DNA of 51,998 bases from Thermoplasmata archaeon (GCA_021817735.1 JAKAFX010000001.1:1-51998), one strand, 5' to 3'; positions 1 through 51,998 are shown, counted from the first letter of the stretch. Numbers and translations: made by a program. Notes: a model not told the origin generated them from the sequence alone.

Positions 1-796
1 TAAAGCATATGTCAACCGAGTCATTCTTCACTGTGGCATCAAACTTCGATACGTACACCGGTGTTCTTATAAGGGAATTGCTCAGCCTGCTCATGACAGG
101 CAGGTCAATTTCTGTCTCATAGAGTCCCTCGTCAATACTCACTGCGTTACCAGGGATGATTCCCTGATCCTCCAGCCGCGTGTTCAGACGGCAAAGAGCA
201 GTGACCTTTTCTCTGGTGGTGGTCATCTTTGGTATGATATGGATCTCCGTCTCCTTTCCTTTATAGTGTGGGTTCAAGGTCCGCACCCTCACTCTGTAAA
301 GGTTCCTGTTTGACTTGATCTTCGAGGAAAGAAGATCTTCAAAACTGTCCTGTCCTAGATACAGAAGATCAAAATATGGTTCCGTAGCAAACGTTCTTTC
401 CAGCACATCTGAAACCTCTTCCTGCGCACAGTGGTTGTAAGCCCACAGCAGGACATGTCTTCCTTCATCAAGAAATCCAGCGACCATTACTGAACTCTTG
501 ATGTTATAGAAATTCCTGATCATGGAGATGGAAGGGAACTGCTTAGAGGTTGCAGCCATTGTCAGGAAGACTCCGGAATCCCTGGAGCCAAACTTGTCCA
601 TCATCATCCTGATTTCCCTGTTTTCACTCAGGTCTCTGGGGAGGATGTAAAGGAAGTACTCGCTATTCTCCTTCAGGTTTGGAAGGAAATATACGAATAT
701 CTTGAACTTGCTGGTAAACTGCTCAACCGGAACAGAGGAGGAATGCGAGAGTACGAGGAACCTGTCAAGGCCAAAATCGGTAAGATGGGATTCCAT
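1..796 (-). CDS. hypothetical protein, C-terminus cut by the window edge (absent from the supplied ORF track)
   Basis: My own minus-strand translation: ATG at 796..794, then 265 open codons to position 2 (MESHLTDFGLDRFLVLSHSS...VKNDSVDICF). It starts 37 nt downstream of the gyrA stop on the same strand. No recognisable motifs. Confidence 0.6.
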   Translation of the reverse strand, partial: MESHLTDFGLDRFLVLSHSSSVPVEQFTSKFKIFVYFLPNLKENSEYFLYILPRDLSENREIRMMMDKFGSRDSGVFLTMAATSKQFPSISMIRNFYNIKSSVMVAGFLDEGRHVLLWAYNHCAQEEVSDVLERTFATEPYFDLLYLGQDSFEDLLSSKIKSNRNLYRVRVRTLNPHYKGKETEIHIIPKMTTTREKVTALCRLNTRLEDQGIIPGNAVSIDEGLYETEIDLPVMSRLSNSLIRTPVYVSKFDATVKNDSVDICF

Positions 797-833
797 TCGC
801 GAAGATAATTCTCGAAGTATTTAACCCTAGGGA

Positions 834-3212
834 TCACACCTTTGTTGCAGCTATGACTTCATCATCCTCTTCCAGATCTATCAGCCTTACCCCTGTTGCT
901 GATCTGGACATTTCCCTGACGCTATCCACGTTCATCCGGATTGTCTTGTCCTTCCTGGTCATGATTATGATCTCGTCTCCATCGCTGACACGCAGGGCAG
1001 TTACGACCTTCCCTGACCTCTTGGTAGGCTTGATGGCATACATTCCACCGGATCCCCGGTGATGAGCCGTAAAATTCTCGACAGCAGTCCTCTTTCCAAG
1101 TCCTGCGGAGGTGACAGTCAGGACGGTGTCGTTATGACTCACTGGAAATGCATTCTGAAGGATTGCTCCCTGCTTCAACCTGATTGATCTGACTCCCATG
1201 GAAGTACGACCGCTGGGCCTTATTTCCAACGAATTGTAGACCAATGCCTTTCCAGCGCTGGAAAGGTTGAACAGGAGGGTATCCTCTGGAAGAAATTCCA
1301 CAGAAACCACTTCATCATCGTCCCTGAGGGTTATGATCCTGGCGCCTGAATCCCTCATCTTCTGGATCTGGTTGATCTCAATCTTCTTCACCAGTCCATT
1401 CCTGGTTGTAATCATTAGATACCCATTGTTCAGGCTGTCCCCGGCTATTACATTTCTTACAACCTCGCCTTCAAGCAATGGAAGAACCGCAGACCCTATG
1501 ATTCCAACTCCAGTTCTGCCCTTCTTCTCTATGGAATATGCATACTTCTTCAGCACTCTTCCCGTGTTTGTGAAGAATAACAGGAGGTCATGGGAGCTGC
1601 ATGAGACAATGGAACGAGGCGTATCATCCCTCCATCCCGATGTTAGTACTCCCTTGCCGCCGCGCCTCTGCGAGCGGTACTCGTCAAGCGACACCCTCTT
1701 TATGAATCCCGATTCTGACAGGATGACTACACACTGCTCGCGCGGTATCAGCTCTGCCTCATCCACGGACTGGGCTTCTGAAAAACTTACCTTCGTTTTC
1801 CTGTCGTCGCCATATCTCTTCCTGATCTCCGCCATCTCATCCAGAAGGATTTGTTTCCTCTTTTCTTCGCTTCCGATGATCCCCACAAGGATCTCGATTT
1901 CTGACCTGACTTCTCCCAACTCTGCAGTTATCTTGCCTGTTTCAAGCGCCGTGAGCCTCTGCAGCCTGAGATCGAGTATCGCATTGGCCTGTTTCTCTGA
2001 GATCTGCAGCTTTTCCTGAAGCATGGACCTGGCAGTTTGTGGGTCCTTTGCCTTCCTGATAATGGATATAGTCTGATCCAGCATTGAGATAGCCCTTTCC
2101 AGGCCCGCCAGGATATGTTCCTTCTCCCTGTTTTTCTCTAGATCGAATTGTGACCTCTTTAGGATCACCGACAGCCTGTGTTCCACGAAGCTATCTATGA
2201 GCCCGGCCAAGTTCATGACTACCGGCTGGTTGTCCTTTAGAACGAGGTTGATTATCCCGATTGAAGTCTCAAGATCGGAATGGGCGTAAAGCTGTCTCAG
2301 GATTAGGGGTTTCATCTCATCGTCCTTCACCCGGATAACGATCCTTACACCCTCTCTTCCGCTTTCATCTCTTATCTCTGATATGCCAGTGATGATCTCA
2401 TTCTTGACGTTCTCTGCAATCTTCTCTATGAGGGTGGACTTGTTGACCCCGTACGGAATGCTACTGATTATGATGCGTTTTTGTTCGCTCAGATCAGCCT
2501 CTCCTCGTACGATTACCTTTCCCCTCCCAGTGAGGTACGAATCAATCAGCGCCTTGGAATGGAATAATTCGGCCCCGGTTGGAAGATCTGGTCCCTTGAT
2601 GAATTTCAGGAGATCCTCTATCCTGGACCCTGGATTCTTGATCCGGTAAGAGATAGCATCCACCACTTCTCTCAGGTTATGGGGGAGCATGTTTGTTGCC
2701 ATTCCCACTGCTATTCCAGAAGAACCGTTTATCAGGAGCTGCGGTAGTTTTGCAGGCAGGTAATCAGGTTCCTCCAGGGAACCATCAAAGTTGAGCCTGA
2801 ATGGGACGGTTCTCTTTTCAATGTCCTGGAACATTTCCTCTGCAATCCTGGCCATCCTTACCTCAGTGTATCTCATTGCGGCAGGTTCATCTCCATCAAT
2901 GGAACCAAAATTGCCCTGCCCGTCCACAAGCGGGTACCTGAGGGAGAAATCCTGCGCCATTCTAGCCATTGCATCGTATATGGCAGTGTCCCCATGGGGG
3001 TGGTACTTACCCATGGCCTCTCCCACAATCCTTGCCGATTTCTTGTATGGCTTGTCATGAGTGACGGACATTTCCGCCATAGCATGGAGTATCCTCCTGT
3101 GCACAGGCTTCAACCCATCCCTGACATCAGGAAGTGCACGCTGGACGATCACGCTCATCGCATAATCAAGGTATGATGTTTTGATCTCTTCTTCAACAGA
3201 TTTTCTTGACAC
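834..3212 (-). CDS. gyrA: DNA gyrase subunit A
   Basis: 792-aa ORF. N-terminus SYLDYAMSVIVQRALPDVRDGLKPVHRRIL and active-site AAMRYTE motif. Starts 9 nt after the gyrB stop. Confidence 0.97.
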   Translation of the reverse strand: MSRKSVEEEIKTSYLDYAMSVIVQRALPDVRDGLKPVHRRILHAMAEMSVTHDKPYKKSARIVGEAMGKYHPHGDTAIYDAMARMAQDFSLRYPLVDGQGNFGSIDGDEPAAMRYTEVRMARIAEEMFQDIEKRTVPFRLNFDGSLEEPDYLPAKLPQLLINGSSGIAVGMATNMLPHNLREVVDAISYRIKNPGSRIEDLLKFIKGPDLPTGAELFHSKALIDSYLTGRGKVIVRGEADLSEQKRIIISSIPYGVNKSTLIEKIAENVKNEIITGISEIRDESGREGVRIVIRVKDDEMKPLILRQLYAHSDLETSIGIINLVLKDNQPVVMNLAGLIDSFVEHRLSVILKRSQFDLEKNREKEHILAGLERAISMLDQTISIIRKAKDPQTARSMLQEKLQISEKQANAILDLRLQRLTALETGKITAELGEVRSEIEILVGIIGSEEKRKQILLDEMAEIRKRYGDDRKTKVSFSEAQSVDEAELIPREQCVVILSESGFIKRVSLDEYRSQRRGGKGVLTSGWRDDTPRSIVSCSSHDLLLFFTNTGRVLKKYAYSIEKKGRTGVGIIGSAVLPLLEGEVVRNVIAGDSLNNGYLMITTRNGLVKKIEINQIQKMRDSGARIITLRDDDEVVSVEFLPEDTLLFNLSSAGKALVYNSLEIRPSGRTSMGVRSIRLKQGAILQNAFPVSHNDTVLTVTSAGLGKRTAVENFTAHHRGSGGMYAIKPTKRSGKVVTALRVSDGDEIIIMTRKDKTIRMNVDSVREMSRSATGVRLIDLEEDDEVIAATKV

Positions 3213-3221
3213 GATATCACC

Positions 3222-5162
3222 TCAGAAATCCAGGTTCTTTACTTCCCGGGCATTCTCCTCTATGAATCTCCTTCTTGGCTCGACCTTCTCTCCCATGAGT
3301 ATGGAAAAGAGTCTGTCCGCCTCTGCAAAATCTTCGACTGTTACCTGGACGACCCTTCGGGTTTCTGGGTCCATGGTTGTCTCCCATAGCTGTTCAGGAT
3401 TCATCTCTCCAAGACCCTTGAATCTCTGTGTGATTGAATTCTGGCCCATTTCTCTTTCAGTACTTTCCCTCTCTTCCTCAGTATAGACATATCTCACTTT
3501 GTCACCCTTCTGGATCCTGAAGAGAGGAGGCTGTGCAAAGAAGATATTGCCGTTCTGTACCAGTGGTCTGCAGTACCTGTAGAAGAAGGTGAGCAAGAGG
3601 GTCCTGATGTGTGCACCATCGACGTCAGCATCGGTCATTATGATTATCTTCCTGTACCTCAACTTTTCAGGGTCAAGATCATCCTTGACATTTGTGCCGA
3701 TCGCGGTGATTAGGTTCTTGATTATCTCGTTTGAAAGAGATTTCAAGTCATTCGCCTTCTCCACGTTAAGGATTTTTCCCCTCAGAGGAAGAATGGCCTG
3801 GAATTCCCGGTTCCTTGCCTGTTTCGCTGAGCCACCGGCGGAATTCCCCTCGACTATGAAAAGCTCTGATTTTTCAGGGTCATTTGATGAGCAGTCAGCA
3901 AGTATTCCGGGCAAACCCCCGCTTTCAAGGGCAGATTTCCTTCTCACGAGGTCCCGGGCCTTTCTTGAGGCCTCCCTTGCCATTGCGGCTGCAATCACTC
4001 GTTTGACTATGGCTTCCGCCACATGCGGGAACGAGTCAAGATACTGCTTCATGAATTTCTCTGTGGCTGACTGCACAATCCCCCTGACATTAGCATTTCC
4101 TAGTTTGGATTTGGTCTGCCCTTCGAATTGCGGCTCGTGGATTTTGACATGCAGCACAGAAACCAGCCCTTCCCGCACATCGTCACCGTTTATGCCTTCC
4201 ACACCCTTGATCATGTTGTTGTTCTTTGCGTAGTCCTGAACTGCGCGGGAGAGCCCTGAACGAAATCCTGCAACATGTGTGCCACCATCTATGGTGTTTA
4301 TGTTGTTTACAAAGCTCTGCATGATCTCTGTAGTGCTGGTATTATACTGGAATGCAAACTCGATTATGCTTTCCTCCAACTCCTCCCTGTAAGTGACCGG
4401 GTCCCTGTGAACAGTCGAATATCCTTCACCAAGGTAGGTCACGAATTCTTTTAGCCCGCCTTCATGGTGAAGCACTTCTATTTTCCCGACGCGCTGATCG
4501 TTCAGGGTAATGGTGATTTGCGGGTTCAGGAAGGAGAGCTCCCTGAGCCTGGCAAGCACAACATTGTGAGATACATCGGTCGTCTCGAAAATCTTGTGGT
4601 CTGGCAGGAACTTCACGATGAATCCATGCTCCGGGGAAAGATTGATTCCTGTTGATGCCACATCGCTGTCCTGTACGTCTTGAAGTTTGTCTCTTGGAAC
4701 ATGGGTCATGGAGTCTACCGGAATCCCTTCCCGGAAAATCTCGTAGTATACCTCGCTGTTTTTCTTGACCAGGGCAACAAGCTTCGATGAAAGCGCGTTG
4801 ACCACGTGGACACCTACACCATGCAGGCCGCCTGTTATCTTGTATACCTTCTTGTCAAATTTTGCTCCGCTATGGAGCTCAGTAAGTACAATCTCAAGTG
4901 CGGGCCTGTTATACTTTGGGTGCAGATCCACCGGTACTCCTCTGCCGTCATCCTCTATGATGATCCATCCCTGTTTTTCCAGGGTGATGTAGATATTGGA
5001 GCAATAACCCGCGGCAGATTCGTCAATGCTGTTATCCACGACCTCGTAGATAAGGTGGTGAAGTCCACGCTCGTCTGTGGATCCTATATACATGCCTGGG
5101 ACTTTCCTGACTGCCTTTAGCCCCTCTAGTATCTGAATCTGTGATGCGTTGTAGTCTTCCAT
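3222..5162 (-). CDS. gyrB: DNA gyrase subunit B
   Basis: GHKL ATPase motifs (LEGLKAVRKVPGMYIGS, GLHGVG). Toprim motifs (EGNSAGGSAKQ, PLRGKILNVE, IMTDADVDGAHI). The ORF opens at 5216, but the conserved N-terminus begins at the ATG at 5162 (MEDYNASQIQILEGL). Confidence 0.96.
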   Translation of the reverse strand: MEDYNASQIQILEGLKAVRKVPGMYIGSTDERGLHHLIYEVVDNSIDESAAGYCSNIYITLEKQGWIIIEDDGRGVPVDLHPKYNRPALEIVLTELHSGAKFDKKVYKITGGLHGVGVHVVNALSSKLVALVKKNSEVYYEIFREGIPVDSMTHVPRDKLQDVQDSDVASTGINLSPEHGFIVKFLPDHKIFETTDVSHNVVLARLRELSFLNPQITITLNDQRVGKIEVLHHEGGLKEFVTYLGEGYSTVHRDPVTYREELEESIIEFAFQYNTSTTEIMQSFVNNINTIDGGTHVAGFRSGLSRAVQDYAKNNNMIKGVEGINGDDVREGLVSVLHVKIHEPQFEGQTKSKLGNANVRGIVQSATEKFMKQYLDSFPHVAEAIVKRVIAAAMAREASRKARDLVRRKSALESGGLPGILADCSSNDPEKSELFIVEGNSAGGSAKQARNREFQAILPLRGKILNVEKANDLKSLSNEIIKNLITAIGTNVKDDLDPEKLRYRKIIIMTDADVDGAHIRTLLLTFFYRYCRPLVQNGNIFFAQPPLFRIQKGDKVRYVYTEEERESTEREMGQNSITQRFKGLGEMNPEQLWETTMDPETRRVVQVTVEDFAEADRLFSILMGEKVEPRRRFIEENAREVKNLDF

Positions 5163-5226
5163 TATTGCTGACCTAACTTTTCTGTATGCATACAATACAT
5201 TTAACGGTGATTGCAATTATCAGGAA

Positions 5227-5943
5227 GTGGAAATTCGGGACTTGCTGAACCTTTCCAGCAGAGATGTTGTAACCAGGATCAAGAGTCTCGATGCATGTTA
5301 CACAGACTACGCAGAATTACCGGTTTCTTACGTTGAGGGAGGTTGGGAGCACAACCTCAACATGATCATATCTGTTGCCCCTACGAGGGAACAGATACGA
5401 GCGCTATGCAACATTAGTAAGGAAAGTAGTGGATACTTACCAATCTCCCCGGTTCATGGATGGAAGCCCGAAGACATGCCTATGGTGACTTCCCCAGATA
5501 CCGGAAGTCTCACTCTTCCTACTTTTCTGCTGGTCTCCAGTGTGGACAGCACGTGTTTTGGCCTTTACATGTTGGATTATGCAGACGGTCAGTATTTCAT
5601 GCCTGTTCATTCATCCAGACTAAAAGCAAGGCTCTTCCAGGAGAAGGATCCAGAATTCATACTGCTAGGGATTTCATCGGTATGCCAGATCTTCTGCAAT
5701 TCGCTCGAAAAGTGGGAACTCAGCTTTGGGGTAAAACCCCCTGCATTTGTCATATCGGGGCATTTGTCCTCGGACAGCATCAGAAGTTCAAGGAAGACCG
5801 CACATGGAATGATTGAGTTTGACTTCCATGAGTTTACAATCGAGGGATTGAAATTTTCTTCAAGAAAATGCTATTCAATTCTCCCAGGTACTAGAGAACA
5901 CATTTTCCTAAACCAACTGAGTGGAGCCGACGGGAAAATATGA
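5227..5943 (+). CDS. hypothetical protein (GTG start)
   Basis: 238-aa ORF, divergent from gyrB. No motif I recognise. Its stop abuts the stop of the convergent ORF at 5944. Confidence 0.5.
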   Translation: MEIRDLLNLSSRDVVTRIKSLDACYTDYAELPVSYVEGGWEHNLNMIISVAPTREQIRALCNISKESSGYLPISPVHGWKPEDMPMVTSPDTGSLTLPTFLLVSSVDSTCFGLYMLDYADGQYFMPVHSSRLKARLFQEKDPEFILLGISSVCQIFCNSLEKWELSFGVKPPAFVISGHLSSDSIRSSRKTAHGMIEFDFHEFTIEGLKFSSRKCYSILPGTREHIFLNQLSGADGKI

Positions 5944-6312
5944 CTAGGAATTCTCCTTCCTAAAGGTAAGATCAATCTCCTCATTTGTCTCTCTGATTTC
6001 AACGAGCTTTAGCCTTGAGACATGTCCCATCCCTTCGAATATCTCGCGCGAATAGGAGAACTTCTCTCGGTCTAGCAATACCTGGGCATCCTGACCGGGA
6101 TCAAGCTGGAACGACAGGCCTTTGAGCACGCTCTTGAGGTAATTGAATGGATCGCCACCGCAGCTCACCTTCCTGTGATCCTCTACTATCATGCAGACTT
6201 CATGACATTCGAATTTAAGAACTTGATTCAATGAGCGTTGAGATTTTTCTTGGTCTGGTCTGTAATGAAGGTTCAACCCATGGGAATATATTGTTCCATA
6301 TAGGCACTGCAA
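5944..6312 (-). CDS. small protein, possibly TusA/SirA-like; start uncertain (TTG 6312 or ATG 6192)
   Basis: The C-terminal ~80 aa (VSCGGDPFNYLKSVLKGLSFQLDPGQDAQVLLD...FEGMGHVSRLKLVEI) follow the layout of TusA-type two-layer sandwich proteins, with CGGDP where TusA has CPxP. Confidence 0.4.
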   Translation of the reverse strand: MQCLYGTIYSHGLNLHYRPDQEKSQRSLNQVLKFECHEVCMIVEDHRKVSCGGDPFNYLKSVLKGLSFQLDPGQDAQVLLDREKFSYSREIFEGMGHVSRLKLVEIRETNEEIDLTFRKENS

Positions 6313-6363
6313 AGATGTAAATATATTCGGACAATCCTAAAATTCAAAAGGCAAGGGAGAAAA

Positions 6364-7311
6364 TTGAGCGATTCATCTATCGAAGCAATAAATCTAACCA
6401 AGAATTACGGCAAATTCACTGCTTTGGACAACCTCAATCTTAAACTTGAGGGCTCGAAGTGCGTTGGCTTCCTTGGGCCCAATGGAGCAGGGAAAACAAC
6501 CACTCTAAAGATATTCACGGATCTTATTAAACCCTCCAGTGGTAGTGCCCTAATCAACGGCCTCGAGGTCCACGGAAACAAGAAGAAAGCCCTGGAGAAT
6601 TGCTCTGCACTGGTTGAAACTCCGGAGATATATCCATACATGTCAACCAGGGAGGCTCTCAATCTGGTTGCAGATCTCAAAGGGCTCCCGAGGTCAGACA
6701 GAAAACGCATGATTGAGGAAGCGGTTTCAGAGGTAAAGATGGATGAATGGATAGACGCAAAAGTCGGCAAATTCTCCAAGGGAATGAAGCAGAGAATCAA
6801 TATTGCCTCGACGCTGATCGGATATCCGAGCGTTATATTTCTCGATGAACCCACAACCGGACTAGACCCAAGGGGGATGGCAGAGGTTCGGGAGATCATC
6901 AAGTCCCTCAAGAAGAAGGACCGCCTTATTTTCATGAGTTCACATCTACTTAACGAAGTATCGGATGTTTGCGATGAGGTGGCGCTGATAGATCACGGAA
7001 AACTCCTTGCCTACGGGACCTTGGAAGATGTAACCGCAAGGTTTTCAGGTGACGAGGGTATAGCCGATGCAACCTTCTCAGGGCCGCTCGAACAGTCTTC
7101 CATTGATAAGGATGTATCAAGGCTGACAAACGTGATTTCAGTAGAAAGAGTTAACGGAAATACAATCAGGCTGAGGTTCAAGGGAGGACAGCGAGCCCAG
7201 GAGGGAATACTGGCAGATCTCGTCTCATTGAAGCTTGGGCTTGTCGAATTCAAGAAAGCATTCTCGAAATTGGAGGATACTTACATGTCACTCATTCAGG
7301 AGGGTAACTGA
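6364..7311 (+). CDS. ABC transporter ATP-binding protein (ABC-2 exporter type), TTG start
   Basis: Walker A GPNGAGKTT, signature FSKGMKQR, Walker B IFLDEPTTGLD, H-loop SSHLL. Confidence 0.93.
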   Translation: MSDSSIEAINLTKNYGKFTALDNLNLKLEGSKCVGFLGPNGAGKTTTLKIFTDLIKPSSGSALINGLEVHGNKKKALENCSALVETPEIYPYMSTREALNLVADLKGLPRSDRKRMIEEAVSEVKMDEWIDAKVGKFSKGMKQRINIASTLIGYPSVIFLDEPTTGLDPRGMAEVREIIKSLKKKDRLIFMSSHLLNEVSDVCDEVALIDHGKLLAYGTLEDVTARFSGDEGIADATFSGPLEQSSIDKDVSRLTNVISVERVNGNTIRLRFKGGQRAQEGILADLVSLKLGLVEFKKAFSKLEDTYMSLIQEGN

Positions 7312-8186
7312 TGGATCAGGATTTTTCAGTCGGCGTAGAAGAGACTCGAACTTTGAAAGTCCCAGATAGTTTCACGCAGATTGGCACTATCACAAAGTAT
7401 GAAATTATGAACTATTTCAGGGCCAGGCGTTTCTTCGTCCTTCTGGCCTTAGGGATAATCATAAGCGTTTTGTTGACATTTCTTGTCGGATATTACAGGC
7501 CATATTCTTTTCTCCAGTCTTCACTGACATTCTACACCCAGTGGTGGGGAGGAAGCATTACTTTTGTCATCATTCTTTCCGCAATATTCTTTGGCGGGGA
7601 TTCAATTTCAAGTGAATTCCAGAACAAGACTGGATACTACCTGGTCTCGAGGCCAGTCCGAAGGTCCTCAATCTATATTGGAAAATGGATAGCGTCCTTC
7701 ATAGCTTCACTAGTGATTCTTTTCGTATTCTTGGGAATAGCAATTGGAAATGGACTTTACTATTTCGGTGCTGACGTACCATATCAGCTATGGCAATCGG
7801 TTCTGCTTTCCATACTTTATATGGCCTCTGTCCTGAGTTTTGCTTTCCTCTGGAGCTCCCTCTTCAAGACGTCCGTTATTTCTGTGCTGATCACTATTAT
7901 CACGCTGCTAGTTGTATTTCCCTTATTTGATAGCCTTTTACCCGCCCTCGTGGGCGTAGAGCCATGGTTCTCCTTAACCTACGGTGCGGAAGTAATAACG
8001 GCCGTGATGGCGTTGACTTACCCCGTGCATGAAATTCACTCATCGACACCAATAGGAAACGGGCATTTCATCAATCTGACTTCTTTCACACCGTATCTGT
8101 GGGAAGGAATAGTGATAATGTTCCTTTACTTCCTTGTTTCTGCAATCCTTGGGCTCTTCGTGTTCGAAAAGAGGGAGTTTATCTGA
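7311..8186 (+). CDS. ABC-2 family transporter permease
   Basis: 291-aa polytopic hydrophobic protein. Its start overlaps the ATPase stop by 1 nt (TGATG). Confidence 0.8.
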   Translation: MDQDFSVGVEETRTLKVPDSFTQIGTITKYEIMNYFRARRFFVLLALGIIISVLLTFLVGYYRPYSFLQSSLTFYTQWWGGSITFVIILSAIFFGGDSISSEFQNKTGYYLVSRPVRRSSIYIGKWIASFIASLVILFVFLGIAIGNGLYYFGADVPYQLWQSVLLSILYMASVLSFAFLWSSLFKTSVISVLITIITLLVVFPLFDSLLPALVGVEPWFSLTYGAEVITAVMALTYPVHEIHSSTPIGNGHFINLTSFTPYLWEGIVIMFLYFLVSAILGLFVFEKREFI

Positions 8187-8258
8187 GCGGGTGGTAGTCA
8201 GGGACTCAAACGCTGGGTTTGTGAAGTTGTTTTATACAGTATATGCATAGTAGGGGCA

Positions 8259-8441
8259 ATGACCAGGTATACCTATCATTGCAGGGATATCGGATACGAC
8301 TGCAGCTTTGAATTTGAAGCCACAGAGAAGAAAGATCTCCTGCCACGGATAAAGATTCATTCAAAGTATGCTCACCAGATCTTTGAGATGTCTCCAGAGA
8401 TGGAGAAAAAGATTGAGGCAGCGATAAGACAAGCAGACTAG
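8259..8441 (+). CDS. DUF1059-like small putative metal-binding protein
   Basis: 60 aa. The N-terminal YHCRDIGYDCSFEFE pattern is typical of the DUF1059 family as I recall it. Confidence 0.6.
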   Translation: MTRYTYHCRDIGYDCSFEFEATEKKDLLPRIKIHSKYAHQIFEMSPEMEKKIEAAIRQAD

Positions 8442-8478
8442 AAGATCAACATAATTACCAGCCGTAGAATGGTGTAAA

Positions 8479-9450
8479 GTGTTTAAGAAAATTCCAACAG
8501 TTCTTCTCTCGCAGGAGATAATAAACAAAGCCCTCTCAAGAGCGAAGAAAATAGAGGTTCCAAGGCAGATTTTACTCAGCGACAGGGTCAGGGGGGAGGT
8601 CACTTCAAAGATCTCCTTTGTGGAAGGGGTAGCAGTTTCACACTTTAAGCGCCTGGTTCAGAAGTTTCCATCCATTGAGCATGTTCATCCATTCTATTAT
8701 GACCTTCTCGACATGATGTTTGACGTTGACAAGTATAAGGTCAGCCTCTCACGCATACAATGGGCTCAGAAAAAGATAGTTGAGGTTTCCACGACTCATA
8801 TCCGTCAGGCAAAGAAATCTACAGATCCCAGGGAATTGAATGGAATACTGAAGGCATACTATGGCCGCTACTCCTCCCTGGTTAACTCCGTTTCAAATGA
8901 GTTACAATACCTCTCGAAATGCCGGGACTTCATGCGGCGAATTCCAGATATAAACACGGAGATGCCCACTTTCATAATAGCGGGAATGCCCAATGTGGGC
9001 AAGAGTTCCCTGCTTGCTTCAATCACTACCGCGAAGCCAAAGATCGCACAGTACCCATTCACAACCCAGTCCATACTCATTGGCCACTGTGAAATGGCTG
9101 GAGAACCAGTACAGGTAATAGATACTCCGGGCATACTTGACAGGCCCATGAGCGAGAGAAATGAAATGGAGATCAAAGCGGTAAGTGCACTGCGCCGCAT
9201 AGAGGGGGTAGTCCTGTTCCTCGTGGACAGGAGCAGTCAGAGTTCTTACACATTGGAGCAGCAGGATTCCCTCTACAAGGAAATCAAGTTCATGCTGAGA
9301 AGGCCAATTGTGAGAGTACAGACAAAAATGGATATTTCCGAGAAGCTGGAAGAGGAAATAGGGATATCCATCAATAGCAAAGACTCCATCGATTTCCTGC
9401 GAGAATACATGACCAGCAGGGTGCAGGAGGCGAGACCGCGTGGTTCCTGA
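8479..9450 (+). CDS. NOG1-family GTP-binding protein (archaeal), GTG start
   Basis: N-terminal MFKKIPTV...helical domain. G1 GMPNVGKSS, YPFTT, G3 DTPGILDRP. Confidence 0.85.
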   Translation: MFKKIPTVLLSQEIINKALSRAKKIEVPRQILLSDRVRGEVTSKISFVEGVAVSHFKRLVQKFPSIEHVHPFYYDLLDMMFDVDKYKVSLSRIQWAQKKIVEVSTTHIRQAKKSTDPRELNGILKAYYGRYSSLVNSVSNELQYLSKCRDFMRRIPDINTEMPTFIIAGMPNVGKSSLLASITTAKPKIAQYPFTTQSILIGHCEMAGEPVQVIDTPGILDRPMSERNEMEIKAVSALRRIEGVVLFLVDRSSQSSYTLEQQDSLYKEIKFMLRRPIVRVQTKMDISEKLEEEIGISINSKDSIDFLREYMTSRVQEARPRGS

Positions 9451-11101
9451 GGAAGAGATCAGGAAACAGGCCATCAAGAACGCATTCCTGCATTCCGGAA
9501 TAGCGGACGCCAAGGCAGTTTCCTCAAAAATATTCGGGGAATTCCCTGAAGCAAGGAAATCGCCGAAGGACACCCTTGCGCTTATTGCAAGAGTTGTGGA
9601 ACAGGTCAACAGCCTGGGCAGGACAGCAGTAGAGGAGATAGTCCAGAAGGAATTTCCTGAATTTCTAGAGAAGGAGGAGAAAAAGGAGGAACACAGGCTC
9701 CCTGATCTTCGTAACGTGAGGGGCAGCGTTGTCATGCGTCTTGCACCATCGCCTTCTGGTCCCCTTCACCTTGGACATACCCGAATGTCCATCCTAAACG
9801 ACGAATACGTGAAACGCTACGGAGGAGAACTTATCCTCAGGCTTGAGGATACAAACCCTGCAAATATAGATCCGGAGGCCTATGAAATGATCCCGGAAGA
9901 CCTTAACAATATCGGTGTAAAGATCCACAGGATCATTATCCAATCAGAGAGAATGGAAATTTATTATGCAGAGGCAAGGAACCTCATAGCAAAGGGCCAC
10001 GCGTATGTATGCTTTTGCGCAGCAGAGGAATTGAGGAAGTTGAAGCTTCAGTCACTGGCATGCCCCCATAGGGATACAGACCCGGAAAAGAGCCTGAAGC
10101 TTTTCGACGACATGATATCCGGGGCTTTCAAGCCTGGTGCTGCGACGCTGGTGATCCAGACAGATCTGTTTCATCCCAACCCGTCCCTGAGGGACTGGAT
10201 AGCGTTCCGAATAAGCCCTGCAAAACACCCAAGGACAGGAGAAAGGTATTATGCCTTCCCGATGATGAATTTTAGCGTTGCAGTTGATGATCACAAGCTG
10301 GGGCTTACCCATGTACTAAGGGGAAAAGACCAGCTCAATAACACAGACAGGCAGAGGTTCATTTTCCAGTATAATGGCTGGACTCTGCCTGAGTATTATC
10401 ATTATGGCATGATCGCCCTTCCGGGAGAGAAGCTGAAGACATCCATCATCAGGAAGGGAATCAGGGAAGGAAAATACACGGGATGGGATGACGTCAGGCT
10501 CAACACAGTAAGGGCTCTGCTGCGAAGGGGATACCAGCCAGAAACTTTCAGGCGTTACTGGATAGAATCAGGACTCAGGGAGATTGATGCTAGTTTCTCT
10601 TGGGATATCTTCAACTCGATGAACCGGGAGGTGATCGACGGTACCTCAAAGAGGCTGTTTTTTGTTAAGGACCCTATTTCTGTAATCGTGCGTAGTGGAC
10701 CTGGGACCGCAGTCAGGATACCATTTCATCCAGAGCACAAGGACCTTGGATTCAGGGAGTTGCAGATGGGCGAAGATCCTGGGATATACATTCAGGCAGA
10801 AGACTGGAACAATCTGAACGACGGGGCCACCGTTCGTCTCAAGGATCTTTACAATGTATCAAGGTCAGGAGAAGGACTGGTATACCAGGTGGACCAAGAA
10901 TTCAACCCCAAGACAACGAAAATAATCCACTGGCTCCCAAGGGGGTCGAATGAATTCAGCGTTATGAAGCCTGACGGCTCAATCGATACCGGCCGGATCG
11001 AAAAAAGCATAGAACTAGTGGAGGGGATATCCCAGTTCGAGCGATATGGTTACGTAAAACTCCAAAAGGACAAGAAGTCAGCGCTGTTCCTGCACAGGTG
11101 A
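9440..11101 (+). CDS. gltX: glutamyl-tRNA synthetase, archaeal type (GTG start, 11-nt overlap with the upstream gene)
   Basis: Class I HIGH motif (PSPSGPLHLGH), RLEDTNP, and a KMSKS-like LKTS. Length of 553 aa is typical for archaeal GluRS. Confidence 0.93.
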   Translation: MVPEEEIRKQAIKNAFLHSGIADAKAVSSKIFGEFPEARKSPKDTLALIARVVEQVNSLGRTAVEEIVQKEFPEFLEKEEKKEEHRLPDLRNVRGSVVMRLAPSPSGPLHLGHTRMSILNDEYVKRYGGELILRLEDTNPANIDPEAYEMIPEDLNNIGVKIHRIIIQSERMEIYYAEARNLIAKGHAYVCFCAAEELRKLKLQSLACPHRDTDPEKSLKLFDDMISGAFKPGAATLVIQTDLFHPNPSLRDWIAFRISPAKHPRTGERYYAFPMMNFSVAVDDHKLGLTHVLRGKDQLNNTDRQRFIFQYNGWTLPEYYHYGMIALPGEKLKTSIIRKGIREGKYTGWDDVRLNTVRALLRRGYQPETFRRYWIESGLREIDASFSWDIFNSMNREVIDGTSKRLFFVKDPISVIVRSGPGTAVRIPFHPEHKDLGFRELQMGEDPGIYIQAEDWNNLNDGATVRLKDLYNVSRSGEGLVYQVDQEFNPKTTKIIHWLPRGSNEFSVMKPDGSIDTGRIEKSIELVEGISQFERYGYVKLQKDKKSALFLHR

Positions 11102-11104
11102 TCC

Positions 11105-11359
11105 CTATTTTGGAGGACTGACTCTTATGAACGGGGGAAAACCCTTGAGGAGTATTACATCTCCTATGGCCTTTATGAGACGGTAAGGTATGGAAATTGG
11201 AGCGCCATTCTCTACCAGCTGGCTGTTCGTCTCATCGATATAGATGCCGTAAATCAGGCTGCGATCAAAATCTATTATGACATCTGAAACCTTGCCTATC
11301 TCGATCCCCTGATGGTTGTACACAGTCCTGCCGGCAATCTGCGATAATGTAGCTTCCAT
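11105..11359 (-). CDS. PRC-barrel domain protein
   Basis: 84 aa. The GRTVYNHQGIEIGKVSDVIIDFD...IPYRLIKAIGDVILL pattern is typical of PRC barrels. Confidence 0.7.
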   Translation of the reverse strand: MEATLSQIAGRTVYNHQGIEIGKVSDVIIDFDRSLIYGIYIDETNSQLVENGAPISIPYRLIKAIGDVILLKGFPPFIRVSPPK

Positions 11360-11443
11360 TCACTGACCTGTATTAAATGCCCCGGAAAAACTTAAATTTA
11401 TCCATCGCCACATGACAGAAGAGTTGACAATCGCTGTGTTTCA

Positions 11444-12010
11444 TCATTTCCTACAGGTTGAAACAAAGCTGGAGAATAGTTCGCGCCCATTCTGTGTATC
11501 ATTAACCTCAGGGTGGAACTGCACGCCGTAAATCGGTCTGTCTCTGTGGAAGAAGGCCTGCACTCGGCAGTTACTGGAGCTTCCAGCAAGTATCAGGGAA
11601 TCGGGGAGCTTCTTGACCTCGTCATTGTGATTTTCCCACGCAGTAAAAGTAGCGGGCAGCGAAGAGAAGATGCCATCATGCCTTGACATCTCTATGATGG
11701 TTCTGCCAAACTCTGGGGTAGACCCCGGTCCAACTTCGCCACCAAAATGGAGCGCTATGAACTGTGCACCCACGCATATGCCCAGGATTGGCACCGAAAG
11801 TTCCTCTATGTATCCGGAGATATTCCCCAACTTGTCTAGTTCCGATACGATGCTTGGAGCCCCACCGGAAAGAACGAGGCCATCCACGCCAGCCAGCTTC
11901 GACGGCTCTGTGGTGTTTGCAATGATTGTGGACTCAACCCCAAAGGACTTTAACTGGCGCCATTCCTTGTGGGTCCACTGACCACCGTTATCTACCACGT
12001 CAATGCGCAT
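11444..12010 (-). CDS. guaAA: GMP synthase (glutamine-hydrolysing) subunit A, class I amidotransferase
   Basis: 188 aa. MRIDVVDNGGQWTHKEWR, nucleophile elbow GICVGAQ, QFHPEV. Confidence 0.9.
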   Translation of the reverse strand: MRIDVVDNGGQWTHKEWRQLKSFGVESTIIANTTEPSKLAGVDGLVLSGGAPSIVSELDKLGNISGYIEELSVPILGICVGAQFIALHFGGEVGPGSTPEFGRTIIEMSRHDGIFSSLPATFTAWENHNDEVKKLPDSLILAGSSSNCRVQAFFHRDRPIYGVQFHPEVNDTQNGRELFSSFVSTCRK

Positions 12011-12013
12011 TGG

Positions 12014-12943
12014 CTATTCCAGACCCGGGATATCCAGTGCCTTGCTTATTTCTTTGTACCTATTCCGGATGGTGACTTCAGTAACACCAGATACTCTTGC
12101 CACCTCTTTCTGCGTCCTTGGCTTTCCCACCAGCACCGAAGCTATATAGATGGAAGCAGCTGCCACGCCTGTTGGGCCTTTTCCAGACGAAATGCCGCTT
12201 TCAATTGATTTTCTCACGATTTCTTCACTTATGACTATGGCCTGCTTGTCCAGATCAAGCTTGTTGCAAAACTGTGCTACATAAGAATAAGGTGTGGTCG
12301 GTTTTAGGTTGAGGCTCAGTTCCTTTGCCAGATGCCTGTACGCCTTTCCAATCTTCTTCTTGTTAACCTCAGACGCCTTGGAAATTTCATCAAGAGTCCT
12401 CGGGAGATTTACCATCCTGCAGGCTGCATAAAGCGATGCGCATACTATGCTCTCAATGCTCCTGCCCCTGATAAGGTTCTTTTCCACTGCTCTCCTGTAA
12501 ACCAGGGCAGCAGTTTCTTTTATATCTTTCGGGATGCCGAGTTTTCCGCCATTGTCATTGAGCATCTGCAGAGCAAGAGACAGGTTTCTTTCGGCTGCAT
12601 TGCTTACTCTTATTCTCTGGTGCCACTTTCTCACCCTGTAGATTTGAGCCCTGTTCTTATGCGGTATCCTCTTGCCATAATAATCCTTGTTTGACCAGGA
12701 AATCTCGGTTGCAAGGCCTTTGTCGTGACTCAGGAAAGTCATTGGTGATCCAGTTCTTGCTCTTCTTTCATCCTGCTCAGAATCGAAAGATCTCCATTCC
12801 GGGCCCTGGTCAATAAGCGAATCCTCCAAAACGATCCCACAATCATTGCAAATCAATTCCCCTCTCTCATAATCCCTGAACAGATGCTCAGAGCCACATT
12901 CTAGACACTTTTTTCCCTGTAAGTCACGTGCAACCGACGCCAT
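12014..12943 (-). CDS. tfb: transcription initiation factor IIB (TFB)
   Basis: N-terminal Zn ribbon CLECGS...CNDCG, B-finger/linker, two cyclin-fold repeats, C-terminal HTH (VSGVTEVTIRNRYKE). Confidence 0.96.
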   Translation of the reverse strand: MASVARDLQGKKCLECGSEHLFRDYERGELICNDCGIVLEDSLIDQGPEWRSFDSEQDERRARTGSPMTFLSHDKGLATEISWSNKDYYGKRIPHKNRAQIYRVRKWHQRIRVSNAAERNLSLALQMLNDNGGKLGIPKDIKETAALVYRRAVEKNLIRGRSIESIVCASLYAACRMVNLPRTLDEISKASEVNKKKIGKAYRHLAKELSLNLKPTTPYSYVAQFCNKLDLDKQAIVISEEIVRKSIESGISSGKGPTGVAAASIYIASVLVGKPRTQKEVARVSGVTEVTIRNRYKEISKALDIPGLE

Positions 12944-13082
12944 CGAAACACCTTTATAGTTAGTTGTTTCCCCACATTGGGATCTTTATTAAACCTTTTG
13001 CTTAAGTATTATGGGGAGTGTTCGCGTTTAAATACATTTCCAGCACGGAGAATATAGCCTGGCTAAAAAGGTTATAATTATC

Positions 13083-13667
13083 ATGAGCGATTGTCTTCCA
13101 ATGAATATTTCCGATGTGAGATCCTACATCGAAGAAGGCCTGAAAGCGAGAAGCAAGATCGATCCTGAACTGGTGCTGCATCTTGGGGAAAAAATGGCGG
13201 AGAGCGTCAAGTCGGGAAACAAGATAATAATATTCGGGAACGGTGGTAGTGCTGCGGATGCTCAGCACATCGCAGCAGAATTTGTTGGAAGGTTCGAGAA
13301 AGAGAGAAGGCCGATACCAGCCCTGGCCCTTCACGCAAATACCTCATCTTTAACGGCAATTGCAAACGACTATGGCTACGAGCATGTCTTTGAAAGGCAG
13401 ATTGAAGCATTCGCCAGGAAAGGGGACGTTGTAATCGGCATATCAACCAGCGGAAATGCACCTAACGTTCTAAATGCAATCACCGCGGCCAGGAGAATCG
13501 GTTGCCTGACCATAGGAATGACAGGATCAAAGGGTGGCAAACTTTCTCAGGCAGCGGAGGTATCCATAAAGATAGAGAGCGACAGGACGTCTATCATCCA
13601 GGAATGTCACATAGCCATAGGGCATATGATTTCAAAGATAGTGGAAGACAGGATCGATAGCATTTAA
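13083..13667 (+). CDS. gmhA: D-sedoheptulose-7-phosphate isomerase (SIS domain)
   Basis: 194 aa. IIIFGNGGSAADAQHIAAEFVGRF...ALALH...TAIANDYGYEHVF...ISTSGNAPNV...QECH matches the GmhA pattern. Confidence 0.88.
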   Translation: MSDCLPMNISDVRSYIEEGLKARSKIDPELVLHLGEKMAESVKSGNKIIIFGNGGSAADAQHIAAEFVGRFEKERRPIPALALHANTSSLTAIANDYGYEHVFERQIEAFARKGDVVIGISTSGNAPNVLNAITAARRIGCLTIGMTGSKGGKLSQAAEVSIKIESDRTSIIQECHIAIGHMISKIVEDRIDSI

Positions 13668-13697
13668 TTTGTGGAGAATATCCAAACCGGCTTAAGG

Positions 13698-14612
13698 ATG
13701 AACAACAAGAGAATCATAGTTACAGGCGGAGCAGGCTTCATAGGTACTAACCTGGTCAGAAAGTTATGCGATAACAACCAGGTGACAGTCGTAGATAATC
13801 TGCATACCGGCTCAGTAGAGAATATCAAGGATCTTGTGGACAGCGGAAAGGTAAGATTCGTGAAGAGCGACGTCAAAAATCTCAGAAAATCCGGCATAGA
13901 TGCGGACGTTGTTTTTCACTTGGGGATTTACTCTGCTTCCCCAATGTACAGGAAGGATCCCCAGCTTGTTTCTGAGGTCATTGCTGGAACCATTGATGTA
14001 CTTGAATACGTCAAGGAAAGGAATGCGAAACTGGTGTTTGCCTCCACCTCATCCATATACAACAGTATTGACCCTCCGCACCGCGAGAACATAATCCCTC
14101 TGGTTACTGATTTCTATACCGAGGCAAGGCTCTCTGCAGAGCGGCTGCTTGAGCTGTATAACAAACTCTTTGGCATCGATGCCCAAGCTGTTAGGTTTTT
14201 CTCGGTCTATGGCAAGTATGAAAAGGCCAAGGAGGGTTATGCCAATCTCGCCACACAGTTCCTTCTTGCAATGAAGCACGACAGGCAGCCGGAAATCTAT
14301 GGTGATGGCACGCAGAGGAGGGACTTCATATATGCAGAGGATCTGGCAGACCTGCTCATAGCAGCAAGCTCAAAGAAAGGATTCAATGTGTATAACGCAG
14401 GCACAGGAAAGAATTATGATCTCAACGAGCTCGTAGCCATGATCAACAGGATGCTTGGGAAGAACATCAAGCCAAAATACGTGCAGATGCCTGTCAAGAA
14501 CTATGTTATGGTGACGCTCGCAGACACGACAAAAATCAAAAAGGAACTAGGGTTTGAGCCAAAGGTGCCCCTAGAAACTGGGTTGGAAATTATCAATAAA
14601 TTCTACAGTTGA
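13698..14612 (+). CDS. NAD-dependent sugar epimerase/dehydratase (extended SDR), variant catalytic motif
   Basis: Rossmann motif VTGGAGFIGTNL directly after the ATG at 13698 (the ORF opens at GTG 13671). STSS...YTEAR stands where SDRs carry YxxxK. Confidence 0.85.
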   Translation: MNNKRIIVTGGAGFIGTNLVRKLCDNNQVTVVDNLHTGSVENIKDLVDSGKVRFVKSDVKNLRKSGIDADVVFHLGIYSASPMYRKDPQLVSEVIAGTIDVLEYVKERNAKLVFASTSSIYNSIDPPHRENIIPLVTDFYTEARLSAERLLELYNKLFGIDAQAVRFFSVYGKYEKAKEGYANLATQFLLAMKHDRQPEIYGDGTQRRDFIYAEDLADLLIAASSKKGFNVYNAGTGKNYDLNELVAMINRMLGKNIKPKYVQMPVKNYVMVTLADTTKIKKELGFEPKVPLETGLEIINKFYS

Positions 14613-14616
14613 TCTG

Positions 14617-15603
14617 ATGAAAGACCGGATGATTATCTCAAGGACTCCGCTACGGATAACGTTTACTGGAGGCGGGACCGATCTCCCTGCATATTTTTGC
14701 GCTAATCCTCCAGGACGAGTTCTTTCAGCAGCAATAGACAAGTATATTCACGTCACTGTCAACAAGAAGTTTGACAACAAGATTAGGGTGAGCTACTCCG
14801 TCACCGAAATAGTCGACAATGTAGACCAGATCGTCCATCCGAGTGTGAGGGAAGCTTTGAGGCTTCTGAACATCGATGGTGGAATCGAGATTGTCAGCAT
14901 TTCTGACATCCCCTCAAGGGGAACAGGTCTCGGTTCCAGCAGTACATTTCTTGTGGGCCTGCTTAATGCACTACACGCCTATAGAGGTGAGTTCGTCTCA
15001 GCAGATGAACTTGGCAGGGAAGCCGTCCAGGTTGAACGAAGGATACTACGTGAACCAGGCGGTCTGCAGGACCAGTACATGGCAGCCTTTGGCGGAATGC
15101 AGATGCTTGAGTTTTATCCGGACTGGAGTGTAAGGAACTCCCCAGTTATCATGAAGGAAGAGTACCGTGAAGCGCTCATGGAGAACCTATTATTGCTCTA
15201 CACCGGGAGGGAGAGGAGTTCGACGTCGATCCATGAGAATCAGAGTAAGGCTGTTGCATACAATGAGAAGATGTACAACAAGATGAAGGATCTCACGATG
15301 AAACTGTTTGGGAAACTGTCATCGGGGGATCTAAATGAAGTTGGGCGAATCATGGATGCAAATTGGCAGCTCAAGAAGGAGCTTGCCGATGGGATCAGTG
15401 ATCCTGAAATTGATCGGCTGTATAACCTGGCCATAATGAACGGGGCACTCGGAGGAAAACTGATTGGTGCTGGCGGGGGAGGTTTTCTCCTCTTTTATGC
15501 ACCAAAGGAAATGCAGCCAGGAATTGTTTCCTCACTTGGACTCCGTAAAGTTGACTTCAAGATTGATTTCCAGGGAAGCAGGATAGTTTTTGTAGGGGAA
15601 TAG
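14617..15603 (+). CDS. hddA: GHMP-family sugar kinase, D-glycero-D-manno-heptose-7-phosphate kinase-like
   Basis: N-terminal IISRTPLRITFTGGGTDLP, GHMP motif PSRGTGLGSSS, C-terminal GAGGGGFLLFY. Sits beside gmhA. Confidence 0.7.
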   Translation: MKDRMIISRTPLRITFTGGGTDLPAYFCANPPGRVLSAAIDKYIHVTVNKKFDNKIRVSYSVTEIVDNVDQIVHPSVREALRLLNIDGGIEIVSISDIPSRGTGLGSSSTFLVGLLNALHAYRGEFVSADELGREAVQVERRILREPGGLQDQYMAAFGGMQMLEFYPDWSVRNSPVIMKEEYREALMENLLLLYTGRERSSTSIHENQSKAVAYNEKMYNKMKDLTMKLFGKLSSGDLNEVGRIMDANWQLKKELADGISDPEIDRLYNLAIMNGALGGKLIGAGGGGFLLFYAPKEMQPGIVSSLGLRKVDFKIDFQGSRIVFVGE

Positions 15604-15703
15604 AAACTCTTCAAGCCGGCTGGGGCTCAGGCCGCGGATCTTCCCGTTGCAATGTGGCTCAACCATTGTAGGTCGTAGTTATATCTGCATAACTGTTCTC
15701 TGA

Positions 15704-16528
15704 ATGACTTACATGATACTGGCATTTGTAGGGAAGGGAGGGGTGGGAAAGACCACAGTTTCTTCCGCAGTAGCGTTGAATCTTTCAAATATTGGTCCTA
15801 CAGCTATTGTATCAAGCGACTTCATGTCATCGCTCAGGCACGTTTTTCCGGAGGACCCCAAGAATCTATCCGTTATAGAACTCAAAGAGCGAGAAGTGGC
15901 CGAAAACTGGAAGCAGAAATACGGAACAGAAGTCATGGCAGTGCTCGATGACTTCGTGGAGGTTGACCAGTGGATGATTGACCATATTGCATACAGTCCA
16001 GGGGTTGCAGAGGAGTTCATGATTTCAAACATAGTGGACCTTGACAAATCTCGAAAATATGATTATGTGGTATGGGACACCGCAGCATCGTCATCAACCA
16101 TGCATTTACTCTTTCTGGAGAAGGAATTCTATGGACACCTAGACAGGGATGTGCAGATACTAGTCAGGATCAAGGATCGATTCAGGTCAAGCAAGACATA
16201 CAGGATCCTTCAGGAGTGGAAGGAACTCGCCAATAACGTCTGGAACGCTCTCCTCGGAACGGAATTCTTTACGGTTTCCACCATGGATGAACTTAGCTTG
16301 ATCCAGGCTGACGAGATAACGAAGGATCTCAAGTCAATGGGACTGGCCGCAAGAGGGGAGATCTTCAACCGTGTCAAAGTAAGGAATGCTGGAAGTTTAC
16401 ATGGAGTAGGGGAATTGCCTGAGGTTGATGGAAACGCGATAGAGGTCGTTCACAAGTTGCAAGGCGAACTGCTAGGGTTCACCGATCGTTTCATTCGACA
16501 AGAGAAAACGCAAAATACCTCATTCTAA
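15704..16528 (+). CDS. ArsA/Get3-like P-loop ATPase, short and divergent
   Basis: Deviant Walker A GKGGVGKTT. SDFMSSL replaces DPAHSL, and DTAASSSTMHLL replaces DTAPTGHTL. 274 aa. Confidence 0.6.
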   Translation: MTYMILAFVGKGGVGKTTVSSAVALNLSNIGPTAIVSSDFMSSLRHVFPEDPKNLSVIELKEREVAENWKQKYGTEVMAVLDDFVEVDQWMIDHIAYSPGVAEEFMISNIVDLDKSRKYDYVVWDTAASSSTMHLLFLEKEFYGHLDRDVQILVRIKDRFRSSKTYRILQEWKELANNVWNALLGTEFFTVSTMDELSLIQADEITKDLKSMGLAARGEIFNRVKVRNAGSLHGVGELPEVDGNAIEVVHKLQGELLGFTDRFIRQEKTQNTSF

Positions 16529-16605
16529 AACATCATTGAAAACCACTCCGTTCCTTGAACAGCAAACAATGGTTGGAAAACATGCAGCGCAACCTAGGTG
16601 CAATA

Positions 16606-16677
16606 TGCGAGAGCCGGGATTCGAACCCGGGTTTAGAGCTTGGGAAGCTCCAGTGATAACCACTACACTACTCTCGC
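16606..16677 (-). tRNA. tRNA-Gly (anticodon CCC), no encoded CCA
   Basis: The reverse complement GCGAGAGTAGTGTAGTGGTTATCACTGGAGCTTCCCAAGCTCTAAACCCGGGTTCGAATCCCGGCTCTCGCA folds by hand into a cloverleaf. Anticodon loop is TTCCCAA and the T-loop is TTCGAAT. Confidence 0.9.
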
Positions 16678-16868
16678 CTCTGGATGATGGAATGAGCCAT
16701 TGGTGATGCCTGAACATTCTATAAATCTGATCACGGCCAATCAAATGCCTGCAAGGGCAAGCAACACGATCAAATCATTAAAACGGGGTGCGTTACTCAA
16801 TATCCGCAGAAAACTAAAAAGTTAAAGGTCTTGAGTTTAAGCAGTGTGAAAAAAATGGGAAGGGGTGG

Positions 16869-18134
16869 CTAATACCAGCCCCTCAGTTTCATTGCGTCTG
16901 CAACGCGCTTCACGGAAATGGTGTATGCAGCTGTTCTTGGATCGACCTTCAACTTCTCCGAAGAGTCAAGAACCTGTTTGGTTGCCTCCGTGAGCTTTTG
17001 GTCAAGCTTGTTGTATACCTCTTCCTCAGTCCAGTAGTAGCCAGACACATTCTGGGTCCACTCGAAGTAAGATACCGTTACCCCTCCGGAGTTCGCAAGG
17101 AAATCTGGAAGCAGGAGTATCCCGTTCTTATGGAATATTTCATCTGCTTCTGGAGTAGTAGGTCCATTGGCCAGTTCAAGAATCACCTTAGCTCGGACCT
17201 TGCTTGCGTTGTCTTCTGTGAGCTGGTTCTCAATAGCTGAAGGGATGAGCACATCAACCTTAAGCTCGAGTAGTTCTTCGTTGGTGATCTTCTTTGAACC
17301 GGGGAACCCAACAACCGAACCTGTTTTCTTCTTGTGAGCCAGGAGATCCTGGAAGTTGATTCCCTTCTCGGAGTAAATTCCACCAGAGGTGTCAGATACT
17401 GCAACGACCTTCGAACCGAATAGTTCCTGCACTAACTTGACTGCGAACTGCCCTGCGTTCCCAAAGCCCTGGATTGCTACCGTTGCCTTTGAAAGGTCCA
17501 TTCCCTTTCTCTTTGCAGCTTCCCTGAGGACATACATACCTCCTCTAGCAGTTGCGTCTCCTCTCCCAAGCGAGCCGCCGATCTCTATAGGCTTTCCTGT
17601 TATTACACCAGGCGAGGACTTCCTTGCTATGTTCTCGTACTCGTCCATCATCCAGGCCATAATCTGAGGGGTTGTGTATACGTCTGGGGCGGGAATGTCC
17701 ACTTCTGGCCCTATGAATTCTCCAACTGCCCTTACATAGGCCCTGCTGAGTCTTTCGAGTTCGCCTGAGCTGAGTTTCTTTGGATCGCAGATGACTCCTC
17801 CCTTCGCGCCACCAAGAGGAATGTTCACGATTGCGGTTTTCCAGGTCATCCATGCTGCGAGTGCCTTCACTGTTGATAGGCTCTCTTCAGGGTGGAACCT
17901 AATGCCTCCTTTTACGGGGCCCCTGGCTGCATTGTAATGCACCCTGAATCCAGTAAAAACCTTGGTCTCTCCCGAATCCATCCTTACTGGAATTCTGAAT
18001 TGAAGAATCTGTTGTGGTTCTCTCAGAAGTTCCAGAGCCTGGCTATCCAGGTGTATCACTTTGGCTGCCTTTTCGAGCTGTCTCACAGCTATATCAAAAG
18101 GATCAAGATCCTCGATAGGTTTCTGTTGCTGCAT
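16869..18134 (-). CDS. gdhA: glutamate dehydrogenase
   Basis: [11 protein letters not shown], catalytic-Lys region PLGGAKGG, dinucleotide fold GFGNAG. Start set at ATG 18134 ([13 protein letters not shown]), not the ORF opening at 18263. Confidence 0.94.
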
Positions 18135-18293
18135 GTTTTCATCTCGCCATTTAAGGCTGGCGGTCATCTCGTGTGCGATATTTAACTTATTCACGGTTAT
18201 ATGAGGCGTACACTGATGTGGATGTTTTATTTTGATGATCGCCTGCACGGCTATGTTTCTCAAGGGTTAAATCAGATGCTTCACTGATCAAAG

Positions 18294-19328
18294 ATGACTG
18301 ATGATTTGCCGGAAGTCAGGCACGGCCATCCCTTCGTAATGTATGAAATGCTGAAGTCAGTTCCAGGAAGTATGTCTGAGATATCTGGAAGTATGGAAGA
18401 CTTCCGTGCCAGCTTCTTAAGAGGCAACCTGAACTTCACTGGGAATGGGACGGCATATCACGCTGCGGCAATTGGATCATATTTCCTGAGAAATTCAGAG
18501 AAAGAGTCCCGGTGCATTCAGGCTTTTGAACTAGAGAAGTATGAGAATATCAGTGGAACATTGGCAGCCGTATCCCACAGTGGAAAGACCAAATCAACCT
18601 TGGATGCAATGATCAAATTCCGGGGAAAGGTGTTGACGGTTGGTATCACGCATGACACTACATCTCCGATTGCACTGAACTCTGATGTTCATATAGCTCT
18701 ACCCAACCGAGATCTGAGTCTCTGCAATACCAGGGCCTTCTACAACAACGCCATAGCCGTGATGCACATTTCCGCTGCCTACTCCGGAATGGACCCAGGG
18801 ATCAGGAAGGCTGTTTCTGACATATCTGAAATTATTTCCTCATGCGAACAGCGTGTCAAGGAAGTTGTTCAAAGGATGAGCATACCTGATCACATATACG
18901 TCTTGGGTGCAGGCCCAAATTACTACTGCGCAAGAGAAGCAGCCCAGAAGATCAAGGAAGCGACTCACATTCCTGCAGAAGGGATCGAGCTGGAAGAATT
19001 CAACCATGGATGTACTGCCGTGATGTCAGAAAAGACCCTTATAGTGCTAATTTGTACGGACACGGTCGAGCAGAGAGCCATGGACATAATACGAGGGGCA
19101 AGACATGTGGGATCTCCCGTCCTGACCATAAACGGTGAGGCAGATGATAATCTCAGCATAAGAACACCAGAATCGGAGGTTCTTTCCCCGCTTTACAACA
19201 TTGGCCCCCTATATTTCCTGGCATATTACTTGGCTTTGAAAACCGGAGTAAACCCTGATCTACTTAGGTTTGACGACCGAAGGTATAGGGACTATGACAA
19301 CGAGGTGTTTCCACCGGGAACTCACTGA
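18294..19328 (+). CDS. tandem SIS-domain sugar phosphate isomerase/deaminase (GlmS isomerase-domain-like)
   Basis: 344 aa with two SIS-like halves (VSHSGKTKST; LGAGPNYYCAREAAQKIKE) and no amidotransferase domain. The exact substrate cannot be inferred. Confidence 0.65.
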   Translation: MTDDLPEVRHGHPFVMYEMLKSVPGSMSEISGSMEDFRASFLRGNLNFTGNGTAYHAAAIGSYFLRNSEKESRCIQAFELEKYENISGTLAAVSHSGKTKSTLDAMIKFRGKVLTVGITHDTTSPIALNSDVHIALPNRDLSLCNTRAFYNNAIAVMHISAAYSGMDPGIRKAVSDISEIISSCEQRVKEVVQRMSIPDHIYVLGAGPNYYCAREAAQKIKEATHIPAEGIELEEFNHGCTAVMSEKTLIVLICTDTVEQRAMDIIRGARHVGSPVLTINGEADDNLSIRTPESEVLSPLYNIGPLYFLAYYLALKTGVNPDLLRFDDRRYRDYDNEVFPPGTH

Positions 19329-19389
19329 GTAACTGAATGATTGAAGCGTAAAGATATATGTGGCTGAATGTGATCTGTGGTGGATTATA

Positions 19390-20535
19390 ATGATGCAGGC
19401 AGACACGGAAGTCCATAAGGGTCTAGAGGGAGTCATTGTTTCTGAATCATCTGTAGGTTTTGTAGACGGTCAGGCTGGAAGACTCGTTTACAGGGGTTTC
19501 AACATTGAGACACTGGCAGCCAGGTCAAATTATGAGGAAGTAGCTTACCTCCTTCTTTACGGTCATCTCCCGAACCAGAAGGAGTTTGAAAATTTCAAGG
19601 CGACTCTCAGAAGCACAATGGAACTTAACACTGACACAGTTGATCTTATCAAATCTATAGGCCATAAGGCCCATCCAATGTCTGTCCTAAGAACAGTTGT
19701 ATCATACATAGGGGCAAAGGATCCGAAGAGCAACAGCACAGACCTGAAGGATCAGGAGGAGATGTCACTGAGGATAATGTCCAAGTTCCCTGCCATAGTC
19801 GGAACCATTGCCAGGGCATCCAAGGGACTGAACCCAGTAAGGCCCGACCCGAAACTTGGATATGCCGCCAACTTCCTTTACTGCAGCACTGGAAGCAGGC
19901 CCGACGCAGAACAAGAGAAGATAATGGACACCTGCCTGATCCTCCATGCAGATCATGGGAGCAATGCCTCAACCTTCTCCGCGCTTGTTACCATTGCAAC
20001 CCTTGCCGATATGTACTCCGCGGTCACTTCTGCAATATCCACCCTTAAAGGACCACTTCACGGGGGCGCCAACGAGCTTGCACTCGAGACGATCAAGAAG
20101 GTTGGAAAACCAGAAAATGCAGAACAGGTCCTTTCGAAAATGCTTGCCAACAAGGAGAAGATAATGGGATTCGGCCACAGGGTGTACAAAGTTTATGATC
20201 CCAGAGCAAGGATACTCAAGGGTTTTGCAGAATCCGTTACGCATAAGAACGGTAAGGAGGTGCTGTTCCAGACAGCGGAACAGATGGAAAAGGTTATGAT
20301 CTCCAAACTCGGCGAGAAGGGAATTTTCCCAAACGTAGACTTCTACTCTGGAATGGTCTATGATTCCCTCGGCTTTGAAAGCAACATGTTCACTCCCATC
20401 TTTGCGCTTGCAAGGGTCGCAGGTTGGACTGCAAGGTCTCTGGAATATGTAAAGGACAACAAGCTGTTCAGACCAAAGGCAAAATATGTCGGGGAAATCG
20501 GACCAAAGGACTACATAGAGATCCAGAAGCGCTAA
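19390..20535 (+). CDS. gltA: citrate synthase
   Basis: LILHADHG, GPLHGGAN, GFGHRVYK, ARVAGW motifs. Start set at ATG 19390 (the ORF opens at GTG 19360). Confidence 0.94.
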   Translation: MMQADTEVHKGLEGVIVSESSVGFVDGQAGRLVYRGFNIETLAARSNYEEVAYLLLYGHLPNQKEFENFKATLRSTMELNTDTVDLIKSIGHKAHPMSVLRTVVSYIGAKDPKSNSTDLKDQEEMSLRIMSKFPAIVGTIARASKGLNPVRPDPKLGYAANFLYCSTGSRPDAEQEKIMDTCLILHADHGSNASTFSALVTIATLADMYSAVTSAISTLKGPLHGGANELALETIKKVGKPENAEQVLSKMLANKEKIMGFGHRVYKVYDPRARILKGFAESVTHKNGKEVLFQTAEQMEKVMISKLGEKGIFPNVDFYSGMVYDSLGFESNMFTPIFALARVAGWTARSLEYVKDNKLFRPKAKYVGEIGPKDYIEIQKR

Positions 20536-20541
20536 ACCCTG

Positions 20542-22524
20542 ATGTACAGGTACGACAGGATAATCCGGAAGAACCATGGTCACTTCCATGATTCTTCTGC
20601 AATCTTATTTGGCAATGACAGCAGCGGGCTTCCGGTTGCACTCGGGGAACAGGATCTGTCAGGGCACCTCCTGGTACTGGGCAAGAGCGGCACAGGCAAG
20701 TCCAATCTCATATCCAACATAGTTTCTGAACTGCTTTCCAAAGGATCTGTTGTAGTGCTGGTCGACCCCCATGGAGACATGATGGAGAATCTTGTTACGA
20801 CTCACCAAGAGCATTCTCTTTATATCAGCCCGTTCAGTTCCAGTGATGGCAAGCACGTGGGGTTCAATGTCCTTGGAGACGTCAGGACCGAAATGGACGC
20901 GGAGATCGCAAGCCAGTGGATCAAGGAGATTTTTTCACTCTCGTCAGATCTATCAGGCAATACATGGGGGCCAAGAATTTCTCTCATACTCGGCTCGCTT
21001 GTGAAGGAATTCCTCTTCCAGAACCCTGGGTGTAATCTGTCGGATTTTTCACTGTTCATAACCAACAGGAATGAGGTAAGAAAGTTGATCAACTCTTCCA
21101 GCAACAGGGAACTGAGTGAATTCATTTCAATGCAGCAGAGCAACTGGAACCGTTGGGTGGAGTACGTATCAAGCAGCCTTAACAAGCTGATTCCTGTCCT
21201 GTCAAATTCATTGACCAGGTTGATGGTATCTTCCAGGCACGACACCGTGGATCTTGCTGAGCAGCTGAAGAGTCGCCCACGCCTAATTGCAATCGACTGT
21301 TCTAAAAGAAAGATGCCTGAAGAGACAGGAAGAGTCCTTTCACTCCTAATGCTGATGAAGATATGGAACATCCTGCTAAGGGGTGGAAACCCAGACAGTC
21401 CAGTTTACATTGTTATTGACGAAGCTCACAACGTGCCTTCAGTTATTATGGAGAGGATATTGAGTGAAGGAAGAAAGCTGGGCATCAGGATAATTCTTGC
21501 AACACAGTTCCTAGCCCAGTTGCACAGGAGTTTTCTCGAGTCCATCGAGGGGAATGTCAGGAATTTTGTCAGTTTCAACGTATCAGAGGAAGATGCTAGG
21601 CTGCTGGCGCGAGAAGTTCCGGACAGGAAATTGCAGGGCAGGCTGATGGAAGTGCTAATGGGACAGAGGTCACACAATGCAGTTATCTGGAACTACAACG
21701 CTTCGGGCTTTCATGGGCCAACTCATCTGCGCCCCAGTTTTAATCCACCTGAATATGACCGCGACTCCATTTCCCGTGCTATCGATACACTGACCAGGAA
21801 ACATGGGGAATTCGAGGAGAAGCCGGAGTTGGTCGAAGAGTCTGTTGGTCTTCATGAGAGAATTATTGACTCCGTACAGCGTTTTCTCTCACGCAATGGA
21901 ATAGAAATGCGAACCGGAGAAAGAATCTCCGGATCCATCCCGGATGCGATTTTTAACTATGGCGGCACGGAGTACATCGTCGAGGTTGAGGTTTCTGATC
22001 TGTCAAGGAGTTACAGGGTACTGGAAAAGATTGCAAAGTACTCAGGAAGAAAACTTCTGATGGTGGTCCCGGAAGACCATTCCCGTTCGATTTACAGCAC
22101 AATATTCAGTTCCATAAGCTTCCACAACACAAACGGCCTCGTTGCGGAAGCCGGCCCATCTGAGAGGGGATCTACTGTAAGATATTCAGACATGGGTGCG
22201 TTTTTCAGCAATATCTACGTGGTAGAGTCAAGAGGACAGAGGCTTTACCTGTCTCTCTTTGACAAACTTCTGCCTTTATCTGTAGCTGACCTTCTGAAGA
22301 CAGGCAGTCCTGAGAGGAGCATGGCGAGAACCGATACTGGAAAAGTGGCCATAGAGATCCTGAAAGAGATGGCATATGCCAGGGTATTTGCAATAGACAG
22401 GAGAGTTCACAGAAGACCAGAGCATGTATCTGAATCATCGTATTCCGAGCTCATGGGAAGGATCAATGGGGGATTTCTGACTCCCGGCAGCCTTTTTCTG
22501 GCTACCGCAGGGAGGGAATCCTAA
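20542..22524 (+). CDS. FtsK/HerA/TraG-superfamily P-loop ATPase with a C-terminal PD-(D/E)xK-like domain
   Basis: Walker A LVLGKSGTGKSN, LVDPHGD, Walker B VYIVIDEAHN, GRKLGIRIILATQ. Residues ~430-520 read helix, then IPDAIF, then YIVEVEVSD, then helix, then LLMVVPE, which is a restriction-endonuclease-like core pattern. Confidence 0.7.
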   Translation: MYRYDRIIRKNHGHFHDSSAILFGNDSSGLPVALGEQDLSGHLLVLGKSGTGKSNLISNIVSELLSKGSVVVLVDPHGDMMENLVTTHQEHSLYISPFSSSDGKHVGFNVLGDVRTEMDAEIASQWIKEIFSLSSDLSGNTWGPRISLILGSLVKEFLFQNPGCNLSDFSLFITNRNEVRKLINSSSNRELSEFISMQQSNWNRWVEYVSSSLNKLIPVLSNSLTRLMVSSRHDTVDLAEQLKSRPRLIAIDCSKRKMPEETGRVLSLLMLMKIWNILLRGGNPDSPVYIVIDEAHNVPSVIMERILSEGRKLGIRIILATQFLAQLHRSFLESIEGNVRNFVSFNVSEEDARLLAREVPDRKLQGRLMEVLMGQRSHNAVIWNYNASGFHGPTHLRPSFNPPEYDRDSISRAIDTLTRKHGEFEEKPELVEESVGLHERIIDSVQRFLSRNGIEMRTGERISGSIPDAIFNYGGTEYIVEVEVSDLSRSYRVLEKIAKYSGRKLLMVVPEDHSRSIYSTIFSSISFHNTNGLVAEAGPSERGSTVRYSDMGAFFSNIYVVESRGQRLYLSLFDKLLPLSVADLLKTGSPERSMARTDTGKVAIEILKEMAYARVFAIDRRVHRRPEHVSESSYSELMGRINGGFLTPGSLFLATAGRES

Positions 22525-22612
22525 TTTCTGGCCCTTAGAGTGGAGAGATATACTATCATTTTATAGAACTTCCAATGAAAAGATTATTATCATCTTTGTT
22601 GTTTTACAATTC

Positions 22613-23314
22613 ATGGAAGCCAGGGTCGAAAACAATGGAGATTTCTATAAGGAAACATACCAATTCGTGAAGGATCATGCTGCGACAAACAATGATTTCA
22701 TAAACAGATTTGCACGGGGCGATATATCCGAAGAGGAATTCAGGCGCTTTTCTGTTGAGTTTTACCATTTTACAAGAGAGTGGCCCTCCATTCTATCAAT
22801 ACTGCTTGTAAATACTCCGGAAGAAGCCGACGCGGAGAACCTGACAACTATACTGGTTTCTGAGCTGGGTGATGCCGATCCCAAAAAGCGGCATGAGCTA
22901 CTGTACAGGAAGTATCTGAGGAGCCTTGGACTGGACCCAGCTGAGATCGTTAGGAAGAAGAAGCTCAGTTCGACTGCTGCCTGGTTGGACGGGATGAGGA
23001 ATTACTTCGCTTCGAACTATTTCGAAGCCCTTGGTGCTGAATTTGGGCTTGAGAACATGGCCATACCCATGTGGGACAAGATTCTTGCTGGATTCAAGGT
23101 ATGGGTTAACAAGCACCCAGAATACAAGAGCATTGACATAGAGTATTTTACCTTCCACAGGGAATTGGAGATTCACCATGAGGAGGCCATGGCCGATGTG
23201 CTTGGAGCTCACAGAGACGACCCCGTAGCAAGAAAGAACTTCAAGACAGGAGCTGACGGGATATTGAAGCTGGAAGAGAAATTCTGGCTTGGGCTTTCTG
23301 ATAGCAGGAATTGA
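22613..23314 (+). CDS. heme-oxygenase-like fold, iron-containing redox enzyme family protein (TenA/PqqC-like)
   Basis: 233-aa all-helical protein. FINRFARGDISEEEFRRFSVEFYHFTREWP...VSELGD...HELLYRKYL...FTFHRELEIHHEE resembles the Haem_oxygenase_2-type family. Confidence 0.45.
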   Translation: MEARVENNGDFYKETYQFVKDHAATNNDFINRFARGDISEEEFRRFSVEFYHFTREWPSILSILLVNTPEEADAENLTTILVSELGDADPKKRHELLYRKYLRSLGLDPAEIVRKKKLSSTAAWLDGMRNYFASNYFEALGAEFGLENMAIPMWDKILAGFKVWVNKHPEYKSIDIEYFTFHRELEIHHEEAMADVLGAHRDDPVARKNFKTGADGILKLEEKFWLGLSDSRN

Positions 23315-23391
23315 ACTTCCGGCTTACGGAAAACACACCAGGCAAATATTATTACGGCACTGTCGATCCACTTGCCCTGGCAAGTGGGTCT

Positions 23392-24141
23392 ATGAGCGAC
23401 GGCGTATCCATAATTTTGGCTGTAATCAACGAGGAGAACAATATACCTCTTCTTATCTCCAGGATAGATTCCCTTATTGTCACAGGCAAGATAACTAATC
23501 TCAAGGACATTGTCTTTTGCGACGGCGGAAGCAACGATAGAACTCTTGAGGTAATAGACAGCCTCATGAAAGAGAAAAGGCCCTACGCTGTGCGTCTTGA
23601 ACACCAGAATATCAAGCCTGGAACGGCACCGGCTAGCCTTGAAGCACTACATCTGGCCACAGGAAGGGACATTGTGATCATGGACGGGGACCTTCAACAT
23701 CCTCCTGAAGTTATTGCTGAACTTGTTGCAGAGAAGGCAAGGGGCTATGATCTGGTTGTTGCCTCCCGCAACACGGAAGGCGGGCAGATCGAACGAACCT
23801 TGATTCGTGCCATAATAAGCCGGGGTGCAGAGTACCTGGCAAGACATACGGTAGCCCAGGCGCGAAAGGTCAGAGATCCCATCTCCGGGTACTTTATCGT
23901 TGACCGGAGCTATCTTGAGAAGCTTGAGCCGAGATCCGGCCTCTATAAACTGCTCCTCTATGTGATGGCCGCAAATCCCAATCTAAGGATATCGGAAATC
24001 CCTTTTTCTTTTGGGATGAGGGTCCACGGGGTATCGAAGTTGACGCAAAGGTCTACTCACTTTCTCAGGAGATACCTGAAAGAACTAAATTTTTACAGGG
24101 AAATCCAGAAGAAATCGAAAAATCATTCTCGAGTCACGTAG
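23392..24141 (+). CDS. GT2 glycosyltransferase, dolichyl-phosphate mannose synthase-like
   Basis: ILAVINEENNI, FCDGGSNDRT, IVIMDGDLQHPPEVI, DLVVASRN, DPISGYF. Start set at ATG 23392 (the ORF opens at TTG 23311). Confidence 0.85.
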   Translation: MSDGVSIILAVINEENNIPLLISRIDSLIVTGKITNLKDIVFCDGGSNDRTLEVIDSLMKEKRPYAVRLEHQNIKPGTAPASLEALHLATGRDIVIMDGDLQHPPEVIAELVAEKARGYDLVVASRNTEGGQIERTLIRAIISRGAEYLARHTVAQARKVRDPISGYFIVDRSYLEKLEPRSGLYKLLLYVMAANPNLRISEIPFSFGMRVHGVSKLTQRSTHFLRRYLKELNFYREIQKKSKNHSRVT

Positions 24142-24593
24142 ATGTTCCATACCAGCTTCATTGATATGAAGTAGTTAGGTACCAGTGCAGCAGCACTTCC
24201 GATAAAGTTACCAAGAATTGGGGTCAGACTGTAGAAGTGTAAAAGGAGATACTGGATCGATATGGACACTGCCGCTCCTATTATGTATACGAATTGAAAT
24301 TTCATAAGGTTTATGAAAATCCCCAGTGGGTCTCTCGGATGCCTCCCCTGATTTCTGGTAGACCAAATGTCATTGACAAAAAAACCAAAGCATACACTCA
24401 GGAAGTTTGCGATTATCTCCACTGGCAGGAAATAACTTATTCCAAGGCCAATAAGCCCTGCCGCGATTATAAACTCGGAAACAAGAAAGCCCCCTCCACC
24501 TGTTATTACGAACTTGATTGCCCTATTTCTGTTCAACCTGTAAAAGTTCTTGATCCTCCAGAACAGGGTTCTCTGACTTTCCATGGAATCCAA
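24123..24593 (-). CDS. GtrA-family membrane protein
   Basis: 156 aa, 4 predicted TM segments, KFVITGGGGFLVSEFI start typical of GtrA. Its 3' end overlaps the convergent GT2 gene by 19 nt. Confidence 0.75.
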   Translation of the reverse strand: MDSMESQRTLFWRIKNFYRLNRNRAIKFVITGGGGFLVSEFIIAAGLIGLGISYFLPVEIIANFLSVCFGFFVNDIWSTRNQGRHPRDPLGIFINLMKFQFVYIIGAAVSISIQYLLLHFYSLTPILGNFIGSAAALVPNYFISMKLVWNIYVTRE

Positions 24594-24599
24594 CCGGCT

Positions 24600-25634
24600 C
24601 TACTCTCTGTTTCTGGAGATCTTCCAGACCAAGTAATCGCTTGAAAAGTAATTAATGAAGAATCCGAACATTATTCCCACCAGGTTTGCGACCAGATAAT
24701 TGGGGATAAGGGCGTAATCGGTCAGGCCCACGGTTGCTGCGACGTTGACTGCGGAGCCAATACCGGTAAATATGTTGTACTTCAGCAACCTAGACACTAT
24801 AGAACCAGACCTTCTGTCGGAGAAAGTCCATGAGTTGTTTAGAGTGAAGTTCCAGACTATTGAAGCTTCAACTGCAATGACAGAAGCGACCGGAAGTATC
24901 AAAAGGTGCAGTCCAGAGAAGTAATATCTGAACATGTTGTCCAGCAGATAGAGGAATCCCTCGTTGATCCCAATGCCGGTAATCCCAACGAGAGCAAACT
25001 TAACAACACGGAACTTTGAAAGCGTAAGTACTGACCATAGATAACTAAGGTAAGATTGAGGCGAGCCCATTGGTGGGTTTTGGCGGGTCTTTCCTTCCAT
25101 CGGAATCTCTGCAATCTTTGCGGAGCGATTCTTTATAACGACTTCCGCAAGCATAGTGCTAACGCCAGTTCTCAGGACTATATTCTCGAGAATCTGCCTT
25201 CGAGCTATAAATACGTTTGACAGCGGGTCCTTTATGCCAGAAAGCTCGCGAACAAGGATTTTGGCTATGAGGGTCTTCAGGCCGGTTTTCCCCCTCCTAG
25301 AGCCAACAACAAGATCATAACCCTCCATGGCCTTGTCCACGAGGGTAGCAAGAAATTCACCGGAAACCTTCGCAGTAGAGTCAATGACCAGAACATAATC
25401 TCCCATGGATCTTTGCATTGCCTCATCGAAATTCTCAAGGAAATGGCCCGAATTTCTGATTCTAGATATCCTAAGTCTCTGGTTGAGAGAAAATTCGTCG
25501 ATCTCGAAGGGAGAACTGGGATCCTCGATGATAACTAACTCGGCATCTAACCCAAGTTCCTCAAGCCTCTCCCCTAGTCTGTTTACCTGAGTCATTTCAG
25601 ATTGAGGATGAATTTGTAATGTAACAAGAGTCAT
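24600..25634 (-). CDS. GT2-like domain fused to a GtrA-like membrane domain (GT2 motifs degenerate)
   Basis: The N-terminal half is collinear with Dol-P-sugar synthases (DLVVGSRR, IKDPLSNVF), but IEDPSS and VIDSTA stand where DD and DxD motifs are expected. The C-terminal half, FRVVKFALVGITGIGINEGF..., is GtrA-like. Confidence 0.7.
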   Translation of the reverse strand: MTLVTLQIHPQSEMTQVNRLGERLEELGLDAELVIIEDPSSPFEIDEFSLNQRLRISRIRNSGHFLENFDEAMQRSMGDYVLVIDSTAKVSGEFLATLVDKAMEGYDLVVGSRRGKTGLKTLIAKILVRELSGIKDPLSNVFIARRQILENIVLRTGVSTMLAEVVIKNRSAKIAEIPMEGKTRQNPPMGSPQSYLSYLWSVLTLSKFRVVKFALVGITGIGINEGFLYLLDNMFRYYFSGLHLLILPVASVIAVEASIVWNFTLNNSWTFSDRRSGSIVSRLLKYNIFTGIGSAVNVAATVGLTDYALIPNYLVANLVGIMFGFFINYFSSDYLVWKISRNRE

Positions 25635-25712
25635 GGAACTACACTCATTTAATGGCTACGCCAGGTTAAGGCTATGACGATGAAATATTTTAAATATGTT
25701 GTGACGGAACCC

Positions 25713-25777
25713 AAAGAAAAAATAAAACGAATATTGAAAAATTTTTCGAAAGAAAAAGTTGTGAGGAAAGGTCCTCA
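25713..25777 (-). terminator. candidate terminator of the surface-protein gene: hairpin plus oligo-T tracts
   Basis: Inverted repeat TGAGGA-aagg-TCCTCA (25762-25777) includes the stop codon. On the transcribed strand it is followed by CTTTTTCTTTCG, AAATTTTTC and GTTTTATTTTTTCTTTG. Confidence 0.4.
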
Positions 25778-27676
25778 CTTTTGTTTTGGTGGGAGCGCTT
25801 TTCTCCTATAGAAATATGTGACTCCAATTCCTGCCCCGACAATTACGATCGCTGCAATGCCTGCATCGATCGCAAAAGCACCACCGTTGTTGCCTGTAGT
25901 ACTGGGAGCGAAGTCAGTGGACACATTCTGGCTCTTCCCATTCACCGTAATGGTGACCGGGTTGAGGAATGAATACGTTCCATGGTTCAGAATATAGGCC
26001 TGGAACTGGTAGGTCCCATTGGGAAGATATATTGGGAATTCAAGGGGGGCGGGAACTGTAACCAGATCCATGCAGCAAGTTGCAGCAATAGAACTGCTGA
26101 ACGGTATTCCAAACGTCAAAGTCACTCCCCACTCCGTCCCGCTGGGAATTCCCTTAGACGAGAAGAACAGGGGATAGGACTTCTGTTGGATCAGATGAAG
26201 GCTGACAGAGGCGTTTCTATCGTTGATTGTGAAAGTGCCCGTAGTGTTCTCGAACCCGTATTGACCACAAACCATGACTGAATAGTTGTATATTCCTGGC
26301 ATAAGGTTGGCAAACGTGTACTGGGGATTATATGTGTTGTACGATCTCAACACGGTTGAATCATTCATGACCATTACCTGCCACGCCGGAATACTCACAG
26401 GTGGGTTAGCAATTGTAAAGTTCGCACTGTATGTCTTGGGTGCAGGTTGTATTGTCAATCCAAGTGTGATATTGGAACCGTCTATGGTAAATTCACCACG
26501 TGCCGGAGACAAAGTATAGCCATTGATGTGGTTATATATCTTATACTGGTATGTACCATTTTGCAAGCCTGTTACAACAGAATATATCTGCCCGCCACTA
26601 AGACTTGTTCCAACACAGACTCCATTCAACGTGTAAACGTCAGCTGAAAAATCCATCTGCGTGTTAGGGATTATTGTTGAAGACGGGTTGGTAATTGCAA
26701 ACCTGGCCCGGTAAGTGGATTGTGGAAGAGAGAAGGAAATGTTGAGCAAAAGCGAGGCTCCATGCACAGTGAAGGCCCCACTACTGGGACTGCCCACATA
26801 GTTGAACAGAGTTACCGTAATAAAACTGTATGTTCCGTTTACCAGATTGAAAGTAACATAATTGTCTCCCGGATAGCTCTCATTGTCCAGACTGAAACCA
26901 AGATTGTTTCCAACGCAAACAAAAAACCCCATTTTTGTCTGCAATCCGGTTTCGACAAACTTCACCTGGTAGGTTTTTCCCAGGGAGAACGTGAGATGCA
27001 CAGTGCCGTTTGAAGCGACCATTATGGTTCCGGATGCAGGGGATAGGGACGTTCCGTAAGGAGAGGTGATTGAGTAAGTATAGTTGCCCACGTATAGATT
27101 CTGAAACTCTATCGATGCCCCATTAGAAGAGAGGGTCTCGGGAGGATAGAAAATGTCTATGCCACTTAGCTGAACAGTCCAAGCCCACGATATACCATTC
27201 AATACACTGGGTAAATTAGTGACATTGAAATATTCATTGAAAAATGGTTTGGGTATAGAAACATTAGCGAAGGTAATTGGCACGTTAACATCATGCCCGT
27301 TCACAATGGCTGTTCCGCTGAATTGTTCGGCGACATATTGGTTTGTCTGGCTAATGGAAGCGTACACATTATTGAAATAATAACTTCCATTGCTCACCAG
27401 CAGAGATATCCTATCTCCAGTGGAATACACCGTAGATGGATAGTAGCCCGGGCTCGTCCCATACGACAATCGCCAATAAGTTCCAGCAGGAAGGCCTGTT
27501 TCTGTAAAATTGAGGTAGTACATGCCCACAATCTTTGGGGTGTACGTACTTCCAGAAATTTGCCCCTTTGCGACCCCCATGTCGGAGGTCCCGTACGAAC
27601 CAATCATCAAAGACGCTACTGCAATGGTCAGCACGACCAAAGCCAACGATCTTTTGTCTGAATTAGTCTTCGACAT
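25775..27676 (-). CDS. secreted, C-terminally anchored surface (S-layer-candidate) glycoprotein built of repeated modules
   Basis: N-terminal hydrophobic signal/anchor (LALVVLTIAVASLMIG). C-terminal TM plus basic tail (IAAIVIVGAGIGVTYFYRRK). About 18 N-x-S/T sequons by my manual count. AT-rich upstream region. Confidence 0.75.
   Translation of the reverse strand: MSKTNSDKRSLALVVLTIAVASLMIGSYGTSDMGVAKGQISGSTYTPKIVGMYYLNFTETGLPAGTYWRLSYGTSPGYYPSTVYSTGDRISLLVSNGSYYFNNVYASISQTNQYVAEQFSGTAIVNGHDVNVPITFANVSIPKPFFNEYFNVTNLPSVLNGISWAWTVQLSGIDIFYPPETLSSNGASIEFQNLYVGNYTYSITSPYGTSLSPASGTIMVASNGTVHLTFSLGKTYQVKFVETGLQTKMGFFVCVGNNLGFSLDNESYPGDNYVTFNLVNGTYSFITVTLFNYVGSPSSGAFTVHGASLLLNISFSLPQSTYRARFAITNPSSTIIPNTQMDFSADVYTLNGVCVGTSLSGGQIYSVVTGLQNGTYQYKIYNHINGYTLSPARGEFTIDGSNITLGLTIQPAPKTYSANFTIANPPVSIPAWQVMVMNDSTVLRSYNTYNPQYTFANLMPGIYNYSVMVCGQYGFENTTGTFTINDRNASVSLHLIQQKSYPLFFSSKGIPSGTEWGVTLTFGIPFSSSIAATCCMDLVTVPAPLEFPIYLPNGTYQFQAYILNHGTYSFLNPVTITVNGKSQNVSTDFAPSTTGNNGGAFAIDAGIAAIVIVGAGIGVTYFYRRKALPPKQK
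25907..27520 (-). repeat. six tandem ~80-90-aa protein modules (divergent at DNA level) inside the 633-aa surface protein
   Basis: A recurring pattern opens each module (F.ETGLP.GT.W or NP...IP). A mid-module G(T/I/S)Y.Y core follows (NGSYYF, GNYTYS, NGTYSF, NGTYQY, GIYNYS, NGTYQF). Each closes with G.FT(I/V).G.N...L.F. Confidence 0.6.
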
Positions 27677-27804
27677 TAGTACGGCATGATCGTGATTATA
27701 TAATAATTTTTATTTAAAGACGTTGAACCTCAGAAGATTAGTCTAATTTACACATACTAAATAGTTTTATAACTAGATATTGTAAAATATCGCATATAAT
27801 GAAG

Positions 27805-27877
27805 GGCCGGGTCCGGGAATTGAACCCGGGTCCGGGGATCCACAGTCCCCAAGGATATCCACTACCCCACCCCGGCC
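27805..27877 (-). tRNA. tRNA-His (anticodon GTG) with genome-encoded G-1
   Basis: The reverse complement GGCCGGGGTGGGGTAGTGGATATCCTTGGGGACTGTGGATCCCCGGACCCGGGTTCAATTCCCGGACCCGGCC has anticodon loop CTGTGGA. The extra 5' G can pair with discriminator C, the tRNA-His hallmark. Confidence 0.88.
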
Positions 27878-27902
27878 ATTTCCACGCTGAAATGTAATTT
27901 TG

Positions 27903-27911
27903 CTTAATATA
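27903..27911 (-). promoter_or_regulatory. TATA-like box upstream of tRNA-His
   Basis: TATATTAAG on the minus strand, centred about 30 nt upstream of the tRNA 5' end. Confidence 0.35.
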
Positions 27912-27932
27912 CTTCGTTTGGATGGTCTGTCA

Positions 27933-28544
27933 TCATTCAAACCTGACTGAAAACAACACACCTTCTACAGGGGCTCTTTCCCGGGTGTGATGCTTATAGA
28001 TCCGCGGTACATCCAGGGTAACCCTTACCATATGCTCGATTCTGCCAATTTTCTGGTAAAGTTTCTCCAGATAGTCAATCGACTTGAGATTATGAATTGC
28101 ATAGAGGTATTGTGCTGACTCTGCAGCCTTCATTATGAACTCTCTATCCAACCTGGAAGTTGAATCTCCCCATGGTGGATTCATCAGAACCGTGTCGAAC
28201 TTTTCCGTGATGGTGCCGATCTCTGCAAGCACAGCATCAACATTCATTCCTGCCGTGTTCGCCCTTGTCAGGTTAACCATGTCCGGATCGCTGTCATATG
28301 CAGTGACCCTGCTGGCTCCAAGCAGGATGGCACCTACTGCAAGAATTCCGTTTCCTGTTCCAAAATCCGCTACGCTCTTTCCGGAAATGTTGCCGTCTGT
28401 GAACGCCATATGGCACAACCTGGCTGCAATTCCCGGTGTCGTAGGGTACTGCCCCAATGAAAATTTGTAAGTCGAAGGAAATTTCAACTTCGACAATGTA
28501 ATTTCGATTTGCTTGAGCGATGGAGTTACAGTGTTCAAACTCAC
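27933..28544 (-). CDS. METTL5-like rRNA N6-adenine methyltransferase (GTG start overlapping the upstream stop, GTGA)
   Basis: LGQYPTTPGIAA, SAM motif VADFGTGNGIL, FDTVLMNPPWG, and a C-terminal DVPRIYKHH...VLFSVRF collinear with METTL5 as I recall it. The 5' extension of the ORF to 28664 overlaps another gene out of frame. Confidence 0.85.
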   Translation of the reverse strand: MSLNTVTPSLKQIEITLSKLKFPSTYKFSLGQYPTTPGIAARLCHMAFTDGNISGKSVADFGTGNGILAVGAILLGASRVTAYDSDPDMVNLTRANTAGMNVDAVLAEIGTITEKFDTVLMNPPWGDSTSRLDREFIMKAAESAQYLYAIHNLKSIDYLEKLYQKIGRIEHMVRVTLDVPRIYKHHTRERAPVEGVLFSVRFE

Positions 28545-28852
28545 TGACTGGAGCCCATCGAAATCATAACTATTTCGCTGGCCAGTTTGTGTGCCCTGGC
28601 AGGGTTCTCTCCCCTTTCCTGCAGGAGCTTCTCTATCCTCTTGACTGCCCTGTATCTCTTCCATGTACCTTGTTCGTGAGCAGCAAGAACCACGTAGGAG
28701 GCTATCTCCCTGTCAACATTTATTCCAAATCTTTCCTTCAGCTTGATCTGCCACACTGGTATCAGGATATCAGGTATGGAACCGAGACTGGCGGACCTTC
28801 TCTTCTCGTATATAATCCTGTCAATCTGGTCCCGCCTCCTGGAGCTTGCCAT
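28541..28852 (-). CDS. conserved-looking hypothetical protein, 103 aa, translationally coupled to the methyltransferase
   Basis: ATG start. Helical, basic, no Cys (MASSRRRDQIDRIIYEKRR...KRIEKLLQERGENPARAHKLASEIV). Its TGA stop shares 'GTGA' with the downstream start. Confidence 0.55.
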   Translation of the reverse strand: MASSRRRDQIDRIIYEKRRSASLGSIPDILIPVWQIKLKERFGINVDREIASYVVLAAHEQGTWKRYRAVKRIEKLLQERGENPARAHKLASEIVMISMGSSQ

Positions 28853-28919
28853 TGATACACATTAGCAAATGCATGGACTTAAAGATTTTGCAGACTAGGA
28901 AAAAATGTATTTGGCGCGG

Positions 28920-29828
28920 CTAAAACTTGAGCAGTTTCAGCAACAGCGCCTTCTCAGTGTGTAGCCTGTTCTCTGCTTCGTCGAAAACAAAACTCTGGCC
29001 TCCGTCTATTACCTCAGCAGAGACTTCGAGTCCTCTGTGTGCTGGCAGACAGTGAAGGAACATGGCAGTTGGGCTGGCCTTCCTCATCAGAGCGGGGGTA
29101 ATCTGAAATCCGGAGAAGGCCTTCTCCTTCTTTTCCTTCTCTTTCTCTTCTCCCATGGAGATCCACACATCGGTGTAAACAACGTCAGCTTCAGTTACTG
29201 CCACTGAGGGATCATTTGATATCTCTATTTTTGCAGAGGTAGACAGTGACCTTGCCTTGGAAACAAACTCATCCTTTGGCTCATACCCCTTCGGAGTTGC
29301 TATGGTTACATTCACTCCTGAAACTGCACCTGCCATCATCAGGGAATTTGCGACATTGTTCCCGTCACCGATATACACCAGCTTTAGGCCCTTTAGTCTA
29401 CCCTTCCTTTCAAGGACTGTCATGAAATCCGCAAGCATCTGCACTGGGTGTTCCACGTTGTCTAAGGCATTTATGACTGGAACCGAGGCATTGAGGGCGA
29501 GTTCCCTTACATTGGCATTCTCAAAGGCACGGTAGGCAATCACATCCACAAATCTAGAAAGGACTTTTGCCGTATCAGATATGGTCTCTCCACGTCCCAT
29601 CTGCAGATCATTGGGGTTAAGATAAATGGAATGACCACCCAGCTGCCTCATGGCTACTTCGAAAGAAACCCTTGTTCTAGTGCTGGGCTTTTCGAAGATC
29701 AACGCAAGGACACGGTTTTTGGCATCCTCGTAGGAGTCGTACCTTCCTCTCTTCAGTTTGAGCGCAAGTTCAATGATGTCTGTGAAGTCCTCTTTCATGT
29801 CAGCTACTGAAATTATGTCTCTCTTCAT
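28920..29828 (-). CDS. argF: ornithine carbamoyltransferase
   Basis: FEKPSTRTRVSFE, HPVQMLAD, HCLPAHRG. 302 aa. Confidence 0.93.
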   Translation of the reverse strand: MKRDIISVADMKEDFTDIIELALKLKRGRYDSYEDAKNRVLALIFEKPSTRTRVSFEVAMRQLGGHSIYLNPNDLQMGRGETISDTAKVLSRFVDVIAYRAFENANVRELALNASVPVINALDNVEHPVQMLADFMTVLERKGRLKGLKLVYIGDGNNVANSLMMAGAVSGVNVTIATPKGYEPKDEFVSKARSLSTSAKIEISNDPSVAVTEADVVYTDVWISMGEEKEKEKKEKAFSGFQITPALMRKASPTAMFLHCLPAHRGLEVSAEVIDGGQSFVFDEAENRLHTEKALLLKLLKF

Positions 29829-29832
29829 GATA

Positions 29833-30687
29833 TCACTTCAGGAGTTTGGGAATGTCTGTGGGGAAGTCAGCGACTTGGACTCCAGCCGAATTGAACGCCT
29901 TTATCTTCGACTCTGCGGTTCCTGAACCTTTCTCTATGATGGCTCCGGCATGTCCCATCCTCTTTCCAGGGGGAGCGCTTCGTCCGGCTATATAAGCAAC
30001 AACTTTTTTCTTGACATTGTGCTTAATGTAGTCTGCAGCCATCTCCTCATTGACTCCGCCTATTTCACCCACCAGGACAATCTTTTTGGTATCAGGATCA
30101 TCATTGAACACCTTCAAGACATCTATGAAAGTAAGCCCAACAACTGGATCCCCACCAAGCCCTATCACGGTGCTCTCGCCGTAACCTGAATTTGTGAGTG
30201 CTCCGACAATTTCATAGGTCAGGGTTCCGCTCCTGGAGGCAACCGCCACGTCACCCCTTTTGAATATATGGTTAGGCATTATGCCGATCTTGCACATGCC
30301 AGGTCTGGTAATTCCAGGTCCGTTGGGTCCGATAAGGGTTATGTTCTTACGGGATGCCTCGTAGAAGATCTCCATGGTGTCGTGAAATGGCACATGCTCT
30401 GTAAGTATGTAAATGAGCCTGATTCCCGAGTCTATGGCCTCAAATGCAGCATCCTTGACATATGGTGCTGGCACCGAGATCATGGATGCATTGGGCGCCA
30501 GGTGCATCGTATCCGCCACAGTGTCGTAAATCTGAACGCCGTTGACCTTTTCACTGGACTTTCCAGGAGAAATTCCTGCAACCACCTTGGTTCCAAACTT
30601 GATCATCTCTCCAGAATGGAATTTACCCTGATGTCCGGTTATTCCCTGAACTATCACCTTCGTGTTTGCGTCTACGTAGTTATTCAT
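29833..30687 (-). CDS. sucD: succinyl-CoA synthetase subunit alpha
   Basis: VQGITGHQG, SRSGTLTYE, phosphohistidine loop MGHAGAII. Confidence 0.95.
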   Translation of the reverse strand: MNNYVDANTKVIVQGITGHQGKFHSGEMIKFGTKVVAGISPGKSSEKVNGVQIYDTVADTMHLAPNASMISVPAPYVKDAAFEAIDSGIRLIYILTEHVPFHDTMEIFYEASRKNITLIGPNGPGITRPGMCKIGIMPNHIFKRGDVAVASRSGTLTYEIVGALTNSGYGESTVIGLGGDPVVGLTFIDVLKVFNDDPDTKKIVLVGEIGGVNEEMAADYIKHNVKKKVVAYIAGRSAPPGKRMGHAGAIIEKGSGTAESKIKAFNSAGVQVADFPTDIPKLLK

Positions 30688-31793
30688 CAGTTACCACCTT
30701 CTCTCTTTACAGCAGCCTCAATTGCGCTCATCATGTCCGAGAACGCATCTACTCCGTTCTGTTTCAGGATTTCACGACCTTCAACTTCGTGTATACCGCT
30801 GAGCCTGACCACAATGGGCTGCTTTATCCCATATTTCTTCTTTGCTTCCACGATTCCGTTTGCAACAGTATCACATTTTGTGACGCCACCGAAGATGTTA
30901 ACCAGTATTGTCTTGGGGTTTGCTTTCAGGACCAGGTCAAACGCATCTATGACGATGTCAACAGAGTCGGTGCCTCCTAAGTCCAGGAAATTCCTAGGCT
31001 TCCCCTTGTGAAGGGTGAGGGCATCAAGTGTCGCCATTGTTAGTCCAGCTCCGTTTGCGATTACCCCTATATCGCCCTGCAGCTCGACAAAACTGTATCC
31101 CCTGCCGTTGGCCTCAAGTTCCAACGGGGTTTTTTCTGGATCAGTAACGTTAAACTCCTTGTGTCTGAACAGCGAGTCAGAGTCGATGACAACCTTTGCA
31201 TCTGCGGCAATGAGTTTTCCGTCACCAGTAACCACGAGAGGATTGATTTCCACCAACTCGCAGTCGTACTTATTGAAGATGGAATACAATTTACCTAGCA
31301 GGGATCTGAACTGTGGGGCTATTGCAGGATCCAAGTTCATGAACTTGATCGCTTCCTTCGCGATATAGTCAGAATAACCCATTAGTGGATCTATCAGCCG
31401 CAGGAAAATCTTCTCGTGAGGCAATGACTCGATTTCAACGCCGCCCTCAGTGGTCGCCATAAGCATAGGCTTTCTTTCAGTCCTGTTCAATGAGAAGCTC
31501 ACATACATTTCCTTCTTGATATCGATCATTTCCTCGACAAGCAACTTGGTTACTTTGAGTCCACGCACTTCGGATCCAAGCAGTGAATCGATTGCTGGTC
31601 TAAGGTCGCCTTCAGACTTCACAAATTTAATGCCGCCAGACTTTCCTCTTCCTCCCAAAAGTATCTGGGACTTCACAACAACTGGCTTCTCATATTTTCT
31701 AACATCCTCCTTCTTCTCGACCAAATATCCATCTGGAACAGGGATACCGTTTGCCCGGAAGATATCCTTCCCAAGGTATTCATAGAGATTCAA
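30687..31793 (-). CDS. sucC: succinyl-CoA synthetase subunit beta (probable TTG start)
   Basis: ATP-grasp N-terminus (M)NLYEYLGKDIF, GGRGKSGGIKF, NPL, GGxxD. The ORF opens at 31889, but the conserved N-terminus begins at TTG 31793. Its stop overlaps the sucD start by 1 nt. Confidence 0.92.
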   Translation of the reverse strand: MNLYEYLGKDIFRANGIPVPDGYLVEKKEDVRKYEKPVVVKSQILLGGRGKSGGIKFVKSEGDLRPAIDSLLGSEVRGLKVTKLLVEEMIDIKKEMYVSFSLNRTERKPMLMATTEGGVEIESLPHEKIFLRLIDPLMGYSDYIAKEAIKFMNLDPAIAPQFRSLLGKLYSIFNKYDCELVEINPLVVTGDGKLIAADAKVVIDSDSLFRHKEFNVTDPEKTPLELEANGRGYSFVELQGDIGVIANGAGLTMATLDALTLHKGKPRNFLDLGGTDSVDIVIDAFDLVLKANPKTILVNIFGGVTKCDTVANGIVEAKKKYGIKQPIVVRLSGIHEVEGREILKQNGVDAFSDMMSAIEAAVKREGGN

Positions 31794-31895
31794 TGAAACA
31801 CCACGGACTGGGATTGTAAGTCTCAATAAGAATGTTTGGCGCAGGCGATTGATAAAAGAAAGCCTGCCTGCCGCACATCGCGGCGACACGCAGGC

Positions 31896-31931
31896 TACAA
31901 AAAACAGGAACCCGAAAAATGTGGAATGCCC
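31896..31931 (-). terminator. oligo-T terminator candidate after the thermosome gene
   Basis: On the transcribed strand, CATTTTTCGGGTTCCTGTTTTTTGTAGC lies immediately after the stop. Confidence 0.4.
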
Positions 31932-33563
31932 TCAGTAGGGCATTTCTCCGCCCATGCCGCCCATTCCACCGGCTGGTGGTCCAGACGGGGCACTCTTCCT
32001 GGAGGCTATGACATCATCGATCCTGAGGATCATTGTTGCTACCTCAACTGCGGACTCAAGAGCATGCCTCTTGACTCTAAGCGGGTCATAGACACCAGCT
32101 GAAGCCATATCGACGATTGCATTCTCGCTTAGCCCTATTCCAAAGGTAGTGTTTCCCTTCTCGTGGCTTGCCTTGAGCTTGATCAGCGTGTTTATAGGAT
32201 CCATGCCAGAGTTCTCTGCCAGAGTCCGTGGAACTACTTCCAGAGTCTTGGCAAAAGCCTCTATTGCAAGCTGCTCCCTTCCACCCACGGTATTTGCGAA
32301 GCTCCTTATCTTCATGGATAGCTCCGCTTCAATTGCCCCTCCGCCTGGAAGGTACCTTCCGTCTTCCTTGGTTATGGCAGCAACTCTTATGGCATCATTC
32401 AAGCTCCTTTCTATCTCGGATACGACATGGTCGGTGGCACCTCTAATGAGTATGCTTACGGCCTTGGGGTTAGCACAGCCGGTAATGAAGGTCATCCTGT
32501 CATCACCGATCTTTCTCTCCTCCACCTTCTCAGCCTTTCCTAGAGCCTTATCATTGAGGTCGTCCAGTTCTGTCACTATCTTGGCACCCGTGGCTTTTAC
32601 CAGCTTTTCCATATCGCTCTTCTTGACTCTTCGTACTGCGTATATGCCTTCCTTTGCCAGGAAGTGCTGGGCCAAGTCATCTATTCCCTTCTGGCAAAGA
32701 ACCACATTCGCGCCGCTGACCTTGATCTTGTCAACCATCTTCTTGAAAGTGTCAGATTCCTGAGACATAAAGTCCTGGATTCTGGATGGGTCCGTGATCT
32801 GGACTTTTGCCTCGATCTCCGTTTTCTTGATTTCCAAGGCAGAGTCGATCAGAGCTATCTTTGCACCCTTAACCAGTGAAGGCATCTTGGGGTGCACCTT
32901 TTCCTTGTCTATCACAAGGCCGGTCACAAGTCCTGTGTCAGTTACGCTTCCACCGTTCTTCTTGTCCACCTTGATGTTCGATGGGTCGACGGTGATCTTC
33001 CCGTTTCTCTCCTCTGCAACTGCATTCACTGCCCTGACCACAAGATCTGCAAGAAAATCGTATGCAATCCCTGTGTTCTTGCCAGAAAGTGCAGTAAGGG
33101 CGACATTTCTAAGGGTCTTATCGTCTGAAGCGCTAATTGACAATGTATCTAGGAGCTTCTTAGCCTCATTCATTGCAATACGGTATCCGTTTGCAATAAC
33201 AGTGGAATGAACCCCCTGTTCAAGCAGGAATTCTGCCTGCTTCAGGAACTCCCCTGCAAGTATAACTGCGGTGGTCGTTCCATCGCCAACAGAGACATCC
33301 TGTGCCTTTGCGACTTCAACAATCATCTTTGCAGTGGGGTGGTCGACATCCATTTCCTTCAGGATAGTTGCCCCGTCATTTGAAATGACGATATCGCCAA
33401 TTGAGTCAACTAGCATCTTATCCATGCCCTTTGGCCCAAGGGTTGTCCTTACTGCATCAGCGATTGCCTTTGCCGCTTCGATATTGGCTTTCTGTGCATC
33501 TTTTCCCTGTTCTCTCTTTGTTCCTTCCTTAAGAATAAGGATAGGCATCTGTCCTCCTAGCAT
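31932..33563 (-). CDS. ths: thermosome subunit (group II chaperonin)
   Basis: [24 protein letters not shown]-terminal GGMGGMGG tail. High similarity to the Thermoplasma thermosome as I recall it. GAGGTG lies about 10 nt upstream of the ATG. Confidence 0.97.
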
Positions 33564-33602
33564 TTAATTTGACACCTCGGTCGATTGTGTAAGTTAGGAC
33601 TT

Positions 33603-33612
33603 CTATATAAAC
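33603..33612 (-). promoter_or_regulatory. TATA-like box for the thermosome gene
   Basis: TTTATATAG on the minus strand, about 45 nt upstream of the ATG. This implies a short leader carrying the SD-like GAGGTG. Confidence 0.35.
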
Positions 33613-33799
33613 GTTGTTTTTGTAACCATACCCATCCAGGCTCAAAAACCCCTTATAATAAGCCTTACGCTTATGATTGACCAGTCGAGGCATACTTATA
33701 ACATATCCTAGTTTTCCAGGAAACTTTGAGGGGCATCGCAAGGCACCAGAAATATCGCAAATCATGGAAAGCGGCTAAAAGACGGTCACCTGTAACTAG

Positions 33800-33810
33800 T
33801 TTATATATAA
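33800..33810 (+). promoter_or_regulatory. TATA-like box for the 33831 ORF (leaderless spacing)
   Basis: TTTATATATAA centred about 26 nt upstream of ATG 33831. Confidence 0.35.
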
Positions 33811-33830
33811 GTCGTTGATATTACTACTTG

Positions 33831-34724
33831 ATGTTAATCGAAGACATGAATAAGCTCCTGGACAAGAGAACTGTCATCTCATATTTCACCAACGAGCCTT
33901 CCTTGGAAGAAGTGCTGACCGACGAGAGGATTGCCGTTGCAAAGATACGGATAACGAAGGACGGAGGACTCATTATTATCAACTGGGTGAAAGATATGGA
34001 AGCTGGAGGCGAAGGAAAAGCTTCAGCGATAACAATAGATCTTAAGGGAACCAAGACCCTTGAGTTCTTCACCAATCTAATCAAGATACATTCTGTTGTA
34101 GTAGACGGGATTCTGCTGAGTACAGCGATCGTCAGTTTTAGCTTCAGATACCATCACAACGATCATCAGCATGTCTCAGACCTAATCTCGAAGTATGGCA
34201 AGGAACTGGCAGGTTTTGCCGTCCCTTATATGGGTCCATCCACCGGGTTAATTAACTCACTGAAGGAGATTTCCTTTGACGTTCCTCTTCATTATATGGA
34301 GGTGGTATGTACGGTTCCGCCCAATATAATGAACATCAGCAAAGACAATGTCATAATGACATTCGGCAATAACTGGCTGAGGGAAGTCAAATATCTCCTT
34401 GGAGAGGAGACTCATGCCGTGTATTATGAGCGGAATGAGGTTCTGAGGGAGGATCTCAAGACCACTGAGATTTCCAGATCCGAAAAAATCTATGAGACCA
34501 CATTTGACAATCCCATCATAACTTTCTTTTACGAGGAATGCACAAGGAAATCCATAGCGCCTCTTGGGATGGGGCAGAGACTAAATGGAAGAACGTTCTC
34601 GTATTACGTGATCGTACCTGAATTCCACCTGTCCGAGTTTACTTCCATAATGCTGGAGGCATTCCAGAAGATGAAAGACTGGAAAATGAACCTTCAGTAT
34701 AGCAGCGATGTTTCATCTCTGTAA
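33831..34724 (+). CDS. hypothetical protein
   Basis: 297-aa ORF from ATG 33831 (the track opens at TTG 33828). Coding-like composition. No motif recognised. Confidence 0.55.
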   Translation: MLIEDMNKLLDKRTVISYFTNEPSLEEVLTDERIAVAKIRITKDGGLIIINWVKDMEAGGEGKASAITIDLKGTKTLEFFTNLIKIHSVVVDGILLSTAIVSFSFRYHHNDHQHVSDLISKYGKELAGFAVPYMGPSTGLINSLKEISFDVPLHYMEVVCTVPPNIMNISKDNVIMTFGNNWLREVKYLLGEETHAVYYERNEVLREDLKTTEISRSEKIYETTFDNPIITFFYEECTRKSIAPLGMGQRLNGRTFSYYVIVPEFHLSEFTSIMLEAFQKMKDWKMNLQYSSDVSSL

Positions 34725-34735
34725 GCCTATCAAAC

Positions 34736-36331
34736 TCAGGGGCCGCTTAGCCGGTCTTCCTTTCTAATTTCAGCACCAAGCCTTCCAAGGGGATAGTCGT
34801 TGGGATCGACAAACCGGACGATGCGAGAAAGCCGGGGATGGCGTGATGTTAACTCTTTGTAAAGTTCATTGGCGATCTTCCTTATCTCGAAATGTGCCGC
34901 ACTGCCGGATCGTAACTCCATGAAATAAGTCATCTCCCTAAGATCTATTTTGAACAATATTTTCTGGTAGAAGGCAAATGGGACTACATATTGTGCCCTA
35001 GTAATCCCAGCTTCAGGAAAAATGTCCTCCCAGAGTTGTTTTGCCCGTTCCATGGTGTCAGAGTATGCCTTCCTCAGTCCAGGGGATTTCATGACACTCT
35101 CGGGAACTATGTATTCGGATAGAGGGTTCACAGGGCGTTTCAAAATTGTCATCATCCGGTGCCTTTGGAAGTCCCGGAGCGTTCCCAGTGAGCAAGTAAC
35201 GGAACATATGTATTCAGGGATTTCAAAAATCCTCCCTGGTTTCTGCCTTCGATTTTCTCTAAGCCCTGCAATGCGGTTGATGTATGAGACAACCTCACTG
35301 TTTTCTGACGATAGTGCATTGCCTGCATCGGTGATTCCTGACTTCAGGAATCCCAGTGCTATTCCCATGGTGTCCAGCACGTCCGACTCATCTTCACATT
35401 TCAGGATTCTGGCTTGTGATTGTTCTTGAGACTCTTTGAAGGTAGTCTCAAGGTGATCTCTGGCCATGTTGAACTCCTGGCTCTCCTTTCCATGCCTGCT
35501 AACAGCGTTGTCTATTAGGTTTGGAAACTCGGTCCTCAGTTCTAAATATAGACTTTCAGCGACGTGACTGAGTTCTGGTATCCCCGATGAATTCAACTTC
35601 TGGATCAGGTCAATGTAAGCCCGACCATTGCCCGAGACTCCAAGGTTTGTGAGCGTGGAGAATGGAAGGCAAAACCGGGCATCATCGAGCGCCCTTGCTT
35701 TTATGGCTCTTTCATATGCTTTGCTTGCAGAAGCTATTTTCTTATCGTCACTGAGTTGATCGTATGGAACTATTTTGCCGTCGGCGTCCCTGAAGCTGTA
35801 ACCGCTCACTGGATATGTTGACCTGTAGTAAGAAATAGCCCTGTTCATTACATTTCTGTAAAGCCTGAAGAGGTCATCGCAGATTCCGCTGTATCTGTCC
35901 CAAAATTTTTCCGGAAAACCAGTTCTGGCAGCTTCGAGGTAAAGCCTTGATCCTTCCTGGTACTCCACATACCTCGAGGATTTTTCGAGAAATGATAGTC
36001 CTATCCTCTTTTCCTCCATGGTCCATGTGCAGAGATTGGACACATTCTGAATGGCAACCTGTGCCGTCACAAGCTCGGCGACAGACTCGTCTCCATACTC
36101 AAGAAAAACTTTCCTGTAAAAATCCTCGCCCCTGGTTTCGCTGGCCGAAAATTCTCTGTCATAGACGACCCTGATGTCGAGTTCGGATGTCCTGCTGTAT
36201 CTTGACATCAGAGCTCCCCTGTCTATCATCTTCCTGGTCTTGATTATGAATATATCCTTGTCACGGTTAGAAAACTCTTCCATAATCAGCAAGGGGTCGG
36301 ATAAATTAATAATCTTGCCTGGGCAGGTCAA
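34736..36331 (-). CDS. thyX: long-form ThyX-like flavin-dependent thymidylate synthase (two-lobed, 531 aa)
   Basis: The C-terminal lobe has DFQRHRMMT and FMELRSGSAAHFEIRKIANELY, collinear with the ThyX RHR motif and the ...LR.D..AQ.EI... helix. The N-terminal lobe has only ALMSRYSRTSE, like the S.RYS part of the motif. Confidence 0.65.
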   Translation of the reverse strand: MTCPGKIINLSDPLLIMEEFSNRDKDIFIIKTRKMIDRGALMSRYSRTSELDIRVVYDREFSASETRGEDFYRKVFLEYGDESVAELVTAQVAIQNVSNLCTWTMEEKRIGLSFLEKSSRYVEYQEGSRLYLEAARTGFPEKFWDRYSGICDDLFRLYRNVMNRAISYYRSTYPVSGYSFRDADGKIVPYDQLSDDKKIASASKAYERAIKARALDDARFCLPFSTLTNLGVSGNGRAYIDLIQKLNSSGIPELSHVAESLYLELRTEFPNLIDNAVSRHGKESQEFNMARDHLETTFKESQEQSQARILKCEDESDVLDTMGIALGFLKSGITDAGNALSSENSEVVSYINRIAGLRENRRQKPGRIFEIPEYICSVTCSLGTLRDFQRHRMMTILKRPVNPLSEYIVPESVMKSPGLRKAYSDTMERAKQLWEDIFPEAGITRAQYVVPFAFYQKILFKIDLREMTYFMELRSGSAAHFEIRKIANELYKELTSRHPRLSRIVRFVDPNDYPLGRLGAEIRKEDRLSGP

Positions 36332-37311
36332 GGGGAATTAAGGTATGTCCTCCTGTAATACCTGTAGTATCTTTTCCAGGCTTCATTCATGCTGAAGGAC
36401 TTCAACAAGCTAAGCGCAATCCATCTTGGAATGCTTGGATTCCTGACAGCAAGGTAACACAGTGTTCCCTCAAGGAGGAGGCCCTTTCTCCGCTTCCTTT
36501 TAGGAGAGAAAAAGTTAGCCAGTAGCTCTGCATGGACCATGTTACACCTGACAGCCTCAGCATACCGGTATCTGCCATTATTACTATAGAGGAATACGGC
36601 ACTTTCCATGCTTCCTTCATAGAATTCACGCTTTTGTTGAAGAAAAACCTGCAGGGGAACGTCGAGCGTGGTAAGACTTTCATGAACCCTGTACATTGTG
36701 ACCTCTTGGGATGAGACAATAAGTCTGCTACCTCTTGCAAGCGCGGCGAAGAACAGGTACTTGTCAATTCCTCTAACTATCTGCCAGAATTCGTCCTGTA
36801 TAGATTCAAAGAACTTCTTCGATACACTGATGGCACTTGCATACCAGTCGGCCTTGTACTTGAGTGCCCGTCCAACTGCCCTCAGGGGAAGATCCCCATC
36901 CAGAATGATATCCCGTTCAGGATTTTCATTGACTTTTCTCTCCATCCTTTTACCGGATTCATCCACAGGGATGATGGCATCGTGGAGAAAAGTCAAATTA
37001 GTGTCTCGAAAGTATTCATTAACAATTCTCAGTTTGTCCCGGGAAAACATGTCATCATCATCCAGAAAGCATAAAACATCCCCCCTGGCCTTCTTGAGCC
37101 CGAGGACCATCTTCCTGGCCAGCGACTTCTCCTGGGTATAAATATCCACCACTCCCTTTTCTGTTAGAAACCGATCAATTTCCTGATCGCGAAAGTTTTT
37201 CACCACAATGATCTCAAACCCGTCACTTGGAAATGCCTGATCCAAAACAGACTCTACAGCGCTTCTCATGTACTGCTTCCGGTCGTGCACCGATATTATG
37301 ACTGAGATCAT
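36328..37311 (-). CDS. GT2 family glycosyltransferase
   Basis: ISVIISVHDRKQYMRSAVESVLDQ, EIIVV, DVLCFLDDDDMF (DxD). 4-nt overlap with the downstream thyX-like gene. Confidence 0.85.
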   Translation of the reverse strand: MISVIISVHDRKQYMRSAVESVLDQAFPSDGFEIIVVKNFRDQEIDRFLTEKGVVDIYTQEKSLARKMVLGLKKARGDVLCFLDDDDMFSRDKLRIVNEYFRDTNLTFLHDAIIPVDESGKRMERKVNENPERDIILDGDLPLRAVGRALKYKADWYASAISVSKKFFESIQDEFWQIVRGIDKYLFFAALARGSRLIVSSQEVTMYRVHESLTTLDVPLQVFLQQKREFYEGSMESAVFLYSNNGRYRYAEAVRCNMVHAELLANFFSPKRKRRKGLLLEGTLCYLAVRNPSIPRWIALSLLKSFSMNEAWKRYYRYYRRTYLNSP

Positions 37312-37394
37312 TCCTGTTCACCGGTTTCAGCGAAACACATCAATAAGGAAACAACAGGATAAGTTATCTTGAACACGCCTGGTACTCCCGTCTA

Positions 37395-37862
37395 TTATCG
37401 CACAGTGGTCTCACACCCACTTCTTTTCAGTATAATCGACTTTATCCCTAGTTTCCTGCCGAGCTCTCCCTCTATATCCTCCCTGTCTCCCAGAATGACT
37501 GACCTGTTGAGATCGATATCCATTTCCTTTACTGCCCTGACAATCAGCTCCGTCTTGGGTTTTCTGCAACTACAGTTTTCATCGGGTCTGTGTGGGCAGA
37601 AGTAGGTTGCATCCACATAAACGCCACTCTCTCCTAGGGAGTGTATTACTGCGTCATTGAATTCCCTGAATTCCTTTTCTGTAAAATATCCCCGATTTAT
37701 CCCTGACTGATTGGTTACGATTACGATGAGGAACCCTTTCTCATGGAATTCCTTCAGGATCTCAACGGCATCATTGTAAATCACAAGATCCTCTATTCGG
37801 TGACAGTAAGGGCAATCGCGATTGATTGTGCCGTCACGATCTGTAAAAAGGGCAGGTCTCAA
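37395..37862 (-). CDS. gmhB: D-glycero-D-manno-heptose-1,7-bisphosphate phosphatase-like HAD hydrolase
   Basis: FTDRDGTIN (DxDGT), VTNQSGI, CxHxxxxxCxCRKP Zn-loop pattern (FCPHRPDENCSCRKP), GDRxxD. Confidence 0.8.
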   Translation of the reverse strand: MRPALFTDRDGTINRDCPYCHRIEDLVIYNDAVEILKEFHEKGFLIVIVTNQSGINRGYFTEKEFREFNDAVIHSLGESGVYVDATYFCPHRPDENCSCRKPKTELIVRAVKEMDIDLNRSVILGDREDIEGELGRKLGIKSIILKRSGCETTVR

Positions 37863-37884
37863 TGTCTACCATTATGGGTCGGAG

Positions 37885-40641
37885 CTATTTTTCATTTTTT
37901 GATCCAGTCCTTCCAGGTAGGAATACTCCCGATCTCAGTCTCCAGTATTCCACTACAAGGATAAGCATCAGAGCCAACGCTGAAATTCCATCATAGTTGT
38001 ATGTTATGAAATCGAAAAATCCACTCATAAAAGGTGGATGCGCGTATCTGTAAGAAATATCTACTGTGGTGTTTCCGGAGACGCTAAGTATGTAGGTTGA
38101 TGTTGCAGGGATGTAGTCTCCAGTTGATTCGGGAGAAAATACATATACTCCCATCGGAAGTTGCAGAAGCATTACTGTAGTGTTTGCAGTATAGACCCTG
38201 TTTGAGATCATTGTAGACCAGCAGTTGTCTGGGGGGATTCCCGACTCTATGATCCGAACAGCATAAAGCATGGCTGAAAAACCCACTGGTACAACTACGC
38301 CGCTGCCTTCTACCCTGAATGCGGTAGAAAACAGATGAGTCTCATACCCTTTGATACATGGTACGCTGAAATTGTAGGTTCCATTTGGGAGAGTGAAGTT
38401 AATCACTGGCAACCCTGAAATCACGATGTCTCCCGACTCGTTTATTGCCCATGGCATACCTGCGGGGAGTCCGTTCTCACAAAAAGTCACAACGTATCCC
38501 GCGGGCGGATGAACATAATAATGAATTGAGGTGTTGCATAGGTTGACATATCCTTGGGGGAGCAGCAGGTTGCTGCATACTGACATGTTGGCTGATCTGC
38601 CAATGAATACTGAGACGTTTTTCTGATGGCTCTGGGAAAAGTCAATTATATTTACTGTCTCGATAACGGCGCCACTTGCCTGGTCTTGGATAACTAAGGA
38701 TATATTAATGGGTATAGGTGATTGAAGATCAAAAACCGAGTCGCAGAGGACCCCAGATGAGGTGTTGAAAGCTGAGTTGACCCTGATTGAGACGGGGTTG
38801 CTAACCTGCACGGGGAAGGTCATGCTGGTCCTGAATCCATGTGGCGTCTCCGTAGAGGTGGTGAAATTAAGGTAAACATTGGTATTTTGAGTGTACATAT
38901 AATGTTGTATATTGACATTTACTGTAAGATAGGCCGTGACCGTTGCAAGCTCCATTACAGTCTGGTTGAAATAGCCTGCCGCAGGAATTGAAATACTCGC
39001 CGCAATAGTATATTGGAAGGCGTAGTTCCGGTTAATCCTGAAAGTGATATTGCTATTGCTGTGTGCAGTTAGATGTGTAGTAAGGAAAGATACTTGTGGA
39101 AGGGCCATAGAAAAGAGGAATGTTACATTGCAGGTTAGGGCTCCCTGTGTTGGTACAGGAAGAGGAGAAATCAGCTCAGATTTCCCAGCGATCGTAGCGT
39201 TGTAGGTCCCAAGATATGTAGTCCCCTCAGTCTCAGTCAGTGCAGTATTCGGCAAAACAATTACAGCATGGCCGTCGTGGACAAAAGGCTGAATCCCGGG
39301 CACATGCCCAAATTTCCTGTTGATCAAGTTCAACCATCCTGAGGCGCTTGATCTCAAAGTCGTATTCACAGCGCAGGACTTTACGCTAACATTGAACCCA
39401 TTCAAGGGGACCATTTCAGAGAATGCAGAAATATTGACAGTCGACGCTAAGATCGCCTGGGATCCTCCAGAGACAACGACAGGAACGCAGCTAGAGTTTC
39501 CTATTGCGCTGTAAAAAGGCCCAGAAATGTATGCGATACTACCATTCGTGAGAAGGAGGAAATCTGCCAGCGGATTTCGTAAATACGATGGGAATGTCAT
39601 CCTGCCGTTGTTAATTCCAAGGCGAGAGCAGTAGGAGACCAAGCTGGAATTATTCACCTGGATTTCATTGAATTGCAATCCCTGCCGATCAACCCAGTCC
39701 TGTGAATTTATTCTTGCAGAGAGATTCCATATAGTTGAATTGGAACCAATTCCCAAACTCATATTGTAGTACAGGGTCAGGCTGGATAAAACGGAGGACA
39801 AGTTTTCATGCATGTAGCTGAGATTAACTGAGAAGGTCAGAATCGATTTCGCGTATATTGAACCGGTATCAGGCATCTCCTGTCTTGCAAGGCTAGTACC
39901 GTTTAGCCTCACATTTATGCAATTATCACCATAGGGATTGTTTCCGCTTACCTGTATGGTAAAGGCAAGGGAATCCACGATTAGTTTTCCCCCGTACGCA
40001 GTGCTGGAAATGAATTCGATATTCTGGGGGGATGAAATTGGGTTACCGGAGGAAATTATGCATCCCGCGCTGAATCTGGTTGTTTCATTGCTGCTCGCAA
40101 GTCCCGATATGAAGGATCGAAAGAGTGATATGTTGCTGGAATGAAACATGATGGCCTCATGAGGGAATGTGGCCCCGGATGCATTTGAGATTGTTGAATT
40201 CCACATACATACATTCGTTCTTGAAAAGTTAGCATATCCGTCGATAATCAGGGAACTGTTCTTCATAAAGATGGAGGCTTTAATTCCACCCTGACCCCCG
40301 CAACTCAAGAATTGTGAGCAGCTTCCAGTACTCATTACCAGGTTTGAGTTGCAGAGCATTAGTTCCCCTCGGTTCAACAGCATCGCATCCCGTTTCTCGA
40401 ATATAACGCTGGCCCTTTGAATCCTGAGGACAGAACCGCTCGTCACGGTCAGATTGTTGAAAAGGTAACAGTAGGATCTTGTGAAGTTGTTTCCTATGGT
40501 CGAGATCGAAGTGGGAAATGGCTTGTGCTCATACGGGCCGACTTGGGATGACACTGGCGATACCGTACTGTATTGCGGGGCCGTGAACCCTGCAGGAGCT
40601 GCAAGTAGAAGTACTGAGAGAAATAGGATTATCAGTCTCAC
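37885..40641 (-). CDS. large secreted, C-terminally anchored surface glycoprotein
   Basis: Signal peptide MRLIILFLSVLLLAAPAG. C-terminal TM ISALALMLILVV plus a basic tail. About 37 N-x-S/T sequons by my manual count. The N-terminal half is rich in short N/S/G turns, suggesting a beta-helix. Confidence 0.75.
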   Translation of the reverse strand: MRLIILFLSVLLLAAPAGFTAPQYSTVSPVSSQVGPYEHKPFPTSISTIGNNFTRSYCYLFNNLTVTSGSVLRIQRASVIFEKRDAMLLNRGELMLCNSNLVMSTGSCSQFLSCGGQGGIKASIFMKNSSLIIDGYANFSRTNVCMWNSTISNASGATFPHEAIMFHSSNISLFRSFISGLASSNETTRFSAGCIISSGNPISSPQNIEFISSTAYGGKLIVDSLAFTIQVSGNNPYGDNCINVRLNGTSLARQEMPDTGSIYAKSILTFSVNLSYMHENLSSVLSSLTLYYNMSLGIGSNSTIWNLSARINSQDWVDRQGLQFNEIQVNNSSLVSYCSRLGINNGRMTFPSYLRNPLADFLLLTNGSIAYISGPFYSAIGNSSCVPVVVSGGSQAILASTVNISAFSEMVPLNGFNVSVKSCAVNTTLRSSASGWLNLINRKFGHVPGIQPFVHDGHAVIVLPNTALTETEGTTYLGTYNATIAGKSELISPLPVPTQGALTCNVTFLFSMALPQVSFLTTHLTAHSNSNITFRINRNYAFQYTIAASISIPAAGYFNQTVMELATVTAYLTVNVNIQHYMYTQNTNVYLNFTTSTETPHGFRTSMTFPVQVSNPVSIRVNSAFNTSSGVLCDSVFDLQSPIPINISLVIQDQASGAVIETVNIIDFSQSHQKNVSVFIGRSANMSVCSNLLLPQGYVNLCNTSIHYYVHPPAGYVVTFCENGLPAGMPWAINESGDIVISGLPVINFTLPNGTYNFSVPCIKGYETHLFSTAFRVEGSGVVVPVGFSAMLYAVRIIESGIPPDNCWSTMISNRVYTANTTVMLLQLPMGVYVFSPESTGDYIPATSTYILSVSGNTTVDISYRYAHPPFMSGFFDFITYNYDGISALALMLILVVEYWRLRSGVFLPGRTGSKNEK
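38050..38496 (-). repeat. two C-terminal modules of the same type as in the 633-aa surface protein
   Basis: YVVTFCENGLPAGMPWAI...LPNGTYNFSV...FRVEG and YAVRIIESGIPPDNCWST...PMGVYVFSP...ILSVSGNTTVDISY. Confidence 0.55.
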
Positions 40642-40741
40642 TGAAAGTGATTATTACGATATAGAAATAGTGACGGAGTACATATTTAGCATAATTCCAA
40701 TTAGTGCACAAATTATACTTATACCGATTATGGTATTTCGC

Positions 40742-41782
40742 CTACATGAGTGACTTTATCTTTTCCTCCATCTGCCTCCAGGTCTTACTGTGTTCCTTCA
40801 GGTAGCGCATGTCTCCGCTGTTAATCCTCAGTTTGAGCGGTTCTGATTCTGAATTGAACCGCTCGTATTCACGGAAAACGAGGGATTCCAGAAATGAATC
40901 GGCTAGCCTGACATAACGATTTTCCCCATCACTTCTGTACTTCCGGAGGTACAATTGTGACAGAACAAATGCAGCCATGAGATGAACCTGCACCGCTATC
41001 CTCCTGGGAAATCTTTCCAACCGAATTCTTTCCAGCACATCACGAAGGGAGAAGTTGCAGGCAATCATTGAATCCCTGTATCGAAGAAGTGAGCTGTTGA
41101 TTCTCAGCGATCGGGTGCGTGATCGGTGTTTCTCGGTTGACGTTCCCGTTGAGTAGAGATATGACCGAGGAAAATCTCCTTGTTCCACAGGGATAAAGAC
41201 AATGCCAAATGTCCGGCTGATCCTGGCCAGGAAATCGGTATCCCAACATACCCTGAGCCCTTTCCATCCTCCCGTTTCCTCAAGAATCTTTCTAGGATAA
41301 ACAGAGATAGCCGAATATAGGACCTTTTTCTCCCTGCTCTTGATGAACCTGTCTATTACGTCTGCCCAGGAAGGAGAATAAATCTTCTCCGGTGAGAATG
41401 TAACTATATAGTTTCCAGTGCTCTCTGCGACGCACCTTTGAAGATCCAGGCCATAGATTCCAGATGACTCTATTACTGTAAGATCATCATATTTCCTTAC
41501 CAGATCATTAAGTTCCATTGCAACTCTCGGGTTGTCGAGATGAGATACAATCATTATTTCACGGGGAATTCCAATCTCGTCAGCTATATCATCCATGCAG
41601 ATTATGGACTTTTCAATGCCAGTAACGTTGTTGGGCACGATCCCTATGAAAGTAAGTTTCCGTTTCTTCTCCTCCTCTGGCGAAAAGAAGAAAGGCTCGC
41701 CCATAAACTGCACAGGGATTGTCAAATCCACATCAGTGATAACAAAGAAAACGTCTTTGATAAATCTTCTGACATTTCCCAA
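40742..41782 (-). CDS. hypothetical protein with a degenerate GT2-like N-terminal half
   Basis: The order FIGIVPNN...IMIVSHLDNP...STGNYIVTFSPEK...GGW...WDTDF mirrors a GT-A fold, but the DD and DxD acidic motifs are not conserved. The C-terminal ~130 aa are helical and Arg-rich. Confidence 0.4.
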   Translation of the reverse strand: MGNVRRFIKDVFFVITDVDLTIPVQFMGEPFFFSPEEEKKRKLTFIGIVPNNVTGIEKSIICMDDIADEIGIPREIMIVSHLDNPRVAMELNDLVRKYDDLTVIESSGIYGLDLQRCVAESTGNYIVTFSPEKIYSPSWADVIDRFIKSREKKVLYSAISVYPRKILEETGGWKGLRVCWDTDFLARISRTFGIVFIPVEQGDFPRSYLYSTGTSTEKHRSRTRSLRINSSLLRYRDSMIACNFSLRDVLERIRLERFPRRIAVQVHLMAAFVLSQLYLRKYRSDGENRYVRLADSFLESLVFREYERFNSESEPLKLRINSGDMRYLKEHSKTWRQMEEKIKSLM

Positions 41783-41903
41783 AAACTTGAATGACTTGGT
41801 TTCCCCATATCGGGAGGTAAAATATCTAAAGCCTCCATTTGTGAATTGCCCTTCATGGTACTTCCAAAATGCATGAAGTCAGAGAGACAAGTAGCAACGC
41901 TTG

Positions 41904-42248
41904 CTAATCGAATATTTTCTTGGGATCGAAATCGCGCTGTAATTCATGCCAGCCACAAAATTGCATGGCCTGCAATGCAGTAATCTGAAATAACCCGTTA
42001 TATTGCCATAATACGCCCGCATCCCGAGCGCATCTCAAGCAGTACTCCTCGTCCGGCGACATAACCGGGCATATGAATGTAGTTCTGCGTGCTTCAAACG
42101 AGAAATCTGTTTCAACCAATGCGGTGAAGTTACGTGTTATATTTGCGAGTAAGTTGTCAAACCAGTCATGCATATTGAATCGAGCAGTCCTGCCATGGTT
42201 GCGTCGATTCAGGTGGAAAATACTGGGTGCAGGCAAAATAGATGACAT
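41904..42248 (-). CDS. hypothetical protein (114 aa), possibly a gene remnant
   Basis: ORF only. No motif recognised. Borders a 0.4 kb gene-poor stretch. Confidence 0.3.
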   Translation of the reverse strand: MSSILPAPSIFHLNRRNHGRTARFNMHDWFDNLLANITRNFTALVETDFSFEARRTTFICPVMSPDEEYCLRCARDAGVLWQYNGLFQITALQAMQFCGWHELQRDFDPKKIFD

Positions 42249-42655
42249 TGATTCTAACCGTACATCACTAAGGGGTATTCGCTTTCGAGACGCTTATTAG
42301 ACTGCTGGAGTGAGGGATAGCTGCCTCCAAATCTATTTCTTGTTTTCCTTAGATCGGCGAGCATACTGCAATTCTTTGAGTAACTATCCCAGTGAAACGG
42401 ATCTGCTAGTTATTGCACCATGTAGTCCTTCAGCCTCAGATTGAAGTAGGAGATTAAAGACTGTTTGTTTCCTTTACTGTGGCCAACGAATAATGTTGCA
42501 GCATTACAAAGGAATGTGGAGGGTCAAGATCAATGTCAACATCGGTCACAAACTGTTCCAGCAGTATGGAAAGATAGGAGTATCGTCGCTCTCCCAGTAA
42601 GATCGTGACCTGAACTCATCCAAAAAAGCATTAATATTAACCGAGTCTCATTCAC

Positions 42656-43165
42656 ATGCTCATAATGGTCTTAGATCCTTCGACCATAAGCTACTTTGCT
42701 GTAGTTGTGGCACTTGGAATCATGCTGGGAATTCTTGTGTTTGTATCCTATGTCATCATACCATTCATCACGAGTTCTGCACAGAAGAAGATCAGAATAG
42801 ACTCTGGTCTACTGCTGGGAAGAGGGCTTGTTTTGGTGCGTACGTTTGGTATAGCTGCAATATTATTCTCAATCCTTTCGGTATTGCTCAGTTCTTGGGA
42901 TGTTTCTCCCAGTTTGTCTTCATTACTGACAAGTCTTTATCCAGTTTCATATGCACTGCTTGTATTCTATGTGATTCTGTTTGAAGGTGTGGTGTTCCCC
43001 AGTACCACGCGTTTTTCGCACGTTGCACAGTACCAGATCAATTCCGCTTACGAGAAATCTTATCCACACTTCATACTTGGAGAAAGAATGCTCAAAAGAA
43101 TTCACATAATCAGCATTACAGTCTCTGCTATCATGTTATTCGGAGTATTGGTTTATATCGTTTAA
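42656..43165 (+). CDS. small integral membrane protein (about 4 TM)
   Basis: Hydrophobic segments ISYFAVVVALGIMLGILVFVSYVII, LVLVRTFGIAAILFSILSVLL, LYPVSYALLVFYVILFEGVVF and IHIISITVSAIMLFGVLVYIV. Confidence 0.6.
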   Translation: MLIMVLDPSTISYFAVVVALGIMLGILVFVSYVIIPFITSSAQKKIRIDSGLLLGRGLVLVRTFGIAAILFSILSVLLSSWDVSPSLSSLLTSLYPVSYALLVFYVILFEGVVFPSTTRFSHVAQYQINSAYEKSYPHFILGERMLKRIHIISITVSAIMLFGVLVYIV

Positions 43166-43262
43166 GGCCTCTGAAAGAGGATTCTACTGCCATCTCCATC
43201 CCCCGGGTTAAAGGCTATCCACAAACTCGACAGTTAAGCCTGAAGGTGATTCTTATCAAAAG

Positions 43263-43270
43263 TCTATTTA
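43263..43270 (+). promoter_or_regulatory. TATA-like box upstream of the kinase gene
   Basis: TCTATTTA centred about 28 nt upstream of TTG 43295, consistent with a leaderless transcript starting at the TTG. Confidence 0.3.
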
Positions 43271-43294
43271 GCAGAGACCTCATCTCATTTTGCA

Positions 43295-44686
43295 TTGTCC
43301 AGAGGATCAAAGGACGCAAAATCAAGGAAGAGCACAATTGAGCCAGAGGAGATCGAGGTCTCATACAACGGGCAGCAGAAAGGGGGTTTAGGCACATTCA
43401 CCATTTCACTGCCGCCAATGGTGGGGCTAAAGAGAGTAGATATTGCAATGATTTCAAGCAGCGGGTTCGAGAAGCTGGCAAGGGTGACAATGCGAAGTGA
43501 TGGCAGGTATCATCTCGAAACGAGGCTAGACGGAGCCGGTGAATATTCAGCCTCAGTAGCCGTATACGGCTCGACAGGAGTCGTGATCAAACCTTTCTCG
43601 TTTAAGGTGGAATCTATCAGAACTCAGCCCGAAGAAAGGAAAAAGAGAGATTCAAAACCGTCGAAGCCAAGTAAACAGCCCAAGGTGCCGCGGCAAGCGA
43701 AAATATCAAGGACTCCAGGCAAGATCGCTGGTATTCCGGATCCTCCTAAGCCGCCCAAGGAGATAATGGAATCTCAGTCGAGGATCTGGCCGATCTCATC
43801 CAATTATTCCCAGGCGCTTCAAAACCTGAAATTCTCAATCTCTTCCCAATATCCTCATCTGCTCAATGCAAAACTTGAGCCGAATCCAAACGTCAGGATG
43901 AAGTCTTACGTCTATGGCTCAGGGAATTTCGGAACAGTGTTCAAAGCCTCGCTCGATGGCAAATACTGGGCTCTGAAGCTTTTCACCAGGGCTTCTCCGG
44001 ACATAGCTGAGCGTTATTTTTACATAAGCTGGTTTCTCTCTCAAGTTAAACACCCTTTCCTCGTGAATTTCAACTACTATCCTTCTGCAGTCAGAGTCAT
44101 GAACAAGCCCAGTGAATATTTCCCAATGCTTGCCCTGGAATGGGTTGAGGGCATCACCCTTAACCAGTTCATAAACCGGAACCTGGGAAACAGGGCAATG
44201 ATCGAGAAGGCTGCCAAGTCTTTTCTGGATGGAGTTATGAGCCTTCAAGGATCAGGAATAGCTCATGGAGATCTTTCGGGAGACAATATCATAGTCTCAC
44301 CCAGTGGTGACATCACGTTCATTGACTATGATGGGATGTTTGTTCCCCCCCTTAAGGGTAAGTCATCATCCGAAAAAGGGCATGAACACTTCCAGCACCC
44401 TAAGAGGGGAGATGAATTCAATCTTGCAATGGATAATTTTTCAACCCTGGTAATCTACCTGTCTCTTATTGCAGTTGCCGAGGACAGGAGAATCTGGAAC
44501 TACAATGACGGGGATTCGGACAGGCTCATTTTTCAAGCCTCGGACTTCTTGAATCCGGACAAATCAAGAGTTTTCTCCGACTTGTCAAAGCAGAGCAAGA
44601 AAATAAGGATAAACACTGAACTTCTGGCTGATTTCTGCAGGCATGACTCGCAGTGGAAGTCATTTTCATTGAGCCAGATCACGTAG
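43295..44686 (+). CDS. Ser/Thr protein kinase (Hanks-type) with an N-terminal beta-rich domain and a Lys/Pro-rich linker
   Basis: G-loop GSGNFGTVF, Lys in YWALKLF, catalytic loop IAHGDLSGDNIIV, FIDYDG at the DFG position. Linker KPSKPSKQPKVPRQAK...PDPPKPPKE. The start may be TTG 43295 or a later ATG. Confidence 0.85.
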   Translation: MSRGSKDAKSRKSTIEPEEIEVSYNGQQKGGLGTFTISLPPMVGLKRVDIAMISSSGFEKLARVTMRSDGRYHLETRLDGAGEYSASVAVYGSTGVVIKPFSFKVESIRTQPEERKKRDSKPSKPSKQPKVPRQAKISRTPGKIAGIPDPPKPPKEIMESQSRIWPISSNYSQALQNLKFSISSQYPHLLNAKLEPNPNVRMKSYVYGSGNFGTVFKASLDGKYWALKLFTRASPDIAERYFYISWFLSQVKHPFLVNFNYYPSAVRVMNKPSEYFPMLALEWVEGITLNQFINRNLGNRAMIEKAAKSFLDGVMSLQGSGIAHGDLSGDNIIVSPSGDITFIDYDGMFVPPLKGKSSSEKGHEHFQHPKRGDEFNLAMDNFSTLVIYLSLIAVAEDRRIWNYNDGDSDRLIFQASDFLNPDKSRVFSDLSKQSKKIRINTELLADFCRHDSQWKSFSLSQIT

Positions 44687-45398
44687 TCGTAATGTGGAGG
44701 AACGTTAGATCGTCATTCCGCATTTTTTTCATAGAAATTTCCCCTGAAAAAAGTTCCAGGGTGTTCCCATCGATAATATGATCCCATGATTCAGGGTAAT
44801 ACTCGATTATCCATTTTGAGACTGAATCTGTTGCAAGCACAAAATCAACCGACGCAGAGGTGAAACTCATCGACTTGAAGTCCGGTTTTCTCCACTTGAA
44901 TTCCTTGGAAAACGGGGAACCATAGCCGCTCCATATAAGTTTGGGGGATATGTTAAAATCTTCCGGCCGGGACAGCGGAAAAGAATCAAGGGCGCCGTTG
45001 TCATTCCTCAAAAAGCAACTATCGCCCACTGAAACCACACGGAATTCAATGGCATCTCCCGAATCCCTGCCCTCTAGAGCAGTGAAGGTGGAAAAGGAAC
45101 CGTTAATCGCCTTATTTTTCACAAACAACTTCAGTTGGTCCCACTTGATTTCTTCGTACCACCTATCCCTGGCTGTTCTCACGAGTTGCTCTATGAAGGC
45201 ACCGTCATCAAAGAGAGATAGGTTTGACTGCACATAGGATTCCACAAGGGCCCTGGCCCATACTCCAGAGAATATGGAATCACTGGCCCCATCCGCAACG
45301 GCAAACTTCATCCTGCCGGAGTCAAATAGTAGGTAATCTTCATTCTCCTCAGGCTTGTTGCCCAGCTTTGGCGCAGTGAATTCCCTTACTCTAATCAT
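44679..45398 (-). CDS. PP2C-family protein phosphatase (PP2C_2 type)
   Basis: NEDYLLF, FAVADGASDS, VSVGDSCF, VLATDS, RNDDLTFLHI. The ATG overlaps the vWA stop (ATGA). Confidence 0.8.
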   Translation of the reverse strand: MIRVREFTAPKLGNKPEENEDYLLFDSGRMKFAVADGASDSIFSGVWARALVESYVQSNLSLFDDGAFIEQLVRTARDRWYEEIKWDQLKLFVKNKAINGSFSTFTALEGRDSGDAIEFRVVSVGDSCFLRNDNGALDSFPLSRPEDFNISPKLIWSGYGSPFSKEFKWRKPDFKSMSFTSASVDFVLATDSVSKWIIEYYPESWDHIIDGNTLELFSGEISMKKMRNDDLTFLHITTT

Positions 45399-46219
45399 CT
45401 CATCAGCGAAGAGATTGCTCTGGTTCCTATATCCAGCAGTTTTATGAGATCCTCTAGCTGAGCGTTGAACACATAGCCCCTGGCGCCCTGCTCAATATCC
45501 TTGTACTCTTCCTTGGCTATGGCGACCATGGAATCTGGAAGTTCGCTTGACATTTCGAACATCTTGCGTGCATACTTATCCTCAGGAAGCTTAGACTCTG
45601 AGGAAGGGTATGAGACAGGAGTTACCCTTGACTCCGAGAGATGGCAGTTCCATACTTGCGCATTCCCGTCGTATGTTGCGAGCTCCTTTATGTCATTGAC
45701 TACTGCAGAGGGATCCCCATCAGTGGCCTCTCCGTCACTTATGTTGATTATCACAGGGGGATACGAATTCATGTGCGAGTTGATCCACGAACTTATCCAT
45801 TCCTTGGCCATGGTGAACCCCTTCACCATTGGAGTGTCGCTTGCAGCTACCGGGTCAAACCATACAGGAAAATCAAAATCAATCTCCTCCCCCTCTATGA
45901 TCTGTTTTCTCTTCTCGACTTTCAGTATTCTTGTCTCAAGTTCAGATATGGGTACAATCTGCGAATCCTTCAGCAGTGACGTGGCGGTGTCTCTGGCAAC
46001 TCCATATCCGATGATCCCAATCTCGAAATAATTCCTTACCCCTTCAGATTTTGTGCATCGGTTGAGAAGCTCGTTCAGCTGCTTGTTGATAGCATCGGAG
46101 GCCTCAATGGCCTTTGACTTGGAACCTCCACCGATCTTGTGACTCATCGACCTGGACTGATCTACCAGGAAAACAAACAGTCCCGGGTTGTTCCTGCTTA
46201 TCTCGGCTGAGTATGGCAT
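45395..46219 (-). CDS. von Willebrand factor A domain protein, TerY/YegL type
   Basis: MIDAS DxSxS in FVFLVDQSRSMS, IGIIGYG, WFDPVA...TPM, PPVIINISDGEATDG, CHLS. Confidence 0.82.
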   Translation of the reverse strand: MPYSAEISRNNPGLFVFLVDQSRSMSHKIGGGSKSKAIEASDAINKQLNELLNRCTKSEGVRNYFEIGIIGYGVARDTATSLLKDSQIVPISELETRILKVEKRKQIIEGEEIDFDFPVWFDPVAASDTPMVKGFTMAKEWISSWINSHMNSYPPVIINISDGEATDGDPSAVVNDIKELATYDGNAQVWNCHLSESRVTPVSYPSSESKLPEDKYARKMFEMSSELPDSMVAIAKEEYKDIEQGARGYVFNAQLEDLIKLLDIGTRAISSLMR

Positions 46220-46237
46220 ACTGAGTAATTGCTGACC

Positions 46238-46250
46238 GTATATAATATAC
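46238..46250 (-). promoter_or_regulatory. TATA-like box for the vWA-PP2C operon (leaderless spacing)
   Basis: GTATATTATATAC on the minus strand, centred about 25 nt upstream of ATG 46219. Confidence 0.4.
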
Positions 46251-46295
46251 TTTTAGTGGTTGACCCCAGCCAAACACGTGCAACGGCAGCAAATT

Positions 46296-46320
46296 CAAGC
46301 GCCATTTCCCGCAGCGCTTG
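46296..46320 (-). terminator. 7-bp perfect hairpin just downstream of the radical SAM gene
   Basis: CAAGCGC-(11 nt)-GCGCTTG, 8-32 nt past the stop at 46328. There is no strong T-tract, so a terminator function is uncertain. Confidence 0.3.
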
Positions 46321-46327
46321 CATTCTA

Positions 46328-47329
46328 TCATGAAATAAATGGAATTTTTTCTTTGCAAAACAGGCACTTCCCATTGATTATTCCAATGTATTCAGTTTCG
46401 AATCCCTCCCTCTTTACCAGAAGATTCCCACAGTAAGGGCAATAGGTGTTCTGGTATCTGTGACCCGGGACATTTCCAAGATAGACATACTTGAAACCCA
46501 GATCTGTTGCGTGCTGCCAGTGCTTTTCAAGTGTGGCCACAGGAGTGCTTGCGATTTCCATCATCCTGTAATCCGGGTGGAATCTGAGGAAGCTTATGGG
46601 TACCTGGTCCCCTGCAATTTCAAGGATTTTTCGAAGCATATGGTCAAGTTCGTCCATGTTGTCTCCGACCCCTGGGACAACCAGATCGGTGATCTCCACA
46701 TGAATTCCTGCCCTAATCATCCTGGAGATAGTATCATAAATCGGCTCTGCAGAAGGAACCGAGATATACTTCCTGTAGAAGTCAGTTGCACCATTCCCCT
46801 TGAAATCCACGGTTGCAAAGTCAAGGAACTCCCTGCAAAGTACAACGGCTTCTGGGGTTTCGTATCCGTTCGTCACAAATATGTTAAACAACCCCTTCTC
46901 CCTGGCCAGTACACCGATGTCGTGTGCGTATTCTATGAAAATTGTTGGTTCGTTATACGTGTAAGCTAACCCCTGGGCTCCAACTTGTAGAGCCAGGTCA
47001 ACTATCTCGTCGGGCCTGACAAAATCCTCTCCAACGGTTCTATTCTGGCTGATCTGCCAGTTCTGGCAATACTGGCACGCATAGTTGCAGCCCATGGTTC
47101 CAAGTGAAAGAACCTTGGAGCCGGGGTGGGCATGCATAACAGGCTTCTTCTCAATTGGATCAAGATGAACTGCAACGGGTTGCCCATAGTTCTCGAGCAT
47201 CAATCTGCCGTTCCTGTTTGCGCGTATTCCGCAGAAGCCACGCTGATCTAATGCAAGAACGCAATACCTGCGGCACGCTGTGCATCTCACATTGTCTCCT
47301 TCGACCTGAGTATACAGCACTGCCTGCAT
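46328..47329 (-). CDS. AmmeMemoRadiSam system radical SAM enzyme
   Basis: CNYACQYCQN (CxxxCxxC), an N-terminal Cys cluster CTACRRYC...CGIR, and a C-terminal CPYCG...CLFC ribbon. Adjacent to the Memo and AMMECR1 genes. The ORF opens at GTG 47338; ATG is at 47329. Confidence 0.88.
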   Translation of the reverse strand: MQAVLYTQVEGDNVRCTACRRYCVLALDQRGFCGIRANRNGRLMLENYGQPVAVHLDPIEKKPVMHAHPGSKVLSLGTMGCNYACQYCQNWQISQNRTVGEDFVRPDEIVDLALQVGAQGLAYTYNEPTIFIEYAHDIGVLAREKGLFNIFVTNGYETPEAVVLCREFLDFATVDFKGNGATDFYRKYISVPSAEPIYDTISRMIRAGIHVEITDLVVPGVGDNMDELDHMLRKILEIAGDQVPISFLRFHPDYRMMEIASTPVATLEKHWQHATDLGFKYVYLGNVPGHRYQNTYCPYCGNLLVKREGFETEYIGIINGKCLFCKEKIPFIS

Positions 47330-47401
47330 GGATATCACCTGCAGCTATAGTAGGAATATCCTCGGCATAAGTTTTTTCCAGTTTTACTGGTTGTGTGCGA
47401 C

Positions 47402-48241
47402 TCAACTGTAAGCTAGCATTGACAGGTATCCGACCGCACTGGAATAATCTCCACTTGTTTCTGCAGAGGTTGTATGGTGAACCAACCTGGTTTTTAGTCT
47501 TCGGGCCCTTGCCAGCATCATGAAAAGTGCAATCGAACCGTAGCCGCATGCACTGACGCCACGCAATAAGAGGGTTCTGTAGAAGCTGTCAATGTCTAGG
47601 CTTTGCACTGTCTTTATTAGTTCTGTATCTTTTTCCCTCACAACGGTATCGCTCTCATAGTGGTCGAGATCAGAACTTGATATCAGCACGTACGGTTCGT
47701 TTATTTCATTCAGCGCCCTGAAGAGCATCATCATCGACTCGAGGGTCTGGGTTCCAAGTGAAAGAGGAACGAATGTGAAGTTATCACCAAACATATACTG
47801 GAGAAACGGTATCTGAACCTCAATGGAATGCTCCGAGAGATGAGCCAACTCATATTCCACAACGTTGTCTGAGTTCTTGAGGATTCCCGCTGCAACCTCA
47901 CGATTTATCTTAGCACTTCCCAGCGGCGTTTCCCAAGTTCCAGAAGACTGGATTGACACCATGTTCGTGGTCCCGTAATGATCCGGTCCTGCGATAATGA
48001 ATGTCCTTGCGTTAGTGTTCCTGAGATATCGGAAGGCCATCATTGCTGTCCTGCCGGAGTAGATATATCCGGCATGAGGAACAATCATTGCAGCAGGGCT
48101 TATCTTGTGCTCCATCTCACCATCCGGGGTGAAGTCTAGCGATCTCAGCACAGCCATTAAGTCTTCCCTGTCTCCAGGGTAGAAGGTTCCTGAGGCACAA
48201 GGCTTGCGTATCCTCTCCTTTTGCATCATGATAAATGCCAT
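47402..48241 (-). CDS. Memo-like protein (AmmeMemoRadiSam system protein B)
   Basis: ASGTFYPG, VPHAGYIYSG, GPDH, LSEHSIEVQ, SSDLDHY. Confidence 0.88.
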   Translation of the reverse strand: MAFIMMQKERIRKPCASGTFYPGDREDLMAVLRSLDFTPDGEMEHKISPAAMIVPHAGYIYSGRTAMMAFRYLRNTNARTFIIAGPDHYGTTNMVSIQSSGTWETPLGSAKINREVAAGILKNSDNVVEYELAHLSEHSIEVQIPFLQYMFGDNFTFVPLSLGTQTLESMMMLFRALNEINEPYVLISSSDLDHYESDTVVREKDTELIKTVQSLDIDSFYRTLLLRGVSACGYGSIALFMMLARARRLKTRLVHHTTSAETSGDYSSAVGYLSMLAYS

Positions 48242-48265
48242 ATAGTCAGTTTAAATTGTTGAAAG

Positions 48266-48847
48266 TTGAACCTTAATCCTTCTGCAGACGGAATATCAGA
48301 AAGGGAACTCATGTACATCGCCAGAAAGTCAATCGAGTGTTCTGTCGCAGGAAAAAGGTTCATGGTTCCAGAGGAAATCCGCAACCGGAATTCCAGACCA
48401 GCGGGAGTATTTACCACGGTAAAGAAAAACGGGCTTCTGCGTGGCTGTATAGGTTTCATCTATCCGACATACCCGGTTTGGGAAGCAGTTCAGAAATCTG
48501 CAATTCTTAGTGTAACCGAGGATCCAAGATTTCCCCCTGTCCAGTCAGGGGAGGTAGCAGAACTTGGTATAGAAATCACCGTGCTGGGCACCCTGGAACG
48601 GCTTGATCTGTTACAGGGTAGCGGACTAAAGGAAGTATCTATTGGTAAAGATGGCTTATACATTACTGATGGCATAAGATCCGGACTTCTCCTGCCTCAG
48701 GTCGCGACTGAGAACAACCTTGACGAGAGGGAGTTTATAATCGAGACCGCGTACAAGGCAGGCATAGATCCAGGCGATGTGTTTTCTGGAAATGCAGATA
48801 TCTACAGGTTTCCGGCAGTGATTATCGAAGATAATCCATTACCATAA
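48266..48847 (+). CDS. AMMECR1 domain protein (AmmeMemoRadiSam system protein A), TTG start
   Basis: ARKSIE, GVFTTVKKNGLLRGCIGFI, EDPRFPPV, GLLLPQVA. Confidence 0.88.
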   Translation: MNLNPSADGISERELMYIARKSIECSVAGKRFMVPEEIRNRNSRPAGVFTTVKKNGLLRGCIGFIYPTYPVWEAVQKSAILSVTEDPRFPPVQSGEVAELGIEITVLGTLERLDLLQGSGLKEVSIGKDGLYITDGIRSGLLLPQVATENNLDEREFIIETAYKAGIDPGDVFSGNADIYRFPAVIIEDNPLP

Positions 48848-48881
48848 AAACCAACTATCCCGTATAAAGTATTGGGAGAGA

Positions 48882-49691
48882 TCAGTCCCTGATCTCCCTC
48901 TCTGCCATTATGTATGTCAAAACCACCATCAGGGCTGCAAGAATGGCAAGGGCACCCAGCCAGAGTCCTACGCTTGACCACTGAGAAGAAGTCAGGGAGC
49001 CGTTTATAATTACCATCCTGATAGACTCTGCGGACCAGGAAACCGGGTTGTATGCCGCTATGTCACTAAGCCACGATGCCATGAAATCCTTTGGAAACAT
49101 GGCGTAGCTCACGAATAGCAGCGGAAGGTTGATCAGGTTTACAATCCCGAAGATGGTATTCATCTCCCTCATCCTTATGGCGATCACACTGAAAAGAGAT
49201 GAGAATATCAGCGCAATCAGTATAATTGCAGTAAGAATCACGAGGACATCCACCAAATTGAACCCTCCAGGGAATACCAGCCCATTGGGGATGACTGATG
49301 CTGCCAGGACAAGTATTCCAGCCTGAATGAGGATCCTGATAACCGACGAGAGGACCTTCGAGAATACGATGGAACTTCTGGCAATGGGCGAAGCGAGGAA
49401 TCTCCCCATAGGGCCGAGCCTTCGGTCAAAAATTATATTGGTTCCAGTGAACATTCCAGTAAAGAGTGCAGTTATGGTAAGCACTCCGCCTACGATGAAC
49501 GTAATGTAGTTGGGTGCCCCCTGTAGTAAAAGCGCTGGGTTAAATCCCGGGCCAGCCAGCCTAGTAATATCCATGGCGCTTCCAAAGAGTGCAATCCAGA
49601 AGAATGGCTGTATGAGTCCTGTTAACAGGAATACTGGGTTCCTGTACCACTTCTTGAGGTCGCGCATCAAGAGTGGATAAAGGCCGCTCAT
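48882..49691 (-). CDS. ABC-2 type transporter permease
   Basis: 269 aa, about 6 TM segments. ATGA overlap with the upstream ATPase gene. Confidence 0.8.
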   Translation of the reverse strand: MSGLYPLLMRDLKKWYRNPVFLLTGLIQPFFWIALFGSAMDITRLAGPGFNPALLLQGAPNYITFIVGGVLTITALFTGMFTGTNIIFDRRLGPMGRFLASPIARSSIVFSKVLSSVIRILIQAGILVLAASVIPNGLVFPGGFNLVDVLVILTAIILIALIFSSLFSVIAIRMREMNTIFGIVNLINLPLLFVSYAMFPKDFMASWLSDIAAYNPVSWSAESIRMVIINGSLTSSQWSSVGLWLGALAILAALMVVLTYIMAEREIRD

Positions 49692-50698
49692 GTTTTCCTC
49701 ACTCTCCTCATGTTCATCATAGCCTTCATCCTGTCTGATGCCCCCTCCTCCCTAAGGCTCCTGCCAGTGTACTGCAGGAAAACTTCATCCAGGGAAGGTT
49801 TCTGGACCGAAAGTGTTGAAAGTGTAATCCCGTGCTGGAACAGATAAGACAGAAGTTCAGGAAGAGTTTTGTCAGCATTCTCTACCCTAACCTTCAATAC
49901 ACCGTCCTTTGCGTCTATCTTCTCGAGCCCTCCTGGATATTCCAGGAGTTTTTCGGAGTCAGAAGCGGTCCTGAAACCGAATGTAATTATATCTCCCTTT
50001 AGGGAAGCTTTCAACTCAGCAGGAGTACCGGTAACAAGTATTTTCCCATGATCGACAATTGAAACCCTATTGGCAAGCGCATCGATCTCCTCAAGGTAGT
50101 GGCTAGTTAAAATGATGGTCATGCCGTAATCCCTCTTGAGTCCCTTAATATACTCCCACATGGTGGTCCTTGTCTGGACGTCCAGACCAAGGGTGGGTTC
50201 ATCAAGGAAAAGTACCTTTGGTTCATTGATGAGGCCGATTATAAGTTCCAGTCTCTTCCTCATCCCCCCGGAGTACTGCCGTACCTGTCTCGGTGCTGCT
50301 TCCACAAGATCTACCATCCTGAGCAGGCGTTGACTTCTTTCAAGCGCAACTGATTTTGGCACATCATAGAAACTTGCTACCAGGAGCAGATTCTCCAGTC
50401 CGCTGAGGTCTTCATCAGCAGTGAGATCCTGTGGTACAACTCCAATCATTCTCCTTATGTCCATGGAGTGCCTGATTATGTCGAAGCCGGCGACTGTTGC
50501 ATTTCCGCTTGTGGGGGAGAGCCTTGTGGTGAGCATGTTTATGGTCGTTGTCTTTCCAGCTCCGTTTGGTCCAAGAAGTCCGTATACCTCTCCTTCCTCG
50601 ATCTCCAGATTTATTGAATCTACGGCCATGACCCCGCCCTTGTAGATCTTGGTCAGATTTTCGACCTTAATTATGGGCTGCAGATCCACCCCTCCCAA
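49688..50698 (-). CDS. ABC transporter ATP-binding protein (DrrA-like); start TTG 50698 or GTG 50689
   Basis: Walker A GPNGAGKTT, signature YSGGMRKR, Walker B LFLDEPTLGLD, H-loop TSHYLEE. Confidence 0.93.
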   Translation of the reverse strand: MGGVDLQPIIKVENLTKIYKGGVMAVDSINLEIEEGEVYGLLGPNGAGKTTTINMLTTRLSPTSGNATVAGFDIIRHSMDIRRMIGVVPQDLTADEDLSGLENLLLVASFYDVPKSVALERSQRLLRMVDLVEAAPRQVRQYSGGMRKRLELIIGLINEPKVLFLDEPTLGLDVQTRTTMWEYIKGLKRDYGMTIILTSHYLEEIDALANRVSIVDHGKILVTGTPAELKASLKGDIITFGFRTASDSEKLLEYPGGLEKIDAKDGVLKVRVENADKTLPELLSYLFQHGITLSTLSVQKPSLDEVFLQYTGRSLREEGASDRMKAMMNMRRVRKT

Positions 50699-51164
50699 GG
50701 AGCCTCTCCAGTCTATCTACTATGTCAGAGACTTCCTTTTGTACTTCCCCGACTTTCTCCTTTTCATCTTCAAGAAGAGTAACGCATGCATCAAGTTCCC
50801 TTATTGTCCTCGACAGTGTGGATTCACGTTTTTCCCCTGTATCCTCAGGTGTCCTGGGAAAAAATTCAGATCTGGCTTTTTCGGTCAAGGTGTACCGCAG
50901 ATCCTGGTTCCTTGAAATCAGTCCCTCCTTCTCAAGGTTTGAGAGAAGTGGGTAGATGGTTCCAGGGCTTGGTCTCCACCAACCCATGGTCTGGGATTCT
51001 ATCTCGTTGATTATCTCCGATCCCTTCATGCCTTTTGATCTCAGCAGCCAGAGAACGTAAAACCTCATGCCTCCATAGCGTCTGAACGCTCTTGAGGGGT
51101 CATCTGACCACATTCTGTGACTTCCATAATGCCTTTCAGTCCTGCGACCAATATCGTCGAACAT
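50667..51164 (-). CDS. PadR-family transcriptional regulator
   Basis: Winged-helix core YVLWLLRSKGMKGSEIINEIE...WRPSPGTIYPLLSNLEKEGLI. Overlaps the ABC ATPase start by 23-32 nt. Confidence 0.8.
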   Translation of the reverse strand: MFDDIGRRTERHYGSHRMWSDDPSRAFRRYGGMRFYVLWLLRSKGMKGSEIINEIESQTMGWWRPSPGTIYPLLSNLEKEGLISRNQDLRYTLTEKARSEFFPRTPEDTGEKRESTLSRTIRELDACVTLLEDEKEKVGEVQKEVSDIVDRLERLLGRGGSAAHN

Positions 51165-51303
51165 ATCGAATTAGATATCGGATTCAACTATATTAATACG
51201 TACCGTTGCAAGATTAGCTACAGTACAATCATCTGTGCTAAGCAGGATCTGCCGAACTCCGAAGTTCAACTGAAATATGGGGTAATGTGTCCAGTAAACC
51301 GGG

Positions 51304-51998
51304 TTAAATCCAGCGAAACATCTTCCTGTAAAAATGGACGAGAAACTCCGGAATTCGGTCTGCGAATCTTGAATGCTTTACCAGAAACGCAAGAAGGGAA
51401 ACTCCTTGACCAAGAATTTCCGCAAATGGGGAGAATTTTGAGTCCGGATGATGGGCGTAAAGCACAGGGGCTTCAACTATTTTTGCACCCGAACGCTTAA
51501 GGTGAAAAAGGAGCGAAATATCAAAAAACGTGTTTGTGACTCCTACCTTAGCAATTGCCTTCTTGAACAAGTCTGTCCGGATTATCTTGTACCCGGATTG
51601 CGTATCTCTTACTTTCAACGCAAGAGACGCCTGAACAAGAAGGTTGAATCCACGGCTGATAAGTCGCCTGAACGTAGGAATGCTGTTGGAACTCTTGGAG
51701 TATCTTTCCGCTATAACGACGTCATACTTTGACGTCAGTTCCATCAGGGACAAAAACTGATCAGCTGTCACTGCACCATCAGCATCCATGAGAAACGTAA
51801 GCTCCTTTCCAAGCTGATCAGTGACTCTCCTGATAGCTCCTCCTTTACCTGCCCTTTCTGATGACCAGGCAAATCTTATGAAAGGATACTCTTCAGACAT
51901 ATCCTCTACAATCTTCTGTGTCCCGTCATTTCCATCTATCGAAACTATTATCTCGCAATCCAGACCTGTAATCGAGATCAGCCTGCAGAGATCTTCCA
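51304..51998 (-). CDS. GT2 glycosyltransferase, dolichyl-phosphate glucosyltransferase-like; N-terminus beyond the window
   Basis: The frame stays open upstream of the listed ATG 51900 to the window end (...CEIIVSIDGNDGTQKIVEDMSEEYP...). Motifs FLMDADGA, RRLISRGFN, VRDTQSGYK. Confidence 0.8.
   Translation of the reverse strand, partial: EDLCRLISITGLDCEIIVSIDGNDGTQKIVEDMSEEYPFIRFAWSSERAGKGGAIRRVTDQLGKELTFLMDADGAVTADQFLSLMELTSKYDVVIAERYSKSSNSIPTFRRLISRGFNLLVQASLALKVRDTQSGYKIIRTDLFKKAIAKVGVTNTFFDISLLFHLKRSGAKIVEAPVLYAHHPDSKFSPFAEILGQGVSLLAFLVKHSRFADRIPEFLVHFYRKMFRWI

Follow-up and report, generated by a model that had tools for sequence, protein, structure and literature searches.

The four genes at positions 42,656–46,219 of the window (the whole analyzed stretch of 51,998 nt from a Thermoplasmata archaeon) are read here as the Thermoplasmatales form of TerY-P, in which the kinase would be cued via its N-terminal module and whose leading role would be antiviral or in another kind of conflict; we give this reading an even chance. 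The molecular logic of the switch composed of kinase, PP2C, and vWA protein is well supported, whereas which way the signal runs and what the kinase acts on are what we infer. In archaea, the accessory module of the kinase is N-terminal and replaces the C-terminal nucleic-acid-binding domain. The region contains the following features:

42656..43165, plus strand: 4-TM protein, 169 aa (ORF; no Pfam, NCBIfam, or PADLOC match)
43295..44686, plus strand: kinase ORF, 463 aa, TTG start
43295..43612, plus strand: N-terminal Ig-like β-sandwich of the kinase, aa 1–106, folded at ∼17–106 (AlphaFold2)
43613..43774, plus strand: Lys/Pro-rich linker of the kinase, probably disordered, aa 107–160 (low pLDDT)
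43775..44686, plus strand: TerY-P-family Ser/Thr kinase core, aa 161–463 (PADLOC STK_OB, Pfam Pkinase)
44679..44686, no strand: overlap of the convergent kinase and PP2C stops, 8 nt (coordinates and sequence)
44679..45398, minus strand: PP2C-family phosphatase, 239 aa (PADLOC PP2C, Pfam PP2C_2)
45395..45398, minus strand: ATGA overlap of TerY stop and PP2C start, 4 nt (coordinates)
45395..46219, minus strand: TerY-type vWA protein with complete MIDAS, 274 aa (PADLOC TerY)
46239..46254, minus strand: candidate A/T-rich BRE/TATA-like element, AAAAGTATATTATATA (by eye only)
42622–42640: BRE/TATA-like candidate before the TM gene (by eye)
43258–43270: BRE/TATA-like candidate before the kinase (by eye)

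ORF calling recovered all four genes (169, 463, 239, and 274 aa) exactly where the preliminary description had placed them, and independent gene calls on public contigs with identical proteins yielded the same four. The kinase is indeed encoded on the strand opposite to PP2C and TerY, and the ATGA overlap described for the latter two is present; it suggests that their translation may be coupled. The AAAAGTATATTATATA element, located ∼20 nt upstream of the TerY ATG (spotted by eye, without statistics), is a candidate promoter for TerY-PP2C. A scan for sigma-70 promoters and intrinsic terminators, based on a model that is not applicable to archaea, returned counts at the shuffle expectation.

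The proposed assignment to a TerY-P-type triad was borne out by dedicated PADLOC HMMs, which matched all three proteins (1e-24 to 1e-82), and TerY-P is catalogued as an anti-phage system in bacteria (PMC11090510; PMC7699616; bioRxiv 10.1101/2022.08.12.503731). All three components of the general TerY-P definition (linked TerY vWA, PP2C, and STK) are present in the window. Residues 1–268 of the vWA protein matched positions 1–273 of the 277 in the TerY model (1.7e-82). Its MIDAS, claimed to be intact, is invariant in an alignment of 66 TerY sequences (D20-x-S22-x-S24, T129, D162-G-x-x-T166-D167), as are Y3, E6-I7-S8-R9, P12, and a C-terminal D-I-G-T-R motif. The phosphatase matched the full PADLOC PP2C model (7.3e-24; positions 8–237 of 242), and at least 90% of 68 sequences share its metal-binding acidic residues (E20/D21, D36-G37, G125-D126, N228-D229-D230), which supports its identification as a PP2C. 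The generic Pfam models gave a mixed result: Pkinase (39 bits, 7.7e-10) was above its cut-off and PP2C_2 just so (24.3 bits versus 24), but VWA_2 scored 17.5 bits against a cut-off of 27 and thus formally failed, although the dedicated TerY model spans the whole protein.

The kinase matched STK_OB with 1.1e-54, but only at positions 42–281 of 562; as the match is limited to the kinase half, with positions 282–562 unmatched, the OB half is absent. Invariant among 30 archaeal kinases are G210/G213, K228, H324-G325-D326, N331, and D344-x-D346-G347, which makes the enzyme an HGD (non-RD), DYD-type kinase. The motif E360-x-G-H-x-x-F-Q-H-P-x-R371 is also invariant in archaeal kinases and is common to bacterial loci. 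The earlier statement that all catalytic signatures are present holds for these core residues but was slightly generous, because the Glu at the expected αC position (E239) is not invariant among archaeal kinases. With catalytic, metal-binding, and MIDAS residues conserved, all three proteins retain competent active sites.

The accessory domains of the kinases are arranged in opposite ways in the two domains of life. Archaeal kinases have an N-terminal extension of 129–284 aa and a C-terminal one of at most 4 aa (0 aa in the window kinase, which stops at the end of the core and has no C-terminal OB or Zn-ribbon domain), whereas bacterial kinases have N-terminal extensions of ∼0 and C-terminal ones of 139–1189 aa. 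The C-terminal domains found in the latter were HhH, Ada-Zn, SH3, and tandem-kinase; OB and Zn-ribbon domains have been described (PMC11090510). The archaeal N-terminal modules fall into three classes: 25 loci, including the window, have an Ig-like β-sandwich, 20 a soluble module of a second type, and 18 a multi-TM one. That of the window kinase had been described as a β-rich domain of ∼100 aa followed by a Lys/Pro-rich linker, and the AlphaFold2 model agrees: a seven-strand β-sandwich at residues ∼17–106 (pLDDT >90 over ∼20–105), then a linker to residue ∼160 with a pLDDT of 55–65, which is of variable length and low complexity in the homologues. In a Foldseek search of the PDB, the β-sandwich matched nothing more specific than Ig-like, filamin, FnIII, or CopC-like folds (best E 1.5e-4). 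An exhaustive phmmer search found no sequence relatives outside the kinase family (among kinases, it retrieved just the closest one); other matches, multiple short stretches within very long proteins, were set aside as presumed repeats or compositional bias. The domain has no signal peptide and no conserved ligand site, and S87 is its sole nearly invariant residue.

The split, convergent layout seen in the window is real but not peculiar to it; it is the rule across the order. From ∼66 Thermoplasmata loci fetched, 59 had all three ORFs, and each of these showed the order kinase(+), PP2C(−), TerY(−), whereas bacterial relatives have a co-directional TerY-PP2C-STK arrangement. The 3′ ends of kinase and PP2C overlap by 7–17 nt in 48 of the 59 loci, and values of the TerY/PP2C junction include −4 nt (20 loci), 0 nt (14), and −1 nt (7). 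Orthologues of the three genes are thus adjacent rather than scattered, across kinase identities spanning 36–78%. The attribution to a Thermoplasmatales-like host agrees with the carriers of the same and related proteins, which are Thermoplasmata; named ones are Cuniculiplasma, Oxyplasma meridianum, and Thermogymnomonas acidicola, and Thermoplasma, Picrophilus, Ferroplasma, and Acidiplasma were named for none of the 80 loci kept. Archaeal TerY sequences form a single clade (61/61). The only apparent triad-less kinase (locus L026) was rejected as such: it lies at a contig end, directly next to a TnpB element whose insertion explains the case. Metagenome scans with the lineage-specific flanking gene p346, both as a single protein and as an alignment, returned no loci.

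In the mechanism that we favor, a cue read through the N-terminal module would switch the kinase on. The window kinase would receive it via its Ig-like domain, which the 4-TM partner probably tethers to the membrane; in other clades, the module would be a multi-TM anchor fused to the kinase or a soluble domain of another kind. The activated kinase would phosphorylate TerY and/or other targets, the MIDAS site of TerY might bind a phosphorylated or acidic ligand, and PP2C, presumably produced in a fixed ratio to TerY, would reset the switch. In bacteria, the input would be nucleic acid (OB, Zn-ribbon, and HhH domains); in these archaea, which have no cell wall, it would have shifted to the membrane or envelope. 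By homology with bacterial TerY-P, which on its own protects against T7-like phages with survival of the cells (PMC7699616; bioRxiv 10.1101/2022.08.12.503731), a non-suicidal antiviral or conflict response is the leading candidate for its role.

The triad could instead be a domesticated housekeeping switch, a cellular regulator fixed in Thermoplasmatales that is not antiviral and that might act in homeostasis of the membrane or surface, in the response to metals or acid, or in DNA repair; we regard this as a serious possibility, albeit one that we would not bet on. Besides the monophyly of TerY, the surroundings speak for it. The neighbors in the window are housekeeping genes (thermosome, succinyl-CoA ligase, ThyX, AmmeMemoRadiSam), near which PADLOC found no further defense genes, and elsewhere the triad is flanked by core genes (among them PCNA, Nre, radical SAM, and aldolase), conserved inside each subclade. 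Viral contigs yielded no copy and plasmid matches were bacterial only, a pattern atypical for mobile defense systems. The designation as an accessory module is therefore doubtful, given monophyly, housekeeping surroundings, and the lack of viral-contig copies. The kinases also lack the nucleic-acid-binding tail of defense-type kinases. There is, moreover, a precedent in Sulfolobus, where ArnA and ArnB, together with the kinases ArnC/D and PP2A, control the archaellum in a comparable manner. Comparative genomics had originally cast TerY-P as a phospho-switch that senses metals (quoted in PMC11090510; Anantharaman et al, 2012, is cited here through that paper and PMC4978471), which would suit the acidic, metal-rich sites indicated by the MAG names. 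On the other hand, the nearest characterized relatives are antiviral, the genera that go unnamed among the 80 loci would fit a dispensable module, and the isolate Thermoplasmatales archaeon AK carries a frameshift in PP2C. The exchange of N-terminal modules is reminiscent of the way conflict systems turn over their sensors, and the triad is linked neither to an FHA partner (none among the scanned neighbors) nor to a target operon under its regulation.

In nine Cuniculiplasma-type loci, a UvrD and PD-(D/E)XK protein adjoins the kinase, the sole nucleic-acid enzyme that was seen repeatedly.

The 4-TM protein does lie directly upstream of the kinase, and its AlphaFold2 model, although of low confidence (pLDDT 57.6), has four long helices; it is, however, a partner within one subclade rather than a general component. 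The gene occurs at 11 loci reached via the kinase, which correspond to 11 of the 25 β-sandwich-type loci and to one Thermoplasmata subclade, and at two reached via the TM protein itself (L087, L088). A local HMM matched only the homologues in equivalent position (L007, L008, L010–L017; E 1e-47 to 1e-60). A single-sequence homology search returned the query alone, and a profile search of 5.8 billion proteins just nine clusters, the named ones all being Thermoplasmata MAG proteins; an independently found member (P0126) is again followed by kinase, PP2C, and TerY. No consistent family emerged from a Pfam scan of all members at E up to 5. The protein thus represents an orphan family confined to the site directly upstream of, and co-directional with, the β-sandwich-type TerY-P kinase. 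That it is a split-off version of the TM region fused to the N terminus of other archaeal kinases was rejected (hhalign probability 1.2%), and no homology to the other small TM-protein clusters around the triad was found. As it shares no homology with the TM domains that are part of the kinase in other clades, the common theme of membrane coupling is one of analogy.

Small TM proteins are often effectors in bacterial defense, for example in CBASS and retron systems. A kinase-gated, membrane-permeabilizing effector rather than an anchor or sensor would accord with this and with the strict adjacency to the kinase, as well as with the invariant charged or polar residues R62, E110, and H138 in or near the helices (Y105 is also invariant). 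Yet we consider it improbable: confinement to one subclade implies that the triad works without the 4-TM protein elsewhere, survival of bacterial TerY-P cells upon infection argues against a killing effector, and the structural model is too poor for judging a pore. Chance juxtaposition, or decayed remnants of unrelated signaling genes, which might explain the weak generic Pfam scores (VWA_2 and PP2C_2) and nothing else, is as good as refuted by the dedicated HMM matches to all three proteins, the linkage in 59 loci, and the conserved active sites.

Returning to the antiviral or conflict role, its most specific version would be a native archaeal antiviral phosphorylation system that senses infection at the membrane of these wall-less cells via interchangeable N-terminal modules (an Ig-like domain docked on its dedicated 4-TM protein, a multi-TM anchor within the kinase, or a soluble domain as the third kind) and in which the obligatory 3′ overlap between the convergent transcripts sets the balance of kinase to phosphatase; in all its parts, this is rather unlikely. 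More generally, the archaeal clade has kept the three catalytic cores, moved the accessory domain from the C to the N terminus, swapped it three times, and inverted the kinase gene. Taken together, shift, exchange, and inversion set what is constant in the switch (kinase core, PP2C, MIDAS protein) apart from an input that can be replaced. The cultured carriers Cuniculiplasma, O. meridianum, and T. acidicola would be candidates for genetics. Should the triad prove antiviral, it would be a kinase-based addition to the short list of archaeal defenses; if not, a defense-type module would have been fixed as a cellular regulator.

In the literature searched, no paper tied TerY-P to Thermoplasmata, and three known systems invite comparison. 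Like the archaellum network of Sulfolobus, in which Hanks-type kinases switch the interactions of a vWA-domain protein and a Ser/Thr phosphatase undoes the change (PMC6509490; PMC12852372; PMC7472852), the triad would place an archaeal vWA protein under kinase/phosphatase control. It differs in that its phosphatase is a PP2C rather than PP2A, that its genes are clustered whereas the Arn genes are, as we read the literature, described as a network, and that no FHA/Zn-finger partner is linked to it. A sequence search with TerY at E up to 1 also matched none of the PDB chains, among which one of ArnB should be, its structure having been reported (PMC6509490).

The TerY-P associated with CoCoNuT systems shares the triad of TerY vWA, PP2C, and STK; there, the kinase has a zinc ribbon at its C terminus, and CnuH/CnuE helicase-HEPN as well as McrBC-like genes form an integrated whole with the triad (PMC11090510). 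The window kinase has no zinc ribbon and its neighbors are housekeeping genes; CnuH, CnuE, or McrBC-like genes were found neither in the window nor as conserved neighbors of the archaeal loci.

The stand-alone bacterial TerY-P of Gao et al (2020) has its kinase last in a co-directional operon, whereas the archaeal kinase is convergent and lacks the C-terminal OB fold, in place of which the window kinase carries the N-terminal Ig-like domain and linker. The Thermoplasmata module is chromosomal, clade-wide, and monophyletic, the bacterial one sporadic; virus resistance has been demonstrated with bacterial representatives. Both nonetheless consist, by HMM, of the identical three protein families in three contiguous genes without a further conserved partner, and the archaeal TerY and kinase core are 40–45% and 30–37% identical, respectively, to those of the closest bacterial loci.

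The positions claimed in the preliminary description for the four genes were borne out exactly by an ORF listing of the window, and the same genes were present in independent gene calls on public contigs encoding identical proteins (GCA_027380615.1, GCA_027347625.1, and ENA assemblies):

42656-43165 (+): protein with four transmembrane segments (4-TM protein)
43295-44686 (+): Hanks-type Ser/Thr kinase, running into the 3′ end of the PP2C gene
44679-45398 (-): PP2C phosphatase, ATGA overlap with the TerY gene
45395-46219 (-): TerY-type vWA protein, ATGA overlap with the PP2C gene

In the window sequence, the stop regions of the kinase and PP2C genes share 8 nt; from their overlap, TerY and PP2C are predicted to be translationally coupled. 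Failure of HMMs to recognize the triad, which would have spoken against it, did not occur, as PADLOC models matched all three proteins: TerY (1.7e-82) and PP2C (7.3e-24) over their full length, and the kinase via STK_OB (1.1e-54), residues 209-449 corresponding to model positions 42-281 of 562 (43% coverage). Nothing in the window kinase corresponded to the OB-fold half of this model. Recognition of TerY relied on its dedicated model, however, because the generic Pfam model taken alone (VWA_2, 17.5 bits) missed its 27-bit cut-off; PP2C_2 scored 24.3 bits versus a cut-off of 24, and the Pkinase match exceeded its cut-off. NCBIfam yielded a specific model for none of the three. A PDB search revealed no solved structure close in sequence to TerY or PP2C, and the kinase profile retrieved from solved structures only generic eukaryote-type kinases (∼1e-6).

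Alignments also agreed with the previously proposed catalytic competence, the key residues being present in all three proteins. The MIDAS residues of TerY were invariant among 66 sequences, the acidic metal ligands of PP2C were kept among its homologues, and the G-loop, K228, HGD326, N331, and D344 of the kinase were invariant in 30 archaeal kinases, as was a family-specific segment past the DYD motif (E-x-G-H-x-x-F-Q-H-P-x-R). The active sites of TerY, PP2C, and the kinase are thus intact. An N-terminal E6-I-S8-R segment and a C-terminal D-I-G-T-R motif, both invariant in the TerY alignment, might, speculatively, be regulatory or acceptor sites.

Relatives were collected by scanning a kinase alignment against one genome per species; of the 133 found, the best 80 were kept, comprising ∼66 loci from Thermoplasmata/Thermoplasmatota (among them Cuniculiplasma, Thermogymnomonas acidicola, Oxyplasma meridianum, Sysuiplasma, E-plasma, and many acid-mine MAGs) and 14 bacterial ones (Verrucomicrobiota, Gemmataceae, Clostridia, and others). 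Their layout was read by tblastn with the window proteins and by ORF clustering. Every archaeal locus with room for it among these best 80 of 133 carried kinase (+), PP2C (-), and TerY (-). The 3′ ends of kinase and PP2C overlapped by 7-17 nt in 48 of the 59 archaeal loci having all three ORFs, and the PP2C-TerY junction measured -4, 0, or -1 nt in 41 of them. In the bacterial loci, one strand carried all three genes, likewise in a copy on a Calothrix plasmid, and a neighbor-joining tree placed archaeal TerY as a single clade against bacterial TerY. The only seeming exception, a kinase without PP2C or TerY (locus L026), is not a genuine triad-less kinase: a TnpB gene (OrfB_IS605 plus Cas12f1-like TNB; 11118-12149, -) lies 14 nt past the kinase stop, at the expected place of PP2C, and the contig ends there, so that the triad was interrupted either by an IS200/IS605-type insertion or by a break in the assembly. 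Since the archaeal loci share the arrangement and this sole exception is explained, the convergent layout is a conserved, order-wide feature; what had been described as a split version is present in the window but not peculiar to it. Scattering of orthologues was not seen; in the archaeal loci examined, the triad was strictly linked.

Two variations on PP2C were encountered. In the cultured isolate Thermoplasmatales archaeon AK (L060, 11001-11800), the gene is broken across two reading frames, the N-terminal 160 amino acids in one and the LATDS and NDDVT motifs in another, representing a frameshift pseudogene or else an error in the sequence; a real split would make this a natural phosphatase-null. 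Three loci (L014, L016, and L017) carry a second PP2C paralogue (238-243 amino acids, same BLAST cluster) downstream of TerY, adjoining the triad or a few genes away.

The kinases differ in what is appended to their conserved core (starting at W165-P166 in the window kinase). Relative to this core, archaeal kinases have N-terminal extensions of 129-284 and C-terminal ones of at most 4 amino acids; in bacterial kinases, the figures are ∼0 and 139-1189, the domains seen at the C-terminus being, among others, HhH, Ada-type Zn, SH3, and a second kinase domain. OB folds occur in stand-alone defence-type kinases and zinc ribbons in CoCoNuT-type ones (PMC11090510). The archaeal N-terminal modules of loci from the best 80 of 133 relatives fall into three unrelated classes. 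The beta-rich class, to which the window belongs, counts 25 loci, a second soluble class 20, and one with 4-6 TM segments 18. AlphaFold2 modeled residues ∼17-106 of the window kinase as a seven-strand beta-sandwich (pLDDT >90), followed by a Lys/Pro-rich linker of low confidence. Foldseek retrieved only generic Ig-like, filamin, FnIII, or CopC-type neighbors for this domain, and an exhaustive sequence search gave no informative relatives; S87 is its sole near-invariant residue. In the second soluble class (for example, proteins P0055, P0065, P0069, P0070, and P0072; loci L050-L072), the N-terminal ∼100 amino acids have a PH-, GRAM-, or bPH-type appearance by eye, and this putative region is present twice in P0070 (L067); P0055 had no Pfam match.

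The 4-TM protein, proposed earlier as an additional part of the system, had no match in Pfam, NCBIfam, or PADLOC. ORFs of 161-194 amino acids with four TM segments immediately precede the kinase gene, on its strand, in L007, L008, and L010-L017; in an alignment they form a single family, in which R62, Y105, E110, and H138 are invariant, and a local HMM recovered them and nothing else in any fetched locus. Its profile found nine clusters only among 5.8 billion proteins, one of which, located without using the kinase, occupied the same place ahead of kinase, PP2C, and TerY (L087 and L088). The fetched Cuniculiplasma- and E-plasma-type loci, whose kinases have the beta-sandwich, lack the family, and it was not found in loci of the other two kinase classes. 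Because of its constant adjacency to the kinase and its absence elsewhere, the 4-TM protein is a genuine kinase partner, but one restricted to a single subclade. Homology to the TM domains fused to other kinases was rejected on comparison. In MAG KM4364-06 (L009, 230-1825; L089, 5001-5489), the 4-TM gene is at the end of one contig and the kinase near the start of another, preceded by a 531-amino acid SEC-C-motif protein, and an insertion may separate the two genes.

The genes surrounding the triad include an ABC transporter, PadR, glycosyltransferases, ThyX, thermosome, succinyl-CoA ligase, carbamoyltransferase, and, adjoining TerY, a complete AmmeMemoRadiSam trio:

46328-47338 (-): radical SAM protein
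47402-48241 (-): Memo
48266-48847 (+): AMMECR1-like protein

This adjacency is retained in the nearest relatives (L007, L008, L009, L018, and L087) and not in other subclades, the flanks of which are conserved within each subclade (among them PCNA, Nre, radical SAM, acetamidase, HpcH aldolase, and metallophosphoesterase). PADLOC detected no other defence genes in the window except a partial mad2 match (8e-16) of a PrmA/MTS-type methyltransferase (27933-28664, -), most likely generic methyltransferase similarity. A 918-amino acid protein rich in N-glycosylation sequons and without a Pfam match is paired with a 346-amino acid orphan (37885-41782), for which two metagenome scans found nothing. 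In L007, L008, L087, and L089, the two genes are again found upstream of those for the TM protein and the kinase. No fetched locus contained a homologue of a 114-amino acid ORF (41904-42248, -); between it and the TM gene lie 407 non-coding nt. In nine Cuniculiplasma-type loci, a helicase-nuclease is divergent from the kinase; in L019-L021, L025, L033, L040, L043, and L046, a fusion of UvrD-like helicase and PD-(D/E)XK nuclease of ∼900 amino acids is upstream on the opposite strand. It could be a functional partner, as bacterial TerY-P triads associate with DNA-processing genes, or reflect plain synteny.

Three enzymatic or binding cores are thus conserved and strictly linked, the N-terminal kinase module is replaceable among archaeal loci, and the window's subclade has a dedicated TM partner. 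In the mechanism we propose, the kinase would read a cue through its N-terminal module, probably at the membrane, and phosphorylate TerY and/or other proteins; the TerY MIDAS would bind a phosphorylated or acidic ligand, and PP2C would reset the switch. In bacteria, the TerY-P triad is sufficient for protection against T7-like phages, with survival of the cells (PMC7699616; bioRxiv 10.1101/2022.08.12.503731), so a separate effector need not be postulated. The chances that the archaeal clade is antiviral are about even, a reading favored by homology to bacterial TerY-P and turnover of the N-terminal modules. The same two observations speak against a domesticated regulator, a somewhat less likely explanation that is favored by the monophyly of archaeal TerY, by the housekeeping kind of gene context, and by the absence of the triad from mobile elements (viral contigs yielded no relative, and TerY relatives on plasmids were bacterial only).

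A search of the accessible literature found no paper tying TerY-P to Thermoplasmata or describing the N-terminal modules or the convergent architecture. The main interest of the archaeal triad is that nature has here dissected the TerY-P switch, and that it is a candidate for kinase-based archaeal defence. Its general logic resembles that of ArnA/ArnB, the Sulfolobus archaellum regulators (PMC6509490, PMC12852372, and PMC7472852), but a sequence search of the PDB does not place TerY in that family. The characterized stand-alone TerY-P defence type has a C-terminal OB fold and a co-directional operon, neither of which occurs in the archaeal module, and the zinc ribbon and McrBC/HEPN partners of CoCoNuT-type TerY-P are both missing from it. 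As it nonetheless has the composition by which the TerY-P triad is generally defined, the archaeal module is a variant of TerY-P and not a new category.
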